The notes below the pieces were generated by a model. That model was not told the DNA's origin, made no database searches, and saw nothing but the letters and a program-made list of their open reading frames with translations. This document shows, piece after piece, positions 1 to 64,000 of a stretch of DNA of 64,000 nucleotides (positions within the stretch are counted from its first letter, which is position 1; each line of letters opens with the position of its first letter). Location of the stretch: assembly GCF_050920415.1 (NCBI RefSeq), contig NZ_CP169309.1; one strand, written 5' to 3'. This stretch comes from Escherichia coli. Its GTDB lineage: Bacteria; Pseudomonadota; Gammaproteobacteria; Enterobacterales; Enterobacteriaceae. The position numbers were made by a program, and so were the translations under genes.

Positions 1-1941
<1,941 letters not shown>

Positions 1942-1957
1942 GTTCACTAAAAAATAG

Positions 1958-1987
1958 AACGGGGCCAAATCGGTCCCGTTTTTTTTC
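1958..1987 (+). terminator. Rho-independent terminator after glgP
   Basis: GC-rich hairpin aacggggcc-aaat-cggtcccgtt followed by a T-run (1981-1987). Confidence 0.6.
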
Positions 1988-2070
1988 GCCTTTATTTCGG
2001 AGAAGTGTCCAGAGGGGCAAGGGGACTCGGGGGAGTATAATTTCGCCATTCAGAAAGAATGGAAAGAATA

Positions 2071-3576
2071 ATGCAAAACAAAAAATGGATTTTGACCTCG
2101 CTGGTAATGGCTTTTTTCGGCATCCCCATACTGGCGCAATTTTTGGCAGCGGTTATTGCCATGCTGGGGGCCGGGCTTGCCGCTATTCTTGAGGCTTGCA
2201 ATTTACTCTTTACGCCAACAATTTATCTTCTACTCAACGTCTTTATGCTGACGCTGGGGGCGATAATCCTATTTTTCTCTGGTCGCGTGTGGGCCGGTGA
2301 TAGCGCACCAGAAAACAGAGAAATAGCCGTCTGGCGGCAATGCTTTTTTCTTTTACCTGCACTGTTAACTCTGGTTGGCTGGATAATCACGCTACATCTG
2401 GCAGATTATCAATTTCGCCAAATGGGAGCAGGTTGGTTGGCAGAGCTTATGCTCCCCTGGCTGGGAGTTTTGTTAGTCTCATTAGTCGGAGGTGAGTTCT
2501 GGTGGATAGTCATTATACCCGTTGGTGCGCATATTAGTTTTTCACTGGGGTATGGCTGGCCGACCAGATATCCTTTAACCGGCACGTACGGGTTACGTTG
2601 CCGTAATTCCCTCCTGTTTATCCTTCTCATGCTTGGTTTTATCGCTGGTTATCAGGCTTATTTATATAAACAGATTAATCCCGGCGTCGGTGTGCGTGAA
2701 AATATTGATATCTGGGCCTGGCGACCCGATAAACTCAATAATCAACTGCCGCCACTGCGTGGTAAACCGCAAATTCAGTTTACACAAAACTGGCCGCGAC
2801 TCGATGGTGCTACAGCGGCGTACCCAATTTATGCTTCTGCCTTTTATGCGTTGAGCGTTATACCGGAAGATTTCCACACTTGGGAATATCTGGAGAACTC
2901 TCGTACCCCCGATGCATATAACAGGATTGTTAAAGGTGATGCCGATATTATTTTTGTGGCGCAACCTTCCGGTGGGCAGAAAAAACGCGCAGAGGAATCG
3001 GGCGTCACTTTGAACTACACTCCTTTCGCCCGTGAAGCATTCGTTTTCATCGTCAATGCGGATAACCCGGTTAATTCCCTGACTGACCAACAGGTGCGTG
3101 ACATCTTCAGTGGCGCAATTACCAACTGGCGCACGGTTGGCGGTAACGATCAGGAGATCCAGACCTGGCAACGCCCGGAAGACTCTGGCAGCCAGACAGT
3201 GATGCAATCGCAGGTCATGAAAAATGTCCGCATGATCTCGCCGCAGGAAACCGAAGTGGCAAGCATGATGGAGGGAATGATTAAAGTTGTTGCCGAATAC
3301 CGTAATACAAACAACTCAATAGGCTACACCTTCCGCTATTACGCAACACAAATGAACGCCGATAAAAATATAAAACTGCTAGCTATTAACGGTATTGCAC
3401 CGACTGCGGAAAATATTCGTAACGGCAAATATCCGTATATCGTCGATGCCTTTATGGTAACGCGGGAAAATACTACGTCAGAAACACAAAAACTGGTCGA
3501 ATGGTTTTTAACGCCGCAGGGGCAGAGTCTGGTGGAAGATGTGGGTTATGTACCGTTGCATACAACAATGAAATAA
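2071..3576 (+). CDS. Fusion protein: N-terminal polytopic membrane domain + C-terminal PstS-like (PBP_like_2) periplasmic binding domain; function unknown
   Basis: ORF 2059..3576 (505 aa); ATG at 2071 is preferred (ggaaag RBS 5 nt upstream, TATAAT at 2036-2041), 2059 is the alternative. N-terminal ~230 aa has several hydrophobic helices; C-terminal ~270 aa carries the motif ...NSLTDQQVRDIFSGAITNWRTVGG... typical of phosphate-binding-protein-like domains. Domain call from motif memory, not HMM search. Confidence 0.75.
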   Translation: MQNKKWILTSLVMAFFGIPILAQFLAAVIAMLGAGLAAILEACNLLFTPTIYLLLNVFMLTLGAIILFFSGRVWAGDSAPENREIAVWRQCFFLLPALLTLVGWIITLHLADYQFRQMGAGWLAELMLPWLGVLLVSLVGGEFWWIVIIPVGAHISFSLGYGWPTRYPLTGTYGLRCRNSLLFILLMLGFIAGYQAYLYKQINPGVGVRENIDIWAWRPDKLNNQLPPLRGKPQIQFTQNWPRLDGATAAYPIYASAFYALSVIPEDFHTWEYLENSRTPDAYNRIVKGDADIIFVAQPSGGQKKRAEESGVTLNYTPFAREAFVFIVNADNPVNSLTDQQVRDIFSGAITNWRTVGGNDQEIQTWQRPEDSGSQTVMQSQVMKNVRMISPQETEVASMMEGMIKVVAEYRNTNNSIGYTFRYYATQMNADKNIKLLAINGIAPTAENIRNGKYPYIVDAFMVTRENTTSETQKLVEWFLTPQGQSLVEDVGYVPLHTTMK

Positions 3577-3601
3577 CTTTTGAGAGAACGGAATCAGCGC
3601 G

Positions 3602-4594
3602 ATGAATAAATTCATAGGCGTTTTACTGCTAGGTGCGGTTTTACTGGCGGGATGTGTCGACCGGGAAGGGTACTATAACAGCGTCAGGGAAGAAGAAAGC
3701 CATGGACTGACGTCTCTGCGGGGGCAACCAGAATTACGTTACAGCGATGATTGGTCAAGATGGCCGAGAGTGTACGGCGCTACAGCCTTATACCCGCTGT
3801 ATGCTTCCGCGTATTATGAATTAGTACCCGAGCCAAAAGATAAGGATCGAACCTCGCTGGCCTGGCAGGCGTATGGTTTGCAACAAACCCGAACAGCTGA
3901 AGCCTACGATAGTCTGATCAAGGTTACCGCGACGGTTATTTTTGTTGCACAACCGTCGGAAGGACAGAAAAAACGTGCAGAAGAAGCAGGCGTTAAACTG
4001 AAATATACCGCTTTCGCCCGCGAAGCCTTTGTCTTTATCGTTGATATCAAAAACCCGGTTAATTCACTTAGCGAACAGCAGGTCAAAGACATTTTTAGCG
4101 GTAAAGTGAGTCGCTGGAATAAAGTGGGCGGCGGTGACGAAAGTATAAAAGTCTGGCAGCGGCCAGAAGATTCTGGAAGCCAAACGGTTATGAAGGGACT
4201 GGTTATGCAAGATACTCCAATGCTGCCAGCCAAAAAATCCACTGTTATCGATCTTATGGGCAGTTTAATTACCGAAGTCGCCGACTACCAAAACACAACA
4301 TCTTCCATTGGATACACCTTCCACTATTACGTCACGCGTATGAATGACAATATGCTCAAAATGCGCAAACAGATCAAACTGCTGGCTATAAATGGCGTTG
4401 CACCTACAGAGGAAAATATCCGTAACGGCACTTATCCGTACATAATTGATGCTTATATGGTGACGCACGAAAACCCTACGCTGGAAACGCAGAAATTCGT
4501 CGACTGGTTTTTAAGCCCGCAGGGACAGCAATTGGTAGAGGATGTGGGCTATGTGCCGATTCATGACGCATCATACGAATCATCAGTGCAATAA
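3602..4594 (+). CDS. Lipoprotein with PstS-like (PBP_like_2) binding domain; paralogue of the C-terminal domain of the upstream gene
   Basis: 330-aa ORF; N-terminal signal peptide with lipobox LLAGC; long colinear similarity to residues ~240-505 of the upstream protein (e.g. IFVAQPSEGQKKRAEEAGV / IFVAQPSGGQKKRAEESGV; WQRPEDSGSQTVM in both). Confidence 0.8.
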   Translation: MNKFIGVLLLGAVLLAGCVDREGYYNSVREEESHGLTSLRGQPELRYSDDWSRWPRVYGATALYPLYASAYYELVPEPKDKDRTSLAWQAYGLQQTRTAEAYDSLIKVTATVIFVAQPSEGQKKRAEEAGVKLKYTAFAREAFVFIVDIKNPVNSLSEQQVKDIFSGKVSRWNKVGGGDESIKVWQRPEDSGSQTVMKGLVMQDTPMLPAKKSTVIDLMGSLITEVADYQNTTSSIGYTFHYYVTRMNDNMLKMRKQIKLLAINGVAPTEENIRNGTYPYIIDAYMVTHENPTLETQKFVDWFLSPQGQQLVEDVGYVPIHDASYESSVQ

Positions 4595-5196
4595 TGATGA
4601 ATAAAATCAGACTTTATATTCCTCCGTTAATTCTTGGTTTTTTTATTGTGCCGTTGTTGGTGTGGCCGACGGTGGTTGCGCTGGCTGCTTCTGTTATCAC
4701 GCTGAGTTTTCTGGGAGAGATACTGTTCTCTATCCCGCTCATGATCAGGCATATTTCGCTTCTGCAATTACAACTATGGTTATCGGCTGAATATGCGCTT
4801 TTCTGCTGTGCAATGGTGGGCGTTGGTTGGCAATTTGCGCGCAGAACGCCACCTGAATCGAAAAGCAGACTGCATTGTTGGCTGGTATTTGCACCGGTTT
4901 ATTTCTGGTTGCTCCTGTGGAATATCATTTTCTATGTCGCGCCAGCGAATATTGCGTTGCTGGAGAATATGCGCAGTTTCTTTCTGACAGTTGTCTGGCT
5001 CCCACTAAATTTTTCACCATTTTGGTCCCAACCGTGGATTGACTTTGTCGGTCCAATAAGCGCACAGCTTGGTTTTGCGTTGGGATATTATTGCCAGTGG
5101 CGTAGCAAAAATAGAAGCCAGATACGGAAGTGGAGTGAGTGGGGAACGTGCCTGAGTTTTGTTACGTTGGGTATGATGGCGTGGGCTTTGCGGTAA
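4594..5196 (+). CDS. Polytopic membrane protein, homologous to the N-terminal membrane domain of the 2071..3576 protein
   Basis: 200-aa ORF; start overlaps the previous stop (TAATG); hydrophobic segments; local similarity to the upstream fusion protein (MMNKIRLYIPPLILGFF vs MQNKKWILTSLVMAFFG; VGPISAQLGFALGYYCQW vs VGAHISFSLGYGW). Confidence 0.7.
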   Translation: MMNKIRLYIPPLILGFFIVPLLVWPTVVALAASVITLSFLGEILFSIPLMIRHISLLQLQLWLSAEYALFCCAMVGVGWQFARRTPPESKSRLHCWLVFAPVYFWLLLWNIIFYVAPANIALLENMRSFFLTVVWLPLNFSPFWSQPWIDFVGPISAQLGFALGYYCQWRSKNRSQIRKWSEWGTCLSFVTLGMMAWALR

Positions 5197-5248
5197 TTCC
5201 CTGACTCAAAAAGTAGGTCAGATTGTTGACAAAGTGCGCTTTGTTCAT

Positions 5249-6626
<1,378 letters not shown>

Positions 6627-6687
6627 TTTTTTGTTTATCATCAGTCTCAGGTCAGATTGAAATCTGACCTGGCCACATTACGTTAAT

Positions 6688-8193
6688 TTACGACGCCAGC
6701 GACAACCTCTGCTGCGTATACTCCCCTAGCCACTGACTCACACGGGATTGTTGCTGCGCATTCAGCCACATGCCTTGTTTTGTGCGACGCCACAGGGCAT
6801 CGTCGGCGCGGCGGACCCATTCGTGATCCACAAGGTATTTCAGCTCCGCTTCGTAGAACTCATGACCGAAATCCTCCCCAAGATCGCTTACCGCCCCCGC
6901 ATTGCCGAGCAGCAGCTCGCTGTTGCTGCCGTAAGTGCGCGCGTAGTGACGTGCCAGCGATTCAGTCAGGAACGGGTAACGGCGGCGCAGGCGGGCGGCA
7001 TAATCGTCGCGATCGCCTTCAATGGCACCACCCGGCAGCACGCTCTCTTTCGTCCACGCCGGGCCAATGCCCTGATAATACGGCGTCAGTTTTTCCAGCG
7101 CGTGCTCCGCCAGTTTGCGGTAGGTGGTCAGCTTACCGCCGAATACCGATAACAGCGGAGCTTTGCCGTTTTCATCATGGATATCAAGGGTGTAATCACG
7201 GGTAATGGCCTGCGGCGAATCAGATTCATCATCACACAGCGGACGCACACCGGAGTAGGTCCAGACGATATCGTCCCGGCTTAACTGCTTTTTAAAGTGC
7301 GTGTTATACACTTTCAGCAGGTAATTGATTTCACTCTCTTCAATCTTCACTGCTTTTGGATCACCTTTGTATTCCACATCGGTGGTGCCGATGATGGAAA
7401 ACTCGTCCATCCACGGGATCACGAAGACAATACGTTTATCTTCGTTTTGCAGAATGTAGGCTTGCTTCTGGGTATGCACACGCGGCACGACAATATGGCT
7501 GCCTTTGATCAGGCGAATGCCATAAGGTGAGGGTAGATGCATCCCGTCGTCGAAGAACTGCTTCACCCACGGGCCGGTGGCGTTCACGAGGCCGCGCGCT
7601 TGCCAGCTATATTTTTTGCCGGTATCGATATCTTCCGCTTCCACAATCCACAGGCCGTTTTCGCGGCGAGCAGAAGTGGCACGAGTACGGGTAAGCACTT
7701 CACCGCCTTTACGCACCACCATCTGGGCGTTGGCGAGTACCAGACGGGCGTCGTCTACCCAACAGTCGGAATATTCGAATCCGCGCTTAATTTCCGGTTT
7801 TAACACTGAATTTGCGCCAAAACGCAAACCGGTTGATCCCGGCAGGCTGGTGCGTTTACCCAGATGATCGTACATAAACAGACCAATACGGATCATCCAC
7901 GCCGGACGCAGATGCGGGCGATGCGGCAGGCGAAAACGCATCGGGAAAGCGATATGGGGAGCCATTTTCAGCAACACTTCACGTTCAGCCAGCGCCTCGC
8001 TGACCAGGCGGAATTCATAGTGCTCAAGGTAGCGCAGGCCACCATGAATGAGTTTTGAACTGGCGGAAGAGGTCGCACAAGCGAGATCCTGCGCCTCCAG
8101 CATCAGCACGGATAAACCGCGTCCAGCGGCGTCTGCCGCGATACCAGCACCATTGATGCCGCCACCTATCACAATCAGATCTTTGGTTTCCAT
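6688..8193 (-). CDS. glpD: Aerobic glycerol-3-phosphate dehydrogenase
   Basis: ORF 6688..8208; translation from METKDLIVIGGGINGAGIA... (FAD-binding GxGxxG) matches GlpD; ATG at 8193 gives 501 aa. Confidence 0.95.
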   Translation of the reverse strand: METKDLIVIGGGINGAGIAADAAGRGLSVLMLEAQDLACATSSASSKLIHGGLRYLEHYEFRLVSEALAEREVLLKMAPHIAFPMRFRLPHRPHLRPAWMIRIGLFMYDHLGKRTSLPGSTGLRFGANSVLKPEIKRGFEYSDCWVDDARLVLANAQMVVRKGGEVLTRTRATSARRENGLWIVEAEDIDTGKKYSWQARGLVNATGPWVKQFFDDGMHLPSPYGIRLIKGSHIVVPRVHTQKQAYILQNEDKRIVFVIPWMDEFSIIGTTDVEYKGDPKAVKIEESEINYLLKVYNTHFKKQLSRDDIVWTYSGVRPLCDDESDSPQAITRDYTLDIHDENGKAPLLSVFGGKLTTYRKLAEHALEKLTPYYQGIGPAWTKESVLPGGAIEGDRDDYAARLRRRYPFLTESLARHYARTYGSNSELLLGNAGAVSDLGEDFGHEFYEAELKYLVDHEWVRRADDALWRRTKQGMWLNAQQQSRVSQWLGEYTQQRLSLAS

Positions 8194-8226
8194 GCTGCCC
8201 TCATTCACTTTCGTTAAAGCTCATAA

Positions 8227-8244
8227 ATGTTCGTTATCGAACAT
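8227..8244. promoter_or_regulatory. Candidate GlpR operator in the glpD/glpE divergent control region
   Basis: 18-bp palindrome atgttcgttatcgaacat; resembles GlpR operator half-sites as recalled (TGTTCG...CGAACA). Confidence 0.5.
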
Positions 8245-8304
8245 ATTAGCAAAGAATCGCGCTTTGGGTAACATTGAAAAAACATTTTAGAGTGATATGT
8301 ATAA

Positions 8305-8709
<405 letters not shown>

Positions 8710-8741
8710 CGCTTTATACTGTCCCCTTTTGTGTGGAATAA

Positions 8742-9584
<843 letters not shown>

Positions 9585-9600
9585 TTCCAGGGATTTATAA

Positions 9601-10359
9601 ATGAAACAAACACAACGTCACAACGGTATTATTGAACTGGTTAAACAGCAGGGTTATGTCAGCACCGAAGAACTGGTGGAACACTTCTCCGTCAGTCCGC
9701 AGACTATTCGTCGTGACCTCAACGAGCTGGCGGAGCAAAACCTGATCCTGCGTCACCATGGCGGCGCGGCACTGCCTTCCAGTTCAGTTAACACGCCGTG
9801 GCACGATCGTAAGGCCACCCAGACCGAAGAAAAAGAGCGTATTGCCCGCAAAGTGGCGGAGCAAATTCCTAACGGCTCGACGCTATTTATTGATATCGGC
9901 ACCACGCCGGAAGCGGTGGCGCACGCGCTGCTTAATCACAGCAATTTGCGCATTGTGACCAACAATCTCAACGTCGCTAACACGCTGATGGTAAAAGAAG
10001 ATTTTCGCATCATTCTTGCAGGTGGCGAATTACGCAGCCGCGATGGTGGGATCATTGGCGAAGCGACGCTCGATTTTATCTCCCAGTTCCGCCTTGATTT
10101 CGGGATTCTGGGGATCAGCGGCATCGATAGCGACGGCTCGCTGCTGGAGTTCGATTACCACGAAGTTCGCACCAAACGCGCTATTATTGAAAACTCGCGC
10201 CACGTTATGCTGGTTGTCGATCACTCGAAATTTGGCCGTAATGCGATGGTCAATATGGGCAGCATCAGCATGGTCGATGCCGTCTACACCGACGCCCCGC
10301 CACCAGCGAGCGTGATGCAGGTGCTGACAGACCATCATATTCAGCTGGAGCTGTGCTGA
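9601..10359 (+). CDS. glpR: DeoR-family glycerol-3-phosphate regulon repressor
   Basis: 252-aa ORF; N-terminal HTH (...VSTEELVEHFSVSPQTIRRDLNEL...). Confidence 0.95.
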   Translation: MKQTQRHNGIIELVKQQGYVSTEELVEHFSVSPQTIRRDLNELAEQNLILRHHGGAALPSSSVNTPWHDRKATQTEEKERIARKVAEQIPNGSTLFIDIGTTPEAVAHALLNHSNLRIVTNNLNVANTLMVKEDFRIILAGGELRSRDGGIIGEATLDFISQFRLDFGILGISGIDSDGSLLEFDYHEVRTKRAIIENSRHVMLVVDHSKFGRNAMVNMGSISMVDAVYTDAPPPASVMQVLTDHHIQLELC

Positions 10360-11929
10360 TCCTGCACGGCTTCCCACGTCAGACCAAAACGCGCCAGGTA
10401 TTTGCGTAGCCGATCCGCGTCGTTGACGCTGGCTTTGCCCTGGCGCGAAACATCAAAGAGTTCACGCCCGGCAGCGGAAAGCGATTTTGCCTGACGGCAG
10501 ATAGCGATAACGTGTTCCAGTTGCAGCCGATCAAAGAGGTCGATGTTTTCCGCTTCAGCGCCCAGTAGCTGTGTAAGCACGGAAGGGCGGCTCTCCTGCC
10601 AGTTATAGCGCAGACGGTTTATCTCATCTTCTACGGTTTCAAGGGTGATACGCCCACTATCGGCAAACGTCGCCATGCGTGTGACGCTGGCAGAAAGCTC
10701 GCGAAAGTTACCGCGCCATGTTGCCTGGGGAGATGTCGCAAAGGCCAGCCAGGCGCGCCTCGCTTCGGTGTTAAAACGCACGCTGTCGCCGGTGAGTGAG
10801 GCGTGGCGCTCCACTTCATAATCCAGGTTCGGTTCAATATCTTCCTGGCGCTGGCGTAGCCCCGGCAGGGTGAAGGTCCAGAGATTGATCCGCGCGTACA
10901 GGTCTTCGCGAAATTTGCCTTCGGCAACCAGCTGACGCAAATCGCGCACCGTTCCGGCGATCAGCTGAAAATCACTGCTCACCTGGCGATCGCTACCAAA
11001 CGGGTAAAAGGTTTTCTCTTCAATGGCTTTCAGCAACATCGCCTGTTCGTCTGCGCCCAGTTCGCCAATCTCATCAAGAAACAACATGCCACCGTTGGCG
11101 CTGCGTAATAATCCTTCACGAGATTCCCGCGCCCCGGTGAACGCGCCTTTCACATGACCAAACAGCGCGGACATGGCGGTATCGCCACGCAGAGTGGCGC
11201 AGTTCACTTCCACAAACTCGCCGCTAAACTGATGCCTCGCCTGTTTTAACTCGAAGATGCGTCGTGCCAGAAACGACTTTCCCGCACCGGTTGGGCCGTT
11301 GAGCAGGATCGGCGCGCGGGATCTAATCGCCACTTTTTCGATCTGCTCAATCATGCGGTTGAAATGGGAGTTACGCGTGGCAATGCCGGATTTGAGGAAA
11401 TCGAGGGTTTGCTGGCGTTCTTCGGCAAAGCGGCTGGCAATAGCGTTATAACGGCTTAAATCGAGATCGATAATCGTCACCGCACCAGGGCTGTTGGGCT
11501 GTTCTTTTTTACGCGGTGGCGAAGATTGTATTAACCTGGCGGGCAGGTAACGCGCTTCCGCCAGCAGAAACCAGCAAATCTGCGCGACGTGGGTACCGGT
11601 GGTGATGTGAATTAAATAGTCTTCTTTATCAGGTTCGAACGCGTAACCACGGGCGAAATCATGCAGGCAGGCGTAAACCTCCTCGAAATCCCACGGGTTA
11701 TGCAGTTCAATCTCAACGCTCACCACTTCTGTTTCTGGCGAAACATTGGCGATATCGCGTTTAAGCGTTTCAAACAGCGAGCGTCGTGCAACAATTCCAG
11801 TCGATTGATGACTAACGATTCTTGCTGACATAGACAGAGTGACGGACGCCATTTCGACCATCGCTGACTGCCGCGCCCGGCATAATCCAGTACGGTGCCG
11901 ACAAAGCCAAAAGCCACTGTTTTACGCAT
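10341..11929 (-). pseudogene. rtcR: Sigma54-dependent regulator RtcR, split by a frameshift in the N-terminal CARF region
   Basis: N-terminus MRKTVAFGFVGTVLDYAGRGS... is in a 69-aa ORF (11720..11929) that stops; the rest (AAA+ motif GPTGAGKSF, C-terminal HTH) is in a different frame (10341..11861). Frame switch near 11785-11800 at a short cgct direct repeat. Confidence 0.7.
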
Positions 11930-12063
11930 CTTAGATATCCTTATAAAAGACGATATTTCATTATCGGTAAATTGGCTTCGTGGAAAATCTCCGTTTACGG
12001 ACTGGAAGATTTTATCTATTTAAAAACAATGAATTAAAAAATTAATCTGCTTATTTAATTTTC

Positions 12064-12079
12064 TGGCACGACGGTTGCA
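12064..12079 (+). promoter_or_regulatory. Sigma54 (-24/-12) promoter of rtcBA
   Basis: TGGCAC-gacgg-TTGCA, an exact match to the TGGCAC-N5-TTGCA consensus, ~40 bp upstream of the rtcB start. Confidence 0.85.
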
Positions 12080-12117
12080 ATTATCAGGACAGCAAACAAC
12101 GAAAAGAGAAAAACAAA

Positions 12118-13344
12118 ATGAATTACGAATTACTGACCACTGAAAATGCCCCGGTAAAAATGTGGACCAAAGGCGTGCCGGTAGAGGCCGATGCGCGTCA
12201 GCAACTTATTAATACGGCGAAGATGCCGTTTATTTTCAAACATATTGCGGTAATGCCGGATGTACACCTGGGTAAAGGTTCCACCATTGGTAGCGTGATC
12301 CCAACCAAAGGAGCGATTATTCCGGCGGCGGTGGGGGTAGATATCGGTTGTGGAATGAACGCACTGCGAACTGCGTTAACGGCGGCTGACCTGCCTGAAA
12401 ACCTGGCGGAGCTGCGTCAGGCGATTGAAACTGCCGTGCCGCACGGACGTTCCAATAATCGTAGCCGTCGTGATAAAGGCGCATGGGAGCATCCGCCTGT
12501 TAACGTCGATGCTAAATGGGCCGAGCTGGAAGCTGGTTATCAGTGGTTAACGCAAAAATATCCGCGTTTCCTTAACACTAATAACTATAAACATCTGGGA
12601 ACGCTGGGAACGGGTAACCACTTTATTGAAATCTGCCTTGATGAGTCGGACCAGGTGTGGATTATGCTGCACTCCGGTTCACGCGGAATTGGTAATGCCA
12701 TCGGGACTTACTTTATCGATCTGGCACAAAAAGAGATGCAGGAAACGCTTGAAACGTTGCCATCGCGTGACCTGGCGTACTTTATGGAAGGTACGGAATA
12801 CTTTGATGATTACCTGAAAGCGGTGGCCTGGGCGCAGCTTTTTGCCAGCCTTAACCGCGATGCGATGATGGAAAATGTGGTAACGGCGTTGCAGAGCGTT
12901 ACGCAGAAAACGGTAAGACAGCCACAAACGCTGGCGATGGAAGAGATCAACTGTCACCACAACTATGTGCAAAAAGAACAGCACTTTGGCGAAGAGATCT
13001 ATGTGACGCGTAAAGGCGCGGTGTCTGCGCGTGCTGGTCAATATGGAATTATTCCCGGTTCGATGGGGGCGAAAAGCTTTATTGTCCGTGGGCTGGGAAA
13101 TGAAGAGTCGTTCTGTTCGTGCAGCCACGGTGCCGGGCGGGTAATGAGCCGTACTAAAGCGAAAAAACTGTTCAGCGTGGAAGATCAAATTCGTGCCACC
13201 GCGCATGTGGAATGCCGTAAAGATGCCGAAGTGATCGACGAAATCCCGATGGCGTATAAAGATATCGACGCGGTGATGGCGGCACAAAGCGATCTGGTGG
13301 AAGTTATCTACACCCTGCGTCAGGTGGTGTGTGTAAAAGGATAA
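12118..13344 (+). CDS. rtcB: RNA-splicing ligase RtcB
   Basis: 408-aa ORF; conserved RtcB metal-binding histidines/cysteine region. Confidence 0.95.
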   Translation: MNYELLTTENAPVKMWTKGVPVEADARQQLINTAKMPFIFKHIAVMPDVHLGKGSTIGSVIPTKGAIIPAAVGVDIGCGMNALRTALTAADLPENLAELRQAIETAVPHGRSNNRSRRDKGAWEHPPVNVDAKWAELEAGYQWLTQKYPRFLNTNNYKHLGTLGTGNHFIEICLDESDQVWIMLHSGSRGIGNAIGTYFIDLAQKEMQETLETLPSRDLAYFMEGTEYFDDYLKAVAWAQLFASLNRDAMMENVVTALQSVTQKTVRQPQTLAMEEINCHHNYVQKEQHFGEEIYVTRKGAVSARAGQYGIIPGSMGAKSFIVRGLGNEESFCSCSHGAGRVMSRTKAKKLFSVEDQIRATAHVECRKDAEVIDEIPMAYKDIDAVMAAQSDLVEVIYTLRQVVCVKG

Positions 13345-14364
<1,020 letters not shown>

Positions 14365-14406
14365 TGCAGAGATGTAAGCCGGATCCGACGTATTATCCGG
14401 CTAAAC

Positions 14407-17118
<2,712 letters not shown>

Positions 17119-17622
17119 TCACTTCACTGTGGAAAATGAGGAAATATTATTTTTTTTGCGCTTCGTAATTAATGGTTATAAGGTCGGCCAGAAACCCTTC
17201 TAATGCAAGCGATGACGTTTTTTTATGTGTCTGAATTTGCACTGTGTCACAATTCCAAATGTTTATTAACAACTCACCTAATAACGACGCTGATGCAGCG
17301 AGAATACTGGGTTTTACGGTATTTTCCTCATGTTCATCAGTTTCATTTAAGCAAGGGAGTCTTCTCAATTCCTGATGAAAGAGCCATCTAAAAAGAGGAT
17401 CTTAATAAACCTATTAAGAATGAGATGGAGCAAACTGGATGTTTTACTTATGAAACTGTTTCACTCCTTTACTTAATTTATAGAGTTACCTTCCGCCTTT
17501 TGAAAATACACAACGGCCATTTTTTGCACTTAGATACAGATTTTCTGCGCTGTATGGCATTGATTTGCTGCTAATCCTGTGGATTGCACTAGGTTTAAGT
17601 GGTCGAGATCACATTTCCTTGC

Positions 17623-17664
17623 TCATCCCCGCAACTCCTCCCTGCCTAATCCCCCGCAGGATGA
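17623..17664 (+). promoter_or_regulatory. malPQ promoter region with MalT boxes
   Basis: GGATGA at 17659-17664 and inverted TCATCC at 17623-17628, ~75-110 bp upstream of the malP start. Confidence 0.55.
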
Positions 17665-17711
17665 GGAAGGTCAACATCGAGCCTGGCAAACTAGCGATAA
17701 CGTTGTGTTGA

Positions 17712-20129
<2,418 letters not shown>

Positions 20130-20138
20130 GGAAGCTCG

Positions 20139-22223
20139 ATGGAAAGCAAACGTCTGGATAATGCCGCGCTGGCGGCGGGGATCAGCCCCAATTACATCAA
20201 TGCCCACGGTAAACCGCAGTCGATTAGCGCCGAAACCAAACGGCGTTTGCTTGACGCGATGCATCAACGTATCGCCACGAAAGTGGCGGTAACGCCAGTC
20301 CCGAATGTCATGGTCTATATCAGCGGCAAAAAAATGCCGATGGCGGTGGAGGGCAGCGGCGAGTATAGCTGGCTGCTGACCACTGAAGAAGGAACGCAGT
20401 ACAAAGGCCATGTAACGGGGGGCAAAGCGTTCAATTTACCGACGAAGTTGCCGGAAGGTTATCACACGTTGACACTCACCCAGGACGACCAGCGCGCGCA
20501 TTGTCGGGTGATTGTCGCCCCGAAACGCTGTTACGAACCGCAGGCGTTGCTGAATAAACAAAAACTGTGGGGCGCCTGCGTCCAGCTTTATACGCTGCGA
20601 TCGGAAAAAAACTGGGGTATTGGGGATTTTGGCGATCTCAAAGTGATGCTGGTGGATGTGGCAAAACGTGGCGGGGCTTTCATCGGTCTGAACCCGATTC
20701 ATGCGCTCTATCCGGCAAATCCGGAAAGTGCCAGTCCGTATAGCCCGTCTTCTCGTCGCTGGCTAAATGTGGTTTATATCGACGTTAACGCCGTCGAAGA
20801 TTTCCATCTTAGCGAAGAGGCTCAGGCCTGGTGGCAGTTACCGACCACGCAACAGACGCTGCAACAGGCACGGGATGCCGACTGGGTCGATTACTCCACC
20901 GTTACTGCGCTGAAAATGACAGCATTGCGGATGGCGTGGAAAGGTTTTGCGCAACGTGATGATGAGCAGATGGCCGCGTTTCGCCAGTTTGTTGCAGAGC
21001 AGGGCGACAGCCTGTTCTGGCAGGCGGCGTTTGACGCGTTACATGCCCAGCAAGTGAAAGAAGACGAAATGCGCTGGGGCTGGCCTGCATGGCCAGAGAT
21101 GTATCAGAACGTGGATTCACCAGAAGTGCGTCAGTTCTGCGAAGAACATCGTGATGACGTCGATTTTTATCTCTGGTTGCAGTGGCTGGCTTACTGCCAG
21201 TTTGCCGCCTGCTGGGAGATAAGCCAGGGCCATGAAATGCCGATTGGCTTGTACCGTGATCTGGCGGTTGGCGTAGCAGAGGGTGGAGCAGAAACCTGGT
21301 GCGACCGGGAGTTGTATTGCCTGAAAGCGTCGGTGGGCGCACCGCCGGATATCCTCGGCCCGTTGGGGCAGAACTGGGGATTGCCGCCGATGGATCCGCA
21401 TATCATCACCGCGCGTGCCTATGAACCGTTTATCGAGCTGTTGCGTGCCAATATGCAAAACTGCGGCGCGTTGCGAATTGACCATGTGATGTCGATGCTG
21501 CGTTTGTGGTGGATACCGTATGGCGAGACGGCAGATCAGGGCGCGTATGTTCACTATCCGGTAGATGATCTGCTCTCGATTCTGGCACTCGAAAGTAAGC
21601 GCCATCGCTGCATGGTGATTGGTGAAGACCTCGGCACTGTACCGGTAGAGATTGTCGGTAAACTGCGCAGCAGCGGTGTGTACTCCTACAAAGTGCTCTA
21701 TTTCGAAAGTGACCACGAGAAGACATTCCGCGCGCCGAAAGCGTATCCGGAGCAGTCGATGGCGGTTGCGGCGACACACGACCTGCCTACACTGCGTGGC
21801 TACTGGGAGAGCGGGGATTTAACACTGGGCAAAACGCTGGGGCTGTACCCGGATGAAGTGGTATTGCGCGGTCTGTATCAGGATCGCGAACTGGCGAAGC
21901 AAGGGTTACTGGATGCACTGCATAAACATGGTTGCCTGCCAAAACGTGCGGGGCATAAGGCATCGTTAATGTCGATGACGCCGATGCTTAATCGTGGTTT
22001 GCAACGTTATATCGCTGATAGTAACAGTGCTCTGTTAGGGCTACAGCCAGAAGACTGGCTGGATATGGCCGAACCGGTAAATATTCCCGGAACCAGTTAC
22101 CAGTATAAAAACTGGCGACGTAAGCTTTCTGCAACGCTTGAGTCGATGTTTGCCGATGATGGCGTGAACAAGTTGCTGAAGGATTTGGACAGACGGCGCA
22201 GAGCGGCTGCGAAGAAGCAGTAG
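20139..22223 (+). CDS. malQ: 4-alpha-glucanotransferase (amylomaltase)
   Basis: 694-aa ORF immediately downstream of malP. Confidence 0.95.
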   Translation: MESKRLDNAALAAGISPNYINAHGKPQSISAETKRRLLDAMHQRIATKVAVTPVPNVMVYISGKKMPMAVEGSGEYSWLLTTEEGTQYKGHVTGGKAFNLPTKLPEGYHTLTLTQDDQRAHCRVIVAPKRCYEPQALLNKQKLWGACVQLYTLRSEKNWGIGDFGDLKVMLVDVAKRGGAFIGLNPIHALYPANPESASPYSPSSRRWLNVVYIDVNAVEDFHLSEEAQAWWQLPTTQQTLQQARDADWVDYSTVTALKMTALRMAWKGFAQRDDEQMAAFRQFVAEQGDSLFWQAAFDALHAQQVKEDEMRWGWPAWPEMYQNVDSPEVRQFCEEHRDDVDFYLWLQWLAYCQFAACWEISQGHEMPIGLYRDLAVGVAEGGAETWCDRELYCLKASVGAPPDILGPLGQNWGLPPMDPHIITARAYEPFIELLRANMQNCGALRIDHVMSMLRLWWIPYGETADQGAYVHYPVDDLLSILALESKRHRCMVIGEDLGTVPVEIVGKLRSSGVYSYKVLYFESDHEKTFRAPKAYPEQSMAVAATHDLPTLRGYWESGDLTLGKTLGLYPDEVVLRGLYQDRELAKQGLLDALHKHGCLPKRAGHKASLMSMTPMLNRGLQRYIADSNSALLGLQPEDWLDMAEPVNIPGTSYQYKNWRRKLSATLESMFADDGVNKLLKDLDRRRRAAAKKQ

Positions 22224-22234
22224 AGAGCGGTTGA

Positions 22235-22257
22235 TGCCGGATGCGATGCATCCGGCA
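22235..22257. terminator. Palindromic hairpin between convergent malQ and gntT (REP-like; possible bidirectional terminator)
   Basis: tgccggatgc-gat-gcatccggca perfect inverted repeat; no clear T-run. Confidence 0.4.
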
Positions 22258-22267
22258 GTCAGTGTTA

Positions 22268-23584
22268 TCAAATCACCATATTCAGCAGCAGACAGCCTAC
22301 CAGACCGCACACCGAGATAATGGTTTCCAGCATCGACCAGGACTTGATGGTCTCGCCGATAGTCAGGTTAAAGTACTCTTTGAACAGCCAGAAGCCCGGA
22401 TCGTTCACGTGAGAGAAAATCACACTACCGGAACCAACCGCAATAACCATCAGTTCCGGGCTAACACCCGTCGTTGCAATTAGTGGTGCCGCGATACCCC
22501 CCGCAGTGATTGCCGCAACGGTTGCGGAACCCAGCGCGATACGCAGTACGGCGGCAATCGACCAGGCCATCAGCAGCGGAGAAATGTTGGTTTCGTGCAT
22601 CATGGAAGCAATGTATTTGTCCACGCCGCTGTCTACCAGCACCTGCTTGAACGCACCGCCACCACCGATGATCAACAGCATCATCGCGATGATTTTGATG
22701 GAAGAAACCAGCGTGTCGTTAATCTGATCCATTGAACGACCACGGTTCAGACCAAAGGTGAACATCGCAATCAGCACGGCAATCAGCGTTGCCATTACCG
22801 GGTCACCGAGGAACTCCGCCACCGGCAGGAAAGCGTGACCTTTCGGCAGGATCATTTCGGCAATTGCACGCATCGCCATCAGCACAACCGGCACCAGAGA
22901 AGTCCAGACGCTGACGCCAAAGCTTGGCATCTCTTCTTCGCTGAAGGTTTTCGCGCTGTACAGACCTTCCGGGATTGGCTTATCGATACCTTTCAGCACG
23001 CGAGCGTAAACCGGACCCGCGAGAATAACGGTCGGGATTGCCAGAATAGTTCCGTACAGCAGGGTCTTACCCATATCGGCATTGAAAATGGTGGCAATCG
23101 CAGTTGGGCCCGGATGTGGCGGCAGGAAGCCGTGGGTCACAGACAGCGCAGCCGCCATTGGTACACCAACATACAGCAGCGGAATATTCGCGGAAGCCGC
23201 GATGGTAAACACCAGCGGCAGCATTAGCACGAAGCCCACTTCATAGAACAGGGCAAAACCGACAGTAAAACCGGTTAAAACTACCGCCCATTGGATGTGT
23301 TTTTTACCAAATTTGGCAATCAGCGTGGTGGCGATACGTTGTGCACCACCGCAGTCTGCCAGCATTTTGCCCAGCATCGCGCCAAAACCCATGATCAGGG
23401 CAAGGCTACCGAGCGTCCCGCCGACACCAGCTTTGATGGAGCCAATAACTTTATCCAGCGGCATTCCCTGCATTAATCCAACAGCAAGCGCCACGAGGAC
23501 GAGAGCGATGAATCCGTTCATTTTGAAGCGGATCATCAGGAGCAACAACAAGATTACACCGATAGCAACAATGACTAATGGCAT
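22268..23584 (-). CDS. gntT: High-affinity gluconate:H+ symporter
   Basis: 438-aa multi-TM ORF (MPLVIVAIGVILLLLLMIRFKMNGFIALVLVAL...). Confidence 0.93.
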   Translation of the reverse strand: MPLVIVAIGVILLLLLMIRFKMNGFIALVLVALAVGLMQGMPLDKVIGSIKAGVGGTLGSLALIMGFGAMLGKMLADCGGAQRIATTLIAKFGKKHIQWAVVLTGFTVGFALFYEVGFVLMLPLVFTIAASANIPLLYVGVPMAAALSVTHGFLPPHPGPTAIATIFNADMGKTLLYGTILAIPTVILAGPVYARVLKGIDKPIPEGLYSAKTFSEEEMPSFGVSVWTSLVPVVLMAMRAIAEMILPKGHAFLPVAEFLGDPVMATLIAVLIAMFTFGLNRGRSMDQINDTLVSSIKIIAMMLLIIGGGGAFKQVLVDSGVDKYIASMMHETNISPLLMAWSIAAVLRIALGSATVAAITAGGIAAPLIATTGVSPELMVIAVGSGSVIFSHVNDPGFWLFKEYFNLTIGETIKSWSMLETIISVCGLVGCLLLNMVI

Positions 23585-23881
23585 GATTTACCTGGCCTTT
23601 CATTTGTTATGGGTAACGTCAATTTTCTGACGACAAACTCTAATTATCCCAATCGGGAACAGAGATATTGCGGCACCACGACTGATACCCACTAAAACTA
23701 ATTATTGTAGTCAGATGTCAGGAGTATGTTTGGTACCCACGTGAATGATACGGGTAACATCTGGCGTTTGAGAATCACCAGAGCGGGGTAAATTTAAATT
23801 ATGAGAGGTTGGTCATATTATCGCGGGGAAACGTATGGACTGGATTTGCCGAGGCAATGTAGCGCCAACGCCTGGCAGACG

Positions 23882-23913
23882 GCCCGATAAGACGCTTTAG
23901 CGTCGCATCGGGC
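23882..23913. repeat. REP unit
   Basis: gcccgataagacgctttagcgtcgcatcgggc (reverse complement fits GCC.GATGCG...CTTATC.GGC). Confidence 0.5.
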
Positions 23914-23935
23914 AATCTATAAAAGAGAGGATAAC

Positions 23936-24511
23936 TTAGTAGTAAGAGTGTTCGCCGCGCTGGTGTTCGGTGAGATCGCGTACACCTTTCAGCTCCGGGA
24001 ATTCGTTCAGCAGCTGCTTTTCGATCCCTTCTTTCAGCGTCACATCGACCATTGAACAACCGTTACAACCGCCGCCAAATTGCAGAATGGCGTAACCGTC
24101 TTCGGTGATTTCCATCAGCGAAACGCGACCACCGTGACCGGCAAGCTGTGGGTTGATCTGCGACTGCAGCATATACTCCACGCGCTCCATCAGCGGCGCA
24201 TCGTCAGCTACTTTGCGCATTTTGGCGTTTGGGGCTTTCAGCGTCAGCTGAGAACCCAACTGGTCGGTAACAAAGTCGATCTCTGCATCTTCCAGGTAAG
24301 GCGCGCTTAACTCATCAACATACGCGGTCAGCAGGTCAAATTTCAGGGCAGTGTCGGTGGCTTCCACAGCGTCCGGCGGACAATAAGAAACACCACATTC
24401 AGCGTTAGGCGTGCCAGGGTTAATCACAAATACGCGGATTTGTGTCCCTTCTTCCTGATTTGCCAGCAGTTTGGCAAAGTGCGCTTGTGCAGCATCGGAA
24501 ATACGGATCAT
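23936..24511 (-). CDS. nfuA: Fe-S cluster carrier protein NfuA
   Basis: 191-aa ORF; C-terminal Nfu domain with CxxC ([19 protein letters not shown]). Confidence 0.95.
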
Positions 24512-24569
24512 AGTAATGGCCTAATAGTTGACTATTTTAGTTGGTTATAATACGCCCATCATCGAGGCT

Positions 24570-25271
<702 letters not shown>

Positions 25272-25272
25272 A

Positions 25273-26061
<789 letters not shown>

Positions 26062-26089
26062 ACAGCTGTTGAAATGGCGAGACAGAACT

Positions 26090-26968
26090 TTACTGGCTCG
26101 CCGCAGCCAACTCCTCTTCTGACACCCCGGTAAAACGCATGATGTCCGCAAGAGGGACTCCGGATTCAAGCATTATTTTGGCTATATGCAAGGCTTTGGA
26201 TTGTTCCCCTTCTTGCCGCAATCTTTCCGCAATAGTCATTAAACTCTCCTTGTGTTTCGGTGAACGTTCGGCCACACCATCGATAAAATCATTAAAACGT
26301 ACTGCATCGCCAGTTTGCAGTATGTAATTAAACAGCCCTTTGATTTGTCTGTCATTAGCGTATCCACTACTTAATAAGCAGGCCATTTGCTCTACCAGCC
26401 CCATCAGGTCGCGTTGACGTATATGTTTTTGGATTAACTCCAGCAGCGCCATACGTCGGTGCTGCATGATTTCATCATCAGGCATGACAGTGACATCAAT
26501 CAGCGGGAATGCAGAGGCATAAAGCTGTCTGGCCAGTTTGGGATCGGCGAAACAATCCAGCCAACACAGTGAATAGGGATATGGGCTTTCAATGCCGTGG
26601 TAAAACAACAATGGCACCACCATCGGCAACGTTTTGTATCCGGCATCCAGGTGATTTTGCATTGCGGCAATGGCGTAACGCATCATGCGAAATGCGATCA
26701 GTTTGTTTGAGGTGCTTTGATGTTCAATCAGACAATAGATATATCCCGGTCCTTGTTCCGTTTTCACCGACCACAGCACGTCGGAATAGCTTTCACGCAG
26801 ATCGTCATCAATAAAGCTGCTCGACTCCAGCTTGAGGGTTTTCATATCACAGAGCGCGTGAATAGGTGCCGGTAAATGGAACGCAAGAAAATCGCGCGCC
26901 GTCTCCGGTTGGCGTAAAAAGAGTTTGAACAGCGCATCGTGTGGGGTGGAACTCTGCTTTTTGCTCAT
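26090..26968 (-). CDS. rpnA: Rpn-family recombination-promoting nuclease (RpnA/YhgA)
   Basis: 292-aa [21 protein letters not shown]...; matches YhgA-like transposase_31 family proteins. Confidence 0.88.
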
Positions 26969-27113
26969 GGCGTTCCTTCACCTGTTGTTTGAATGCCGCG
27001 ACTCTACGCGCCACTCCACACCTGTGCATTAGCGAGTTTTCATCCCTGCGAGACGCTTTCAGAGGAACTTACGTTGTACTGCAAGAGTTGCATTTTTATG
27101 GAAAGCCGCACGC

Positions 27114-27150
27114 AAAAAAGCCCGGTTGCAAACGCATACCGGGCTTTCAA
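27114..27150 (-). terminator. Rho-independent terminator downstream of feoC
   Basis: Minus strand: hairpin gaaagcccggt-atgcgtttgcaa-ccgggcttt followed by a T-run. Confidence 0.6.
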
Positions 27151-27169
27151 AACAGGTAGTAAAACAAGG

Positions 27170-27406
27170 TTAACGTAACGCCCACCACTCACGCAGACAG
27201 GCTTTGCCTTCCGGGCAGCTTTTACAACTGCCAGAGAGGCAGCCGTCAGGTTCTTCCTGAATCCGCACGGCTTTGCCCATACTTTCCAGCTGTTGCAGCA
27301 TGGCGTTAATCATTGGCTGCGGGGTGTTCAGTGTCTGGCTTATCTGGGCCGCTTCCATACGGCCCCGTAATGCCAGCAAATCACGCACCTGAATGAGCGA
27401 AGCCAT
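27170..27406 (-). CDS. feoC: Ferrous iron transport regulator FeoC
   Basis: ORF 27170..27448; ATG at 27406 gives the 78-aa product [15 protein letters not shown]... with a C-terminal Cys cluster. Confidence 0.88.
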
Positions 27407-27416
27407 TGCTGTATCC

Positions 27417-29738
27417 TTAGTGGCAATCGCCAGTGGTGCTGGCTGCACAGCAACTGCTTACCGATTTGCGTGTTGCCAGCAGTTCGATATCGACCCGGCT
27501 ACGTGCGCGACGCAGCAAACCGATGACCACGATGTTAAACAGGATAACCGCCAGAATGCATACCAGACTGTAAGTTGGATGCTGGCTGTAGCTGGCGACC
27601 TGGTAGAACAATGTTGCCAACGAGTAAGCGATATTTAGCCCCCACAGGATGGAGAAGCCCATCCAGCCACGGCTTGATTCACGGGCGATGGCCCCCATCA
27701 CCGAGATACACGGTACATACAGCAGAACGAAAATCAGGTAGCTGTAAGCAGCTGCTGCGCTTCCAAATTTCTGATCCATCACGCCCATCGCTCCGGTACC
27801 CATTTCACCGTCGCCTTTGCTCGCTTCAATGGGGTTCATCAGTACGCTAAGACTGAAGGTGTCTTTCAGACTCTGCCAGGTTTCATCTACCGCGCTGAAT
27901 AGCTCTTCACCGAGGTTAAATTCCGCCGGATTGAACTCTTCGTCCTGAATATTTTCTGCGGTGTAGAGGGTGTTGAGCGTACCCACCACCACTTCTTTCG
28001 CCATTGCGCCCGTGAACAGGCCAACCGTTGCCTGCCAGTTATCTTCATGTACACCAATCGGCTTGAAAACTGGGGTGATCACCCGGCTGACAGAAGCCAG
28101 TGCCGAGTCGTTGATGTTATCGACGATTTTCCCGCTCAGAGAGAAGCTGTTGAAAGCGCTCAGGAAAATGCTGACGATGATAATCACTTTACCAGCACGC
28201 AGAACGAAGCCTTTCAGACGCTGCCAGGTCTGGATAATCAGGCTTTTAACGTGTGGTACATGGTAGACCGGTAGCTCCATGACAAACGGCGTCGCTTCAC
28301 CGCGCATGATGGTGTACTTGAGCATCAGGCCAGTCAGCACCGCCATCACAATACCGAGCATATACAGCGAGAAGACCGCCAGCGCACCGTTCTGCCCGAA
28401 GAAGGCAGCCGCGAATACGGCGAAGATAGCCAGACGCGCGCCGCAGGACATAAACGGTGCCATCATGATGGTCATCAGACGTTCACGCGGTGCATCAAGC
28501 GTACGTGCGCCCATTACCGACGGTACGTTACAACCGAAACCAACGATCAGCGGTACAAAGGATTTCCCGGGCAAGCCCAGCGCCTGCATCAGACGGTCCA
28601 TCACAAACGCCGCACGCGCCATATAGCCGGAGTCCTCGAGGAAGGAGAGGAACAGGTACATCATGCCGATCTGTGGCACCAGTGGCAGAACGGTGTTAAT
28701 ACCGCCACCCAAGCCCTGGGCGAGGAAGATAGTCAGCCAGTCCGGGAAGTGGAGCGTGTAGCCAATCCACTGAATACCATGCACAAATAGCGCCACGGAG
28801 CCGACGTCAAACAGCGGCTGTAACGCCCCGCCGATGTTGATAGCCAGCAGGAACATCAGGTACATCACAAAGAGGAAAATCGGCAGACCGAGGAAACGGT
28901 TGAGCACGATTTTATCTACCGCAGTGGTGAAACGGCTGGGTTCTGCCGTCAGGGTGTTGCTTACCACATCACAGATGGCAGCAATGCACTGGTAACGCGC
29001 ATCGGCAATGTGCAGCGCCGGATCGTCCATCTCATTACGCAGACGGGCGAGGGCGGCATCAAGATGCTGCGACGCTTCACCGGCGTAGGCGCGGCTGTAG
29101 ATATCGCCTTCCAGCATTTGCAGGCCCAGCCAGCGACGTTGTTTGAGCGGGATGTCGGAAGGCATCACTTTTGCCAGTGAATCTGCTTCGTTGAGCAGCG
29201 GCTGTGCGTAATGCACCAGTTCCACATTCTCGTTAGCTTTATAGCGATCAATCGCCAGCTTGAGCGCTTCAATACCGCGACCACGAGTTGAAACCAGCGG
29301 GATCACCGGGCAGCCAAGACGCGCCGACAGAGCATCAATTTCAATGCGAATATTTTGCTTCTCGGCAATGTCGAGCATGTTCAGCGCCACGATGCAGGGA
29401 ATGCCGAGTTCCAGCAGTTGTAGCGTCAGGTACAGGTTACGCTCAAGGTTAGACGCATCCACCACGTTAATCAGCAGGTCAGCGTCGCCACTCAAAATGT
29501 AGTGACAGGCGATTTGCTCATCGAGCGAGGTCTGCGATGAGATGGTGGTCAGAGAATAGGTGCCGGGGAGGTCCACCAGCGTGACCTGATGATCGGTGGT
29601 GGAGAATTGCCCTTCTTTACGTTCGACGGTAACGCCAGCCCAGTTACCTACACGCTGACGTGCGCCAGTGAGCTGGTTAAATAAGGTTGTCTTGCCAGAA
29701 TTTGGATTACCAATTAAGCCAATGGTTAATTTTTTCAT
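27417..29738 (-). CDS. feoB: Ferrous iron transporter FeoB (G-protein-coupled permease)
   Basis: ORF 27417..29750; start at [25 protein letters not shown] (GTPase P-loop) gives 773 aa; large C-terminal membrane domain. Confidence 0.95.
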
Positions 29739-29754
29739 TGTTGTTATCACCGTA

Positions 29755-29982
29755 TTAACAGGAAACCGCTTCCACTTCTAATAAGGCCAGATCTTTTTTG
29801 CGTAATACCAGGCTCACACGACGGGTTTCGATATGAATGGGGTCGCCAAGTGGAGCGACGCGCACCACATTAAAAGAGGAGCCAGGTAACATGCCAAGAG
29901 AAAGCAGTTTTTGGCGATATGCCGGGCTGATTTCACGGGAAAAGCCAGTGATTTTCCACGCAGTATCTGGAGTGTATTGCAT
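29755..29982 (-). CDS. feoA: Ferrous iron transport protein FeoA
   Basis: 75-aa ORF immediately upstream of feoB. Confidence 0.92.
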
Positions 29983-30092
29983 AGGTGCCTACTTGTTTCT
30001 CATTAACTGGATAACTACCTCATGGGGCGTTTGACAGCGACATGAGACCAGATGATTTGCCAACGAAGGAGAGATTAAATAATCAACAACAC

Positions 30093-30111
30093 AATGATAA
30101 TGAGAATGGTT
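30093..30111. promoter_or_regulatory. Candidate Fur box in the feoABC promoter region
   Basis: aatgataatgagaatggtt, ~110 bp upstream of the feoA start; first 9 nt match the Fur consensus core AATGATAAT. Confidence 0.5.
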
Positions 30112-30316
30112 TCTATCAGCAATACTTAAAATGTGTGCGAATGTTGGTTTAGATAATAATCTGCGTGAATGTTGATGTGGCTCAAGGTTATATCGCAGCG
30201 AAAATATAATTCGAATGGCGAATTATCAGGGCGGGTTAATGTTTAATTAAGGTTTCATTTGTTAATGAAGTGATAAATATTGACGAAATATAGTGTGAGT
30301 TTGGTTGTGGAATAAA

Positions 30317-30346
30317 AATGCCGGAGATATTCTCCGGCATTTTTAT
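30317..30346. terminator. Hairpin terminator downstream of yhgF/tex
   Basis: ccggagatattctccgg perfect hairpin with A/T runs on both sides. Confidence 0.55.
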
Positions 30347-30365
30347 GTCAGGCATGGCGTTCGTT

Positions 30366-30395
30366 GCCAGATGCGGCGTGAACGCCTTATCTGGC
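30366..30395. repeat. REP unit
   Basis: gccagatgcggcgtgaacgccttatctggc fits the REP consensus. Confidence 0.55.
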
Positions 30396-30421
30396 AGGTT
30401 TACGTTTGTCTATCAGGGCGT

Positions 30422-32743
30422 TTAACGTTTTTTGCCCATTGCTGCCGCCAGCGCATCCATCATTGCGCTATTACCGGCAGGCTGCGCTTCACGCCCGCGC
30501 GGTTTGGCTGCCGGGCGGTTGTTTTGCGGGCGTTCATTACCGCCCCCGCGACGGGCGTTGGTTTCGCCAGGCTGCTCGTCCAGACGCATAGTCAGGGCGA
30601 TACGTTTACGCTGAAGATCCACTTCCAGCACTTTCACCTTCACAATGTCGCCCGCTTTCACCACGGTATGCGGATCTTCCACAAACTTGTTCGACAATGA
30701 AGAGATGTGAACCAGGCCGTCCTGATGTACGCCAATATCAACAAAAGCACCAAAATTGGTGACGTTGGTCACCGCACCTTCGAGGATCATACCCGGTTGC
30801 AGGTCGTTCATTGTCTCGACGCCATCGGCAAACTGGGCGGTTTTAAATTCCGGACGCGGATCGCGACCCGGTTTTTCCAGCTCTTTGATGATGTCAGTTA
30901 CCGTCGGCACACCGAATTTCTCATCAGTAAAGTCAGACGCTTTCAGGTTACGCAGTTCGCTGCTGTTACCCATCAGATCTTTCAGTGCCTGCTGTGTTGC
31001 TGCCAGAATGCGTTCCACCACCGGATAGGCTTCCGGGTGAACAGTAGAGGCGTCCAGCGGGTTGTCACCGTGGTTAATGCGCAAGAAGCCTGCGCACTGC
31101 TCGAAGGCTTTTGGCCCCAGGCGGCTCACTTTTAACAGTTGCTGGCGGTTCTGGAACTGGCCGTTCTCATCGCGCCAGGCCACAATGTTTTGCGCCATCA
31201 TGCGCGTCAGGCCCGCCACTCGGGTTAACAGCGGAACGGAAGCGGTGTTGAGATCGACGCCAACGGCGTTTACGCAGTCTTCTACTACTGCATCCAGTTT
31301 GCGGGCCAGCTGCGTCTGGCTGACGTCATGCTGATACTGACCTACGCCGATAGATTTCGGATCGATTTTCACCAGCTCCGCCAGCGGATCCTGCAAACGA
31401 CGGGCGATAGACACCGCGCCACGCAGCGAAACATCGAGATCCGGGAACTCCTGCGCCGCCAGTTCGGAAGCCGAGTAAACCGACGCGCCTGCTTCGCTGA
31501 CGATCACTTTCTGTGCGGTCACTTTCGGAAACTGCTTCTGAACGTCGAGATAGAAACGCTCGGTTTCGCGGGAAGCCGTACCGTTACCGATTGCCACCAG
31601 TTCAACGTTATGTTTTTCACACAAGGCAGCAACGGTCATCGCTGCTTTTGCGGCTTGTCCGGTGTGCGGATAAATGGTGTCGGTCGCCACCAGTTTACCC
31701 GTCGCATCGACTACCGCTACTTTTACCCCGGTACGCAGACCCGGATCGAGGCCCATCGTTGCACGCAGTCCGGCAGGGGCCGCCATCAGAAGATCGTGCA
31801 GGTTACGGGCAAAGACGTTGATTGCTTCATCTTCCGCGCGTTCACGCACTGTGCCCATCAGTTCGGTTTCCAGATGCATCAGCACCTTGATGCGCCACGT
31901 CCAGCTCACCACGCCTTTGCGCCAGCTATCCGCCGGGGCATTGTTCAGGCGCAGGCCAAGGTGATCCATGATGATTTGCTCGCAGTAGCTCTCTTTTGGC
32001 GGTTCGTCGAACTGCGGATCGGCATTCAGCGAAAGTTGGAGTACGCCTTCGTTACGCCCACGGAACATCGCCAGCGCGCGGTGAGAAGGCACCGTTGACA
32101 GCGGTTCGTGATGATCGAAATAGTCGCGGAATTTCGCCCCTTCCTCTTCTTTACCGTTCACCACCGTAGAAACCAAATGCGCGTTCTTCCACAGATAATC
32201 ACGCACTTTCGCCAGCAGCGCGGCATCTTCGGCAAACCGTTCCATCAGGATATAGCGCGCGCCGTCCAGCGCGGCTTTGGTATCTGCTACGCCTTTATCG
32301 GCATCAACATATTGTGCAGCGGCGACTTCTGGCGTGTGCGACGGATCGTTCCACAGTAGGTCGGCCAACGGCTCAAGCCCTGCTTCAATGGCGATTTGCC
32401 CGCGGGTGCGGCGTTTAGGTTTGTAGGGCAGGTAGAGGTCTTCGAGTTCGGTTTTACTTAAGGTGGCGTTGATAGCATTCGCCAGTTCGTCGGTCAGTTT
32501 GCCTTGCTCGGAAATGGACTTGAGGATTGCCTGACGTCTCTCTTCCAGCTCGCGCAGATAGCTCAGACGCGTTTCCAGATTACGCAACTGCGTGTCATCC
32601 AGACCGCCGGTGATTTCCTTACGATAACGTGCGATAAACGGCACAGTATTCCCTTCGTCAAGCAGGCGAACGGCAGCGTCAACCTGTTCCGGGCGCGCCT
32701 GAATTTCACCCGCAATAATGCGGCAGAACGAATCATTCATCAT
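30422..32743 (-). CDS. yhgF: Tex-family transcription accessory protein (YhgF)
   Basis: 773-aa ORF with a C-terminal S1 domain. Confidence 0.93.
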
Positions 32744-32839
32744 GGTTTGAGTTCATCTTTTCGGATCAAAAATCAGGGGATAGTTATACGGACTGGCTGG
32801 CAAAAATGCCAGCCATCGGCAGGAGGTTAAGACTCTTCC

Positions 32840-33316
32840 TTACGGTTTCACGTACTCGATAGCATTAACATACCAGCTCGCTTCCCCGGCAGGGGTATTG
32901 ACCACTGCCAGATCGCCCACTTCTTTTTTCAGCAATGCGCGGGCCATTGGGGAATCGATAGAGATGTAATCTTTACGGCCAAAAATTTCATCGTAGCCGA
33001 CAATGCGAAAACGGTGAGTCACGCCATCGTCGTTTTCAATCTCCACCCATGCGCCAAAAAAGACTTTGCCTTCCTGTTGCGGGGAGTAATCGACGATTTT
33101 GAGATTTTCCATGCATTTAGTGAGATAGCGCACGCGACGGTCGATTTCACGCAGACGCTTTTTATTATACTGATAGTCAGCATTTTCGCTGCGGTCGCCC
33201 AGACTTGCAGCCCAGGTCACTTTTTTTGTGACCTCCGGGCGCTCTTCACGCCAGAGATAATTTAGCTCTTGTTTGAGTTTTTCATACCCTTCCCGGGTAA
33301 CCAGGGGCGTTTTCAT
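32840..33316 (-). CDS. greB: Transcription elongation factor GreB
   Basis: ORF 32840..33352; ATG at 33316 (MKTPLVTREGYEKLKQEL...) gives 158 aa. Confidence 0.93.
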   Translation of the reverse strand: MKTPLVTREGYEKLKQELNYLWREERPEVTKKVTWAASLGDRSENADYQYNKKRLREIDRRVRYLTKCMENLKIVDYSPQQEGKVFFGAWVEIENDDGVTHRFRIVGYDEIFGRKDYISIDSPMARALLKKEVGDLAVVNTPAGEASWYVNAIEYVKP

Positions 33317-33543
33317 CTCGTTGATTCCCTTTGTCTGTTTGATAATGCGCACATTGGGTATAACGTGATCATATCAACAGAATCAATAATGTTTCGCCGA
33401 ATAAATTGTATACTTAAGCTGCTGTTTAATATGCTTTGTAACAATTTAGGCTGAAATTCATACCAGATTTAGCTGGTGACGAACGTAAGCTTTTTTAAGA
33501 ATACACGCTTACAAATTGTTGCGAACCTTTGGGAGTACAAAGA

Positions 33544-35612
<2,069 letters not shown>

Positions 35613-35614
35613 AT

Positions 35615-35649
35615 AAAACGGGAGGAGAAGGAGCCTCCTGTTTTATTTT
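35615..35649 (+). terminator. Rho-independent terminator after envZ
   Basis: aaaacgggagg-agaagga-gcctcctgtttt hairpin followed by ttttatttt. Confidence 0.65.
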
Positions 35650-35772
35650 GTGCACTCAGTATCTACTGAATGAATACGGTTTCAGACATCGGCACCATAC
35701 GAAGTAAAGTGTACTGTAAGCTGATTGCAGGCTAGCGTATCCTGATTAGTAAAGGCACACTAAAGGAATAGC

Positions 35773-37059
35773 TTGATGCAACTTACCAACGAAGAACAAG
35801 CACAGATTGCTCGTATAAAAGAAAAAATCCCACGCATTGCCGCACTGGATCCTGAATGTAAGTTATTCGGTTCTGAAGGTTGGAAATATCAATGGCCGAA
35901 GCCTGCCAGCGAGGCGGAAATAGCTTCCTGGGAGAAAAAACATAGCGTCACTTTGCCACGGGAATATCGAATTTTTCTTCGCTATATCGCTAATGGCGGT
36001 CCGGCACATGCCTACGGTCTTGAATCTTTAGGCGGTACAGATATTTATGGCGATATAACAAAAGAAAGCCCTGTACCGCTTTATATGACGCAGCAGGATG
36101 TTGATGTGTTGAATGCTGGCCGTACAGAAGATGATGAAGAATATAGTTTTTTTGACGGCGCATTGACCATTCTCACCCTGGGATGTACTTATGATATTTG
36201 CCTGGTGGTGACGGGGCAGTATCGCGGAAGGTTAATGCTGACTGATGGTGATGAAGATTATCCGTTTGATTTTATATATGATAAAAATTTCCTCAACTGG
36301 TATGAACGCTGGCTGGACGATTTTATTGCTGGCATGAGTATGAAGGGTTTCGATAGAAGTTTGCCAGGAACGCAAATTCAACTGCGTGAGTGGTTTTTAA
36401 CTGAGAAAATCCCGGATTTACGTAGATCCATTTTATTCTCGCTATGCCGTTTTCCACAGATAGAACCCGAAACTTTTGCCCTTTGGGAACATGTTTGCCG
36501 CACAGAGAATGATAAAGAATTGTGTGAAGAGGCATTCACAAGATTACGCCAAAAAAAAGGTTCTTGTGCTGCAGATATTTTTCGACTCTATTTTACAATG
36601 CCAGGTGAATTACGTGATATTGCTATTAAAGATCTCCGTTTTGCCTGTAGAGATAGTGTGGTGAATATTGAGGATTATATTCATTCACTGTTAATAATAA
36701 TGCCTGAACTTGACGATGACACTCTATCCTCAGCTGTCTTTGCTATACGAGAAACAGAGTATAATAAATATGATACTTTTCTGCCGCTTCTCGAACGTAT
36801 CACTGATGACCGTCAGCAAACATTATTGTGGGCGATGAGTAAGGCGCCTGATTTCAATGAAAGCCGAGGATTCGTTGAGTTGGTATTACCGCTTTTTGCA
36901 TCATCAAAGATGGAGAATGTAAGGAAGGCTATTTTGTTGCTCATTGAAGTTAAAGATAATCGTATTCCACCATTGGTTGATGAAGCTGCAACTCGTTTCC
37001 CTGAACTGACCATTTTACGAGAAAACTACTATCTCAGGACGTGGGGACATAAGCCATAA
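35773..37059 (+). CDS. SMI1/KNR4 (SUKH-1)-like domain protein with C-terminal alpha-helical repeat region; immunity-protein-like; function unknown
   Basis: 428-aa ORF in a low-GC insert. N-terminal region has SUKH hallmarks: W..E.K....LP.EY..FL....NGG (ASEAEIASWEKKHSVTLPREYRIFLRYIANGG) and the distal FL.WYERWLDDFI motif. Domain call from motif memory, not HMM search. Confidence 0.7.
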   Translation: MMQLTNEEQAQIARIKEKIPRIAALDPECKLFGSEGWKYQWPKPASEAEIASWEKKHSVTLPREYRIFLRYIANGGPAHAYGLESLGGTDIYGDITKESPVPLYMTQQDVDVLNAGRTEDDEEYSFFDGALTILTLGCTYDICLVVTGQYRGRLMLTDGDEDYPFDFIYDKNFLNWYERWLDDFIAGMSMKGFDRSLPGTQIQLREWFLTEKIPDLRRSILFSLCRFPQIEPETFALWEHVCRTENDKELCEEAFTRLRQKKGSCAADIFRLYFTMPGELRDIAIKDLRFACRDSVVNIEDYIHSLLIIMPELDDDTLSSAVFAIRETEYNKYDTFLPLLERITDDRQQTLLWAMSKAPDFNESRGFVELVLPLFASSKMENVRKAILLLIEVKDNRIPPLVDEAATRFPELTILRENYYLRTWGHKP

Positions 37060-37096
37060 ATTAATGGTTCAGAAATGATCTAACGCGGAGAAAAAT

Positions 37097-37627
37097 ATGA
37101 TCAGGGAACATATTCAGCAAGCGATAAATAATAGGTTAGCATTTGATGGCCCATTCAATGTTGTTCCTGAACCTGCAAGCACTGCGTTTGATGGCCGGAT
37201 CCCGACATTGAAAAACGGTGTCTGGCAGAAGGCCAGCCCTATGTTGCAGGCGCGTTTTGCACATTGTGGACGTTGGTTAAGCGCTACACATGGAAGCTGG
37301 CTAAGTATAAGTGACATGGAAACGCTTTGGCAGGAACACATAGAAGATACGTTTCTTGATGAAATCAAAATGAATGCTGTAGCTTCAAGTGATAATTGGG
37401 ATAACCATGCCTTGGGACTATTTCGTTCTCATCGCCTGTCACTTTTTGCCGGTAGTGATTACAGTTATGAAATGGTTTTTCTCCTTTGGCTAGATAGTAC
37501 CGTTGAGCCAGAGGTCTGGGTTTATGACTGCAATGGGGAATCACGTTATAAAGATCTTAATGATTACCTGAATGCATATATTAATGATGACGTAAGCGCC
37601 TGTGAGCGCTCCTGGCGAGTAGAATGA
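37097..37627 (+). CDS. Hypothetical protein, possibly a second SUKH-like immunity-type protein
   Basis: 176-aa ORF 37 bp after the previous gene; C-terminus (EVWVYDCNGESRYKDLNDYLNAYIND) resembles SUKH C-terminal motifs; weak assignment. Confidence 0.6.
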   Translation: MIREHIQQAINNRLAFDGPFNVVPEPASTAFDGRIPTLKNGVWQKASPMLQARFAHCGRWLSATHGSWLSISDMETLWQEHIEDTFLDEIKMNAVASSDNWDNHALGLFRSHRLSLFAGSDYSYEMVFLLWLDSTVEPEVWVYDCNGESRYKDLNDYLNAYINDDVSACERSWRVE

Positions 37628-38250
37628 ATAGCCCCCCTTGCCCCTTTGATCCACAAACCGCACATTACCTCGGTACAGTGCAAATCCACTACAGCCCAAC
37701 CACCTTCAACGCTGCCGTTAAGCATTATACCTGTTACATTAAAAAGCGTTTTAAAGGGTTTAAATGGGGAATTGGAACCGCTGGCTTATTGGCTATATTG
37801 CCCATGATCCCACAATGGTTGAAACCTTCTCATGACTTTAAACTCAACGCAATCAGTACGTTAATTCTTCTATTAATGTTGCCACTCCTCTTATCAATGT
37901 TCCTGTTAATCAGCAGAAGAATTAACGATTTTAAGTCAAAAACAAAGCAAGTTACTTTTACGAAACCCGTGCGTTATGCGTTTTATTTCGAGGGGATTGT
38001 TTTTTATGAATCTCATCAGCAGGGCATACTTCGCTGGGAAGATTTGTATAGCATTGACTATGAAGAAGATTATTTGTGGCTTTTTCTGCATTTACCGAAG
38101 AGTTTTCCCAGAGAAGCGACGAAAGCGTTTTGCGATATTTTCATTCCCGCCAGCGCGATAAAAGCGCAGCCTGAACTGGATACGTTTTTTCGTGAAACAC
38201 GCCACTCGCTGGATTATCTGTTTGTCCCGTTTAATTCTGACAGAAAATAA
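37624..38250 (+). CDS. Hypothetical two-TM membrane protein (YcxB-like architecture?)
   Basis: 208-aa ORF; start overlaps the upstream stop (ATGA); two adjacent hydrophobic helices (WGIGTAGLLAILPMIPQWL, ISTLILLLMLPLLLSMFLLI) followed by a ~100-aa soluble domain. Confidence 0.6.
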   Translation: MNSPPCPFDPQTAHYLGTVQIHYSPTTFNAAVKHYTCYIKKRFKGFKWGIGTAGLLAILPMIPQWLKPSHDFKLNAISTLILLLMLPLLLSMFLLISRRINDFKSKTKQVTFTKPVRYAFYFEGIVFYESHQQGILRWEDLYSIDYEEDYLWLFLHLPKSFPREATKAFCDIFIPASAIKAQPELDTFFRETRHSLDYLFVPFNSDRK

Positions 38251-38285
38251 AAAATCCCCCGTATCTGGTGAAACGGGGGATTTCG
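38251..38285. terminator. Bidirectional rho-independent terminator (end of accessory cassette and of pck)
   Basis: aaatcccccgt-atctggtga-aacgggggattt: perfect 11-bp stem flanked by A-run and T-run. Confidence 0.7.
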
Positions 38286-38302
38286 TCGCTTAACTTATCG
38301 GA

Positions 38303-39925
38303 TTACAGTTTTGGACCAGCCGCTACCAGCGCGGCACCCGCAGGGGTGTCGGTGTATTTATCGAAGTTGTCGATAAACAGTTTCGCCAGCGTTTCAGCTT
38401 TTTCCTGCCACTGTTCCGGAGAAGCGTAGGTGTTACGCGGATCGAGGATTTTAGTGTCTACGCCCGGCAGTTCAGTCGGGATCGCCAGGTTAAACATCGG
38501 CAGAGTGAAGGTTTCTGCGTTATCCAGCGAACCGTTGAGGATAGCGTCGATAATGGCGCGGGTATCTTTAATGGAGATACGTTTGCCAGTACCGTTCCAG
38601 CCAGTGTTAACCAGATATGCCTGCGCACCCGCCGCTTGCATACGTTTCACCAGCACTTCTGCGTACTGAGTTGGGTGCAGCGACAGGAACGCCGCGCCGA
38701 AGCAAGCGGAGAAGGTTGGCGTCGGTTCGGTGATGCCACGTTCAGTACCGGCCAGTTTGGCGGTGAAGCCAGAGAGGAAGTGGTACTGAGTTTGATCGGC
38801 AGTCAGGCGAGAAACCGGCGGCAGCACACCAAAGGCGTCTGCGGTCAGGAAGATAACTTTAGTTGCGTGGCCCGCTTTGGAAACCGGTTTAACGATGTTA
38901 TCGATGTGATAGATCGGATAAGAAACGCGGGTGTTCTCGGTTTTTGAACCATCGTCAAAATCGATAGTGCCATCTTCACGTACGGTGACGTTTTCCAGCA
39001 GCGCATCGCGACGGATAGCGTTGTAGATTTCAGGTTCCGCTTCTTTCGACAGCTTGATGGTTTTCGCGTAGCAGCCGCCTTCGAAGTTAAACACGCCGTC
39101 GTCATCCCAGCCATGCTCGTCATCGCCAATCAGGCGACGTTTCGGGTCGGTGGAAAGGGTGGTTTTACCGGTGCCGGAAAGACCAAAGAACACCGCAACA
39201 TCGCCTTTCTCGCCAACGTTGGCGGAGCAGTGCATAGAAGCGATACCTTTCAGCGGCAGCAGGTAGTTCATCATTGAGAACATCCCTTTCTTCATTTCGC
39301 CGCCGTACCAGGTGCCACCAATCAGCTGCATGCGCTCGGTCAGGTTAAACGCCACGAAGTTTTCGGAGTTCAGACCCTGTTCTTTCCACTGCGGGTTAGT
39401 GCACTTCGCACCGTTCATAACGATAAAGTCTGGTTTGAAACCTGCCAGCTCTTCATCGCTCGGGCGAATAAACATGTTTTTGACAAAATGCGCCTGCCAG
39501 GCCACTTCGGTGATGAAACGGACGGAAAGACGAGTATCCGGGTTCGCACCACAGAAAGCGTCGACAACGAACAGACGTTTGCCGGAAAGCTGTTTGGTCA
39601 CCAGGCCTTTAAGATGCTGCCAGGTTTCCGGAGAGAGAGGTTTGTTGTCGTTCTTACCTTTGCCTTTATCAGCCCACCAGAAGGTATCGCGAGTGGTATC
39701 GTCACGGACGATATACTTATCTTTTGGTGAACGACCGGTGAAGATCCCGGTATCGACGGCAACGGCACCCAGATTAGTTAACACCCCGCGCTCATAACCT
39801 GTCAGGCTCGGATCGAGCTCTTCCTGATACAGCAGGTCGTAGCTTGGGTTGTAAACGATATCATGTACGTCACTGATACCATAAGCCTCGAGTTCTTGCG
39901 GGGTCAAACCATTGTTAACGCGCAT
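38303..39925 (-). CDS. pck: Phosphoenolpyruvate carboxykinase (ATP)
   Basis: ORF 38303..39994; ATG at 39925 ([17 protein letters not shown]...) gives 540 aa; kinase P-loop GLSGTGKTT. Confidence 0.95.
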
Positions 39926-40303
39926 TTCACTGCTCCTTAGCCAATATGTATTGCCTGAATAGTAAAGTCTTTTTGGGGGTGTTAACCGCGACAAGGCTCA
40001 TAGATTTACGTATCTGGAGAAATTCATATTTGACAAAAAACTCCGTGATTCCTGTCACGAAACGGTTGCTATTATCGCAGAAATAGCATTTTAGGTGTGG
40101 AAAATGTTCTTAAAAGGTTAAATCTTGGTTTATATGGCGGGAATATTGTGAGTGGAATCGCATTCCTGAATGAAATTGATGCAAATTCAATCAGTAAAGT
40201 ATCGATTCACCACGCTAACTTTTTTTGATTATTTTCTGAAAAAAGCAAAATAGTACTGCCCGGATGCGATAATTAATCCACCTTTTGATTCTGGATAACT
40301 AAC

Positions 40304-42028
40304 ATGGATAACGTTGAACTTTCACCCGCAACACGCTGGGGGATGATTGCTACCGGATTACTTCAGGGTCTAGTTTGCTACCTACTGATCGCCTGGCTTT
40401 CCGGAAAAAATCACAGTTGGATTGTTTATGGCGTGCCTGCGACCGTCGCGTTTTCATCCGTTTTACTCTTCTCCGTGATCTCCTTTAAACAGAAGCGCCT
40501 TTGGGGATGGCTGGCGCTGGTGTTTATTGCCACGCTGGGAATGAGCGGCTGGCTGAAGTGGCAAACTGATGGCATGAACCCCTGGATAGCTGAAAAGGCG
40601 CTTTGGGATTTTGGTTGCTATCTGCTGCTGATGGCAATGTTGTTGCTACCGTGGATACAACAAAGCCTTCGCATCCGCAATGACAGTAGCCGCTATCGCT
40701 ATTTTTACCAGTCAGTATGGCATAACGTACTTATATTACTGGTGATTTTTCTCGCCAATGGCCTGACGTGGCTGGTACTTTTACTGTGGGGCGAGTTGTT
40801 TAAACTTGTTGGCATCACGTTTTTCAAAACGCTCTTTTTTGCAACCGACTGGTTTATTTATCTCACGTTAGGTCTGGTTACCGCACTGGCGGTGATCCTC
40901 GCGCGTACACAGTCACGTTTAATCGACTCTATTCAAAAGTTGTTCACGTTAATCGCCACGGGGTTGCTGCCGTTAGTATCATTGCTAACCCTGATGTTTA
41001 TCATCACCCTGCCGTTTACGGGCCTGAGCGCGATTTCTCGCCACATCTCCGCCGCCGGGTTGCTGTTGACGCTGGCCTTTTTGCAATTGATTTTAATGGC
41101 TATTGTCCGCGATCCGCAAAAAGCGTCACTTCCCTGGACGGGGCCGTTGCGTTGCCTGATTAAAACCGCTCTGCTGGCTGCTCCGCTGTATGTGTTCGTC
41201 GCCGCCTGGGCGTTATGGCTGCGGGTCGCTCAGTACGGCTGGACTGTCGACCGCTTGCAGGGCACGCTGGCGGTGCTGGTGTTACTGGTATGGTCGCTGG
41301 GGTATTTTGTCAGTATCGTCTGGCGTAAAGGGCAAACCCCTCTTGTTCTTCAGGGCAAAGTGAACCTTGCGGTTTCGTTATTGGTGTTGGTAATACTGGT
41401 GCTTCTTAATTCGCCGGTGCTGGATAGTATGCGCATTAGTGTGAACAGTCATATGGCACGTTATCAGAGCGGCAAGAACACGCCAGATCAGGTAAGTCTC
41501 TACATGCTCGAACAGAACGGTCGCTATGGACGTGCGGCGCTTGAGTCGCTGAAAAGCGATGCCGAGTATATGAAAGACCCGAAACGCGCACGGGATCTGC
41601 TGATGACGTTAGATGGAGAGCAACATCTTCAGGAACAGGTATCGGAAAAAGTATTAGCCGAAAATGTGTTAATTGCCCCAGGCTCTGGCAAACCGGATAC
41701 GGCATTCTGGTCGGCCTTAATCCAGGATCGCTATAACGTGATGACCTGTATTGAAAAAGACGCCTGCGTACTGGTCGAGCAAGATCTGAATAGTGATGGT
41801 CAGGCGGAGCGGATCCTGTTTGCTTTTAATGATGACAGAGTCATTGTCTATGGCTTTGACTCAGATAGAAAAGAATGGGACGCGCTTGATATGAGTTTAC
41901 TTCCGAACGAAATAACGAAAGAAAAATTACTCACAGCTGCGAAGGATGGAAAGCTGGGGACGAGGCCGAAAGCGTGGCGCGATCTGACGGTAGATGGTGA
42001 AACGCTAGAAATAAACTTAAGCAAATGA
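40304..42028 (+). CDS. yhgE: Inner membrane protein YhgE (DUF4153-like)
   Basis: 574-aa polytopic membrane ORF at the expected synteny position between pck and hslO. Confidence 0.85.
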
Positions 42029-42086
42029 CAATGCTTTTATCGGATACGACGCTTTATCTTACCAACAATAACTTGCGAATTATTGC

Positions 42087-42116
42087 GTAGGCCTGGTAAG
42101 CGCAGCGCATCAGGCC
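42087..42116. repeat. REP unit
   Basis: gtaggcctggtaagcgcagcgcatcaggcc (reverse complement ggcctgatgcgctgcgcttaccaggcctac). Confidence 0.55.
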
Positions 42117-42162
42117 ATTACGTCGTAAAATCCGGCAGAGCACTCTCTGCCGGACATACTCA

Positions 42163-43047
42163 TTAATGAACTTGCGGATCTGCCGGAGACGCGTTGTTGC
42201 GGATTTCAGCAATATCCATCGCATTGAACAGATAGTGGTTACCGCAGTAATCACAATGCATGTCAATTTCGCCATCTTCCGCCAGGATACTATCGACTTC
42301 TTCATCCGGCAGCGTTTTTAGCGCGTCGGCGCAACGTTCACGCGAACAGGTGCATTTGAACTCCACATCCTGCGGATCGTAAACCGTCACCTCTTCTTCG
42401 TGATACAAACGCCACAACACTTCGTTTGCCGGTAAGGTCAGCAGTTCTTCGGTTTTGATGGTTTCGGTTAGCGTTGCCAGGTGGTCAAAGTCGTCCTGCT
42501 GGGCATTTTGCGCAGGCATTACCTGCAACAACATACCGCCTGCAGCCGGTTTGCCGTCTACGTCGCCGGTGCGAATAAACAGGCGCGTCGGCAGCTGTTC
42601 AGAACGCATAAAGTAATCTTCCAGGCAGGCCGCCAGGGTATCACCTTCCAGACCCACCACGCCCTGATAGCGTTCGCCTTTGCTCGGAGTAATGGTGATC
42701 ACTACGTAACCATTGCCCACTAGCGTTTTCAGGTCGGCATTTTCTGGAATTTCGCCCTGCACGCGCGCCACACCGCGCATCTGCTGGTTGTTGTTACCAT
42801 TAATAACCGCCAGATTCATCGGTCCGTCGCCTTGCAGTTGTACGGTGATATCACCATCAAACTTCAGCGTAGCGGTTAACAGGCTGGTCGCAACCAGCAG
42901 TTCTGCCAGCACGTTTTTAACGGGCTGCGGATAATCGTGATTCTCAAGGATCTGTTGCAGGGTTTCCGAAACGGTTACCAGTTCGCCGCGTACGGCAAAG
43001 TTTTCAAACAGATAGCGATGTAATTGGTCATGTTGCGGCATAATCAT
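42163..43047 (-). CDS. hslO: Redox-regulated chaperone Hsp33
   Basis: [27 protein letters not shown]...; C-terminal zinc-binding CxC...CxxC (KCTCSRERC...CDYCGNHY). Start may be 43041 (MPQHD). Confidence 0.93.
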
Positions 43048-43065
43048 CTCTCTTGCAGGTGACAG

Positions 43066-43467
43066 TTATTCACTGTCGCCGTGTTTAAATCGTAACAGGT
43101 CGCGGCGCTCTTTTTTGTCCGGGCGTCGGTCCGGGTGCGGCATGGTTAAGGCATTAAGTTTACGTGCCAGCGCCATTTTTTCGCGTTTCTCTACACTTTC
43201 TGCAGTCTCTTCATACAGCAAGACTGCCTCGCTGGCGGGGCGACGCTGTTCAGTAATCGCCTTTACAATCACCGTTCGTTCGTCATTTCCCTGGCGCAGA
43301 GTGAGCGTGGCATTCAGCTCGACGATTTTGCTTGGCTTGCTGCGCTGCCCATTGTAGTGCACCTTACCGCCTTCGATCATTTCGCGGGCCAGCGCGCGGG
43401 TTTTATAAAAACGGGCGGCCCATAGCCATTTATCCAGTCGAACCTCAACAGCAGGTTTTTCTTTCAT
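43066..43467 (-). CDS. hslR: Heat shock protein Hsp15 (ribosome-associated, S4-like RNA binding)
   Basis: 133-aa ORF MKEKPAVEVRLDKWLWAARFYKTRALAREMIEGGKV... (S4 domain). Confidence 0.93.
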   Translation of the reverse strand: MKEKPAVEVRLDKWLWAARFYKTRALAREMIEGGKVHYNGQRSKPSKIVELNATLTLRQGNDERTVIVKAITEQRRPASEAVLLYEETAESVEKREKMALARKLNALTMPHPDRRPDKKERRDLLRFKHGDSE

Positions 43468-43477
43468 GGCGTCTCCT

Positions 43478-44146
43478 TCACATTAGCGAGGGGATCAGGC
43501 GGCGGTAGTCATTCAGTGACGGATGGTGCTGATACTGTTTCTCGGCAATCCCGGAGTCAGGATTAGTCACGCCGAGGCAGTAACGAATACCAAATTGTGC
43601 GGCAGCATCGAGAATCGCTTCGCTGTCATCAATAAACAGCGTTCTTTCAGCTTTCAGACCCGTAGCTTCGGCCACCGCATGCCATAACCGCTGATCCTCT
43701 TTCGGATAACCAAATGTGTGGGTGGAAAGTAATAAATCAAGGTGTGCGTCCAGACCGGTATGCTCAAGTTTTACCGCCAGGTTATGCGGATGAGCATTGG
43801 TGAGCAAAATTCGTTGCTTACCACTGGCTTTCAGTGCCTCAAGAAACGGAATGGTATCTTCACGCAGCACGGCACGCGGTCCCATCTCAGTGGTCATCGC
43901 ACAGATATCCAGACCCAGTTGCTCACTCCAGTAATCAAGACAGTACCAGTTTAGCGTATGCTGCACGTCGTGATATTGCTGGCGCATATAGTCCATCGCT
44001 TCCTGTGGTGTGACCCCGTTTTTCGCCCCCCATGTTTCAGGCACCAGCTTTTGCCAGAAATAGTTATCGAAGGCGAGGTCGAGCAACGTACCGTCCATAT
44101 CCAGCAGAACGGTATCTACGTCCTGCCAGGCAATGTTGATATGCAT
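43478..44146 (-). CDS. yrfG: HAD-family GMP/IMP nucleotidase YrfG
   Basis: ORF 43478..44191; ATG at 44146 (MHINIAWQDVDTVLLDMDGTLLDL, HAD motif I DxDGT) gives 222 aa. Confidence 0.88.
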   Translation of the reverse strand: MHINIAWQDVDTVLLDMDGTLLDLAFDNYFWQKLVPETWGAKNGVTPQEAMDYMRQQYHDVQHTLNWYCLDYWSEQLGLDICAMTTEMGPRAVLREDTIPFLEALKASGKQRILLTNAHPHNLAVKLEHTGLDAHLDLLLSTHTFGYPKEDQRLWHAVAEATGLKAERTLFIDDSEAILDAAAQFGIRYCLGVTNPDSGIAEKQYQHHPSLNDYRRLIPSLM

Positions 44147-44210
44147 GAGGGAAATCTCCAGAGTGAAGCAATTTGCGCGACAGGGTAGCATAACCTGCCG
44201 CGCAAACGTG

Positions 44211-46346
44211 TTATTCGATAAGGCTTTCTGAAGGGGTGATCAGTTGCGGGTTCAGGCAGCTTTCATAATAGGCCTGAATCTCCATCATGCGAGTGCGATG
44301 ACGCTGGTAACGACGCCATGCCTGTACGCCATTATAGATGGTGCTGCCCAGCATCGTCAGTAGCAAAAGTGTGGTGCTGAGATAGCGCCACAGGCCGGAA
44401 CGATCCGGGATCGGATGAAGGCCTATATGCTGCGTACCATTGGCGTCGGTGAAGATTTTTGTGACGATGCCTTCGGCGTTAAACGGTGTATGCATCAGCA
44501 TTTGCGCCAGTTTCTGGAAAGCGTTCCACTGTTCTTGCGGCGGGTAGTCGTAAAGTGATGTTGAAGGCCAGGGTTGATCAACAAAATCGCTGCCTTCGTC
44601 GCTGACAATCAGGAATCCGCCGGGGGCCGGACTGTTTAGTGATTGTGCCGCTCGCGCCGTTTCATGCGTGATAAACGGCGCGGTGGAGGTCGCCACCAGG
44701 TTATCCAGCGATTCCGCACTCACTGGGCGTAATAACACATTCACGCCATCGAGTTTCCCGGCGTTAGCGCGTTTAACCAGCGCGTCCCAGTCTTTACTGT
44801 TGCCGAGATTGACCAGCGCATTTTTCAGTCGCACACAATCATCTTTGGCAGAACAAAGATCCGCTGTCTTCAGTACGATATCGCCAAAATCATCAAGCAA
44901 TACCATGCCGGATTTTTGAATTGCTGAACGTAATGAGGCGCTGACGCGAGATTCATCTTCCGGCTTTGGATGTAACTGGCGGTTAACTGCTTCGGTCAAT
45001 GCCGTCGCTTTGTTGACCAGTTCAGATTCCGGTAATGGTAATGAACGGGCGTCATTCCAGATGATCTGCGAGCAGTCAAACGGTAAAAAAGGTGAGTTGG
45101 TTTTCGCGCTCCAGGTACCGGAAGTGCGAATATTACACATTCCCGTACCGCTAATACGCAATGTATCGCCAACCCGCACGCCAGCGTCAGCCAGTTGTTT
45201 CACGCTGGTGGCTTCAATGGTCTGCGCGCCTTTCATCCACGAGAGGGTGAATTTCAGCGGCATATCCAGCGGGATCCAGAATAACAGCATAAACAGCACC
45301 AGTAGCGAGCCCGCAGCGATAATCGTACTGCGCAGCCAGTGCTGTAACGGAAAGTTTTTTACTTCATCATGCAGCGAAAGATATCGCCCCTGACGCACTA
45401 CGTGGCGGTCGAGATAGATATCGATATCGGTTTGTTGGCCGAGATCCTGAGCAATGTAGGGCTGCCAGTGTGCGGGATAGACCAGGTCGATAATACCGAG
45501 TGAAATATTGTTGATCTGTTCCTGATCGTTTTCGCCAAACAATCCCCAACGACGGGGTGTACCGCGCAGACAATGAATTTCCCGCAGGGAGGATTTTGCC
45601 GGGGGCGCGAATAGCCCCCACAGTCCTGCGCCCAGCAGCAGTAACGCGCCGCCTGCCAGCCACGGAACAAATACATCCGGGGTAATCAGGCAGAAAAAGA
45701 ACATCAGGAAGGAGGCGACAATCAGCAACGCTTCGCGCAGCCCGCGCGGACGACTTAGCGCATACTCTTCGTGCGTTTCTTTGCGAATATTGAGTAGCTC
45801 GATTTGCTCACTCTCTTCCCCGCGAATAGACGCCTGTGTTGACGGAACAGGTTGCAAGGCATAGCCGCGAGTTTCCTGCATGTACTCCTGCAGCGTATGA
45901 CCGTTTAGTGAAATAACCAGCGGCAGCGAATCGGTATGAATCAGTTCAACGCTATTCTCATCGTTGATGTACTGCTCCCAGAAAGGGGGCAGGTGGACTT
46001 CTACCGAATCGAGGTAGTAACGCCATTTATTCGGATCGTCGGTAGAGATGCCGTAACGCGTGATAGCGTGTGTCAGCATCATGACGTTGTTGCTTTCGGC
46101 ATTCAGCGCCAGAGAGACCGGTGCCGCGCTGGCTCCCGTTGGGCCAGGCACCTGTAATACCTGCGTCAGGCTCTCAAGATAATTTTCAACGGCGCTACGT
46201 TCTTCAGGTGTGAGTTTACGCGTTTGCGCATCCGCGAAGGCGTTGGTCCAAGGCAGCTGACGCCGTCTGGATCGCACTTTTATCAGCCATCCCGCAAGTA
46301 GTGAGCAGGCCAGCAAAGCAGCTAAAAAAATCACAATGGTGCTCAT
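44211..46346 (-). CDS. igaA: Inner membrane protein IgaA (YrfF), Rcs phosphorelay attenuator
   Basis: 711-aa ORF with N-terminal TM segments, at the syntenic position. Confidence 0.9.
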   Translation of the reverse strand: MSTIVIFLAALLACSLLAGWLIKVRSRRRQLPWTNAFADAQTRKLTPEERSAVENYLESLTQVLQVPGPTGASAAPVSLALNAESNNVMMLTHAITRYGISTDDPNKWRYYLDSVEVHLPPFWEQYINDENSVELIHTDSLPLVISLNGHTLQEYMQETRGYALQPVPSTQASIRGEESEQIELLNIRKETHEEYALSRPRGLREALLIVASFLMFFFCLITPDVFVPWLAGGALLLLGAGLWGLFAPPAKSSLREIHCLRGTPRRWGLFGENDQEQINNISLGIIDLVYPAHWQPYIAQDLGQQTDIDIYLDRHVVRQGRYLSLHDEVKNFPLQHWLRSTIIAAGSLLVLFMLLFWIPLDMPLKFTLSWMKGAQTIEATSVKQLADAGVRVGDTLRISGTGMCNIRTSGTWSAKTNSPFLPFDCSQIIWNDARSLPLPESELVNKATALTEAVNRQLHPKPEDESRVSASLRSAIQKSGMVLLDDFGDIVLKTADLCSAKDDCVRLKNALVNLGNSKDWDALVKRANAGKLDGVNVLLRPVSAESLDNLVATSTAPFITHETARAAQSLNSPAPGGFLIVSDEGSDFVDQPWPSTSLYDYPPQEQWNAFQKLAQMLMHTPFNAEGIVTKIFTDANGTQHIGLHPIPDRSGLWRYLSTTLLLLTMLGSTIYNGVQAWRRYQRHRTRMMEIQAYYESCLNPQLITPSESLIE

Positions 46347-46665
46347 GCTTTCCCCATCTTACTTAGTCTGTCAGGCGTGGTCAGTCGCACCGGACACAAT
46401 ACATGATTCTGCGGTTGGCTATCGGCAAGCGTGGAGTTTAACTTGAGCATCATTAAGCACATCACAGTAACCGCTGATCATAGCAAACCCTCTGAAGGCG
46501 GAATATCAGCAAATTCCTGGAGTTATTTCAACCTATTGACTTTTAATTTGATTTGAGGATGATTATTTAATAAGTTACATAAATGTAAATAACATGCAAT
46601 TCACATTGCCGAAAGCGTGTCCGATATCGCACAATAACCGCTGATTTCACAGCATAGATCCCACG

Positions 46666-47226
46666 ATGAGCAAATCATTACAAAAACCCACCATTCTGAA
46701 TGTTGAAACTGTAGCCCGTTCACGACTGTTTACCGTCGAAAGCGTGGATCTGGAGTTCAGCAATGGCGTGCGGCGTGTTTATGAACGAATGCGTCCAACC
46801 AACCGGGAAGCGGTGATGATTGTGCCGATTGTGGACGATCACCTGATCCTGATCCGCGAATACGCAGTGGGAACGGAATCCTACGAATTAGGTTTTTCGA
46901 AAGGATTAATTGATCCGGGTGAAAGCGTCTACGAAGCCGCTAACCGCGAGCTAAAAGAAGAGGTTGGATTTGGTGCGAACGATCTGACTTTTTTGAAGAA
47001 GCTCAGCATGGCACCGTCTTACTTTTCCAGCAAAATGAATATCGTGGTAGCGCAAGATCTCTACCCGGAATCGCTGGAAGGCGATGAGCCAGAGCCGCTA
47101 CCACAGGTGCGCTGGCCGCTGGCGCATATGATGGATTTGCTGGAAGATCCTGACTTCAACGAAGCACGTAATGTCAGCGCACTGTTCCTCGTGCGCGAGT
47201 GGTTGAAGGAGCAGGGGCGAGTGTAA
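46666..47226 (+). CDS. nudE: ADP-sugar diphosphatase (Nudix hydrolase)
   Basis: 186-aa ORF; Nudix box GLIDPGESVYEAANRELKEEVG. Confidence 0.93.
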   Translation: MSKSLQKPTILNVETVARSRLFTVESVDLEFSNGVRRVYERMRPTNREAVMIVPIVDDHLILIREYAVGTESYELGFSKGLIDPGESVYEAANRELKEEVGFGANDLTFLKKLSMAPSYFSSKMNIVVAQDLYPESLEGDEPEPLPQVRWPLAHMMDLLEDPDFNEARNVSALFLVREWLKEQGRV

Positions 47227-47239
47227 ATGCGTGAAGTTT

Positions 47240-47267
47240 GCCTGATGCACAATGCTTATCAGGCCTG
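47240..47267. repeat. REP unit
   Basis: gcctgatgcacaatgcttatcaggcctg; a second inverted REP-like unit lies at ~47310-47337. Confidence 0.55.
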
Positions 47268-47368
47268 CGAGACTCCTGCAATATATTGATTTTTCTCGAT
47301 ATTTTCAGACGGATAACGTGTTCACGCCGTATCCGGTATAAATAAAGTGACACTTTGTCAGCAAACAG

Positions 47369-47393
47369 AAAAAGGCGCCGAAGCGCCTTTTTA
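47369..47393. terminator. Bidirectional rho-independent terminator between nudE and mrcA
   Basis: aaaaaggcgcc-gaa-gcgcctttttaa: GC stem flanked by A-run and T-run. Confidence 0.7.
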
Positions 47394-47394
47394 A

Positions 47395-49947
47395 TCAGAA
47401 CAATTCCTGTGCCTCGCCATTATCGATAATGGTCGTTCCCACCTCGTGCACCGCCTGTTGTGTCGGCTGTGTACCTTCGATGAAATACTCTTCGCGGCTG
47501 TTGCCACCATTAGCTAACTGCCCGGTGCTGCGATCGATATTCACCGTCACAATACCCGGCGGCGGCGTCAGCGGCTGTTCCGGCACGCCTTCAAGAACGG
47601 CTTTCATATAAGCGTCCCATGCAGGCTGGGCACTCTTGGCACCGCCTTCGTAACCTGAGATCTGATCTTTAATCGCTCCGGAAGCCGTTGTATGACCGAG
47701 ATTACGACGGTGATCATCAAAGCCAATCCAGACCGAGGTCACAACGCCCGGACCGTAACCCGAAAACCACGCATCTTTCGAACTGTTAGTGGTACCGGTT
47801 TTCCCGCCGATATCGCGACGCTGCAAATCACGACCTGCACGCCAGCCGGTACCCTGCCAGCCTGGCTCACCAAAGATATTGGTGTTCAAAGCACTCTTAA
47901 TCAGGAATGCCAGCGGAGTGTTGATGACGTGCGGTGCGTACTCCTGCGCGCCAGTCTTCGCGACTAACGCCTGATTCGCCTGCTCCAGCTGCGGCATTGG
48001 TACAGAAACATTCTGCTGCTCGCGGGAGATAGCGACATCTTCAACATCGTTATTTTCCAGCACGTTCGATTTCTGCGTATCACCGTAAATCACCGGAATA
48101 TCGCATTCCGGGCAGGCTACTTTCGGTTTCGCTTCGAAAATCACGCCGCCCTGATCGTTTTCAATTTTGCTGATAAACCACGGGTCCACCAGGAAGCCGC
48201 CGTTCGCCATTACCGCGTAGCCGCGCGCCACCTGCATTGGGGTGAAGGACGCTGAACCCAGCGCCAGCGATTCGGTGTGGACAATGTTTTGCGCCGGGAA
48301 GCCGAAGCGTTGCAGATATTCTGCAGCGTAGTCGACGCCCATCGCCCGCATTGCGCGTACCATCACCACGTTTTTCGACTGGCCCAGTCCCTGACGTAAG
48401 CGAATTGGACCGGCATACTGTGGTGGTGAGTTCTTCGGCTGCCAGTCAGAACCGGCACCTGCATCCCAGCGGGAAATTGGCACATCGTTCAACATACTTG
48501 CCAGCGTCAGACCTTTATCCATCGCCGCGGTGTAGAGGAACGGTTTGATGTTGGAACCTACCTGACGCAGTGCCTGGGTGGCGCGGTTAAACTTGCTCTG
48601 ATTGAAATCAAAGCCACCGACCAGCGCCATAACGGCACCGTTTTGCGGATTGATCGACACCAGCGCCGAGTTCACTTCCGGCACTTGTGCCAGCCACCAT
48701 GCATCGCCAACCTGACGAACCCAGATTTGCTGACCCGTTTGCAGAACATCGGTCACTTTACGCGGCGTCGGTCCCTGCTGAGTATCCGAACGGTAAGGAC
48801 GCGCCCAGCGAACGCCTTCCATACTCAATGCGACGGTCGACCCGTCCGCCAGCATCGCCGTCGCTTCCTGAGGATTGGCGCTGGTGACTGCGGCAGGCAG
48901 CAGCGGACCATAGGTCGGCAGCGCCTTCAGCGTATCGGTAATCTTGTTGTTATCCCACGCCGATTCGCCCACTTTCCACAGCACATTTGCCGGGCCGCGA
49001 TAGCCGTGGCGCATGTCGTAGTCCAGCACGTTATTACGTACCGCCTGCTGTGCGGCCTGCTGCACTTTGCGGGTGATGGTGGTGTAAATGCGATAACCGT
49101 CTTCATAGGCACTTTCGCCATAACGGTTATACATCTCCTGGCGCACCATTTCGCTCAGGTACGGCGCAGAGAAAGCAATCTCCGGCGCGTGATAGTTAGC
49201 GTTAATCGCCTCAGTGCGTGTCTGATCGAACTGTTGTTGGGTGATATACCCTTCATCCAGCATCCGCGACAGTACGACGTTACGCCGCGCGACGGCACGA
49301 TCCATTGAGTAGAGCGGATTAAAGGTGGAAGGCGCTTTCGGCAGCCCGGCTATCACCGCCATTTCGTTCAGCGTCAGTTGGTCGACCGTTTTACCGAAAT
49401 AGACTTGTGCCGCAGCACCGACACCATAGGCGCGGTAACCGAGGTAAATCTTGTTCAGATAAAGCTCGAGGATCTCGTCTTTCGTCAGCAACTGTTCAAT
49501 GCGAATCGCGAGGAAGACTTCCTTAATCTTACGCATCAGCGTGCGTTCTGGACTGAGGAAGAAGTTTCTCGCCAGCTGCTGGGTAATGGTACTCGCCCCT
49601 TGTGACGCGTGGCCGGAGAACAGCGCCACACTTGCCGCACGGAAGATCCCCACCGGGTCAACGCCGTGATGCTCGTAGAAGCGGCTGTCTTCCGTCGCGA
49701 TAAAGGCTTTCACCATCTCCGGCGGGATTTGATCCAACGTAACCGGGATACGACGTTTCTCACCGTATTGAGCAATCAGCTCGCCATCGGCGCTGTAAAT
49801 CTGCATCGGAATTTGCAGGCGAACATCTTTTAATGTCGCCACATCCGGCAGTTGTGGCTCGATGTAGCGGTATAGGCCATAAATCGAGCCTGCTCCCAGC
49901 AGAATGCAACAGACTGCAAGGATCAAAAAATACTTTACGAACTTCAC
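47395..49947 (-). CDS. mrcA: Penicillin-binding protein 1A (bifunctional transglycosylase/transpeptidase)
   Basis: ORF 47395..49971; GTG at 49947 (VKFVKYFLILAVCCILLG...) gives the remembered 850-aa length; an in-frame ATG at 49971 is the alternative; transpeptidase SxxK region present. Confidence 0.93.
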   Translation of the reverse strand: MKFVKYFLILAVCCILLGAGSIYGLYRYIEPQLPDVATLKDVRLQIPMQIYSADGELIAQYGEKRRIPVTLDQIPPEMVKAFIATEDSRFYEHHGVDPVGIFRAASVALFSGHASQGASTITQQLARNFFLSPERTLMRKIKEVFLAIRIEQLLTKDEILELYLNKIYLGYRAYGVGAAAQVYFGKTVDQLTLNEMAVIAGLPKAPSTFNPLYSMDRAVARRNVVLSRMLDEGYITQQQFDQTRTEAINANYHAPEIAFSAPYLSEMVRQEMYNRYGESAYEDGYRIYTTITRKVQQAAQQAVRNNVLDYDMRHGYRGPANVLWKVGESAWDNNKITDTLKALPTYGPLLPAAVTSANPQEATAMLADGSTVALSMEGVRWARPYRSDTQQGPTPRKVTDVLQTGQQIWVRQVGDAWWLAQVPEVNSALVSINPQNGAVMALVGGFDFNQSKFNRATQALRQVGSNIKPFLYTAAMDKGLTLASMLNDVPISRWDAGAGSDWQPKNSPPQYAGPIRLRQGLGQSKNVVMVRAMRAMGVDYAAEYLQRFGFPAQNIVHTESLALGSASFTPMQVARGYAVMANGGFLVDPWFISKIENDQGGVIFEAKPKVACPECDIPVIYGDTQKSNVLENNDVEDVAISREQQNVSVPMPQLEQANQALVAKTGAQEYAPHVINTPLAFLIKSALNTNIFGEPGWQGTGWRAGRDLQRRDIGGKTGTTNSSKDAWFSGYGPGVVTSVWIGFDDHRRNLGHTTASGAIKDQISGYEGGAKSAQPAWDAYMKAVLEGVPEQPLTPPPGIVTVNIDRSTGQLANGGNSREEYFIEGTQPTQQAVHEVGTTIIDNGEAQELF

Positions 49948-50066
49948 TGGAAATTTCCCATTTAGTTTCATTTGGGCAGTTTATAAACAAACGCGCGGTA
50001 GTATAAAGGCAAGCCAGACGCATTGATATACCCGTCAGAGTGACGGGTGATAAGGAGATCATCACA

Positions 50067-50846
50067 ATGGCATTTAAGATCTGGCAAATTGGTTTGCATT
50101 TACAACAGCAAGAAGCGGTGGCGGTTGCGATCGTGCGGGGCGCAAAAGAATGCTTTTTGCAACGCTGGTGGCGGTTGCCGCTGGCGAACGACATAATCAA
50201 AGATGGGCGGATTGTCGATGCACAGCGGCTGGCTAAAACGTTGTTACCGTGGAGTCGCGAACTGCCGCAGCGTCATCACATTATGTTGGCGTTTCCCGCC
50301 AGTCGCACATTACAGCGGTCATTTCCGCGCCCGTCGATGTCCCTTGGTGAGCGGGAGCAAACGGCCTGGCTGTCCGGGACGATGGCCCGCGAGCTGGATA
50401 TGGATCCGGACTCCCTGCGCTTCGATTACAGCGAAGACTCACTCAGTCCCGCCTATAACGTGACTGCCGCGCAAAGCAAAGAGCTGGCAACGCTGCTTAC
50501 TTTGGCAGAAAGGTTGCGTGTTCATGTTAGTGCGATCACCCCGGATGCCAGTGCATTACAGCGATTCCTGCCTTTTTTACCTTCTCATCAGCAATGTCTG
50601 GCCTGGCGTGATAACGAACAGTGGCTGTGGGCGACGCGCTATAGCTGGGGGCGCAAACTGGCGGTGGGGATGACTAGCGCGAAGGAGCTGGCGGCAGCGT
50701 TATCCGTTGATCCCGAAAGCGTCGCGCTATGTGGCGAAGGCGGATTTGACCCGTGGGAGGCGGTTTCTGTTCGTCAGCCGCCGCTACCGCCGCCAGGTGG
50801 AGACTTTGCCATCGCGCTGGGGCTGGCGCTAGGGAAGGCGTACTGA
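50067..50846 (+). CDS. hofM: Type IV pilus/DNA-uptake assembly protein HofM (PilM-like)
   Basis: ORF 50040..50846; start at MAFKIWQIGLH gives 259 aa; divergent from mrcA as in K-12. Confidence 0.85.
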   Translation: MAFKIWQIGLHLQQQEAVAVAIVRGAKECFLQRWWRLPLANDIIKDGRIVDAQRLAKTLLPWSRELPQRHHIMLAFPASRTLQRSFPRPSMSLGEREQTAWLSGTMARELDMDPDSLRFDYSEDSLSPAYNVTAAQSKELATLLTLAERLRVHVSAITPDASALQRFLPFLPSHQQCLAWRDNEQWLWATRYSWGRKLAVGMTSAKELAAALSVDPESVALCGEGGFDPWEAVSVRQPPLPPPGGDFAIALGLALGKAY

Positions 50847-51385
50847 TGAACCCGCCAATTAATTTTTTGCCCTGGCGACAGCAACGCCGGACCGCTTTTC
50901 TTCGTTTCTGGTTGCTGATGTTCGTTGCGCCTCTGCTGCTGACCGTCGGGATAACGCTAATATTGCGTCTGACAAGCAACGCCGAAGCTCGCGTAGATGC
51001 CGTTTTGCTTCAGGCGGAACAACAACTCGCCCACAGCTTACAAATAACGAAACCACGTTTGCTGGAGCTCCAACAAATTCGTGAGCAGCGTTTGCAAAGG
51101 CAGCGCCAGCGACAATTTACCCGTGACTGGCAATCTGCGCTGGAAGCACTGGCGGCGCTTTTACCCGAGCACGCCTGGCTGACAACGATAAGCTGGCAGC
51201 AGGGAACGCTGGAGATCAAGGGGCTAACAACAAGCATTACCGCGTTAAACGCGCTGGAAACGTCACTCCGCCAGGATGCTTCTTTTCATCTCAATCAGCG
51301 GGGGGCCACGCAGCAGGATGCGCAGGGACGCTGGCAATTTGAGTATCTGTTAACAAGGAAGGTTAGCGATGGACATGCTCTTTGA
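50846..51385 (+). CDS. hofN: HofN (PilN-like)
   Basis: ATG at 50846 overlaps the hofM stop (TGATG); MNPPINFLPWRQQRR...; 179 aa. Confidence 0.85.
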   Translation: MNPPINFLPWRQQRRTAFLRFWLLMFVAPLLLTVGITLILRLTSNAEARVDAVLLQAEQQLAHSLQITKPRLLELQQIREQRLQRQRQRQFTRDWQSALEALAALLPEHAWLTTISWQQGTLEIKGLTTSITALNALETSLRQDASFHLNQRGATQQDAQGRWQFEYLLTRKVSDGHAL

Positions 51386-51809
51386 CTGGTGGTTCGCCAC
51401 ATCACCCCGCCTCCGCCAGCTTTGCTGGGCATTCTGGTTGATGATGTTAGTTACGCTCATTTTTCTGTCATCGACACACCAGGAAGAGAGCGACGCATTA
51501 ATTCGACTACGGGCAAGTCATTACCAGCAGTGGGCCGCACTGTATCGCCTGGTAAACACCACTCCCTTCAGTGAGGAAAAAACGCAGCCCTTTTCGCCAC
51601 TGGATTTTCAGTTATCCGGCGCGCAACTGGTTTACTGGCATCCATCCGCGCAGGGAGGTGAGTTGGCGTTGAAAACGCTGTGGGAAGCAGTGCCGTCGGC
51701 ATTTACACGGCTGGCAGAGCGCAACGTCAGCGTGAGCCGTTTTTCGTTAAGCGTGGAAGGTGATGACCTTTTGTTCACGCTACAACTGGAGACGCCGCAT
51801 GAGGGTTAA
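51369..51809 (+). CDS. hofO: HofO (PilO-like)
   Basis: 146-aa ORF overlapping the hofN 3' end. Confidence 0.82.
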   Translation: MDMLFDWWFATSPRLRQLCWAFWLMMLVTLIFLSSTHQEESDALIRLRASHYQQWAALYRLVNTTPFSEEKTQPFSPLDFQLSGAQLVYWHPSAQGGELALKTLWEAVPSAFTRLAERNVSVSRFSLSVEGDDLLFTLQLETPHEG

Positions 51810-52203
51810 ACGCTGGTTGTTGGCAGGTATTGCATTGTGCCTTTTAACCGGTATGCGTGACCCTTTTAAACCGCCGGAAGATCTATGCCGGATTAGCGAA
51901 CTTAGCCAGTGGCGCTATCAGGGGATGGTAGGGCGAGGCGAGCGCATCATCGGTGTAATAAAAGATGGGCAAAAAAAATGGCGACGGGTGCAGCAAAACG
52001 ATGTGCTGGAAAACGGCTGGACGATCTTACAGCTAACGCCAGACGCACTAACGCTGGGAACCGGGACAAACTGCGAACCGCCACAATGGTTGTGGCAACG
52101 GCAAGGAGATACAAATGAAGCAATGGATAGCCGCACTACTGTTGATGCTGATACCCGGCGTACAGGCGGCAAAGCCGCAAAAAGTGACGCTGATGGTGGA
52201 TGA
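51799..52203 (+). CDS. hofP: HofP (PilP-like lipoprotein)
   Basis: ORF 51760..52203; start at MRVKRWLLAGIALCLLTGMRDPF gives 134 aa; start overlaps the hofO 3' end. Confidence 0.82.
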   Translation: MRVKRWLLAGIALCLLTGMRDPFKPPEDLCRISELSQWRYQGMVGRGERIIGVIKDGQKKWRRVQQNDVLENGWTILQLTPDALTLGTGTNCEPPQWLWQRQGDTNEAMDSRTTVDADTRRTGGKAAKSDADGG

Positions 52204-53353
52204 CGTTCCGGTAGCTCAGGTGTTGCAGGCGCTGGCTGAACAGGAGAAGTTGAACCTGGTGGTGTCGCCAGACGTCAGCGGTACGGTGTCGTTACATCTA
52301 ACAGATGTTCCCTGGAAGCAAGCACTACAAACTGTAGTGAAAAGCGCCGGACTGATAACGCGTCAGGAGGGCAACATTCTCTCGGTGCATTCCGTTGCCT
52401 GGCAGAATGACAATATCGCCCGTCAGGAGGCGGAGCAGGCGCGGGCGCAGGCAAATCTGCCGCTGGAAAATCGCAGTATAACCCTGCAATACGCCGACGC
52501 GGGAGAACTGGCGAAAGCGGGGGAGAAGCTACTGAGTGCCAAAGGGAGTATGACCGTCGATAAACGCACCAATCGCCTTTTGCTGCGAGATAACAAAGCG
52601 GCGTTAAGCGCGCTTGAACAGTGGGTAGCGCAAATGGATCTGCCGGTCGGGCAGGTTGAGCTGTCGGCGCATATTGTCACCATTAATGAAAAAAGTTTGC
52701 GTGAGTTAGGCGTGAAATGGACGTTGGCTGATGCGCAACAAGCTGGTGGCGTTGGGCAAGTCACCACGCTTGGCAGCGACCTCTCCGTAGCGACGGCGAC
52801 AACGCATGTCGGTTTTAACATTGGACGCATCAACGGACGTTTACTGGATCTTGAGCTTTCCGCGCTCGAACAAAAACAGCAGCTGGATATTATCGCCAGT
52901 CCGCGTCTGCTGGCCTCACATCTTCAGCCTGCCAGCATTAAACAGGGGAGCGAAATTCCATATCAGGTTTCCAGCGGGGAAAGTGGCGCGACGTCGGTGG
53001 AATTTAAAGAGGCCGTCCTGGGGATGGAAGTTACGCCCACGGTGTTACAAAAAGGTCGCATCCGGCTGAAATTACACATCAGCCAGAACGTTCCGGGGCA
53101 GGTGCTACAGCAGGCCGATGGCGAAGTGCTGGCGATTGATAAGCAGGAGATCGAAACGCAGGTCGAGGTCAAAAGCGGAGAAACGTTGGCGCTGGGTGGC
53201 ATTTTTACCCGTAAAAATAAATCGGGTCAGGATAGCGTACCGTTGCTTGGCGACATTCCCTGGTTCGGGCAATTATTTCGTCATGACGGAAAAGAAGATG
53301 AACGACGCGAGTTAGTGGTGTTTATCACGCCACGACTGGTTTCCAGTGAGTAA
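52115..53353 (+). CDS. hofQ: Secretin HofQ (PilQ/ComE-like outer-membrane channel)
   Basis: 412-aa ORF with N-terminal signal peptide and secretin-type C-terminus. Confidence 0.9.
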   Translation: MKQWIAALLLMLIPGVQAAKPQKVTLMVDDVPVAQVLQALAEQEKLNLVVSPDVSGTVSLHLTDVPWKQALQTVVKSAGLITRQEGNILSVHSVAWQNDNIARQEAEQARAQANLPLENRSITLQYADAGELAKAGEKLLSAKGSMTVDKRTNRLLLRDNKAALSALEQWVAQMDLPVGQVELSAHIVTINEKSLRELGVKWTLADAQQAGGVGQVTTLGSDLSVATATTHVGFNIGRINGRLLDLELSALEQKQQLDIIASPRLLASHLQPASIKQGSEIPYQVSSGESGATSVEFKEAVLGMEVTPTVLQKGRIRLKLHISQNVPGQVLQQADGEVLAIDKQEIETQVEVKSGETLALGGIFTRKNKSGQDSVPLLGDIPWFGQLFRHDGKEDERRELVVFITPRLVSSE

Positions 53354-53753
53354 ACAGCCGTAAAAGCGGTAATGTTTTTACGCTGAACGTGTTTCATCTA
53401 TTTGACGCGCGCAGGTATTTAGCATACAAGGAGTACCGATTTGAGAGTTGGTGCTCTTCGCTGCCTGCGTTCCATGATGATGATTTATCATTCAGGCGGC
53501 ATTTTGCTGTCTTTTTTACGCTAATCTTACCCGGTGATTTATCGCCAGAGCGGTGGTAGCAAGGCAGCGCGCTTGCAGCGACCAGATATGCAGAGGGATG
53601 GGTGATTTATTCAGTTGCCAAACCCGCTGGAGTATTGAGATAATTTTCAGTCTGACTCTCGCAATATCTTATGAGGTTTCAGTTCATGTCCTGCGGCGCT
53701 CTCTGAGCGAAGCGGGTTTATCATTAACGAATAGTCTTAGTAGTACCGAAAAA

Positions 53754-54275
53754 ATGGCAGAGAAACGCAATATCTTTCTGGTTGGGCCTATGGGTGCCGG
53801 AAAAAGCACTATTGGGCGCCAGTTAGCTCAACAACTCAATATGGAATTTTACGATTCCGATCAAGAGATTGAGAAACGAACCGGAGCTGATGTGGGCTGG
53901 GTTTTCGATTTAGAAGGCGAAGAAGGCTTCCGCGATCGCGAAGAAAAGGTCATCAATGAGTTGACCGAGAAACAGGGTATTGTGCTGGCTACTGGCGGCG
54001 GCTCTGTGAAATCCCGCGAAACGCGTAACCGTCTTTCCGCTCGTGGCGTTGTCGTTTATCTTGAAACGACCATCGAAAAGCAACTTGCACGCACGCAGCG
54101 TGATAAAAAACGCCCGTTGCTGCACGTTGAAACACCGCCGCGTGAAGTTCTGGAAGCGTTGGCCAATGAACGCAATCCGCTGTATGAAGAGATTGCCGAC
54201 GTGACCATTCGTACTGATGATCAAAGCGCTAAAGTGGTTGCAAACCAGATTATTCACATGCTGGAAAGCAACTAA
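53754..54275 (+). CDS. aroK: Shikimate kinase I
   Basis: ORF-track 53553..54275 over-extends upstream; ATG at 53754 gives 173 aa [25 protein letters not shown]... (P-loop). Confidence 0.95.
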
Positions 54276-54331
54276 TTCTGGCTTTATATACACTCGTCTG
54301 CGGGTACAGTAATTAAGGTGGATGTCGCGTT

Positions 54332-55420
54332 ATGGAGAGGATTGTCGTTACTCTCGGGGAACGTAGTTACCCAATTACCATCGCATCTGGTTTGTTTAAT
54401 GAACCAGCTTCATTCTTACCGCTGAAATCGGGCGAGCAGGTTATGTTGGTCACCAACGAAACCCTGGCTCCTCTGTATCTCGATAAGGTCCGCGGCGTAC
54501 TTGAACAGGCGGGTGTTAACGTCGATAGCGTTATCCTCCCTGACGGCGAGCAGTATAAAAGCCTGGCTGTACTCGATACCGTCTTTACGGCATTGTTACA
54601 AAAGCCTCATGGTCGCGATACTACGCTGGTGGCGCTTGGCGGCGGCGTAGTGGGCGATCTGACCGGCTTCGCGGCGGCGAGTTATCAGCGTGGTGTACGT
54701 TTCATTCAAGTCCCGACGACGTTACTGTCGCAGGTCGATTCCTCCGTTGGCGGCAAAACCGCGGTCAACCATCCCCTCGGTAAAAACATGATTGGCGCGT
54801 TCTACCAGCCTGCTTCAGTGGTGGTGGATCTCGACTGTCTGAAAACGCTTCCCCCGCGTGAGTTAGCGTCGGGGCTGGCAGAAGTCATCAAATACGGCAT
54901 TATTCTTGACGGTGCGTTTTTCAACTGGCTGGAAGAGAATCTGGATGCGTTGTTGCGTCTGGACGGTCCGGCAATGGCGTACTGTATTCGCCGTTGTTGT
55001 GAACTGAAGGCAGAAGTTGTCGCTGCCGACGAGCGCGAAACCGGGTTACGTGCTTTACTGAATCTGGGACACACCTTTGGTCATGCCATTGAAGCTGAAA
55101 TGGGGTATGGCAATTGGTTACATGGTGAAGCGGTTGCTGCGGGTATGGTGATGGCGGCGCGGACGTCGGAACGTCTCGGGCAGTTCAGTTCTGCCGAAAC
55201 GCAGCGTATTATAACCCTGCTCACGCGGGCTGGGTTACCGGTCAATGGGCCGCGCGAAATGTCCGCGCAAGCGTATTTACCGCATATGCTGCGTGACAAG
55301 AAAGTCCTTGCGGGAGAGATGCGCTTAATTCTTCCGTTGGCAATTGGTAAGAGTGAAGTTCGCAGCGGCGTTTCGCACGAGCTTGTTCTTAACGCCATTG
55401 CCGATTGTCAATCAGCGTAA
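54332..55420 (+). CDS. aroB: 3-dehydroquinate synthase
   Basis: 362-aa ORF; NAD-binding [14 protein letters not shown]. Confidence 0.95.
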
Positions 55421-55511
55421 CAACAAGAAAGGTCAGGCCGCTTATCAAGCGGTCTATTAGCTTCAGGTTAATTGCAACGTGGTAAGCATTAACCTTTTAG
55501 TGGGGTGTTAA

Positions 55512-56789
55512 ATGGATGAATTCAAACCAGAAGACGAGCTGAAACCCGATCCCAGCGATCGTCGTACTGGTCGTTCTCGTCAATCTTCTGAGCGTACTGA
55601 ACGTGGCGAACCGCAGATCAATTTTGATGATATTGAACTTGATGACACTGACGATCGCCGTCCGACTCGTGCGCAAAAAGAGCGCAATGAGGAACCGGAA
55701 ATCGAAGAAGAAATTGACGAATCCGAAGATGAAACCGTGGATGAAGAGCGCGTAGAACGTCGTCCGCGTAAGCGCAAAAAAGCAGCCAGTAAACCCGCTT
55801 CTCGTCAGTATATGATGATGGGCGTCGGCATTCTGGTTCTCCTGCTGTTGATCATCGGTATCGGTTCTGCGCTAAAAGCCCCCTCGACCTCTTCCAGCGA
55901 TCAAACCGCGTCTGGCGAGAAGAGTATTGATCTTGCTGGCAATGCGACCGATCAGGCGAATGGCGTGCAGCCAGCGCCGGGAACCACGTCTGCGGAAAAT
56001 ACTCAGCAGGATGTTTCTCTGCCGCCGATCTCTTCTACGCCGACTCAAGGGCAAACCCCGGCGGCAACGGATGGTCAACAACGTGTTGAAGTGCAGGGTG
56101 ACCTGAACAATGCGCTGACCCAGCCACAAAATCAGCAACAGTTGAATAATGTGGCGGTCAATTCCACGTTGCCGACTGAACCCGCGACGGTCGCGCCTGT
56201 TCGCAATGGCAATGCATCGCGTGACACGGCGAAAACGCAAACCGCTGAACGTCCGGCCACTACGCGTCCAGCTCGCCAGCAGGCGGTGATTGAACCGAAA
56301 AAACCGCAAGCAACCGTGAAAACGGAACCGAAGCCGGTAGCACAGACGCCGAAGCGTACTGAACCAGCTGCTCCTGTGGCGAGCACGAAGGCACCGGCTG
56401 CGACCTCTACGCCAGCACCAAAAGAGACCGCAACTACGGCTCCAGTACAGACGGCATCCCCGGCGCAAACCACGGCAACACCAGCCGCTGGAGGGAAGAC
56501 CGCAGGTAATGTTGGTTCGTTGAAATCGGCACCGTCCAGCCATTACACTCTGCAGCTGAGCAGTTCCTCTAACTACGACAACCTGAACGGTTGGGCGAAG
56601 AAAGAGAATCTGAAAAACTACGTTGTCTATGAAACGACGCGTAATGGTCAGCCGTGGTATGTCCTGGTTTCTGGCGTGTACGCTTCGAAAGAAGAGGCGA
56701 AAAAAGCGGTATCTACATTGCCAGCAGATGTCCAGGCCAAAAACCCGTGGGCGAAACCGCTGCGTCAGGTACAGGCCGATCTGAAGTAA
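55512..56789 (+). CDS. damX: Cell division protein DamX (SPOR domain)
   Basis: 425-aa ORF; acidic N-terminus, one TM segment, long Pro/Thr/Ala/Gln-rich linker, C-terminal SPOR-like domain. Confidence 0.92.
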
Positions 56790-56895
56790 TCAAGGTTATC
56801 TCCCGCAATGGTTTATCATCGCGGGAGTTGCCTGAAGCGCTGGATGCTGTCGGAGCTTTCTCCACAGCCGGAGAAGGTGTAATTAGTTAGTCAGC

Positions 56896-57732
56896 ATGAA
56901 GAAAAATCGCGCTTTTTTGAAGTGGGCAGGGGGCAAGTATCCCCTGCTTGATGATATTAAACGGCATTTGCCCAAGGGCGAATGTCTGGTTGAGCCTTTT
57001 GTAGGTGCCGGGTCGGTGTTTCTCAACACCGACTTTTCTCGTTATATCCTTGCCGATATCAATAGCGACCTGATCAGTCTCTATAACATTGTGAAGATGC
57101 GTACTGATGAGTACGTACAGGCCGCACGCGAGCTGTTTGTTCCCGAAACAAATTGCGCCGAGGTTTACTATCAGTTCCGCGAAGAGTTCAACAAAAGCCA
57201 GGATCCGTTCCGTCGGGCGGTACTGTTTTTATATTTGAACCGCTACGGTTACAACGGCCTGTGTCGTTACAATCTGCGCGGTGAGTTTAACGTGCCGTTT
57301 GGCCGCTACAAAAAACCCTATTTCCCGGAAGCAGAGTTGTATCACTTCGCTGAAAAAGCGCAGAATGCCTTTTTCTATTGTGAGTCTTACGCCGATAGCA
57401 TGGCGCGCGCAGATGATGCATCCGTCGTCTATTGCGATCCGCCTTATGCGCCGCTGTCTGCGACCGCCAACTTTACGGCGTATCACACAAACAGTTTTAC
57501 GCTTGAACAACAAGCGCATCTGGCGGAGATCGCCGAAGGTCTGGTTGAGCGCCATATTCCAGTGCTGATCTCCAATCACGATACGATGTTAACGCGTGAG
57601 TGGTATCAGCGCGCAAAATTGCATGTCGTCAAAGTTCGACGCAGTATAAGCAGCAACGGCGGCACACGTAAAAAGGTGGACGAACTGCTGGCTTTGTACA
57701 AACCAGGAGTCGTTTCACCCGCGAAAAAATAA
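56896..57732 (+). CDS. dam: DNA adenine methyltransferase (GATC)
   Basis: 278-aa ORF; catalytic DPPY motif ([11 protein letters not shown]) and AdoMet-binding region. Confidence 0.96.
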
Positions 57733-57749
57733 TTCTCAAGGAGAAGCGG

Positions 57750-58427
57750 ATGAAACAGTATTTGATTGCCCCCTCAATTCTGTCGGCTGATTTTGCCCGC
57801 CTGGGTGAAGATACCGCAAAAGCCCTGGCAGCTGGCGCTGATGTCGTGCATTTTGACGTCATGGATAACCACTATGTTCCCAATCTGACGATTGGGCCGA
57901 TGGTGCTGAAATCTCTGCGTAATTATGGCATTACTGCCCCTATTGATGTGCATCTGATGGTGAAACCGGTCGATCGCATTGTGCCAGATTTCGCTGCCGC
58001 TGGTGCCAGCATCATAACCTTTCATCCAGAAGCCTCCGAGCATGTTGACCGCACGCTGCAACTGATTAAAGAAAATGGCTGTAAAGCGGGGCTGGTATTT
58101 AACCCGGCGACACCGCTGAGCTATCTGGATTACGTGATGGATAAGCTGGATGTGATCCTGCTGATGTCCGTCAACCCTGGTTTCGGCGGTCAGTCTTTCA
58201 TTCCTCAAACACTGGATAAACTGCGCGAAGTACGTCGTCGTATCGACGAGTCTGGCTTCGACATTCGACTGGAAGTGGACGGCGGCGTGAAGGTGAACAA
58301 CATTGGCGAAATCGCTGCGGCAGGTGCCGATATGTTCGTCGCTGGTTCGGCCATTTTCGATCAGCCAGACTACAAAAAGGTCATTGATGAAATGCGCAGT
58401 GAACTGGCAAAGGTAAGTCATGAATAA
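57750..58427 (+). CDS. rpe: Ribulose-phosphate 3-epimerase
   Basis: 225-aa [24 protein letters not shown].... Confidence 0.96.
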
Positions 58428-59178
58428 GTTTGAAGATATTCGCGGCGTCGCTTTTGATCTCGATGGTACGCTGGTGGACAGTGCTCCTGGTCTGGCTGCT
58501 GCGGTAGATATGGCGCTGTATGCGCTGGAGTTGCCCGTCGCAGGTGAAGAACGCGTTATTACCTGGATTGGTAATGGCGCAGATGTTCTGATGGAGCGTG
58601 CATTGACCTGGGCGCGTCAGGAACGTGCGACTCTGCGTAAAACAATGGGTAAACCGCCCGTTGATGACGACATTCCGGCAGAAGAACAGGTACGTATTCT
58701 GCGTAAACTGTTCGATCGCTACTATGGCGAGGTTGCCGAAGAGGGGACGTTTTTGTTCCCGCACGTTGCCGATACGCTTGGCGCATTGCAGGCAAAAGGC
58801 CTGCCGCTAGGTCTGGTCACCAACAAACCGACGCCGTTCGTCGCGCCACTGCTCGAAGCCTTAGATATCGCAAAATACTTTAGCGTGGTCATTGGCGGCG
58901 ATGATGTGCAAAACAAAAAACCGCATCCGGACCCACTGTTACTGGTGGCTGAGCGGATGGGCATTGCCCCACAACAGATGCTGTTTGTTGGCGACTCACG
59001 CAATGATATTCAGGCAGCAAAAGCAGCCGGTTGCCCTTCAGTTGGCTTAACCTACGGATATAACTACGGCGAGGCTATCGATCTTAGCCAGCCTGATGTA
59101 ATTTATCAGTCTATCAATGACCTTCTGCCCGCATTAGGGCTTCCGCATAGCGAAAATCAGGAATCGAAAAATGACTAA
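58420..59178 (+). CDS. gph: Phosphoglycolate phosphatase (HAD family)
   Basis: 252-aa ORF; HAD motif [11 protein letters not shown]; start overlaps the rpe 3' end by 8 nt. Confidence 0.95.
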
Positions 59179-60175
59179 GCCCATCGTTTTTAGTGGCGCA
59201 CAGCCCTCAGGTGAATTGACCATTGGTAACTACATGGGTGCGCTGCGTCAGTGGGTAAACATGCAGGATGACTACCATTGCATTTACTGTATCGTTGACC
59301 AACACGCGATCACCGTGCGCCAGGATGCACAGAAGCTGCGTAAAGCAACACTGGATACGCTGGCGTTGTATCTGGCTTGTGGTATCGATCCTGAGAAAAG
59401 CACCATTTTTGTTCAGTCCCACGTGCCGGAACATGCGCAGTTAGGCTGGGCACTGAACTGCTATACCTACTTCGGCGAACTGAGCCGCATGACGCAGTTT
59501 AAAGATAAATCTGCGCGTTATGCCGAGAATATCAACGCGGGTCTGTTTGATTATCCGGTGCTGATGGCGGCGGATATTCTACTGTATCAAACCAATCTGG
59601 TGCCGGTGGGTGAAGACCAGAAACAGCACCTGGAACTGAGCCGCGATATCGCTCAGCGTTTTAACGCGCTGTATGGCGATATTTTTAAAGTACCGGAGCC
59701 GTTTATTCCGAAATCTGGCGCGCGCGTAATGTCGCTGCTGGAGCCGACCAAGAAGATGTCCAAGTCTGACGATAACCGCAATAACGTTATCGGCCTGCTG
59801 GAAGATCCGAAATCGGTAGTGAAGAAAATCAAACGCGCGGTCACTGACTCCGACGAGCCGCCGGTAGTTCGCTACGATGTGCAGAATAAAGCGGGCGTTT
59901 CCAACCTGCTGGATATTCTTTCTGCGGTAACTGGCCAGAGTATCCCGGAACTGGAAAAACAGTTCGAAGGCAAGATGTATGGTCATCTGAAAGGCGAAGT
60001 GGCTGATGCCGTTTCCGGTATGCTGACTGAATTGCAGGAACGTTATCACCGTTTCCGCAACGATGAAGCCTTCCTGCAACAGGTGATGAAAGACGGCGCG
60101 GAAAAAGCCAGTGCACACGCTTCTCGTACGCTAAAAGCGGTGTACGAAGCGATTGGATTTGTGGCGAAGCCGTAA
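59171..60175 (+). CDS. trpS: Tryptophan--tRNA ligase
   Basis: 334-aa ORF; class I aaRS motifs (HIGN-type TIGNYMGA and KMSKS); start overlaps the gph 3' end. Confidence 0.96.
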
Positions 60176-60191
60176 TTTAACATTAATGCCA

Positions 60192-60217
60192 AAAACCGGG
60201 GGAACCCGGTTTTTTTA
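60192..60217 (+). terminator. Rho-independent terminator after trpS
   Basis: aaaaaccggg-ggaa-cccggttttttt. Confidence 0.7.
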
Positions 60218-60335
60218 TCCTCTTTTTGCAATAATCCGAAAAAATGTGAAGCGCCTCGCCATTTTCATATCTCACAGTTGCCACTTATCTTCAATTTAAT
60301 GAAGATATAAATATTCACTTTATTGAAAATTTACT

Positions 60336-61241
60336 ATGCGTCGAACGTTTATCAAAAAAGAAGGCGTCGTCATCACGACACTGGCCCGTTATTTGTTGGG
60401 TGAAAAGTGCGGTAATCGACTGAAAACCATAGATGAACTGGCAACTGAATGCCATTCATCGGTTGGTCTGACACAGGCCGCGTTGAAAACGCTGGAATCA
60501 AGCGGAGCGATACGGATAGAACGCCGTGGGCGCAATGGCAGTTATCTGGTGGAAATGGATAACAAAGCGCTGCTGAGTCATGTGGATATCAATAACGTTG
60601 TGTGTGCCATGCCTTTGCCCTATACCCGCTTGTACGAAGGTTTAGCAAGCGGGCTGAAAGCCCAGTTTGATGGCATTCCTTTTTACTATGCGCATATGCG
60701 CGGCGCGGATATTCGCGTGGAGTGTTTGCTTAACGGTGTCTATGACATGGCGGTGGTTTCCCGACTGGCGGCAGAAAGTTATCTCACGCAAAAAGGCTTA
60801 TGCCTCGCGCTGGAGTTGGGGCCGCATACCTACGTTGGTGAGCATCAGTTGATTTGCCGTAAAGGGGAGTCTGCAAAGGTGAAACGCGTGGGGCTGGATA
60901 ACCGTTCGGCGGATCAGAAAATTATGACCGATGTCTTTTTTGGCAGTAGCGATGTAGAACGTGTCGATCTCTCATATCACGAGAGTTTACAACGCATTGT
61001 TAAAGGCGATGTCGATGCGGTGATCTGGAATGTGGTAGCGGAGAGCGAACTGGCCATGCTGGGATTAGAAGCGATGCCACTGACGAACGATCTGCGATTT
61101 TTACAGGCTACTGAAGCCGTGATACTAACGCGTGCCGATGATTACCCAATGCAACAACTGCTGCGTGCAGTGGTTGATAAACAGGCCCTGCTTGCCCATC
61201 AACAACGAGTGGTGAGTGGGGAACAGGAACCCAGTTATTAA
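60336..61241 (+). CDS. yhfZ: Uncharacterized putative regulatory protein YhfZ
   Basis: 301-aa ORF at the syntenic position after trpS; N-terminal HTH-like segment; identity by synteny and remembered length. Confidence 0.75.
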   Translation: MRRTFIKKEGVVITTLARYLLGEKCGNRLKTIDELATECHSSVGLTQAALKTLESSGAIRIERRGRNGSYLVEMDNKALLSHVDINNVVCAMPLPYTRLYEGLASGLKAQFDGIPFYYAHMRGADIRVECLLNGVYDMAVVSRLAAESYLTQKGLCLALELGPHTYVGEHQLICRKGESAKVKRVGLDNRSADQKIMTDVFFGSSDVERVDLSYHESLQRIVKGDVDAVIWNVVAESELAMLGLEAMPLTNDLRFLQATEAVILTRADDYPMQQLLRAVVDKQALLAHQQRVVSGEQEPSY

Positions 61242-61257
61242 ATGAAAGGCATCTGAA

Positions 61258-61620
61258 ATGGAAACCAGACTCAACCTGCTTTGCGAGGCAGGCGTTATTG
61301 ATAAGGACATCTGCAAAGGCATGATGCAGGTCGTCAAGGTACTGGAAACCGAATGCCATTTGCCAGTGCGCAGCGAGCAAGGAATGATGGCGATGACACA
61401 TATGGCGAGCGCACTGATGCGCAGTCGCCGTGGTGAAGAAATAGAGCCGCTGGATAACGAATTGCTGGCAGAGCTGGCGCAATCCAGCCACTGGTCAGCC
61501 ATTTTACAATTGCATCAGGTGTTGTTGAAGGAATTCGCACTGGAAGTTAACCCGTGTGAAGAAGGCTATTTGCTGGCCAACCTTTATGGATTATGGATGG
61601 CTGCTAACGAAGAGGTTTGA
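61258..61620 (+). CDS. yhfY: Uncharacterized small protein YhfY (PRD-like)
   Basis: 120-aa ORF, syntenic. Confidence 0.7.
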   Translation: METRLNLLCEAGVIDKDICKGMMQVVKVLETECHLPVRSEQGMMAMTHMASALMRSRRGEEIEPLDNELLAELAQSSHWSAILQLHQVLLKEFALEVNPCEEGYLLANLYGLWMAANEEV

Positions 61621-61703
61621 GGCTCCCGACAAATCCACGTCGCACAACCTAAATATTCAAAAAAATGAATATTTAATTCAAGGAACAGAAACGAGGCAAC
61701 AAG

Positions 61704-62867
61704 ATGTTTGTAGAAGCATTGAAACGCCAGAACCCGGCACTGATTTCCGCCGCACTAAGATTGTGGCAACAGGGCAAGATCGCCCCGGACAGTTGGGTAA
61801 TCGACGTCGATCAGATACTGGAAAACGGTAAGCGGCTGATTGAGACGGCGCGGCTTTACGGCATTGAACTGTATCTGATGACCAAGCAGTTTGGTCGTAA
61901 TCCGTGGCTGGCAGAAAAACTGCTGGCGCTGGGTTACAGCGGCATTGTGGCGGTGGATTACAAAGAGGCACGAATCATGCGCCGCGCAGGTTTACCGGTG
62001 GCGCATCAGGGGCATCTGGTACAAATCCCTTGTCATCAGGTTGCTGACGCCGTTGAACAGGGCACCGACGTCATCACCGTGTTTACACTCGACAAAGCGC
62101 GGGAAGTTTCTGCGGCAGCGGTGACGGCCGGGCGGGTCCAGCCTGTGCTGCTCAAAGTTTATAGCGACGATGATTTTCTTTATCCGGGGCAGGAGAGCGG
62201 TTTTGCACAGCATTCGCTGCATGAGGTGGTTGCTGAAATCCAGAAACTACCGGGGTTACATTTAGCCGGATTAACCCATTTCCCTTGCCTGCTATGGGAT
62301 GAGGCTGCCGGGAAAGTTTTGCCAACACCGAACCTCCAGACGCTGGTCAATGCTCGTAACCAACTTCTGAAGTCTGGAGTTGTACTTGAGCAATTAAACG
62401 CGCCTTCAGCGACCAGCTGCACTTCGCTGCCATTACTGGCGGAATACGGTGTGACTCATGCCGAACCCGGCCATGCGCTGACGGGGACGATTCCGGCAAA
62501 CCAGCAGGGCGACCAACCTGAACGTATCGCCATGCTTTGGCTGAGCGAAATTTCCCATCACTTCCGTGGCGACAGCTACTGCTACGGCGGCGGTTATTAC
62601 CGTCGTGGTCACGCGCAACATGCGCTGGTGTTTACGCCAGAAAATCAAAGCATTACTGAAACATATCTCAAAGCCGTAGATGACAGCAGTATCGACTACA
62701 CCCTGCCGCTGGCAGGCGAGCATTCGGTAAGCAGTGCTGTGGTGCTCTGCTTTCGCACGCAGATTTTTGTCAGCCGTAGCGATGTGGTGCTGGTATCGGG
62801 TATTCAGCGCGGCGCGGCAGAAATTGTGGGGCGTTATGACAGCCTCGGTAACCCTCTGGAGGCGTAA
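61704..62867 (+). CDS. yhfX: Uncharacterized PLP-dependent alanine-racemase-fold protein YhfX
   Basis: 387-aa ORF, syntenic. Confidence 0.75.
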
Positions 62868-64000
62868 TGGCGCGATTTGTGGTGTTAGTGATTGATAGCT
62901 TTGGCGTAGGCGCAATGAAAGATGTCACGTTGGTGCGCCCACAGGATGCCGGGGCGAATACCTGTGGTCACATCCTGAGCCAGTTGCCGCATTTGCAGCT
63001 ACCAACGCTGGAGAAAATGGGGCTAATCAACGCATTAGGTTATGCGCCAGGCGATATGCAGCCGTCAGACTCCGCAACCTGGGGCGTGGCAGAGTTGCAA
63101 CATGAAGGTGGCGACACCTTTATGGGGCATCAGGAAATTTTAGGCACGCGCCCGTTACCGCCGCTGCGGATGCCCTTTCGCGATGTGATTGACCGTGTTG
63201 AACAGGCATTAGTCACCGCTGGCTGGCGGGTTGAGCGCCGTGGCGAAGAGTTGCAATTTCTGTGGATTAATCAGTCGGTTGCCATTGGCGATAACCTCGA
63301 GGCGGATTTAGGCCAGGTCTATAACATCACCGCCAATCTCTCTGCGATCTCTTTTGACGACGCAATCAAAATTGGTCGTATCGTGCGTGAGCAGGTACCG
63401 GTCGGTCGGGTCATTACATTTGGCGGCCTGTTAACCGACAGCCAGCGCATTCTCGATGCGGCTGAAAGTAAAGAAGGGCGCTTTATTGGCATAAATGCGC
63501 CGCGTTCTGGCGCTTATGACAATGGCTTCCAGGTCGTACATATGGGCTACGGCGTCGATGAAAAAGTGCAGGTGCCGCACCAACTGCATCAAGTGGGCGT
63601 GCCCACGGTGCTGGTGGGTAAGGTGGCAGATATCGTCAGCAATCCTTATGGCGTGAGCTGGCAAAACCTGGTGGATAGCCAGCGGATTATGGATGTCACC
63701 CTTGACGAATTTAACACGCATCAGACGGCGTTTATTTGCACCAATATCCAGGAAACCGACCTCGCTGGTCACGCAGAAGACGTCGCACGTTATGCCGAAC
63801 GTTTGCAGGTCGTTGACCGTAACCTTGTCCGGCTTGTTGAGGCGATGCAGCCAGATGATTGCCTGGTCGTGATGGCGGATCACGGTAACGATCCGACCAT
63901 TGGTCACAGCCACCATACCCGTGAAGTAGTGCCAGTGCTGGTTTATCAGCAAGGGCTGGTCCACACGCAACTCGGTGTGCGCACCACGCTTTCTGATGTG
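62867..64000 (+). CDS. yhfW: Phosphopentomutase-like metalloenzyme YhfW, N-terminal 378 codons (3' end outside the window)
   Basis: ATG at 62867 overlaps the yhfX stop (TAATG); frame open to the window end; [20 protein letters not shown]...; not in the ORF track because no stop lies in the window. Confidence 0.75.

Follow-up and report, generated by a model that had tools for sequence, protein, structure and literature searches.

A PstS-type binding domain fused to and paired with an uncharacterised membrane domain between glgP and glpD of Escherichia coli

The window analysed here is a stretch of 64,000 nucleotides of the E. coli contig NZ_CP169309.1 (assembly GCF_050920415.1). Three open reading frames, here termed g1, g2 and g3, are located between glgP and an IS621 copy/glpD (Table 1). 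All of them are intact and co-directional on the + strand, as an earlier note made from the nucleotide sequence had described. For g1 the alternative start codon ATG 2071 is better placed, with GGA 8-10 nt upstream, and gives a protein of 501 aa. The genes g1 and g2 are separated by a gap of 25 nt, while the ATG of g3 overlaps the stop codon of g2 (TAATG) with one common base at 4594. Therefore, the translational coupling claimed earlier for all three genes was not upheld for g1/g2. Since the coding regions of g2 and g3 overlap by one base, their co-production is suggested. No ABC permease or ATPase gene is present in the g1-g3 locus. In RefSeq an identical g1 gene is labelled 'PstS family phosphate ABC transporter substrate-binding protein'.

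Table 1. Coordinates of genes, domains and candidate signals in the window.
Feature	Position	Strand	Description
glgP terminator-like hairpin	1959..1987	+	stem of 8 bp (one of them G-T), loop of 5 nt, then T run; read from sequence
Candidate -10 hexamer TATAAT	2036..2041	+	no recognisable -35
g1	2059-3576	+	505 aa from ATG 2059; membrane domain and PstS-like binding domain fused
g1 membrane domain	2059..2673	+	aa 1-205; six long helices in the model
g1 PstS-like (PBP_like_2) domain	2794..3561	+	aa ~246-501; predicted periplasmic
g2	3602-4594	+	330 aa; lipoprotein version of the binding domain
g3	4594-5196	+	200 aa; membrane domain, free-standing

On its upstream side the module is delimited by the terminator-like hairpin, which is kept in 10 Escherichia alleles and was not listed by the consensus scan. 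The candidate -10 hexamer (GGAGTATAAT) is invariant in 10 of 10 aligned Escherichia alleles and is surrounded by a variable G-rich stretch. It was not called in the promoter scan because a -35 element is lacking. A search for Pho boxes with up to 3 mismatches allowed gave no match anywhere in the window.

The gene g1 is missing from 38% of the complete E. coli genomes, g2 was found in 884 of 5426 (missing from 84%), and g3 or a g3-like gene in 3828 of 5426. Due to the absence of g1 and g2 from these shares of the genomes, the locus is dispensable. The dN/dS ratios, measured across alleles with dS 0.17-0.97, were 0.13-0.14 for g1, 0.11 for g2 and 0.18-0.19 for g3. According to these ratios of 0.11-0.19 all three genes are under purifying selection, and in view of the ratios and of the -10 hexamer being kept across Escherichia species they are regarded as functional. 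The same two observations, together with the intact reading frames and the conservation of the family across phyla, make it highly improbable that the locus is a decaying accessory island without current function. In K-12-type genomes only yzgL is found, a deletion remnant in which g1 codon ~78 (window position ~2292) is followed directly by the 3′-terminal part of g3 (from ~5137), so that the remnant named in the earlier note was traced to its two ends. All three genes are present in E. coli O157:H7 and BL21, and K-12 represents a natural deletion. The g1-g3 island is, we infer, O-island 133, the deletion of which lowered type III secretion in an EHEC screen that was not followed up (PMC3378721); this is the sole phenotype on record. 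In other E. coli alleles g2 is absent and g3-like proteins follow two unrelated genes (hyp236/hyp255), which fits g3 as a reusable membrane platform. For hyp236 and hyp255, neither Pfam nor NCBIfam yielded any useful match.

Phosphate-type periplasmic binding proteins are textbook partners of ABC transporters. The soluble domain of g1 matched the Pfam family PBP_like_2 (PF12849) with an E-value of 1.4e-29 over residues 250-485 and model positions 16-265 of 267, so that the placement in an unrelated family, which would have refuted the earlier note, did not occur. Between g2 and the C-terminal domain of g1 the identity is 58% across 286 aa (E 1e-118), in agreement with the proposed paralogy of the two binding domains. 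The family profile aligned over the whole domain with the solved PstS structures 4q8r, 4gd5, 4n13 and 1twy at E-values from 1e-28 to 1e-22. Judged from their sequences, g1 and g2 are members of the PstS/PBP_like_2 superfamily. With the NCBIfam PstS model TIGR02136, g1 scored 118.8 bits and g2 117.8 bits, both under the curated whole-protein cutoff of 206.6 bits. Against an assignment as PstS proper stand this missed cutoff and the lack of linkage to pstC/pstA/pstB at the locus and among the neighbours examined in 79 related loci.

The residues R372, S376, G377 and S378 align with the R-x3-SGT motif of solved PstS proteins, and T252 aligns with their G-S-T motif. We take these residues to be equivalent to R135, S139, G140 and T141 and to T10 of E. 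coli PstS; the phosphate-ligating residues of that protein are T10, F11, S38, D56, R135, S139, G140 and T141 (1IXH). Other pocket positions are changed, as read from the sequence alignment only: GSTS of the solved PstS proteins is replaced by GATA and Ser-Ser by [KR]-T, and their S-R-D stretch, which we take to be the site of Asp56 in E. coli PstS, aligns with Q-P-S in the family. At what we assume to be the position of S38 in E. coli PstS, the same alignment has Thr, preceded by Lys or Arg. Because the pocket is remodelled and the scores fall under the NCBIfam PstS cutoff, the ligand may be other than orthophosphate. These data also bear on the reading in which g1 and g2 are accessory phosphate-binding proteins for a PstCAB encoded elsewhere, with the membrane domain and the lipid anchor merely serving as tethers. 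Genuine PstS proteins are indeed the closest sequence relatives, the Arg/Ser-Gly-Ser anion motif is retained, and databases annotate the proteins as PstS. Nevertheless, this reading is considered quite unlikely in view of the low PstS scores, the pocket residues differing from PstS, the absence of pstCAB from the neighbouring genes of all 79 loci and the missing upstream Pho box; moreover, a conserved 200-aa membrane domain and its free-standing paralogue g3 would be needless for tethering.

The N-terminus of g2, MNKFIGVLLLGAVLLAGC, contains a lipobox, and the signal peptide conforms to the L-[AS]-[GA]-C rule (MNKFIGVLLLGAVLLAG-C18, lipobox LLAGC, Val at +2). The protein is thus predicted to be a lipoprotein carrying the binding domain, with Cys18 as the lipobox cysteine, as had been proposed. 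In g1 a strongly positive loop (+3.75 net) precedes the last helix, and the segment behind this helix is net negative. Based on this loop charge profile and on g2 being a lipoprotein, the binding domain of g1 is predicted to be periplasmic. The membrane domain of g1 was modelled with confidence (pLDDT 90), with helices at residues 2-46, 53-82, 87-114, 124-144, 149-169 and 177-206. The AlphaFold2 model of full-length g1, built from 8 sequences, was poor (pLDDT 58) and gave no docking geometry for the domains. Six helices stand against the charge rule, which needs an odd number of crossings (5 or 7).

The homology of the g1 membrane domain and g3, as postulated in the earlier note, is missed by BLASTP (E 0.6, not significant) but was recovered with profiles. 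Alignment of the family profiles with hhalign gave probabilities of 97-98% and E-values from 2e-10 to 3e-12, and the alignment was colinear across 171-189 columns. As controls, 41 further alignments were computed, one with a reversed profile and 40 with shuffled columns; the real score was 69.3, whereas the reversed alignment reached 14.7 and no shuffle exceeded 18.1. An HMM built from the membrane domains of 52 fusion proteins matched g3 with E 2e-11, and the opposite direction gave 5e-6. The motif P-x-[GCS]-[AS]-Q-x-x-F-[AT]-L-G-Y is common to g3 and the fusion proteins.

No Pfam match was obtained for the first 245 residues of g1, and the membrane domain was assigned to no Pfam, NCBIfam, PADLOC or PHROG family. 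Fold searches gave no convincing structural relative beyond its own family, and no paper on g1-g3 was found in the literature, so that the description of the module as unstudied was borne out. An origin from a defence system or a phage was considered and rejected, since PADLOC gave no match for g1, g2 and g3 and PHROGs gave none for the g1 membrane domain and g3. The membrane domain evolves fast, with a mean column identity of 21% and P23 as the sole nearly invariant residue. Neither an internal repeat nor a conserved buried charged residue was detectable in it. These features of the domain fit a platform better than a pathway for phosphate.

In order to assess the distribution of the family, 79 related loci were fetched in a genome scan from representative genomes of many phyla. 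At least six phyla are represented, among them Proteobacteria, Bacillota, Synergistota, Lentisphaerota and Verrucomicrobiota. A polytopic N-terminal domain with 4-7 hydrophobic segments is present in nearly all of the 79 loci. The fusion is therefore a self-contained architecture that characterises the whole family in several phyla and is not peculiar to the Escherichia locus, and g1-g3 belong to an uncharacterised family of wide distribution with members in many gut bacteria. A search with the single membrane-domain sequence against 1.84 billion representatives had given 52 proteins, mostly fragments, and understated the family, the breadth of which became apparent in the later genome scan. 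A profile search of a 5.8-billion-protein set was swamped by Escherichia fragments and gave no new domain fusions. Clustering of the neighbours in the 79 loci revealed no conserved neighbour gene outside Enterobacteriaceae. The 20 operon-like neighbours that were scanned were unrelated genes (among them ubiU/ubiV, ruvB, rpmE, fba, etfB and several without family match) and included no ABC permease or ATPase, so that the absence of ABC transporter genes claimed for the E. coli locus extends to these neighbours. Two apparent functional links were discarded: type VI secretion genes lie beside the locus in one lineage and the association is absent elsewhere, and the position next to glycogen and glycerol-3-phosphate genes, considered as a clue to the ligand, holds only in Enterobacteriaceae.

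The unit combines an all-helical integral membrane domain of ~200 aa, specific to the family, with an extracytoplasmic domain of the PstS type (type II periplasmic binding protein), and it is present twice in this allele, fused in g1 and split as g2 and g3. The reading that we favour, tentatively, is a self-contained, membrane-docked oxyanion receptor, in which the membrane domain would be a docking and transducing platform. In such a receptor the binding domain would close in the periplasm around its ligand, either a phosphate-like oxyanion or a phosphorylated compound, with the Arg-x3-Ser-Gly-Ser loop, which is conserved, and the helix cap G-A-T as the gripping elements. The loaded binding domain might then dock on the periplasmic face of its own membrane domain, with the few conserved membrane-domain residues F119, W148 and Q199, placed by sequence position, as the putative docking face. 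The docking idea rests on these positions and not on a model of the complex. The membrane domain would report occupancy to other membrane proteins or keep the ligand at the membrane surface, and would not act as a translocation pore; g2 and g3 would form the equivalent of the g1 complex non-covalently. Neither a cytoplasmic output domain nor a conserved partner gene was found, which counts against the receptor reading, as do the remodelled pocket and the dispensability of the locus.

The main rival is an ATP-independent, binding-protein-dependent transporter following a logic like that of TRAP/TTT systems, in which the membrane domain, probably oligomeric, would be the pathway for the captured ligand. 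It is considered unlikely. It would explain why a polytopic domain of 5-7 crossings, which far exceeds the need for an anchor, persists also in Bacillota, for which anchoring by a lipid would suffice, and it agrees with a self-contained unit lacking partner genes. Covalent fusions of binding and membrane domains are, moreover, typical of transporters; in ABC importers of the OpuA and GlnPQ type the binding domain is covalently fused to the membrane domain. Beyond the choice between receptor and transporter, it is possible, albeit doubtful, that the helical domain of ~200 aa represents a new membrane fold. Combined with the PstS-type domain it would then make up a hitherto unrecognised class of membrane machines coupled to a binding protein, which would work in diderm and monoderm gut bacteria either as transporters independent of ATP or as signal transducers embedded in the membrane, and of which E. 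coli would have a fused and a split version.

In the genomes examined a phosphate-type binding domain is thus joined to an undescribed membrane domain with no ABC system in cis. Databases label the family 'phosphate ABC transporter substrate-binding protein', and knowledge of its function would correct a widespread mis-annotation and could expose a new way in which the capture of a ligand is coupled to the membrane. Experimental work on the system is easy, with fused and split versions side by side in the E. coli locus and with K-12 as a natural deletion.

Among known systems, the small membrane protein LucB, which binds to the lipid importer Mce1 of mycobacteria (PDB 8fed, chain K), matched about half of the membrane domain (115 residues); the match is weak and typical of generic helical bundles, and the two have no sequence relationship. 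This match enters the argument for a handler of envelope lipid or polymer phosphates, in which the binding domain would grip the phosphate head and the membrane domain would take the lipid part, with polyprenyl phosphate, a lipid A or phospholipid head group or teichoic acid as candidate ligands. As the argument is purely circumstantial and no envelope-biogenesis genes are nearby, such a role is very unlikely. OpuA/GlnPQ-type importers likewise have a binding domain covalently joined to a polytopic membrane domain; in contrast, the membrane domain described here matches neither BPD_transp_1 nor any other Pfam family, no ATPase gene is nearby, and the membrane domain comes first and the binding domain last. 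A fusion of an ABC permease with a binding domain was rejected on the first two of these grounds. TRAP/TTT systems also rely on a periplasmic binding protein and have no ABC ATPase, but the present membrane domain has only ~200 aa and no detectable internal repeat, and the searches revealed no likeness to DctQ/DctM or TctA/TctB in sequence or fold. Membership was rejected, as Pfam and NCBIfam gave no matches and the fold searches none to these proteins. PstS of the PstSCAB importer shares sequence family and predicted fold with g1 and g2, and the Arg-x3-Ser-Gly-Ser/Thr loop and the Thr of the first helix cap are retained here. Unlike PstS, they have a polytopic membrane domain as fusion part or as separate partner, changed pocket positions and TIGR02136 scores below the cutoff, and they lack both pstCAB/phoU linkage and an upstream Pho box. 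In Pseudomonas aeruginosa, PstS acts on the chemoreceptor CtpL (reviewed in PMC8050422). That PstS is a soluble protein, and its receptor contains a signalling domain in the cytoplasm, whereas no output domain is present here; the likeness lies in a PBP_like_2 protein that serves sensing and not transport alone.

Three open reading frames (ORFs) on the same strand lie between glgP and glpD, as had been described in an earlier note: g1, a fusion of a membrane domain to a PstS-like binding domain, g2, a lipoprotein form of the binding domain, and g3, a free-standing membrane domain. The translational coupling proposed for all three would fit g2 and g3, whose stop and start codons share one base (TAATG), but was not borne out for g1 and g2, which are separated by 25 nt. 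In RefSeq, the label 'PstS family phosphate ABC transporter substrate-binding protein' is given to two of the identical genes of E. coli MFDS1022581 and of the O157:H7 homologues, and 'hypothetical protein' to the third.

Features of the g1-g3 locus and its flanks in the window
Feature	Position	Strand	Remark
glgP	133-1941		stop at 1941, upstream of g1
Terminator-like hairpin and T run	1959-1987		3' of glgP; read from sequence
Conserved block	1995-2013		candidate regulator binding site
TATAAT, perfect hexamer	2036-2041		candidate -10
g1	2059-3576	+	505 aa ORF
g2	3602-4594	+	330 aa ORF
g3	4594-5196	+	200 aa ORF
REP/BIME-like palindromic units	5200-5420		between g3 and IS621
Terminator-like hairpin	5383-5402		between g3 and IS621
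IS621 copy	5426-6405	-	downstream of g3, then glpD
glpD	6688-8208	-	beyond IS621

The TATAAT hexamer was invariant in ten Escherichia alleles, while the G-rich spacer around it varied; no -35 partner was found for it and it was not called by a consensus promoter scan. Upstream of it the block TTTCGGA(G/A)AAGTGTCCAG was nearly invariant across Escherichia alleles, with a variable adjacent spacer, and may be bound by a regulator. No Pho box was found in the window at up to 3 mismatches. The IS621 copy, of the IS110 family, differs from an intact copy in NZ_CP169399.1 by a 1-nt indel, which splits the transposase into ORFs of 250 aa and 76 aa. The glgP gene of the window is only ~95% identical to that of K-12 and most E. 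coli (dS vs O157 of 0.25), and a single complete genome, MFDS1022581, was identical to the region, its g2 carrying an IS3 that is absent from the window. The region appears to come from a divergent Escherichia lineage.

The paralogy of the binding domains is clear, with 58% identity between the C-terminal domain of g1 and g2 over 286 residues (E 1e-118). At its N-terminus, g2 has a signal peptide with a terminal lipobox (LLAG-C18), in agreement with the predicted lipoprotein. The expected Pfam family PBP_like_2 matched g1 at residues 250-485 (E 1.4e-29), and g1 and g2 each scored ~118 bits with NCBIfam TIGR02136, under its cutoff of 206.6 bits. A profile of 53 binding domains of the family was matched to solved PstS structures (4q8r, 4gd5, 4n13, 9l8j, 1twy and 4exl) with E-values of 1e-28 to 1e-22, the best matches spanning the whole domain.

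Since BLASTP revealed no significant similarity between the g1 membrane domain and g3 (E 0.6), family alignments were built from 20 Escherichia sequences for g3 and from distant fusion proteins for the g1 membrane domain. Their comparison with hhalign gave a colinear alignment of 171-189 columns (probability 97-98%, E 2e-10 to 3e-12) with a score of 69.3, whereas the reversed alignment scored 14.7 and none of 40 column-shuffled controls exceeded 18.1, so that the mutual similarity claimed for the membrane domains is significant at the profile level. Moreover, an HMM of 52 fusion-protein membrane domains, containing no g3, matched g3 of the window (E 2e-11), and the g3 HMM matched fusion proteins of other enterobacteria (E 5e-6 to 5e-5). 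Common to both groups is the segment P-x-[GCS]-[AS]-Q-x-x-F-[AT]-L-G-Y, with an Arg/Lys-rich loop behind it.

A confident AF2 model of the membrane domain based on a 56-sequence alignment (pLDDT 90.1, pTM 0.87) comprises six long helices. Family-wide net charges were +1.8 for the N-terminus, +1.6 for loop 75-92, +3.8 for loop 166-182 and -1.2 for the segment after the last helix. From this profile the last helix is predicted to run from inside to outside, which places the g1 binding domain extracytoplasmically, consistent with the lipoprotein nature of g2. An N-in/C-out topology requires 5 or 7 crossings as opposed to the six modelled helices; one of these would be a hairpin or non-spanning.

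Among 5426 complete E. coli genomes, g1 was present in 3346 (62%), g2 in 884 (16%) and g3 or a g3-like gene in 3828 (71%) at a coverage of at least 80%; all three occurred together in 882 (16%), including O157:H7 and BL21. Alternative alleles consist of either g1 or a fimbrial operon followed by hyp236, hyp255 and a g3-like gene. The two tightly packed genes hyp236 and hyp255 (236 and 255 aa; L003 5690-7170 in E. coli O20:H12, also L004, L005 and L022-L024) stand in place of g2 in many E. coli, Pseudocitrobacter and Superficieibacter. Neither had a Pfam or PADLOC match; hyp236 had weak, sub-threshold NCBIfam and PHROG matches, and the Cys-rich hyp255 had none there. In K-12, as stated in the earlier note, only yzgL is left, a deletion remnant that links the first ~74 g1 codons to the 3' end of g3 (L097 1668-1889; junction at window ~2292 and ~5137 with ~8 nt shared). 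That the island as a whole is decaying is scarcely credible: dN/dS was 0.13-0.14 for g1 (membrane part 0.23, binding part 0.09), 0.11 for g2 and 0.18-0.19 for g3, and therefore these are functional genes under purifying selection, although the constraint on glgP (0.006) is far stronger.

When the family alignment was used to scan one genome per species, 79 loci were obtained, many of them from termite or ruminant gut MAGs. They covered Escherichia species, Pseudocitrobacter, Superficieibacter, Phytobacter, Klebsiella spallanzanii, Intestinirhabdus, Limnobaculum, Rahnella, Betaproteobacteria (Brachymonas, Saezia, Zoogloeaceae, Azoarcus, Accumulibacter), Bacillota (Oscillospiraceae, Clostridiales), Synergistaceae, Lentisphaeria, Verrucomicrobia, Campylobacteraceae and Acidobacteriota; Foldseek added Salmonella, Budvicia, Leminorella and a lactobacillus relative. 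Nearly all members have a polytopic N-terminal region, usually of ~200 aa with 5-7 hydrophobic segments, or with 4 in a shorter form (Lentisphaeria, some Oscillospiraceae); exceptions carry just one TM segment, and in a betaproteobacterial termite-gut MAG (L067 4145-6400) six WG_beta_rep repeats, in place of the polytopic domain, are fused to the same PstS-like subfamily domain.

In Enterobacteriaceae the usual site is the glgP/glpD junction, with single genes, tandem fusions (two, in an Intestinirhabdus-like lineage) or a free membrane domain beside small secreted repeat proteins. Such 'SSGETTYRDxNGNxxG'-repeat proteins adjoin family members in other enterobacteria (L012 8810-9868, L016 1736-2736), and in one enterobacterial lineage with two tandem fusion genes a type VI secretion cluster (TssM/IcmF, VasX_N toxin, DUF6708, PAAR; L008-L010, 1-7757) ends directly upstream of these, in front of glpD. 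Outside Enterobacteriaceae, all-against-all clustering of 875 neighbouring ORFs revealed no co-travelling gene family. The 20 operon-like neighbours scanned were unrelated (e.g. ubiU/ubiV, ruvB, rpmE, fba, etfB), several without any family match, and neither pho genes nor genes for ABC permeases or ATPases were among them; the module is autonomous, in line with the absence of an ABC partner at the g1-g3 locus. Binding-protein-dependent transport independent of an ABC system is an unlikely role, service as helper binding proteins to PstCAB in trans a quite unlikely one, and handling of lipid-linked or polymer phosphates a highly unlikely one.

Architecture, paralogy, extracytoplasmic placement, autonomy and purifying selection are thus shown for the module. 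As to its mechanism, a membrane-docked oxyanion receptor is tentatively favoured, in which the binding domain would capture an oxyanion and dock on the helical domain, and the latter would act as docking and transducing platform. This reading is preferred because the membrane domain has no conserved polar residues (mean column identity 21%, only P23 nearly invariant, with recurring Pro, Trp, Phe, two loop Arg and Q199) and no detectable internal repeat, because simpler anchors replace it in some members, and because g3 also adjoins unrelated genes in alleles without g2.

No published study of the three proteins was found in the literature. Two entries serve as leads on function, not as tests: deletion of OI-133, which we take to be this island, reduced type III secretion in an island-deletion screen (PMC3378721; restated in PMC10877973), and a table on CpxR (PMC2731931) lists K-12 yzgL with -2.0. 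The yzgL remnant retains the putative promoter of the g1 locus.

The finding of this PstS-like module is real and its first reading was essentially right; the family is widespread, mis-annotated and open to experiment in E. coli. In comparison with solved PstS proteins, g1 R372-x3-S376-G377-S378 aligns with the R-x3-S-G-T motif and G-A-T252 with G-S-T, positions which we take to be equivalent to R135, S139, G140, T141 and T10 of E. coli PstS. Throughout the family, the pocket sequences G-S-T-S and S-S are changed to G-A-T-A and [KR]-T, and S-R-D, presumably containing Asp56 of E. coli PstS, to Q-P-S. Based on these kept and changed positions, an anionic, phosphate-like ligand can reasonably be inferred, while orthophosphate specificity cannot. 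In place of the ABC transporter, g1-g3 couple a PstS-type binding domain to a new membrane domain.

Follow-up and report, generated by a model that had tools for sequence, protein, structure and literature searches.

In Escherichia coli, 75 convergent overlapping pairs were counted among 663 overlapping adjacent gene pairs (Huvet and Stumpf, PMC4161906). According to previous studies, convergent overlaps classically originate by stop displacement (PMC2478687, PMC4161906), and convergent genes without a terminator between them form an established and named class, the overlapping 3' UTRs (PMC7154746, Figure 3b). Bidirectional terminators found by SEnd-seq, such as that of ynaJ-uspE, are intergenic elements with sharp, Rho-independent 3' ends. 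Rho termination of antisense or untranslated RNA has also been described, with antisense positions making up the largest class of Rho termination regions (51.5%; PMC7815308). The excludon denotes the reciprocal regulation of opposing or related genes.

The closest described counterpart of the locus studied here is the rtcR/glpR pair of E. coli K-12 MG1655, in which rtcR (b3422, 3558268..3559866) and glpR (b3423, 3559848..3560605) are annotated with a 19-nt overlap. The same genes, in the same orientation, with the same overlap and the same stop positions, were found in the stretch of E. coli DNA analysed here (64,000 nt, contig NZ_CP169309.1; hereafter the window). The two loci differ in the gene that is broken: in MG1655 it is glpR, an annotated pseudogene with a 1-nt deletion at the window-equivalent position ~9751, whereas the window has an intact glpR and a frameshifting deletion of 10 bp in rtcR. 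Among the convergent pairs of the window (n = 8), glpR/rtcR alone overlaps, and the other seven are spaced by 28-229 nt.

In its short length, its third-position phase and the extension of a 3' end into the neighbour, the glpR/rtcR overlap resembles the prokaryotic convergent overlaps that arise by stop-codon displacement. Nothing notable sets it apart from this class, of which it is a typical short member. Once convergent genes abut without a spacer, a short run-on is expected. The overlap is thus already known from the reference annotation and is ordinary. In our reading, it is probably a plain convergent stop-codon run-on whose transcripts are ended by Rho, with a physiological consequence that is negligible or nil.

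Gene identities and coding content of the overlap

The features of the junction and of the two genes are listed in Table 1.

Table 1. Features at and around the glpR/rtcR junction, in window coordinates.
Feature	Position	Strand	Description
glpR CDS	9601..10359	+	ORF of 252 aa, C-terminus ...HHIQLELC followed by the stop TGA at 10357-10359; PGAP CDS WP_000815098.1 at the same coordinates
rtcR frame as annotated	10341..11861	-	ORF of 506 aa from an internal ATG, C-terminus ...TWEAVQDQHSSS followed by the stop; PGAP CDS WP_001355002.1
Tail-to-tail overlap	10341..10359	both	19 nt; each stop codon lies inside the frame of the partner
N-terminal rtcR fragment	11720..11929	-	ORF of 69 aa, RtcR profile positions 1-58; original ATG at 11929
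Deletion in rtcR	~11781..11784	-	loss of 10 bp (CGCCCGCTCA on the rtcR strand) compared with K-12 and close relatives; frameshift after codon 49
Junction hairpin	10347..10373	both	10 bp, GGAGCUGUGC / GCACGGCUUC; the 7-nt loop contains the glpR stop codon
Weak terminator-like hairpin	10528..10542	+	stem of 5 bp with tail ATGTTTTCCG, lying 170 nt beyond the glpR stop; chance level
Weak terminator-like hairpin	9968..9988	-	stem of 7 bp (3 GC) within glpR, ~350 nt beyond the rtcR stop; chance level
Putative untranslated 3' extension of glpR-strand RNA	10360..10693	+	antisense to the 3' coding region of rtcR; mapped over from K-12 Rho data

The identities of glpR and rtcR are firm, and both proteins exceed the curated cutoffs of their families. 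In profile searches, GlpR matched NCBIfam NF008154 over residues 1-252 of 252 (553 bits, cutoff 331), and residues 5-501 of RtcR, the sigma-54-dependent activator of rtcBA, matched profile positions 29-529 of 530 in NF038308 (785 bits, cutoff 650). Both partners are conserved protein-coding genes on opposite strands with orthologues in other genera, and the PGAP coordinates of both genes match in strain MFDS1022581, which is 100% identical across 9601-11929. Taken alone, rtcR of the window is typically 91-93% identical to rtcR of other E. coli.

The preliminary description of this DNA had placed the glpR stop 19 nt within the 3' end of rtcR, and the ORF coordinates confirmed this. Read along glpR, the overlap is (AT)T CAG CTG GAG CTG TGC TGA, encoding Q L E L C and the stop; read along rtcR, it is (GA)T CAG CAC AGC TCC AGC TGA, encoding Q H S S S and the stop. 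The stop codon of rtcR, the reverse complement of 10341-10343, arises from a T|CA that spans the Ile-Gln codons of glpR and is read as TGA on the opposite strand. The three antisense frames would run on into glpR for 19, 95 and 330 nt, and rtcR uses the shortest. Throughout the overlap, each third codon position of one gene lies opposite a third position of the other, so the mutual constraint is small and both genes can still change synonymously. Indeed, all substitutions observed within the overlap, in K-12 and in the other genera compared, are synonymous in both frames, because the third positions coincide; the single site that differs between the window and K-12 is one of them.

The two C-termini that meet at the junction are not equally conserved. 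The C-terminal QLELC of GlpR was conserved in all genera examined. The RtcR family profile, in contrast, ends at residue 501 of the 506-aa ORF. When RtcR proteins of Enterobacteriaceae, Pseudomonas, Iodobacter, Accumulibacter and Desulfobacterota are aligned (18 homologues), the conserved part ends at ...RLRKYLxxFxLxWxxφ, where φ is a hydrophobic residue (that is, W-x-x-[VIL]), and is followed by an unrelated tail of 2-10 residues. The conserved RtcR body thus ends about 6-7 codons before the stop, and the overlapped rtcR codons (QHSSS and the stop) belong to a non-conserved tail.

These observations suggest how the overlap may have formed. The conserved body of RtcR would end at about ...FGLTWEAV, with rtcR having no stop of its own before glpR is reached. 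Its frame would then run on along the strand opposite the final glpR codons until it met a stop. The conserved QLELC of GlpR would fix the sequence, and the RtcR tail QHSSS would be whatever the opposite strand happens to spell.

That one of the two stop codons is simply wrong, so that glpR and rtcR do not truly overlap, is hardly conceivable. Long convergent overlaps are often misannotated 3' extensions (PMC2478687), but the overlap here is only 19 nt long, stop codons are not chosen by a gene caller, and GlpR fits its family profile to the last residue. Of 5426 complete E. coli genomes, 5424-5425 have the identical junction, which is also present in other genera, and this conservation effectively rules out an annotation or sequencing artefact.

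Conservation of the junction and broken alleles

The junction was compared in four enterobacterial genera, namely Escherichia, Klebsiella, Intestinirhabdus and Superficieibacter. An overlap of 19 nt is present in E. whittamii, E. albertii, two further Escherichia species and K. oxytoca; it measures 35 nt in Intestinirhabdus alba, in which a 7-nt deletion moves the rtcR frame, and 4 nt in Superficieibacter electus. Across the genera compared, the position of the glpR stop is constant while the end of rtcR moves. The spacer-free abutment is shared by all four genera, which indicates that the abutment is old. Selection for the overlap would lead to such retention as well, and in this respect the retention speaks against the run-on model; it is equally a neutral expectation, since the insertion of a spacer needs a specific event.

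The rtcR gene of the window is a frameshifted allele, which the preliminary description had missed; the 3' end of its frame is intact. Placement of the 10-bp deletion is ambiguous owing to a 3-nt CGC microhomology at its flanks. The frameshift cuts a 69-aa ORF from the 506-aa ORF and affects the first ~50 residues of RtcR. Full-length rtcR of close relatives starts at the ATG equivalent to 11929; one of these relatives, strain Z0117EC0005, shares the arrangement and encodes RtcR at its full length of 532 aa, and the genome matches ranked 2-10 are 10 bases longer than the window sequence. Among the 5426 complete E. coli genomes, only MFDS1022581 carries the deletion allele at an identity of at least 99%. 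The region 9601-11929 is 90-95% identical to most complete E. coli genomes, and only 18 genomes reach at least 95%; the rtcR allele of the window therefore belongs to a minority, divergent haplotype. If translation of this allele ends early, Rho polarity may lower the rtcR transcription that reaches the junction in the window strain.

Larger lesions of rtcR also occur. In ~570-590 of 5424 complete E. coli genomes (~10%), rtcR is mostly lost and a 3' remnant remains beside an intact glpR. In E. coli SCPM-O-B-8794 (2844-3111), for example, a deletion of ~3.8 kb joins the window-equivalent positions 10433 and 14225 (10434-14224 are gone), so that rtcB is lost entirely and rtcR and rtcA are lost for the most part; what is left is a 93-nt piece of the 3' end of rtcR beside glpR and a 140-nt piece of the 3' end of rtcA beside malT. 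The rtcR remnants are of at least two sizes (~365 and ~296 nt matched), suggesting more than one deletion event.

Two further features were noted elsewhere in the window. Between glgP and glpD (755-6405), a gene for a PstS-family substrate-binding protein is followed by a second copy broken by a frameshifted IS3-family transposase, and after this interrupted copy comes an IS621 (IS110-like) transposase, according to the PGAP annotation of the identical strain. Between envZ and pckA (35776-38250), three extra genes encode an SMI1/KNR4-family protein and two hypothetical proteins. We take envZ and pckA to be adjacent in K-12, so that this segment looks like a small strain-variable insertion.

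Terminator signals and transcript ends

It had also been claimed that no intergenic terminator separates the two genes, and structurally this is right: glpR and rtcR share their ends, and there is no intergenic DNA. The lack of a spacer leaves no place for an intrinsic terminator between them, and any mRNA that contains either stop codon already extends inside the other gene. A consensus scan of 9400-12200 for intrinsic terminators returned three weak sites, compared with 3.7 ± 2.0 in shuffled sequence, and none of them lies at the junction. Over the same interval, a consensus scan detected no sigma-70-like promoter for an independent antisense RNA on either strand, and a search of both strands against Rfam families gave no match at E ≤ 1.

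At the junction itself lies the hairpin at 10347-10373, which can form in both RNAs and in this respect is like the bidirectional terminators of SEnd-seq. Unlike those elements, it lies within coding sequence, is not conserved, and sits on a glpR strand that is Rho-sensitive. No U-tract follows it on either strand, the next letters being CCACGUCAG (+) and UCCAGCUGAAUAU (-). Its stability does not differ significantly from that of shuffled sequence (z = -1.0 and -0.6), and covariation is absent: paired cells make up 84.2%, versus 83.5% in shuffles, and the observed values were reached by 186 of 500 and 139 of 500 shuffles. K. oxytoca, Intestinirhabdus and Superficieibacter all have a broken 3' arm. 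The hairpin is probably incidental, and as a conserved element it was rejected on its fold z-scores and its lack of covariation.

This bears on the reading in which the hairpin pauses RNA polymerase arriving from either side and head-on collisions end both transcripts at the overlap, as has been put forward for pairs such as ynaJ-uspE, a reading that we consider quite unlikely here. The hairpin does form on both strands exactly at the junction. Both regulator genes are weakly expressed. The collision mechanism has been described for hundreds of convergent E. coli genes, without a canonical U-tract or Rho (bioRxiv 10.1101/2022.10.23.513370), but the same study reports a low termination efficiency for weakly expressed pairs. 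The fold is no different from shuffles, does not covary and has a broken arm in three genera, all of which counts against such a role. The Term-seq tables list no 3' end near the junction under three growth conditions, and the glpR-strand RNA is bicyclomycin-sensitive well downstream of it.

In the curated Term-seq tables of PMC7815308 (LB at OD 0.4, LB at OD 2.0, and M63), no 3' end is listed on either strand of K-12 between 3559400 and 3560599, where low expression could hide ends; the SMRT-Cappable-seq supplements mention neither glpR nor rtcR. A signal was found in the DirectRNA-seq data for K-12 with and without bicyclomycin, which map a region of Rho termination to 3559514 of the minus strand, that is, the glpR strand, antisense to rtcR (Adams et al. 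2021, PMC7815308). The Rho score of this region is 8.89 (p = 2.7e-27; Supplementary file 2 of PMC7815308), computed from 800-nt windows that make the position approximate. Read counts upstream/downstream were 154/29 in untreated cells and 153/256 with bicyclomycin (PMC7815308), a signal that does not separate read-through from glpR from an independent antisense RNA. By coordinate mapping, 3559514 lies 334 nt past the glpR stop and corresponds to window position 10693. The glpR frame ends at 10359, so that the RNA upstream of the Rho region is untranslated over this distance.

In this bicyclomycin-sensitive read-through inside rtcR, the glpR strand of K-12 is like other antisense or untranslated RNAs that are terminated by Rho. 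It differs from described Rho terminators in having no clear C-rich, G-poor rut element, and the likeness holds for K-12 and for one strand. The C:G profiles downstream of either stop show no clear C-rich, G-poor rut site; past the glpR stop, the C:G ratio is at most 1.24 in the first 78-100 nt and 0.8-1.2 from there to +540, a mildly C-rich composition. The Rho data come from MG1655, whose frameshifted glpR stops translation early, and Rho might act otherwise in a glpR+ strain. The frameshift thus makes MG1655 transcript-end data harder to apply to the glpR-rtcR locus.

The preliminary description had further stated that the two transcripts must overlap at their 3' ends. For the glpR-strand RNA this stood, in K-12 and over far more than the 19 nt; for the rtcR strand it remains a deduction. 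Under the run-on model, RNA past each stop codon would be untranslated and antisense to the neighbour, and Rho would end transcription there. The glpEGR transcripts would accordingly run some hundreds of nt antisense to rtcR before being ended by Rho, which in the K-12 data occurs ~330 nt into rtcR, and rtcR transcripts inside glpR would meet an equivalent, Rho-ended fate. Since RNA past each stop is antisense to the neighbour, full-length glpR and rtcR mRNAs would be complementary at their 3' ends. In the absence of a terminator between the genes and in a glpR-strand RNA that is antisense over hundreds of nt, the pair is like the overlapping 3' UTR class (PMC7154746).

Possible regulatory roles and significance

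Transcriptional interference or antisense pairing, both raised in the preliminary description, would be permitted by the anatomy of the junction, as possibilities that none of the present results favours. A stronger version is an excludon-like arrangement, in which the missing spacer has been selected and glpEGR and rtcR lower each other through interference or through RNase III cleavage of the duplex. We regard this as quite improbable, and equally so the corollary that the arrangement would link glycerol metabolism to the control of RNA repair. To our knowledge, there is no functional link between the glycerol-3-phosphate regulon's repressor and the activator of the RNA-repair operon.

Several observations are consistent with an excludon-like arrangement. 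At least four genera of enterobacteria have retained the junction without a spacer, in K-12 the RNA of the glpR strand spans ~330 nt or more of the 3' end of rtcR, and the architecture fits Figure 3b of PMC7154746. However, an excludon implies reciprocal regulation of opposing or related genes, and glpR/rtcR would be assigned to it on architecture. The literature that names both glpR and rtcR does so without discussing the overlap, and no data on inverse expression were found in it. The overlapped rtcR codons form the non-conserved tail, whose length varies between genera, and natural strains can do without the rtc locus, as the genomes with an rtcR remnant and the frameshifted allele of the window show, while glpR and the junction persist. 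The retained abutment, as noted above, is expected under neutrality too.

A related reading in which the junction is likewise selected appears very improbable: Rho-trimmed read-through of a constitutive glpEGR would determine how much rtcR mRNA is present at baseline, by way of collisions or RNase III. If this were true, weakened Rho activity or translation would shift RtcR and prime the RNA-repair operon.

The run-on model, with transcripts probably ended by Rho, remains the preferred explanation. If the overlap did couple glp regulation to Rtc RNA repair, it would be a modest, locus-specific regulatory finding. In itself the overlap matters little: the reference annotation of E. coli K-12 has shown it for decades, and the class of short convergent overlaps to which it belongs is well described. 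Its one general lesson is that, where convergent genes abut directly, Rho rather than an intrinsic terminator would be what ends each mRNA within the partner gene.

Follow-up and report, generated by a model that had tools for sequence, protein, structure and literature searches.

A 10 bp deletion splits the CARF sensor domain of the activator RtcR beside an intact rtcBA operon in Escherichia coli

The stretch of DNA analysed here (64,000 nt in full, referred to as the window) carries glpD, glpE-glpG-glpR, rtcR on the minus strand, rtcB-rtcA on the plus strand and malT, in an order that matches K-12. The glpR gene (9601–10359) is intact and encodes 252 residues; the K-12 MG1655 copy, a known pseudogene, aligns to it with a 1 nt gap. 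Elsewhere in the window, a gene for a PstS-family substrate-binding protein (755–2263) has another copy after it, which a frameshifted IS3 element interrupts (2289–4593), and an IS621 (IS110-like) transposase gene (5425–6405) lies directly upstream of glpD. Between envZ and pckA (35776–38250) are an SMI1/KNR4-family gene and two hypothetical genes, with no toxin gene annotated beside them; SMI1/KNR4 proteins are often the immunity proteins of polymorphic toxin systems. An Rfam scan of the whole 64,000 nt returned 0 matches. Identity to K-12 is only ∼92–97.6% across the rtc locus (91.9% at the DNA level for rtcR), which places the host strain in a divergent Escherichia lineage. The RtcR product of strain M863 in public records is identical to the 506-residue product encoded here, and M863 has been placed in Escherichia clade I (PMC4182557).

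The two genes of the divergent operon, rtcB (12118–13344, plus strand; RNA ligase, 408 residues) and rtcA (13348–14364, plus strand; RNA 3'-terminal phosphate cyclase, 338 residues), are intact and align without gaps to K-12, with 95.3% identity for rtcB and, for rtcA, a full-length match to NCBIfam NF003247 (766 bits against a cut-off of 333). A consensus scan located their sigma-54 (−24/−12) promoter, TGGCACGACGGTTGCA, at 12064–12079 on the plus strand; no other site in the window matches TGGCACG-N4-TTGCW perfectly, and the promoter is identical in K-12 and the other alleles, so that both the operon and the promoter are as the preliminary description of this DNA had reported them. Another sigma-54-like sequence, TGGCCCGCGCATTGCT, which departs from the consensus at one position, lies in or near greB (32931–32946, minus strand) and is at chance level, since 31 of 100 shuffled sequences gave at least two matches. 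Gene order and promoter together place rtcR divergent from a sigma-54-dependent rtcBA operon, and rtcBA is reported to depend on sigma-54 and RtcR (Genschik 1998, as cited in PMC5175333 and PMC7790460).

The rtcR gene begins at a canonical ATG at 11929, preceded by an AAGGA Shine–Dalgarno sequence, and this start stretch does not vary among K-12 and the other alleles compared. The closest intact allele, from strain Z0117EC0005, is 98.6% identical to the rtcR of the window and differs from it by 12 substitutions across the gene and by a single gap of exactly 10 bp, in which ACGCCCGCTC has been lost. Across the lesion, GCACG-ACGCCCGCTC-ACGCTCGCTG in the reference corresponds to GCACG-ACGCTCGCTG in the window, i.e. 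GCACGACGCTCGCTG. The segments ACGCCCGCTC and ACGCTCGCTG form an imperfect 10 bp tandem (identical at eight of ten positions), one unit of which is missing here, and the ends of the deletion share a 4 bp microhomology, ACGC. The junction (11780–11785, minus strand), defined by alignment to the intact allele, the junction index and a 50-mer search, can be placed anywhere over the retained ACGC, from between 11785 and 11784 to between 11781 and 11780, at nt 145 in codon 49. The gene consequently measures 1,589 bp, as against 1,599 bp in intact alleles and 1,598–1,600 bp among the full-length matches listed in ecoli_genomes, and its reading frame is disrupted relative to functional orthologues.

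The lesion itself is of an ordinary type, a microhomology frameshift, and bears the hallmark of replication slippage or of a deletion mediated by microhomology. Either process would have removed the 10 bp between the two ACGC repeats of the imperfect tandem, in a sublineage of the divergent Escherichia group, with clonal inheritance thereafter. The preliminary description had placed a split inside the N-terminal CARF region after about 46 codons and had considered it consistent with the slipped-strand gain or loss of a unit of a CGCT direct repeat near 11790. The split and its location hold, although the number of native codons is 51; a tandem CGCT does exist (11783–11776) and the indel is associated with a repeat, but the frame does not switch through a 4 bp CGCT unit. 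The alignment to a reference rtcR that it had proposed defines the indel as the 10 bp deletion with ACGC microhomology, which replaces slippage of a CGCT unit as the explanation. The same alignment disposes of the idea that the canonical start might lie downstream of the break: the ATG at 11929 is upstream of it and aligns with the start of K-12 b3422 and of all 532-residue alleles.

Two open reading frames now cover the gene. The upstream one (11929–11720, minus strand; 69 residues, from the ORF list) retains the native start and Shine–Dalgarno sequence and consists of 51 native CARF codons (β1, α1 and β2), 18 out-of-frame codons and a TGA at 11722–11720; Asp49-Ala50-Arg51 are regenerated by the repeat. 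The downstream frame (11861–10341, minus strand; 506 residues, from the ORF calls) starts with 26 non-native residues that translate CARF sequence out of frame, and continues as native RtcR from Arg53 to Ser532, comprising the rest of the CARF domain, the AAA+ sigma-54 interaction domain, the lid and the C-terminal DNA-binding region. This native frame is open from a stop codon at 11924 and offers ATG codons at 11861, 11852 and 11831. Its 480 native codons show no further damage and one lineage-specific change, A454V, relative to both K-12 and the nearest intact allele. At 11726–11720 (minus strand) the sequence GTGGTGA encodes Val72-Val73 (GTG GTG), and the start-codon scan shows that the TGA of the 69-residue frame overlaps the second of these codons, GTG73; initiation there would yield RtcR 73–532, of 460 residues. 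The Pfam CARF family PF06956 (183 positions), which matches the intact allele over positions 1–183, is divided between the two frames (positions 1–56 in the 69-residue and 51–183 in the 506-residue product), and no single polypeptide contains the complete domain. The AAA+ family PF00158 is matched by residues 161–328 of the 506-residue product (E = 1.5e-50), with both the Walker A (GPTGAGKS) and GAFTGA motifs present. Against the RtcR model NCBIfam NF038308 the 506-residue product scores 785.4 bits (cut-off 650), over profile positions 29–529 only.

This score explains how the gene has been annotated. PGAP names 10341–11861 'DNA-binding transcriptional regulator RtcR' (WP_001355002.1, 506 residues) with no pseudogene flag, because the product exceeds the equivalog cut-off; the score accounts for the name and says nothing on whether the protein is made. 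Another gene caller, applied to a Logan contig of the same allele, divided the gene into products of 69 and 460 residues, the latter starting at GTG73. Automatic annotation thus hides the lesion, and its users would miss the destroyed sensor domain.

The deletion recurs in independent records. A junction 50-mer, built so that each 28-base seed must span the junction, matched one of 5,426 complete E. coli genomes. Over rtcR and roughly 8 kb of its surroundings the window matches NZ_CP169399.1, of E. coli strain MFDS1022581, at 100%, and its position 1 falls at about 355135 of that record. The identical junction is present in this apparent source record, in GCA_036681285.1 and in an ENA metagenome contig, and the allele recurs, with one SNP, in the Logan assembly of SRR12406470; a junction 31-mer found no match among the JGI metagenome contigs. 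The exact 506-residue product occurs on 36 contigs, M863 accessions among them, and is listed by the index in 54 blocks of the collection; the identical 69-residue product is also present in public records. The carriers sampled differ by 0–1 SNP over 6.6–7 kb at this locus, the only SNP being 11724 G to T in the SRR12406470 assembly, which turns Val72 from GTG to GTT (synonymous in the native frame) and replaces Trp by Leu in the shifted frame. Since the same junction and product are found repeatedly in independent records, the deletion is an inherited allele, rare among complete E. coli genomes. The preliminary description had considered an assembly indel as the alternative, in which case the strain would truly possess an intact rtcR. 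The presence of the deletion in just one complete genome of the E. coli collection speaks for such an error. The two further assemblies come from other projects (one of them a metagenome), however, and together with the Logan run and the recurrence of the exact product they rule out an assembly artefact; the loss of 10 bp at a non-homopolymer site is, moreover, atypical of sequencing error. An error in the sequence is hardly credible.

The rtcR–rtcB intergenic region (11930–12117), examined in a four-allele alignment, contains the ribosome-binding site of rtcR and the rtcBA promoter, and presumably also the RtcR enhancer region. Compared with the nearest strain with intact rtcR it shows 12 substitutions and one indel in 188 bp (93.1% identity), against 98.6–99.2% identity for the flanking genes. 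These changes cluster at ∼11960–12030 around an inverted repeat, TCCGTTTACGGA (11990–12001), with the promoter and the rtcR start region invariant; the variable stretch may correspond to the RtcR enhancer region or represent a small patch of recombination. The ENA metagenome contig (ERZ27316997 k141_134722, corresponding to 9002–14861 of the window) is a mosaic. Its deleted rtcR, glpR and glpG are identical to those here, with 0 mismatches in ∼2.9 kb; its rtcB resembles that of K-12 (99.8%); and rtcA and malT on the contig represent another allele, 5–7% distant from the window, with the switch at ∼12087–12136. Either genuine recombination, with its breakpoint at the promoter or the 5' end of rtcB, or chimeric assembly of the metagenome accounts for this pattern.

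A sequence search for a solved structure of the RtcR CARF domain matched only AAA+ domains of other enhancer-binding proteins. We therefore describe the domain from an AlphaFold2 model of the intact allele, built from 42 diverse RtcR homologues (pLDDT 93.7). In this model, β1 (residues 3–9) is followed by two helices (residues 20–25 and 29–35), β2 (residues 43–48), a helix (residues 50–66), β3 (residues 71–76), a helix (residues 85–98), β4 (residues 106–111), a helix (residues 117–128), β5 (residues 134–140), β6 (residues 153–157) and a linker helix (residues 165–182). The break falls at the end of β2, and the frameshift separates β1 and β2 of the Rossmann-like sheet from the rest of the protein. 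All downstream products lack both strands, and the product that would start at GTG73 also lacks half of β3. Of the four CARF positions that hardly vary among the 42 homologues, three (Gly11, Asp15 and Pro29) lie in the lost segment. With β1, β2 and the best-conserved residues of the N terminus gone, the model excludes a folded CARF domain in any product. [quoted passage not shown] If the published model of RtcR applies, an RtcR that senses its ligand, or that binds RtcA or RtcB through CARF, could no longer be made, and signal-responsive control would be lost with the fold. Both the reality of the deletion and the destruction of the CARF sensor are, in our view, virtually certain.

A full-length RtcR might nevertheless still be produced by programmed frameshifting or transcriptional slippage, or the fragments might reassemble into a working CARF domain. 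One mRNA encodes both pieces, and the two frames overlap by ∼140 nt (11861–11720), anywhere within which a −1 shift would join them. The overlap, however, lacks both an X XXY YYZ heptamer and any homopolymer run of five or more, and programmed frameshifting was rejected for want of either feature in the 69-residue frame; a shift at any point other than the junction would come at the cost of native residues, and the lost 10 nt of coding sequence would not be restored in any event. Reassembly would require efficient translation of the second piece, which has no ribosome-binding site, and tolerance of the 18 foreign residues. Such a rescue is very improbable, and recoding, fragment complementation and artefact are remote even when pooled.

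What remains to be weighed is whether the downstream frame yields an activator. We favour a null or near-null allele, with a probability of about 0.6. The downstream in-frame starts have no ribosome-binding site and would give little or no activator, so that rtcR would effectively be a pseudogene and rtcBA would lie silent behind a sigma-54 promoter without its activator. The calculated Shine–Dalgarno pairing energies are −3.5, −3.4 and −1.5 kcal/mol for the three ATG codons and +0.2 kcal/mol for GTG72 and GTG73, compared with −6.0 kcal/mol for the AAGGA of the native start, and the first two ATG codons (11861 and 11852) are located within stable local structure. A consensus scan of 11300–12200 found no internal sigma-70 promoters or terminators. 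The locus also appears to be dispensable, because ∼586 of 5,424 complete E. coli genomes (∼11%) retain no more of rtcR than its 3' quarter (24%), joined to what is left of the 3' end of rtcA; the loss of rtcR could then be an early step in losing a dispensable system. In one example of this rtc deletion allele, NZ_CP028483.1, only 10341–10724 of the window is represented; the deletion has taken rtcB, the promoter and the 5' portion of rtcR, and both remnants carry a pseudogene annotation.

Several features sit less easily with a null allele. Downstream of the lesion 480 codons remain open with one amino-acid change, and rtcBA and its promoter are intact. The open frame is uninformative on selection, however, because the carriers are near-identical: no lesions beyond the 10 bp are seen, and the few differences among carriers imply too little time for decay. 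Estimation of dN/dS on the broken gene is impossible for the same reason, and the more divergent metagenome contig has an identical rtcR. Early disruption of the CARF-coding region need not inactivate, moreover, since two Salmonella transposon insertions at rtcR nt 48 (codon 16) activated the operon (PMC7790460 and Table S1); very early CARF disruption can therefore give an active, internally started protein. To these points is added the overlap of the 69-residue stop codon with GTG73.

The allele might accordingly be read as a deregulated, constitutive activator, weak or at low level, and not as a null, a possibility that the preliminary description had raised with internal re-initiation as the route. 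Ribosomes would finish the 69-residue frame at its TGA and a fraction would re-initiate at GTG73, or translation would start at one of the three downstream ATG codons, giving an RtcR that lacks residues 1–72, or one that lacks residues 1–52 and carries a foreign leader of 16–26 residues. The CARF remnant, of 113–133 residues (53–185 or 73–185), would be unable to fold and to restrain the AAA+ domain, and the protein would oligomerize and drive rtcBA without a signal, probably at low level. A 4 nt stop/start overlap is classic for translationally coupled genes and permits termination–reinitiation without a strong Shine–Dalgarno sequence; here the frame that ends in the GTGA carries the native ribosome-binding site, and the independent gene caller chose precisely the 460-residue product. 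By sequence, the GTGA at GTG73 is the best candidate for the start of a truncated RtcR. The AAA+ domain with its GAFTGA and Walker A motifs, the lid and the C-terminal region are all preserved downstream, as are rtcBA and the promoter. There is also published precedent, in line with the preliminary description, which had mentioned the reported constitutive activity of N-terminally truncated RtcR: removal of CARF renders RtcR constitutive both in vitro and in vivo (PMC9650030, PMC5175333), and RtcR-deltaN, which lacks part of the domain, is constitutive as well (PMC7790460). Against such an activator, the restart codons have no usable Shine–Dalgarno sequence and GTG initiates weakly; in the Salmonella insertions, transcription reading outward from the transposon may have contributed, and the present allele has no such source; the half-CARF remnant may aggregate or be degraded; and the activity of enhancer-binding proteins needs oligomerization and is hence concentration-dependent. 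Nor is there any sign of selection, with one carrier among 5,426 complete genomes and near-identical carriers at the locus. On balance a deregulated activator of some kind is unlikely, while deserving serious consideration. More specifically, that the deletion has created a natural signal-independent RtcR 73–532 by reinitiation at GTGA, so that a clade I-like lineage expresses RtcB and RtcA constitutively, is somewhat more doubtful still.

The RtcR/rtcBA module is well described and the allele is already in public databases; our literature search found no paper describing natural rtcR frameshift alleles. The allele provides a natural experiment on whether losing part of CARF silences or unlocks the Rtc RNA-repair response, which has been linked to how cells survive ribosome-targeting antibiotics (PMC12606134) and DNA damage (PMC7790460). 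Were it null, as we favour, it would be a further example of a dispensable stress system in decay, beside the large rtc deletion. Were it constitutive, it would be, to our knowledge, the first natural deregulated rtc allele and a counterpart of the laboratory RtcR-deltaN, and tolerance to ribosome-targeting antibiotics or RNA-cleaving toxins could rise.

Compared with K-12 RtcR (b3422), a CARF–AAA+–HTH sigma-54 enhancer-binding protein that activates rtcBA, the window allele has the same locus, start, ribosome-binding site, promoter and AAA+ and C-terminal domains, but it has a 10 bp deletion at codons 49–52, its CARF domain is split and no 532-residue protein is encoded. If null, it would resemble the common E. 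coli rtc deletion allele in being a natural loss of RtcR-controlled RNA repair in an Escherichia lineage; that allele removes rtcB and the promoter and is found in ∼11% of complete genomes, whereas the present one loses only 10 bp and is rare. Further parallels are the engineered RtcR-deltaN, delta-NTD and delta-CARF (187–532) variants and the Salmonella nt 48 insertions, in which the N-terminal CARF is likewise lost and the AAA+ and DNA-binding parts are intact (PMC9650030, PMC5175333, PMC7790460). Those variants have engineered or transposon-supplied expression signals and most lack the whole domain, whereas the window allele is a natural frameshift that leaves a CARF remnant and has no evident ribosome-binding site for the downstream frame.

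Follow-up and report, generated by a model that had tools for sequence, protein, structure and literature searches.

Iron repression of feoABC, which encodes ferrous-iron uptake in Escherichia coli, is documented by both reporter and transcript data. Fur represses a feoA-lacZ fusion in the absence of oxygen, and in the cited reporter assays this repression is seen only anaerobically. Transcripts of feoA and feoB increase in a fur deletion (Gerken et al., 2020), and the expression table for strain CFT073 gives a value of ~10-fold for feoA. The first-pass annotation of the DNA studied here, which described a Fur-box-like sequence upstream of feoABC as fitting the known iron repression of feo, agrees with this literature.

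Fur sites at feoA have also been predicted. An information-theory model built on 24 sites, with a genome cut-off of 10 bits that is exceeded by 412 genome sites, places at feoA one cluster of overlapping sites of 10.9 bits (3538059) and 13.4 bits (3538065) and another cluster with a 10.5-bit site at 3538006; no Fur footprint on the feo promoter existed by then (Chen et al., 2007; PMC2189734). An offset of 6 bp is a documented arrangement for two Fur dimers, described either as a hexamer array or as two 7-1-7 units, which allows the dimers to sit on opposite faces. Several regulators other than Fur have been mapped to the same region. An FNR site of 14.6 bits was reported at feoA (Myers et al., 2013), and an ArcA site was located at 3537888-3537908, corresponding to -191..-171, which implies a transcription start at 3538079 in U00096.2 (Park et al., 2013). 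An RstA/OmpR-like motif is situated at -165..-150 from the ATG, and a short fragment with this motif was not shifted by OmpR (Gerken et al., 2020). For feoABC of Yersinia pestis, two promoters have been reported, an upstream one that spans an FNR box and a downstream one that is repressed by Fur.

The analysis described below indicates that the segment 30093-30117 is, with high probability, the primary Fur operator of the feoABC promoter in the present strain, acting by occlusion through Fur bound at overlapping sites.

Gene layout and the feo allele of the strain

The window, i.e., the whole 64-kb stretch of E. coli DNA (64,000 nucleotides) that was analyzed, contains the feo genes downstream of yhgF/tex (Table 1). 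The intergenic region between feoA and yhgF (29983-30421, 439 bp) is AT-rich, with a G+C content of 40%. Of the 5426 complete E. coli genomes, 5424 have a match to the 686-bp feoA-yhgF stretch, and in strain MFDS1022581 the match is 100% identical. Because only seven records are at least 99% identical over this stretch, the lineage is uncommon. Sequence comparison shows identity to K-12 MG1655 from the feoA ATG to about -170, so that data mapped in K-12 carry over directly to this part. At its yhgF end, the intergenic region has 17 bp fewer than in K-12, close to the yhgF stop codon. A REP-like element with a hairpin lies downstream of yhgF at 30303-30404, and the 17-bp shortening is directly upstream of it. 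The Rfam matches in this interval (REP-like; naRNA4, STnc390) all remain below threshold.

Table 1. Coordinates of genes, promoter elements, and regulator sites at the feo locus (window positions unless stated otherwise; positions with a sign are relative to the implied start)
Feature	Position	Strand	Remarks
feoA CDS	29982..29755	minus	ATG at 29982; ORF list, RefSeq annotation of identical DNA
feoB	29738..27417	minus	ORF list, RefSeq annotation of identical DNA
feoC	after feoB	minus	ORF list, RefSeq annotation of identical DNA
yhgF/tex	32743..30422	minus	upstream of feoA, same strand
Transcription start	30088	minus	literature-implied (Park et al., 2013); 5' UTR ~106 nt (29983-30088)
-10 hexamer TATCAT, feoA promoter	30094..30099	minus	5/6 matches to TATAAT; 17 bp from TTGCTG; -11..-6
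-35-like hexamer TTGCTG	30117..30122	minus	3/6 matches; TTGATG in most genera
Proximal Fur site A	30093..30111, centre 30102	minus	AACCATTCTCATTATCATT in gene orientation; -23..-5
Fur site B	30099..30117, centre 30108	minus	GATAGAAACCATTCTCATT; -29..-11; overlaps A, 6 bp further upstream
MG1655 Fur ChIP-exo peak P104	30087-30120	unstranded	3538047-3538080 (U00096.2), 1978 offset
RstA/OmpR-like motif	30132..30147	minus	CCAACATTCGCACACA; just upstream of -35; moderately conserved
Degraded remnant of K-12 distal Fur box	30152..30170	minus	best 1.4 bits after 5 substitutions
FNR box	30172..30185	minus	TTGAGCCACATCAA; centre 30178.5, about -90.5
ArcA direct-repeat site	30259..30279	plus	TTGTTAATGAAGTGATAAATA; supplement of Park et al., 2013; also OmpR EMSA site (Gerken et al., 2020)

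Fur sites upstream of feoA and their occupancy

The sequence at 30089-30115 is ACACAATGATAATGAGAATGGTTTCTA, and the 19-mer AATGATAATGAGAATGGTT that the first-pass annotation had quoted from it is present at 30093-30111, 111-129 bp upstream of the ATG, in accordance with the proposed distance of about 110 bp from feoA. As quoted, the 19-mer is the strand antisense to feoA, which is immaterial because a Fur site is dyad-symmetric. The assertion that the 5' half of the consensus is matched exactly was correct only after a shift of 3 nt: in the quoted register, 10 of 19 positions agree by hand count, whereas GATAATGA at 30096-30103 corresponds to consensus positions 1-8 and gives a total of 13/19 in its register. 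The consensus GATAATGATAATCATTATC reaches 13/19 in two registers, which start at 30090 and 30096. The operator core is TCTCATTATCA, and the far half-site, GGTTTCT, is degenerate. Since 31 strand-positions of the window match at 13/19 or better, counting consensus matches carries little weight by itself, and comparison with either consensus, the 19-mer or the 15-mer from ChIP-exo, was rejected as a test for being too unspecific.

A palindromic 19-bp position weight matrix (PWM) for Fur was therefore trained de novo on 16 Fur-regulated intergenic regions of K-12, with feo excluded (fhuA, fepA-fes, fepD-entS, fepB-entC, fiu, fhuE, tonB, yncD-yncE, cirA, mntH, nrdH, exbB, nfeF-nfeR, fhuF, sodA, and ryhB). 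The search assumed one site per sequence and used every second 19-mer as a seed; the best solution, with the consensus AATGATAATCATTATCAAT and 15.5 bits, was reached by all eight top-ranked seeds, and the training sites score 8.8-24.4 bits (median 18.6) when left out one at a time. With this matrix, sites A and B score 13.5 and 12.6 bits, which places them second and third among the 63,982 positions of the window, where only six positions reach at least 10 bits. A third and weaker register centred at 30114 scores 5.6 bits, and no site of at least 8 bits other than the operator sites was found in the intergenic region of the window. A 7.4-bit match at 30269-30287 overlaps the ArcA/OmpR site. 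When the 439-bp intergenic region was shuffled 5000 times with dinucleotides preserved, 151 of the shuffles (3%) contained a site of 13.5 bits or more, and 12 (0.24%) contained two sites of at least 12 bits placed 6 bp apart.

Two further matches to the matrix were noted within coding sequences. The highest score anywhere in the window (15.4 bits, at 36667) belongs to a match within an ORF of 428 aa with a SUKH-1/SMI1-KNR4 domain, and this match is probably a compositional false positive. This ORF is the first of three that occupy 35773-38250 directly downstream of envZ, where the G+C content is 38-48% in 500-bp windows vs. 53-57% in the flanks; the second and third ORFs have no Pfam match. 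The K-12 neighbor downstream of envZ is presumably pck, and none of the three ORFs is pck. The other match, AATGGTTAATTTTTTCATT at 29721-29739 (11.3 bits), overlaps the start codon and first codons of feoB (MKKLTI); in 32 of 80 species its score is 10 bits or more. It probably arises from conservation of the coding sequence.

The published coordinates were transferred with an offset of 1978 between U00096.2 and NC_000913.3, anchored on two published pairs of sequence and coordinate, namely the FNR box at 3537982 and the ArcA site at 3537888-3537908. After conversion, the two proximal sites of Chen et al. (2007), 3538065 and 3538059, coincide exactly with the PWM centres of A and B, respectively, and the published matrix thus returns 13.4 and 10.9 bits at the same centres, above its 10-bit cut-off. 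The feo operator accordingly shows the overlapping arrangement documented for Fur, its two centres standing 6 bp apart. Two Fur dimers probably bind these overlapping sites.

Fur binding in vivo has been mapped in three strains, and the peaks of MG1655, W3110, and CFT073 all fall on the operator block. The MG1655 ChIP-exo list contains a single peak for feoA (P104), on the proximal site. The W3110 ChIP-exo peak (4100359-4100371) overlaps the 25-nt composite site, which is located at 4100364-4100388 in that genome, and the CFT073 ChIP-seq summit (3966911) is inside the composite site at 3966892-3966916. These published peaks lie on sequence identical to that of the window. In the MG1655 table, the fec peaks fall inside fecR, for which reason fec was left out of the training set, and the peak designated ryhB is ~125 bp from the Fur box that the PWM finds adjoining the ryhB start. 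Since the fec and ryhB rows are unreliable, MG1655 was not relied on alone and was cross-checked with W3110 and CFT073. Another MG1655 peak, P103, detected in both iron-replete and iron-starved cells, maps to ~33380-33430 in the greB-ompR intergenic region. The best PWM score there is only 4.1 bits, and Fur binding at P103, if real, is therefore non-canonical.

Taken by itself, the sequence speaks for the feo Fur site moderately better than chance; it is ChIP together with conservation that makes the case a strong one. Both checks that the first-pass annotation had suggested, a scan with a Fur matrix and a comparison with mapped elements, turn out in its favor.

Promoter context and conservation

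In gene orientation, the feoA promoter reads TTGCTG (30122-30117), a 17-bp spacer, TATCAT (30099-30094), and 5 nt to the start. A promoter and terminator scan of 29950-30450 returned nothing; its rule requires at least 4/6 matches at -35, and TTGCTG has three. In a looser scan, TTGCTG-17-TATCAT is among seven candidates with 8 of 12 matches, and it was singled out from these because of its conservation and the start site in the literature. The weak -35 hexamer fits an activator-dependent promoter. The TSS supplements of Kim 2012 and Ettwiller 2016 have no feoA entry. The 5' UTR of E. coli feoA folds no better than shuffled sequences (z-score 0.1).

With the start implied by Park et al. (2013), the two Fur sites span -5..-29, where they overlap the -10 hexamer and the whole spacer and touch the -35 hexamer. 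The Fur site thereby serves, as the first-pass annotation had anticipated, as a positional anchor for the promoter, fixing in the window the -10 hexamer, the start at ~30088, and a 5' UTR of ~106 nt. Because the Fur sites overlap TATCAT and the spacer, the arrangement corresponds to classical promoter occlusion. When cytoplasmic Fe2+ is sufficient, Fe2+-Fur dimers would occupy 30093-30117 and exclude RNA polymerase from the -10 hexamer and the spacer of this sigma-70 promoter, and feoABC would then be repressed even in the presence of the upstream activators, namely FNR (about -90.5), ArcA/OmpR (-191..-171), and perhaps a response regulator at the box just upstream of the -35 hexamer. From these data we infer that repression works by occlusion, that two dimers take part, and exactly where transcription starts in this strain.

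Cross-species comparison was carried out with a FeoA query that gave 80 species-representative Enterobacteriaceae loci and with an alignment of 26 genera. The best-conserved 19-nt stretch upstream of feoA is 30112-30094 (mean majority fraction 0.98 vs. 0.65 overall in the 26 genera), followed by 30133-30115, which includes the -35 hexamer, and by the FNR box. TATCAT is almost invariant in the 26 genera, and in TTGaTG-17-TATCAT the 17-bp spacer varies as little as the hexamers do. A Fur site of at least 10 bits is found in all 80 loci, and the highest-scoring one corresponds in ~72 of the loci to the orthologous block GATA(A/G)AAAC(C/T)ATTCTCATTATCATT, in either register. In 76 of 77 loci, the FNR box and the Fur core stand 77-78 bp apart, whereas the distance from the Fur site to the feoA ATG varies from 49 to 249 bp, implying that the Fur site is placed relative to the promoter and not to the coding sequence. 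In the Enterobacter/Leclercia/Lelliottia group (seven loci and others), the Fur centre is only 49-58 bp from the ATG; this group is without ~65 nt of the 5' UTR found in Escherichia, Citrobacter, and Salmonella.

The FNR box of the window is identical to the feoA site of Myers et al. (2013). A class II geometry, with the box centred at -41.5, was considered and rejected for it: its centre is ~82 bp from the -10 centre and ~90.5 bp from the implied start, and the -12..-7 position that a class II arrangement requires reads AACCAA, with no -10-like hexamer. The feo FNR box has the geometry of a distal, class I-like activator site. The alternative that would reverse this assignment has the main anaerobic start at ~30137, at an FNR class II promoter, with Fur acting downstream as a roadblock; in a tandem variant, Fur at 30093-30117 represses only a second, downstream promoter, as has been proposed for Y. 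pestis feoABC. The two promoters reported for Y. pestis, the unusually long distance for FNR activation from ~-90.5, and weak -10-like hexamers (GATTAT, TATTAT) just downstream of the FNR box are in its favor. Even so, the two versions together appear improbable, since the hexamer required at -12..-7 is absent, there is little conservation between genera downstream of the FNR box, in contrast to the nearly invariant TTGaTG-17-TATCAT, and the start of Park et al. (2013) maps to 30088.

The conservation of the operator block and that of the -10 and -35 hexamers that it overlaps are confounded, and the block could have been preserved solely as a core promoter, its likeness to a Fur box being incidental and Fur control being exerted elsewhere or indirectly. 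That the consensus match is only 13/19 and is equaled at 31 strand-positions, that shuffling attains the PWM score in 3% of cases, and that promoter elements overlap the Fur site all speak in favor of this explanation. It is nevertheless very improbable: three independent Fur ChIP datasets centre on the block, the invariance of the spacer exceeds what promoter function alone requires, and the intergenic region of the window offers no other Fur site of at least 8 bits. Direct Fur control through the overlapping sites A and B thus remains the preferred reading.

Loss of the distal K-12 box and comparison with known systems

Two Fur boxes have reportedly been annotated at feo by Kammler et al. 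(1993). The distal one in K-12, ATTGAGTCAGATTATTATT, is centred at -179 from the ATG, beside the FNR site, and scores 13.7 bits with our PWM; five substitutions separate it from the remnant in the window. The first-pass annotation had held that a Fur site mapped elsewhere in the interval would speak against its proposal. The distal K-12 box is such a site insofar as it is predicted, but the MG1655 ChIP-exo list shows no separate peak for it, and this strain carries only a degraded form. In the species comparison, the median score at the distal position is 1.8 bits, and just one of the 77 loci attains 10 bits there. The distal box is at best a weak, Escherichia-restricted accessory that is absent in this strain. 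That it is the functional operator and the proximal site secondary, as the two annotated boxes and the K-12 scores (13.7 bits, and 10.5 bits in Chen et al., 2007) might suggest, is very improbable, given its 1.4 bits in the window, its rarity among the species, and the position of the only MG1655 feoA peak on the proximal site.

Judged from its distribution across species, it is the proximal operator that is ancestral and conserved, rather than the distal K-12 box; this, and its being locked 77-78 bp from the FNR box in Enterobacteriaceae, are the additions made by the cross-species comparison. The feo Fur operator itself is already known biology, and for it the present work confirms the annotation and contributes nothing new. 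The sole strain-specific point is the lost distal box. At 99% identity or more, the window allele of the 76-bp distal segment occurs in just 29 of the 5425 complete E. coli records (~0.5%), and ~88% of records, the K-12 type included, have a version of the segment that is 90-95% identical. It is conceivable, although we regard it as unlikely, that this rare feo allele, which eliminates the distal box and keeps the proximal operator, is a natural cis-regulatory variant with an altered iron/oxygen set-point. If the distal box lets Fur interfere with FNR-dependent activation, the set-point of ferrous iron uptake in this lineage should be measurably different.

Among known systems, the P2 promoter of Y. 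pestis feoABC resembles the present locus in that a Fur site lies over the -10 and -35 elements of the promoter nearest feoA and an FNR-like box is situated further upstream. On the other hand, according to its authors the DNA shows no detectable resemblance to the E. coli promoter, and the Y. pestis promoter escapes iron repression aerobically, with FNR and ArcA having no effect there.

The classical Fur boxes of siderophore and iron genes, such as those of sodA, ryhB, fepB-entC, and fhuF, described as 7-1-7 units or GATAAT hexamer arrays, share with feo the dyad motif aaTGATAATnATTATCAtt, and like them the feo sites overlap at a distance of 6 bp and lie over the -10 and -35 elements. The feo sites are weaker, however (13.5 and 12.6 bits, where most training sites reach 19-25 bits), GGTTTCT as one of the half-sites is degenerate, and the feo promoter depends in addition on the anaerobic activators FNR and ArcA.

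The closest system is the feoABC operator of K-12. From the ATG to ~-170 the two are identical, and both overlapping Fur sites, the -10 and -35 hexamers, and the FNR box are shared. The differences are confined to the upstream part, where the distal box scores 1.4 bits in the window vs. 13.7 bits in K-12, the ArcA/OmpR site (30259-30279) carries a single A-to-G substitution, and the yhgF-proximal segment is shorter by 17 bp. Iron repression of ferrous-iron uptake is wired in this strain as in K-12.

What the first reader, a model, noticed from the sequence alone, without database searches (positions are those of the whole stretch)
35650..38290. Low-GC three-gene cassette between envZ and pck: SUKH-like proteins plus a 2-TM protein, with no toxin gene
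envZ and pck are, to my recollection, separated by under 100 bp in K-12; here about 2.6 kb sits between them, bounded on both sides by strong hairpin terminators. The insert is visibly AT-rich. It has three co-oriented, tightly spaced ORFs (37-bp gap, then ATGA overlap), suggesting one operon. ORF A starts with an SMI1/KNR4 (SUKH-1)-type domain followed by ~220 aa of helical-repeat-like sequence. ORF B has a SUKH-like C-terminus. ORF C is a two-TM protein with a soluble C-terminal domain. SUKH proteins are classically immunity proteins for nuclease or deaminase toxins of polymorphic toxin systems (CDI, Rhs, T6SS), yet no toxin, Rhs, CdiA or VgrG fragment is adjacent. This could be an orphan immunity island or a self-contained system of unknown function.
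Basis: partly seen in the sequence, partly recalled or inferred. Interest (0 to 1): 0.8.

Follow-up and report, generated by a model that had tools for sequence, protein, structure and literature searches.

The report
Orphan toxin-immunity gene islet
A rare 2.7-kb insert between envZ and pck in this E. coli carries two antidote ("immunity") genes against toxins that other bacteria inject, without the toxins, plus a membrane protein of unknown role; this is a known kind of defensive cargo, not a new system.

Summary
A 2.69-kb low-GC insert replaces the 75-bp K-12 envZ-pck spacer. It carries three co-oriented, tightly packed ORFs between two hairpin terminators, and no toxin gene lies in the 64-kb window. 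It occurs in 18 of 5426 complete E. coli genomes.

- **ORF A** is a SUKH-1 (SMI1/KNR4) domain fused to HEAT-like repeats. Its relatives are solo insertions between housekeeping genes.
- **ORF B** has no Pfam match but folds as a SUKH domain. In seven species, plus 70 E. coli genomes, its relatives lie 5-20 bp downstream of T6SS Rhs proteins that share one uncharacterised ~126-aa C-terminal toxin domain. This is the canonical immunity position. In Bacteroidales, relatives sit in integrase-headed arrays of small genes. None of the 69 toxin-carrying E. coli genomes I could list carries the island, so ORF B is an orphan immunity gene.
- **ORF C** is a divergent YcxB-family protein (two TM helices plus a cytoplasmic PH-like domain). 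It is always the gene next to pck at this site in Escherichia, Salmonella and relatives, while the upstream cargo varies. Its function is unknown.

Verdict: a small orphan (poly)immunity locus at an integration hotspot, a new member of a known kind. The three genes are not a conserved self-contained system.

The parts
35611..35648 (.). envZ terminator hairpin, kept from the K-12 arrangement; it marks the left edge of the insert
   Evidence: Inverted repeat I2; terminator scan; aligned by eye with the K-12 spacer
35649..38302 (+). Low-GC insert (~2.65 kb) that replaces ~45 bp of the K-12 envZ-pck spacer
   Evidence: GC 0.36-0.45; K-12 gap is 75 bp; present in 18/5426 genomes
35776..37059 (+). 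ORF A, 427 aa: N-terminal SUKH-1 domain plus C-terminal HEAT-like repeats; candidate two-domain ('polyimmunity') protein
   Evidence: Pfam SMI1_KNR4 2.7e-6 and SUKH_6 3.4e-5; PGAP name 'SMI1/KNR4 family protein'; family alignment A5
35902..36282 (+). SUKH-1 domain of ORF A (aa 44-170 in the numbering from the TTG start)
36550..37056 (+). HEAT-like helical repeats of ORF A (approximate limits)
   Evidence: Family profile positions ~270-428 match alphaRep/HEAT proteins, E 7.8e-9; PF13646 HEAT_2 is precomputed on two relatives
37097..37627 (+). ORF B, 176 aa: single SUKH-fold domain from an unnamed immunity family that is cognate to one Rhs C-terminal toxin family; here it is orphan
37624..38250 (+). 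ORF C, 208 aa: divergent YcxB-family inner-membrane protein, translationally coupled to ORF B through an ATGA overlap
37753..37944 (+). Two predicted transmembrane helices of ORF C (aa 44-66 and 76-107)
   Evidence: Secondary structure of the model; hydrophobic stretches visible in the alignments
37969..38220 (+). PH-like (YcxB C-terminal) domain of ORF C, predicted cytoplasmic, with the conserved Y..FY.EG...HQ.G..W.DF...IIP motif
38252..38283 (.). Bidirectional terminator hairpin shared by ORF C and the convergent pck gene
   Evidence: Inverted repeat I4; conserved in all locus variants

Best explanation
The insert is a small orphan (poly)immunity locus sitting in an integration hotspot between envZ and pck. 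It most likely works as follows.

1. The three genes are made from one transcript. This is inferred from the 37-bp gap, the ATGA overlap and the single terminator at each end.
2. ORF B is a cytoplasmic SUKH-fold protein. It binds and blocks an incoming Rhs C-terminal toxin of one particular, still uncharacterised family (consensus AGCASVD..LSIKNKF..HVADWN..GGSMTRQ..GHTPDVGWGG..VNSYIGGATQA). Neighbouring bacteria deliver this toxin with a type VI secretion system (VgrG-DcrB-PAAR/Rhs). The attackers include about 1.3% of E. coli strains, which carry the toxin with their own cognate immunity gene.
3. ORF A is a SUKH-1 domain fused to HEAT-like repeats. Both are recognised classes of immunity domain. 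It is predicted to neutralise a second, unidentified toxin.
4. ORF C is a YcxB-family membrane protein with a cytoplasmic PH-like domain. It is the resident gene of this site, and variable immunity cargo has accumulated upstream of it. Its own role is unknown, and I do not count it as shown immunity.

Shown here: the folds and domains, the gene-neighbourhood linkage of the ORF B family to one toxin family, the absence of that toxin from island carriers, rarity, purifying selection, and variability of the locus. Inferred: actual binding and protection, co-transcription, and any function of ORF A and ORF C.
For: **ORF B**
- Relatives at 46-57% identity lie 5-20 bp downstream of Rhs genes in Pectobacterium parmentieri (behind Hcp-VgrG-DcrB-PAAR/Rhs), P. 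zantedeschiae, Azovibrio, Serratia rubidaea, Lonsdalea, Aggregatibacter and Burkholderia turbans. All seven Rhs proteins end in the same ~126-aa domain after the DPxGL motif, with 81% mean column identity.
- 70 of 5426 E. coli genomes carry VgrG-DcrB-Rhs with this C-terminal domain, followed by a 176-aa gene that is 55% identical to ORF B.
- 69 of those 70 accessions were listed, and none is among the 18 island genomes.
- ORF B keeps all 34 invariant positions of its family.
- Relatives also sit in toxin-free arrays: integrase-headed small-gene arrays in Bacteroides and Parabacteroides, and beside a SUKH_6 gene in Corticimicrobacter.

**ORF A**
- Pfam SUKH-1 and SUKH_6 and HEAT-like repeats.
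- Zhang et al. 2012 list HEAT repeats as an immunity class and describe SUKH fusions as 'polyimmunity proteins' (PMC3482391).

**Locus**
- The features match their definition of a polyimmunity locus: same orientation, tiny gaps, no toxin gene interspersed, and content that differs between strains.
- The Salmonella version of the site carries CdiI_5 immunity genes instead.

**Selection and precedent**
- dN/dS is 0.15-0.45, so the genes are maintained but evolve faster than the flanking core genes at 0.00-0.07.
- Orphan SUKH immunity proteins only 37-39% identical to the cognate one still protect (bioRxiv 10.1101/2025.05.03.651265).
Against: - Nothing here tests binding or protection.
- ORF B is only ~55% identical to any immunity gene seen next to the toxin, so its specificity may differ or be lost.
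- ORF A relatives were never found beside a toxin: four contexts were examined and all were solo or in mixed variable regions.
- ORF C belongs to a family with no known function and no known link to toxins.
- Decay occurs in relatives. ORF A is split in two E. albertii genomes, and ORF B is reduced to an 87-aa remnant in Enterobacteriaceae G50.
- No promoter-like site was found between the envZ terminator and ORF A.
- The toxin search in E. coli was at DNA level (about 65-70% identity or better), so a very divergent toxin in island strains would be missed.
Confidence: 0.7

Rival explanations
1. The three genes form one self-contained functional system, for example an anti-phage or envelope-stress module. 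In this reading the soluble SUKH/HEAT proteins sense a signal or regulate, and the YcxB-type membrane protein is the effector.
For: - The operon-like packing is tight and includes translational coupling.
- ORF C is always coupled to whatever gene lies upstream of it at this site.
- A 140-aa helical domain ('HEAT-N') is fused to the YcxB module in both orders at this site, which suggests a soluble partner for ORF C.
- ORF C gives a weak PADLOC hit to the Pycsar membrane effector PycTM (E 0.0036).
Against: - A, B and C each occur without the others. ORF A relatives are solo in Klebsiella, Superficieibacter and other E. coli. ORF B relatives sit behind Rhs toxins or in immunity arrays. ORF C occurs with CdiI_5 genes, with HEAT-N or nearly alone.
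- No significant PADLOC, PHROG or NCBIfam family was found.
- There is no cyclase or other signal-generating enzyme.
- HEAT-N shows no detectable homology to ORF A.
Confidence: 0.1
2. The cassette is non-functional hitchhiking DNA: remnants of an old polymorphic-toxin locus that persist by drift at a permissive intergenic site.
For: - It is rare (0.33% of complete genomes).
- dN/dS is raised relative to the flanks.
- Relatives show pseudogenisation.
- No promoter-like site was found upstream.
Against: - All three ORFs are intact in 18 genomes from varied hosts at 98.9-100% identity.
- dN/dS is 0.15-0.45, clearly below 1.
- ORF B retains every invariant residue of its family.
- Shine-Dalgarno sequences and coupled start codons are preserved.
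- ORF C shows far lower synonymous divergence between Salmonella and E. coli (dS 0.22) than the flanking genes (0.49-0.84). This implies recent horizontal spread rather than passive decay.
Confidence: 0.12
3. The genes are immunity genes but not orphans. The cognate toxins would be encoded elsewhere in the same genomes, outside the 64-kb window, and the island protects against self or kin.
For: - The window covers only 64 kb of a 5.19-Mb genome.
- Rhs and CDI loci are often far from extra immunity copies.
- The E. coli toxin search was DNA-based.
Against: The Rhs C-terminal domain linked to the ORF B family was found in 70 E. coli genomes. None of the 69 listed is an island carrier, and the exact-match strain N96 is not among them.
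Confidence: 0.05

Closest known systems
Polyimmunity loci and polyimmunity proteins of polymorphic toxin systems (Zhang, Iyer, Aravind et al. 2011/2012; PMC3113570, PMC3482391)
   Same: - Tandem, co-oriented, tightly spaced immunity genes with no toxin gene between them.
- SUKH domains dominate.
- Content differs between strains of one species.
- A SUKH domain is fused to a second immunity-type domain (HEAT repeats are a listed immunity class).
   Different: - Only two recognisable immunity genes are present; 'extended' loci have four or more.
- There is no adjacent recombinase.
- The third gene is a YcxB-family membrane protein, which is not in their immunity catalogue (no mention in the paper).
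Acquired interbacterial defence (AID/rAID) orphan immunity arrays of Bacteroidales (Ross et al.; bioRxiv 10.1101/2025.05.03.651265)
   Same: - Orphan immunity genes, SUKH included, diverged from the toxin-linked cognates yet protective.
- ORF B relatives sit one or two genes after a tyrosine integrase, at the head of small-gene arrays, in Bacteroides sp. M10 and a Parabacteroides MAG.
   Different: - The E. coli islet has no recombinase and no repeats or attachment-like sequences.
- It is fixed at one chromosomal junction and is tiny.
Cognate Rhs toxin-immunity pairs of T6SS (VgrG-DcrB-PAAR/Rhs-immunity), e.g. E. coli 05-3629 and Pectobacterium parmentieri CP003415
   Same: ORF B is a homologue (55-56% identity, full length) of the gene in the immunity slot of these pairs.
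   Different: In the window no Rhs, VgrG or toxin fragment lies upstream. ORF B belongs to a diverged clade seen only at the envZ-pck site (E. coli, E. albertii, Escherichia sp. MOD1-EC7003).
Tde1-Tdi1 (Ntox15 DNase with a DUF1851/SUKH-type immunity protein), PDB 8g0k and 6itw
   Different: There is no sequence-level relationship. The Rhs C-terminal domain linked to ORF B matches no Pfam family, Ntox15 included. Any HxxD-type similarity ('GHTPD') is seen by eye only.
YcxB family (Pfam PF14317); architecture like the 2TM-bPH proteins YdbS/DdE
   Same: - ORF C has two TM helices followed by a PH-like domain.
- The Foldseek list is almost entirely YcxB proteins, and a 96%-identical UniProt entry is already named 'YcxB family protein'.
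- YdbS/YdbT-type 2TM-PH proteins (DdE/DdF) are needed for export of a leaderless bacteriocin (PMC8657885). This is a loose precedent for a link to interbacterial antagonism.
   Different: - The window protein itself does not reach Pfam significance.
- Its subfamily is tiny: 15 clusters at 50% identity among 1.84 billion proteins.
- No YcxB protein has a known function.
- No homology to YdbS was shown here.
Orphan cdiA-CT/cdiI and orphan rhs-CT/immunity modules (Poole et al. 2011, PMC3150448)
   Same: Spare immunity genes are stockpiled away from a full-length toxin gene. The Salmonella form of this locus carries CdiI_5 genes and a 91-aa ORF between them.
   Different: Classical orphan modules keep the toxin-CT coding fragment in front of each immunity gene. 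The E. coli islet has no room for one: there are 127 bp upstream of ORF A and 37 bp between A and B.

Membership tests
SUKH superfamily (ORF A) | Significant match to a SUKH-clan profile (SMI1_KNR4/PF09346 or SUKH_6/PF14568) | tested here: met
   i-E 2.7e-6 and 3.4e-5 over aa 44-170
SUKH superfamily (ORF B) | Sequence-profile match to a SUKH-clan family | tested here: not met
   No Pfam hit for the protein. No NCBIfam hit. The family profile finds no PDB sequence.
SUKH superfamily (ORF B) | SUKH alpha+beta fold | tested here: met
Immunity protein of a polymorphic (Rhs/T6SS) toxin (ORF B family) | Gene lies immediately downstream of, and co-oriented with, the toxin's variable C-terminal domain, and the same toxin domain recurs across taxa | tested here: met
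   Seven loci from different genera plus E. coli 05-3629, with gaps of 5-20 bp and one shared CT family. This holds for the family, not for the window copy.
Immunity protein of a polymorphic toxin (ORF B, ORF A) | Binds and neutralises the toxin, protecting cells | not testable with these tools
   Needs co-expression, competition or binding assays
Orphan immunity gene | Cognate toxin absent from the locus and from the genome | tested here: met
   No toxin in the 64 kb. The toxin CT DNA is found in 70 E. coli genomes, and none of the 69 listed is an island carrier. Limit: the search was at DNA level.
Polyimmunity locus (Zhang et al. 2012) | Two or more tandem co-oriented immunity genes with short spacers, uninterrupted by toxin genes, varying between strains | tested here: met
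   definition read. Only two genes are recognisable immunity genes, so this is a minimal locus, not an 'extended' one.
rAID system | Adjacent tyrosine recombinase heading the orphan-immunity array | tested here: not met
   No recombinase lies next to the insert and there are no flanking repeats. The feature is met only in Bacteroidales relatives.
YcxB family (ORF C) | Pfam PF14317 match at significance | tested here: inconclusive
   No hit for the window protein. Weak hits in 4 of 15 family members, best i-E 4e-3.
YcxB family (ORF C) | Two TM helices followed by a YcxB/PH-like C-terminal domain | tested here: met
Pycsar (PycTM effector) | Significant PycTM match plus an adjacent pyrimidine cyclase | tested here: not met
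   Only E 0.0036 over the TM region. There is no cyclase in the locus.
Mobile element (IS, integron cassette or prophage remnant) | Flanking direct or inverted repeats, a tRNA or att site, or a transposase/integrase | tested here: not met
   No phage family hit.

The most novel reading that the evidence does not exclude
The YcxB-type membrane protein is not a bystander. In this reading it is the core of a previously unrecognised membrane-anchored protective module, and the envZ-pck site is its dedicated locus. Its cytoplasmic PH-like domain would work with a soluble helical-repeat partner. Supporting this, the HEAT-N domain is fused to it in both orders, and a SUKH-HEAT protein is encoded upstream here. 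Immunity genes (SUKH, CdiI_5) would be captured in front of it because it tethers or positions immunity proteins at the inner membrane, where T6SS and CDI toxins enter. Alternatively, it may itself neutralise a membrane-acting toxin. This would give the first function to the YcxB family.
Probability: 0.1. Interest if true: 0.6.

Novelty: new member of a known kind. Interest (0 to 1): 0.35.

Why it matters
Orphan immunity genes help decide which strains survive contact-dependent warfare in the gut. This islet links an unannotated immunity family (ORF B) to an unannotated Rhs toxin domain carried by about 1.3% of complete E. coli genomes. The result is a directly testable attacker/resister pair within one species: 70 armed genomes against 18 that are shielded but unarmed.

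The analysis also flags a toxin domain with no Pfam, NCBIfam or PDB counterpart. The same immunity family turns up in Proteobacteria and in Bacteroidales integrase-headed arrays, and the envZ-pck junction is a multi-state hotspot. The concept itself (orphan or polyimmunity loci with SUKH proteins) is well established, so the finding extends a catalogue rather than opening a new category.

Tried and rejected
- **Defence-system, phage and NCBI family libraries** on all three proteins and on the A30 fusion gave nothing significant. The only PADLOC hit was PycTM at E 0.0036, rejected because it covers the TM helices and no cyclase is present.
- **Sequence searches of the PDB** with ORF B and ORF C profiles found nothing.
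- **Pfam, NCBIfam and PDB-sequence searches with the Rhs C-terminal toxin domain**, alone and as a profile, gave no credible hit. The I-CreI-derived match at E 0.0012 comes from two sub-threshold helical stretches and was disregarded.
- **Homology between HEAT-N and the C-terminus of ORF A**, and between ORF A and ORF B, was not detectable by BLASTP or hhalign.
- **A conserved A-B pairing outside Escherichia** was not found. The 170-aa gene after the Superficieibacter ORF A relative is unrelated to ORF B.
- **Mobile-element signatures** (repeats, tRNA, Rfam) were absent.
- **Plasmid carriage**: ORF C had no hit, and ORF B had one partial hit in a Sphingomonas plasmid.
- **Literature**: searches for the toxin and immunity motifs, for a described envZ-pck hotspot and for a YcxB function found nothing relevant.
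I did not repeat it with close sequences, since those are already known to sit at envZ-pck.
Full report
**1. What is in the sequence**

The window is E. coli chromosome (glgP ... greB-ompR-envZ-[insert]-pck-yhgE ... yhfW) and is 100% identical over the insert to strain N96.

Between the envZ stop (35612) and the pck stop (38303, minus strand) lie 2.69 kb carrying three plus-strand ORFs:
- ORF A, 35776-37059, 427 aa from the ATG that PGAP uses.
- ORF B, 37097-37627, 176 aa.
- ORF C, 37624-38250, 208 aa.

The A-B gap is 37 bp and contains a GGAG eight bases before the ATG. B and C overlap as ATGA.

GC content is 0.36-0.45 across the insert, against 0.53-0.62 in envZ and 0.50-0.58 in pck.

A hairpin followed by a T-run sits at each end, at 35611-35648 and 38252-38283.

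In K-12 the two genes are 75 bp apart. The window keeps the envZ terminator and then differs from K-12 right up to the pck stop.

There are no flanking repeats, tRNA genes or Rfam matches.

**2. Distribution and the nature of the site**

The insert is in 18 of 5426 complete E. coli genomes, at 98.9-100% identity and always chromosomal.

A junction probe shows 4073 genomes with the empty K-12-type junction and about 1350 with the junction split. Every sampled non-island split junction carries a RelE/ParE-NadS toxin-antitoxin pair. The envZ-pck spacer is thus a multi-state integration hotspot.

Related versions of the island exist at the same site:

| Organism (locus) | Content between envZ and pck |
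|---|---|
| E. albertii | A-B-C plus the TA pair; ORF A is split in two strains |
| Escherichia sp. MOD1-EC7003 | standalone 143-aa helical protein ('HEAT-N'), then B, then C |
| E. coli A30 and Escherichia sp. E4742 | one 346-aa gene, HEAT-N fused to the ORF C module |
| Salmonella-like genome (P0073) | 365-aa gene with the reverse order, ORF C module then HEAT-N |
| Salmonella enterica | the HEAT-N::C gene interrupted between codons ...TAH and YLG... by a CdiI_5 gene, a 91-aa ORF and a truncated second CdiI_5 |
| Enterobacteriaceae G50 | an 87-aa internally deleted ORF B remnant, then C |

ORF C is the constant, pck-proximal element. What lies upstream of it varies.

Synonymous divergence of ORF C between the window and Salmonella is 0.22, against 0.84 for envZ and 0.49 for pck in the same pair. 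The module has therefore moved between genera more recently than the species split.

dN/dS is 0.15 for A, 0.36 for B and 0.24-0.45 for C, against 0.00-0.07 for the flanks. These are real genes that evolve fast.

**3. ORF A**

Pfam gives SMI1_KNR4 (2.7e-6, aa 44-153) and SUKH_6 (3.4e-5).

A profile of 17 family members matches HEAT-type alphaRep proteins over its last ~160 positions, with best E 7.8e-9. Two relatives carry precomputed PF13646 HEAT_2.

The family is small (20 clusters) and mostly enterobacterial. The examined relatives are solo genes wedged between housekeeping genes or sit in mixed variable regions:
- Klebsiella aerogenes and Superficieibacter.
- The yoaA-yoaB site of other E. 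coli.
- A variable region with SdpI, McrBC and IS66 in a Firmicute-like contig.

None is next to a toxin, to ORF B or to ORF C.

Zhang et al. list HEAT repeats as an immunity class. They describe SUKH fused to unrelated immunity domains as 'polyimmunity proteins' (PMC3482391). ORF A fits that description, but its target is unknown.

**4. ORF B**

There is no Pfam, NCBIfam, PADLOC, PHROG or PDB-sequence match.

- Lin2918, PSPTO_5518, Syd, Atu4351 and 4iqn.

Gene context is decisive.
- In Pectobacterium parmentieri the 56%-identical homologue starts 20 bp after a 1423-aa PAAR-Rhs gene that follows hcp, vgrG and a DcrB-family gene.
- A scan of one genome per species found 20 further loci.
- Counting P. 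parmentieri, seven loci place the homologue 5-20 bp behind an Rhs gene or Rhs fragment: P. parmentieri, P. zantedeschiae, Azovibrio, Serratia rubidaea, Lonsdalea, Aggregatibacter and Burkholderia turbans.
- All seven Rhs proteins end, after the DPxGL cleavage motif, in the same ~126-aa domain.
- That domain has no Pfam, NCBIfam or credible PDB match.

In E. coli, 70 complete genomes carry VgrG-DcrB-Rhs with this domain, followed 12 bp later by a 176-aa gene that is 55% identical to ORF B.

Across two listings I saw 69 of the 70 accessions, and none is one of the 18 island genomes. Toxin carriers and island carriers are therefore disjoint.

Elsewhere the family occurs in toxin-free arrays:
- After a tyrosine integrase at the head of small-gene arrays in Bacteroides sp. 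M10 and a Parabacteroides MAG, which is rAID-like.
- Beside a SUKH_6 gene in Corticimicrobacter.
- As the third gene of an array behind an Rhs with a different toxin domain in Caulobacter.

ORF B keeps all 34 invariant residues of the family.

A recent study shows that orphan SUKH immunity proteins only 37-39% identical to the cognate protein still bind and protect (bioRxiv 10.1101/2025.05.03.651265). A 55%-identical orphan is therefore plausibly active.

**5. ORF C**

The model has pLDDT 74.5. It shows:
- an N-terminal strand and helix;
- two long hydrophobic helices (aa 44-66 and 76-107);
- a beta-rich domain (aa 116-175);
- a C-terminal helix.

Basic residues flank the cytoplasmic side of both TM helices, which puts both termini in the cytoplasm. 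This topology is an inference.

Foldseek against AFDB50 returns a list made almost entirely of 'YcxB family' or 'YcxB-like' proteins. It includes a 96%-identical E. coli entry that is already so named.

Pfam YcxB is only weakly seen, in 4 of 15 family members.

The subfamily is tiny: 15 clusters at 50% identity among 1.84 billion proteins. It has a conserved motif, Y..FY.EG...(E)PHQ.G..W.DF...IIP.

A distant member in Superficieibacter is a solo gene after secF.

I found no paper that assigns a function to YcxB.

The nearest functional precedent is architectural only. The 2TM-PH proteins YdbS/YdbT and DdE/DdF are involved in handling a leaderless bacteriocin (PMC8657885).

ORF C is thus a member of a known family of unknown function. 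Its constant presence and its coupling to variable immunity cargo remain unexplained.

**6. Explanation and rivals**

The best reading (confidence about 0.7) is a minimal orphan/polyimmunity locus.
- ORF B neutralises incoming Rhs toxins of the family defined above.
- ORF A is a bivalent SUKH-HEAT immunity candidate for an unknown toxin.
- ORF C is the resident YcxB gene in front of which immunity cargo accumulates.

The locus meets the published descriptive criteria for polyimmunity loci: same orientation, tiny spacers, no interspersed toxin gene and variation between strains.

The rivals are:
- A self-contained three-gene system (about 0.1). This is weakened by the independent occurrence of each gene, but kept alive by the two-way HEAT-N/YcxB fusions.
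- Non-functional hitchhiking DNA (about 0.12). This is weakened by dN/dS below 1, intact ORFs and recent horizontal spread.
- Immunity to a self-encoded toxin elsewhere in the genome (about 0.05). This is weakened by the disjoint distribution.

**7. Novelty and verdict**

Orphan SUKH immunity genes are textbook for polymorphic toxin systems, and PGAP already names ORF A 'SMI1/KNR4 family protein'.

What is new is modest:
- an unannotated immunity family tied to an unannotated Rhs toxin domain, with both present, in different strains, within E. coli;
- the same immunity family in Proteobacteria and in Bacteroidales arrays;
- a hotspot whose fixed element is a YcxB protein.

I rate this a new member of a known kind, with interest about 0.35. 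Nothing here is experimental. The co-expression and competition tests listed under next steps would settle the main claim.

Noticed in passing
window 35613-38302 site; loci L047, L048, L014: The envZ-pck junction has several states in E. coli. 4073/5426 genomes are empty as in K-12 and about 1350 are split. All five sampled non-island split junctions carry a RelE/ParE + NadS toxin-antitoxin pair. E. albertii has both the island and the TA pair.
   Followed up: partly
L015 4306-6618 (Salmonella enterica), L016: At the same site, a CdiI_5 gene (170 aa), a 91-aa ORF and a truncated second CdiI_5 are inserted inside the HEAT-N::YcxB gene, between codons ...TAH and YLG.... The YcxB protein now starts with residues derived from CdiI_5 (MPFGLKPVMTQ).
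   Followed up: partly
L001 5566-6606 (E. coli A30); L042 8001-9098 (P0073): A 140-aa helical domain ('HEAT-N', with no family match) is fused to the YcxB module N-terminally in one lineage and C-terminally in another, and is a separate gene in Escherichia sp. MOD1-EC7003 (L019). Fusion in both orders suggests a functional partnership.
   Followed up: partly
L040 2855-7909 (E. coli 05-3629); L003, L024, L033, L020, L021, L036, L034: A ~126-aa Rhs C-terminal toxin domain (AGCASVD...GHTPDVGWGG...VNSYIGGATQA) is conserved from Aggregatibacter to Burkholderia and occurs in 70 complete E. coli genomes. It has no Pfam, NCBIfam or PDB-sequence match, and its activity is unknown.
   Followed up: partly
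L029 4145-8959; L031 1338-5323: In Bacteroides sp. M10 and a Parabacteroides MAG, ORF B relatives lie one or two genes after a tyrosine integrase at the head of arrays of small co-oriented genes. This layout is like rAID orphan-immunity arrays.
   Followed up: partly
L020 5331-7222 (Serratia rubidaea): An orphan Rhs-CT fragment (218 aa), the ORF B-family immunity gene and a second Rhs-CT fragment (212 aa, also with the DPxGL motif) lie in tandem. This is a classical orphan rhs array.
   Followed up: no
L010-L012 8001-9275 (other E. coli): A 424-aa relative of ORF A (40% identity) is a solo insertion between a DinG-family helicase gene (yoaA-like) and a RidA-family gene (yoaB-like). This is a second site where this SUKH-HEAT family lands in E. 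coli.
   Followed up: no
window 3338-6466: Two PstS-family phosphate-binding protein genes and a 200-aa hypothetical gene lie between glgP and glpD. From memory, K-12 has only a pseudogene remnant (yzgL) there; I did not check this.
   Followed up: no
window 37624-38250 versus L015 6001-6618: ORF C is closer between E. coli and Salmonella at synonymous sites (dS 0.22) than the flanking envZ (0.84) and pck (0.49). This indicates recent inter-genus transfer of the module.
   Followed up: yes

Follow-up and report, generated by a model that had tools for sequence, protein, structure and literature searches.

The question raised by the genes downstream of trpS in Escherichia coli is which compound their products act on. 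In the window (the whole 64,000-nucleotide stretch of DNA that we analysed) the initial annotation placed here a conserved but functionally uncharacterised operon of four co-directional genes, and we indeed found the open reading frames of yhfZ, yhfY, yhfX and yhfW on the + strand, 3' of trpS (Table 1). The stretch matches E. coli MFDS1022581 with 100% identity; in that genome RefSeq lists these genes at the same positions, and php-yhfU-yhfT-yhfS come next, past the window end. These are the opening four genes of the known E. coli yhfZYXW-php-yhfUTS cluster, and as far as the window is concerned we have only re-identified a cluster that was already catalogued. The annotated operon was right about the genes present, but the full unit comprises eight genes, probably in two transcription units, yhfZY and yhfXW-php-yhfUTS; a published operon table has yhfX-yhfW-php-yhfU-yhfT-yhfS as a separate unit (PMC4448311). 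The label 'functionally uncharacterised' could be upheld: no substrate assignment was found in K-12 RefSeq (which gives 'putative mutase YhfW', 'putative PLP-binding protein YhfX' and, for Php, 'putative hydrolase'), in the PDB (where the entries 4KBX for YhfX, 2OZZ for the C-domain of YhfZ and 4J8L for YhfS are labelled uncharacterized or hypothetical) or in the papers reached by full-text search, and the papers on PTER and N-acetyltaurine contained nothing about the bacterial cluster. Our answer, to which we give an even chance, is that the cluster forms an accessory, PTS-linked and substrate-inducible catabolic regulon, controlled by a repressor and probably by CRP, for a compound that combines an amine with a sugar phosphate.

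The intergenic gaps measure 16 nt (yhfZ-yhfY), 83 nt (yhfY-yhfX) and -1 nt (yhfX-yhfW), the last being the annotated 1-nt overlap, in which the TAA stop of yhfX (62865-62867) shares its final A with the ATG of yhfW (62867-69), giving TAATG. The yhfW frame runs for 378 codons without a stop up to the window end, which truncates it at residue 378 of 408; the stop lies 93 nt beyond, corresponding to window position 64093. On the other side, the trpS terminator separates trpS from the yhf genes. A consensus scan for promoters and terminators gave counts near those of shuffled sequence and missed this terminator, which was therefore folded separately (60176-60225), yielding a 10-bp stem of -15.1 kcal/mol (z -2.7); the hairpin is also kept in other Enterobacteriaceae. 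The same scan, which thus overlooked the trpS terminator, found no terminator-like sites on the + strand between yhfZ, yhfY, yhfX and yhfW. A scan of 59900-64000 against Rfam gave a single, chance-level match and hence no riboswitch or leader RNA.

Table 1. Features of the yhf locus in the window
Feature	Position	Strand	Remarks
trpS	ends 60175	+	followed by hairpin and T-run
Intrinsic terminator of trpS, AAAAACCGGG-GGAA-CCCGGTTTTT + T-run	60191..60216	+	from the fold of 60176-60225
CRP-like site TGTGAagcgccTCGCC	60245..60260	+	predicted; TGTGA invariant in 17 Enterobacterales upstream regions
Candidate -35 hexamer TTGCCA	60278..60283	+	predicted; TTG invariant in the 17-species alignment
Operator O1, perfect palindrome ATCTTCA-N6-TGAAGAT	60287..60306	+	putative, motif match
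Operator O2, ATATTCA-N6-TGAAAAT	60311..60330	+	putative, motif match
yhfZ, 301 aa, GntR-type winged-helix regulator with ligand-binding C-domain	60336..61241	+	
yhfY, 120 aa, stand-alone single-PRD protein	61258..61620	+	
Operator O3, ATATTCA-N6-TGAATAT, yhfY-yhfX spacer	61653..61672	+	putative, motif match
yhfX, 387 aa, fold-type III PLP enzyme, YhfX family	61704..62867	+	
yhfW, phosphopentomutase-like Mn-metalloenzyme, alkaline-phosphatase superfamily	62867..64000 (window end)	+	

The region was covered for at least 80% in 5069 of the 5426 complete E. coli genomes and was without any match in 343 of them (~6%), and is thus dispensable. In K-12 the orthologous locus (b3383-b3376) has the same gene order, gene lengths and trpS-side neighbours, with protein identities of 92-100% (99.5% for YhfT and 100% for YhfU), whereas at the nucleotide level the identity to K-12 is ~90-96% for the yhf genes and 96-99.8% for trpS, gph, rpe and dam on their flanks. 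Compared with K-12, none of the eight reading frames is disrupted, and synonymous codon differences outnumber non-synonymous ones; the four window genes have no internal stops and a synonymous excess far beyond chance. All cluster genes are under purifying selection. The trpS-yhfZ spacer measures 160 bp here and 289 bp in K-12, where it holds additional REP/BIME-like repeats (PMC2965389). The frlABCDR operon, located 3' of yhfS in K-12, is absent from MFDS1022581, and a link between yhf and this neighbour was rejected since frl is missing in the matching strain and in other genera.

The putative regulator of the initial annotation was confirmed as a GntR-type protein: YhfZ matches HTH_41 (4.5e-19, 68 bits) and YhfZ_C (8e-84, 281 bits) and is a member of family NF041241 (372.9 bits, cut-off 260). 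Its residues 74-301 (the C-domain) are matched by PDB 2OZZ, and the family profile matches the wHTH domains of CodY and FadR and, distantly, the periplasmic amino-acid-binding protein 4I62 (2.4e-5). We also found a 20-bp palindrome, ATnTTCA-N6-TGAAnAT, three times in the 64 kb (0.56 expected), always in a yhf spacer, with two copies 5' of yhfZ (O1 and O2, the latter ending 5 nt before the start codon) and one 5' of yhfX (O3). In 87 related loci (1.61 Mb) the palindrome was matched 103 times, of which 55 upstream of yhfZ (in 41 loci), 29 before yhfX (in 29 loci, cf. O3) and 4 before yhfY; several of 10 others lie ahead of yhfU or of an inserted gene for a sulfatase. The O1-O2 tandem with its 24-nt phasing is kept in Escherichia, Citrobacter, Klebsiella and Trabulsiella. 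A BLAST search with this pair against all E. coli genomes returned the yhfZ promoter only, so that no further members of the regulon emerged by that route. YhfZ is the presumed repressor that would bind O1-O3; against YhfZ as the binder, the palindrome also occurs in Yersinia and Enterovibrio loci in which the fetched stretch holds no yhfZ gene.

A putative -35 hexamer, TTGCCA, combined with a 17-nt spacer would place the -10 hexamer at GAAGAT, inside O1; the consensus promoter scan made no call here, so that this assignment is a reading of the sequence. The CRP-like site is good in its left half but poor in its right, and its TGTGA is, like the TTG of the -35 hexamer, invariant upstream of yhfZ in 17 species. 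In the window the CRP pattern shows no enrichment (18 found, 25.8 expected), and thus only the phylogenetic footprint supports the site. In the proposed regulation, a YhfZ dimer (with its winged helix and its sensor resembling an amino-acid-binding protein) would occupy the palindromes, which coincide in part with the yhfZ promoter and also lie ahead of yhfX, and binding of an inducer would release it from the DNA; CRP would act via the conserved TGTGA half-site, ~61 nt 5' of the probable start point.

YhfX had been annotated as a PLP-dependent enzyme with a racemase fold. It is a fold-type III PLP enzyme (Ala_racemase_N, PF01168, 7.8e-22, 78.5 bits, cut-off 24.1), but 'racemase' holds for the fold only, D-threonine aldolase being equally close. 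Besides its own structure (PDB 4KBX, 5e-241), the nearest solved relatives of the YhfX profile were D-threonine aldolase (1.4e-7) and alanine racemase (6e-6). Like these enzymes, YhfX has the N-terminal PF01168 barrel and an invariant lysine, K61, which was found in all of 56 diverse members and, judged from the alignment, is the probable PLP lysine. Unlike them, it has a C-terminal domain of a family of its own (YhfX-like_C, PF21279, 4.4e-36), and its profile is equidistant from racemases and aldolases. Ala_racemase_C, the domain that carries the second catalytic base (Tyr), was not matched in YhfX, which in this respect departs from alanine racemase; the hhalign probability of the profile alignment to E. 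coli Alr was 1.6%, and the score against the ornithine racemase (Orr) model was 29 bits (cut-off 480). Given this C-domain and the weak alignment to alanine racemase, several reaction types are possible. The other PLP enzyme, YhfS, is closest to the gamma-family Cys/Met enzymes, a likeness that suggests substrates akin to homoserine or methionine, and not sugars, and counts against the amine-plus-sugar-phosphate compound that we propose.

YhfW, annotated as a phosphopentomutase-like metalloenzyme, carries the Metalloenzyme domain (7e-53) and keeps every catalytic residue (D10, T84, D298, H302, D338, H339 and H350, compared with the B. cereus phosphopentomutase 3M8W), in alignment with the PPM motifs DS, GxDT, D...GH, ADHGNDP and HTRE. 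With DeoB and 3M8W it shares an alkaline-phosphatase-type core, the nucleophilic Thr and all metal ligands. Unlike them, it has a divergent cap region and another genomic context, and it stays under the cut-offs of the DeoB equivalog models TIGR01696 (141.9 bits, cut-off 341.2) and NF003766 (180.7 bits, cut-off 256). Its substrate-facing middle portion aligns poorly to PPM (29 bits), and of the three models it passes only NF009049, which is specific to YhfW (728 bits, cut-off 254). The initial annotation had suggested amino-sugar or pentose-phosphate salvage; since YhfW fails the DeoB cut-offs, pentose phosphate is the weaker half of that suggestion, while the amino-sugar half gains some support from nagB, the YhfU fold and the PTS ties described below.

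The small PRD-like protein of the initial annotation, YhfY, is a single PRD by family evidence. Its own score against Pfam PRD (PF00874) is 17.8 bits (E 0.004), under the cut-off of 23, and PRD was matched by 17 of the 26 aligned family members (E <= 0.01), with 6.2e-16 as the best value. All 26 diverse members have T47-H48 and R55, which makes H48 a candidate phosphorylatable histidine; as a lone PRD with an invariant histidine, YhfY would couple the system to the PTS. The structural model of YhfU (pLDDT 96.5) matched RpiB/LacAB isomerases at TM 0.70-0.76, its predicted fold being of the sugar-phosphate isomerase type, and a C-x-T-G motif of the protein contains a Cys that is invariant. We considered YhfU as a PTS EIIB and rejected this, since the fold search gave RpiB/LacAB and no EIIB among the top 50 matches. 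YhfT is a membrane protein without a solved structural relative. The idea, derived from the operon of Treponema socranskii, that it is the missing EIIC was withdrawn, since a longer Treponema contig holds a canonical EIIC-GAT just beyond the end of the contig examined first. In Treponema one operon holds a regulator, EIIA, HPr, EI, Y-U-T-P-S-X-W, IIB and EIIC-GAT, and such a canonical EIIC alongside YhfT and YhfU counts against our preferred reading. Orthologous EIIA/IIB/EIIC-GAT genes were found near the cluster in Photorhabdus and a mollicute, so that PTS genes accompany it in three lineages only. None of the eight E. coli yhf proteins matched a PTS family, and the E. coli cluster does not classify as a recognisable PTS permease. 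For Php, the nearest solved relatives after itself are deposited aryldialkylphosphatases and phosphotriesterases, among which are the SsoPox-type lactonases. A Php-like gene of the mollicute was also considered as a characterised phospho-furanose lactonase and rejected (63 bits, cut-off 630); it is of the Php type (202 bits).

The eight-gene set was also found in Enterobacterales, Vibrionaceae, Pasteurellaceae, Firmicutes, Leptotrichia, Treponema and a mollicute. Among 86 loci with a YhfX relative (searched with an alignment of 12 sequences, that of 56 being too divergent), YhfT was present in 78, Php in 76, YhfU in 70, YhfY in 68, YhfW in 66, YhfZ in 64 and YhfS in 63. Gene order is kept within lineages, the smallest cores being U-T-X-W (Enterovibrio) and Y-X-W-U-T (Yersinia); Photorhabdus and Xenorhabdus have clusters without yhfW. 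A kinase gene is absent from the conserved set. Should YhfY, YhfU and YhfT together form a so far unrecognised PTS-coupled uptake system, in which phosphate would pass from HPr to His48 of YhfY, to the invariant Cys52 of YhfU and to the substrate carried by YhfT, this would explain the presence of phospho-metabolite enzymes without a kinase in a conserved cluster; we consider such a relay quite improbable. A bona fide nagB (above the TIGR00502 cut-off) is translationally coupled to yhfW in Vibrio comitans (L067, 4-nt overlap) and lies 17 nt 3' of yhfW in a distant metagenomic relative (L003), and the former cluster also contains a sulfatase and a radical-SAM maturase, downstream of two palindrome copies. 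With a close nagB in just 2 and the sulfatase in 1 of the 86 loci, both may be lineage-specific add-ons. Eight Firmicute clusters contain an inserted amidase-like gene.

For the proposed catabolic regulon we infer every pathway step as follows. The nutrient would unite a sugar or polyol phosphate with an amine like that of alpha-amino acids or amino sugars; modified amino sugars, among them amino-sugar acids and lactones, would be suitable candidates. Uptake would proceed through YhfT, with the RpiB-like YhfU, and phosphorylation via the PTS or through YhfW. Php would open a lactone or remove an acyl group, YhfX would use its PLP at the carbon that carries the amine (for an epimerisation, a retro-aldol cleavage or an elimination), YhfW would shift the phosphate and YhfS, where present, would catalyse deamination or transamination, the product entering central metabolism at or near glucosamine-6-phosphate/fructose-6-phosphate. 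The amine chemistry is proposed because of the two PLP enzymes and the YhfZ sensor, distantly like an amino-acid-binding protein; the sugar-phosphate chemistry because of the catalytic residues of YhfW, the RpiB/LacAB fold of YhfU, the nagB adjoining yhfW and the sulfatase of L067; and the PTS link because of the PRD family of YhfY, the Treponema operon and the EIIA/IIB/EIIC-GAT genes of Photorhabdus and the mollicute.

A similar working logic is known from the D-glucosaminate system dgaABCDEF of Salmonella, which Miller and co-workers are said to have described in 2013 (J Bacteriol): PTS-type uptake reportedly yields a phosphorylated amino-sugar acid, which the fold-type I PLP enzyme DgaE reportedly deaminates to a keto-deoxy-sugar phosphate. 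YhfS weakly matches the related model TIGR03576 (21.7 bits, cut-off 304), and YhfY weakly matches TIGR03582, the PRD model of the sister EF_0829 cluster, far below its cut-off (4.6e-6, 27 bits, cut-off 69). Unlike dga, yhf has no mannose-family PTS and no aldolase, and it adds a fold-type III PLP enzyme, a phosphomutase, a PTE-family hydrolase and a membrane protein of its own. The L-ascorbate ula regulon, with the PTS UlaABC and the lactonase UlaG, resembles yhf in that a PTS of the ascorbate/galactitol type (EIIA_2, IIB, EIIC-GAT) is found in or beside the yhf-type clusters of Treponema, Photorhabdus and the mollicute, and the opening of a lactone phosphate by a metal hydrolase would parallel UlaG. 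Unlike ula, the E. coli yhf cluster lacks EIIA, IIB and EIIC genes, its PLP enzymes have no ula counterpart, and Php is an amidohydrolase of the PTE family and does not have the metallo-beta-lactamase fold.

Part of this evidence would also fit a sugar-free pathway for a modified D-, beta-hydroxy- or homoserine-type amino acid (e.g. a homoserine-lactone or an O-substituted homoserine derivative), in which Php would open the lactone, YhfS would catalyse gamma-elimination, YhfX would racemise or cleave a D-beta-hydroxy-amino acid and YhfW would be a phosphatase or phosphotransferase. Methionine gamma-lyase and O-succinylhomoserine sulfhydrylase as the best named relatives of YhfS, D-threonine aldolase and D-3-hydroxyaspartate aldolase as the nearest ones of the YhfX profile, the aryldialkylphosphatase and phosphotriesterase relatives of Php, the YhfZ sensor and the Firmicute amidase-like insert are all in line with it. 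We nevertheless hold it to be unlikely: it leaves unexplained the full phosphopentomutase catalytic set of YhfW, the RpiB-fold YhfU and the yhfW-coupled nagB, and it does not account for the PRD protein or for the PTS genes of the ascorbate/galactitol type that lie in the operon or nearby. YhfW as a true phosphopentomutase (ribose-1-P to ribose-5-P), fed by the rest of the cluster in the salvage of pentose phosphates or nucleosides, is very improbable in spite of the RefSeq product name 'phosphopentomutase' (and the 728 bits against NF009049), the conserved catalytic residues and the resemblance of YhfU to ribose-5-phosphate isomerase B. YhfW remains below both DeoB cut-offs, with a middle part aligning at 29 bits, E. 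coli already has deoB, and pentose salvage has no role for two PLP enzymes; Photorhabdus and Xenorhabdus moreover retain the cluster without yhfW, and the cluster is not accompanied by genes for a nucleoside phosphorylase or kinase.

That the cluster is cryptic or decaying in E. coli, a leftover of no present use, could be read into the 343 genomes without a match, the divergence of yhf from K-12 exceeding that of its flanks and the absence of a phenotype record from the literature found. The intact frames with their clear synonymous excess in both compared strains, the retention of at least 80% of the stretch in 5069 genomes, the conserved operators and catalytic residues and the retention of the cluster as a unit across phyla make it extremely improbable.

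The yhf cluster is among the larger gene blocks of E. coli without a function, though four of its proteins have solved structures. The operator, the accessory genes (nagB, sulfatase, amidase and the ascorbate/galactitol-type PTS) and the minimal cores narrow the search for its substrate and offer experimental handles. Were that substrate identified, the best-studied bacterial genome would have one gap fewer, and a nutrient common to gut and marine bacteria of several phyla could come to light.

The yhf genes downstream of trpS had been described in the initial annotation as four co-directional genes, the last pair overlapping by 1 nt, and this is borne out by the reading frames (see table) and by RefSeq, whose calls for E. 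coli MFDS1022581, a strain with a 100% identical stretch, agree in all four genes and their positions. The stop codon of yhfX shares one base with the yhfW ATG (GCG-TAATG-GCG, 62862-62872), and a GGAGG precedes that ATG by 5 nt. The genes were thus recognized correctly, but not the extent of the cluster: the window shows half of an eight-gene unit, as in MFDS1022581 yhfW ends 93 nt beyond the window end and is followed by php, yhfU, yhfT and yhfS. Both the set of eight families and the operator motif that belongs to it are conserved.

Genes and palindromic candidate operators of the yhf cluster in the window
Feature	Coordinates	Strand	Description
yhfZ	60336-61241	+	301 aa reading frame
yhfY	61258-61620	+	120 aa reading frame
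yhfX	61704-62867	+	387 aa reading frame
yhfW	62867 to 64000	+	378 codons, frame still open at last base
O1 palindrome	60287-60306		before yhfZ
O2 palindrome	60311-60330		before yhfZ
O3 palindrome	61653-61672		yhfY-yhfX spacer

The locus is the orthologue of b3383-b3380 of E. coli K-12, so that both the locus and its status as functionally uncharacterised were already known. That status agrees with the RefSeq names of K-12, in which all eight yhf genes are still 'putative', with the PDB entries for YhfX (4KBX), YhfS (4J8L) and the C-domain of YhfZ (2OZZ), which are labelled uncharacterized or hypothetical (Php, 1BF6/4LEF, was deposited just as 'phosphotriesterase homology protein'), and with the full-text literature searched, in which few subscription journals are represented and the yhf proteins are found in screens, gene lists and genome notes, without a substrate.

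In YhfX an N-terminal barrel of the alanine-racemase type is joined to a C-domain that forms a family by itself. The protein matches PDB 4KBX (from the K-12-type protein) at 5e-241, and its probable PLP lysine is conserved, Lys61 being invariant in 56 of 56 members. After YhfX itself, the profile comes closest among solved structures to D-threonine aldolase (1.4e-7), followed by alanine racemase (6e-6) and D-3-hydroxyaspartate aldolase (1e-4). The second catalytic base could not be placed by hhalign against E. coli Alr because the alignment is too weak. With aldolases and racemases both near, the 'racemase fold' of the initial annotation is right, whereas a racemase reaction stays putative. 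A C-domain test ruled out that YhfX is an alanine racemase. YhfW belongs to a family of alkaline-phosphatase-type metalloenzymes and its catalytic residues are intact: the nucleophilic Thr84 and the metal ligands D10, D298, H302, D338, H339 and H350 of the B. cereus phosphopentomutase are all kept. It scores below both DeoB equivalog cut-offs, and the middle, substrate-facing part aligns poorly. As a candidate DeoB it was rejected by the equivalog test.

YhfZ combines the domains HTH_41 and YhfZ_C (373 bits with the curated YhfZ model, cut-off 260) and its C-domain is represented by PDB 2OZZ; distant matches of the family profile include a periplasmic amino-acid-binding protein (2.4e-5) and the winged helices of CodY and FadR. 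YhfY is assigned to the PRD proteins by its family. Its own match to PRD (E 0.004) is below the Pfam cut-off; among 26 diverse family members 17 have a PRD match, the best at 6e-16. A Thr-His pair is invariant in the family, together with an Arg seven residues downstream, an arrangement that we take to resemble the phosphorylatable-histidine motif of PRD domains. The predicted model of YhfU (pLDDT 96.5) resembles RpiB/LacAB sugar-phosphate isomerases (TM 0.70-0.76), PTS EIIB being absent from the best 50 fold matches, and its invariant Cys52 lies in a G-A-C-x-T-G motif resembling RpiB's catalytic CGTG motif.

With 186 clusters (E <=1e-30) in a set of 1.8 billion representatives, the family of YhfX is a small one. 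One genome was scanned for each species, which gave 541 relatives; 80 loci were retained, and the eight yhf families were mapped by phmmer onto these 80 and the earlier loci. In 86 YhfX-bearing loci we found YhfT 78 times, Php 76, YhfU 70, YhfY 68, YhfW 66, YhfZ 64 and YhfS 63 times; a minimal core, in the order U-T-X-W, is present in Enterovibrio. The conserved gene set contains no kinase or aldolase in the loci compared. PTS genes recur as neighbours, for instance in a tight operon of Treponema (a Mga-type regulator, EIIA_2, HPr, Enzyme I, Y-U-T-P-S-X-W (P for php), PTS IIB and EIIC-GAT), and three Photorhabdus species have orthologous EIIA/IIB/EIIC-GAT genes 5 kb upstream of the cluster, while in a mollicute they lie immediately downstream of it. 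Other neighbours include an amidase-like gene at most 25 nt from the cluster in eight Firmicute loci and, rarely, nagB or a sulfatase: nagB (above the equivalog cut-off) follows yhfW after 17 nt in a distant metagenomic relative and overlaps it by 4 nt in Vibrio comitans, where the cluster also contains a sulfatase and its radical-SAM maturase.

The V. comitans cluster (L067 2463-15160) is in pieces (Z-P, sulfatase-maturase-unknown, Y-X-W-nagB and U-T), which appear to be one regulon because the palindromic motif is found ahead of yhfZ, the sulfatase gene and yhfU. In the mollicute (L005 11161-13023; 26% GC, TGA = Trp) a C-terminal esterase domain is fused to the YhfW homologue, and YhfZ and YhfS are absent from the cluster. 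In four Vibrionaceae loci (L004 12483-14666; L049, L050 and L056) yhfW is followed by a gene for a protein of 727-771 aa with a chitin-binding-type CBM_5_12 module, in which no catalytic domain was recognised.

Alignment of the regions upstream of yhfZ from 17 Enterobacterales brought out a sharp footprint: TGTGA and TTG are both invariant, and a tandem pair of palindromes stands directly ahead of the start codon. The 64-kb window has three copies of the palindrome, ATMTTCA-N6-TGAAKAT with at most two mismatches (0.56 expected), and the O1-O2 pair is found once per E. coli genome. A stricter form gave 103 matches in 1.61 Mb of related loci, 55 of them upstream of yhfZ (41 loci), 29 of yhfX and four of yhfY, while several of the 10 'other' matches precede yhfU or the inserted sulfatase gene. 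A second control point at O3 fits an entry of a published operon table in which yhfX-W-php-U-T-S is listed separately from yhfZY (PMC4448311). We propose a candidate yhfZ promoter with -35 TTGCCA (60278-83), -10 GAAGAT in the right arm of O1 and a start at about 60314, which would place a CRP-like TGTGA-N6-TCGCC at about -61.5, where class I CRP sites lie, and would let O1 and O2 cover both the -10 element and the start of transcription. Taken alone, the CRP pattern is not enriched in the window. In four Yersinia loci (L034, L040, L046, L071) and two of Enterovibrio (L061, L062) the motif precedes yhfY, yhfX or yhfU and no yhfZ was found in the fetched stretch, so that the regulator there is encoded elsewhere or is not YhfZ.

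Of the 5426 complete E. coli genomes, 5069 contain at least 80% of the stretch and 343 have no match to it, indicating that the yhf cluster is accessory. When 56896-64000 is compared with K-12, the yhf genes are 90-96% identical at the nucleotide level, versus 96-99.8% for their neighbours dam, rpe, gph and trpS. Over the yhf region the majority of E. coli genomes are just 90-95% identical to the window. The lower identity at this accessory locus suggests a divergent allele or recombination. A 10-bp hairpin and its T-run come after the end of trpS at 60175; the trpS-yhfZ spacer (60176-60335) measures 160 bp versus 289 bp in K-12, which has about 130 bp of additional REP/BIME-like repeats ahead of the shared terminator, and yhfZ is named among BIME-preceded genes in a passage of PMC2965389. 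At the other end, yhfL and cysG directly follow yhfS in MFDS1022581 (L001 21571-22088), which lacks the fructoselysine operon frlABCDR located between yhfL and yhfS in K-12 (L002 3617-8935). One E. coli record holds a protein of 498 aa (P0005) with the YhfX domains and a YhfS-like C-domain, which looks like the product of a deletion fusing yhfX to the end of yhfS with loss of yhfW-php-yhfU-yhfT.

That the cluster is a decaying remnant seems very improbable; compared with K-12, all eight genes have unchanged lengths and zero internal stops, each shows more synonymous than non-synonymous codon differences (yhfZ 61:13, yhfX 67:31, yhfW 46:23), and YhfT and YhfU are 99.5% and 100% identical as proteins. 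The closest systems in working are PTS-linked pathways for amino-sugar acids or lactones like dga and ula, but yhf is a member of neither, since the PTS permease, aldolase and enzyme families that define them are missing from it or score far below cut-offs. An amino-acid pathway without sugar we consider unlikely, and true pentose salvage distinctly more so. A phosphorelay of a new kind, based on the PRD and RpiB folds and feeding YhfT, is also improbable, by a shade less than pentose salvage.

The description and the cautious interpretation of the initial annotation, which suggested amino-sugar or pentose-phosphate salvage, stand. In the mechanism that we propose, YhfZ would act on the palindromes as a repressor until an inducer occupies its amino-acid-binding-like domain, with CRP contributing catabolite control. 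The nutrient, a single compound holding an amine and a sugar or polyol phosphate, would be imported by YhfT/YhfU, with YhfY as the link to the PTS; Php might open a lactone or remove an acyl group, YhfX would perform chemistry at the amine-bearing carbon, YhfW would shift the phosphate and YhfS would deaminate or transaminate. Each of these steps taken singly is far more doubtful than the general reading, to which we give about as much credence as doubt, that the yhf genes may serve a YhfZ- and CRP-controlled, PTS-linked use of such a nutrient.
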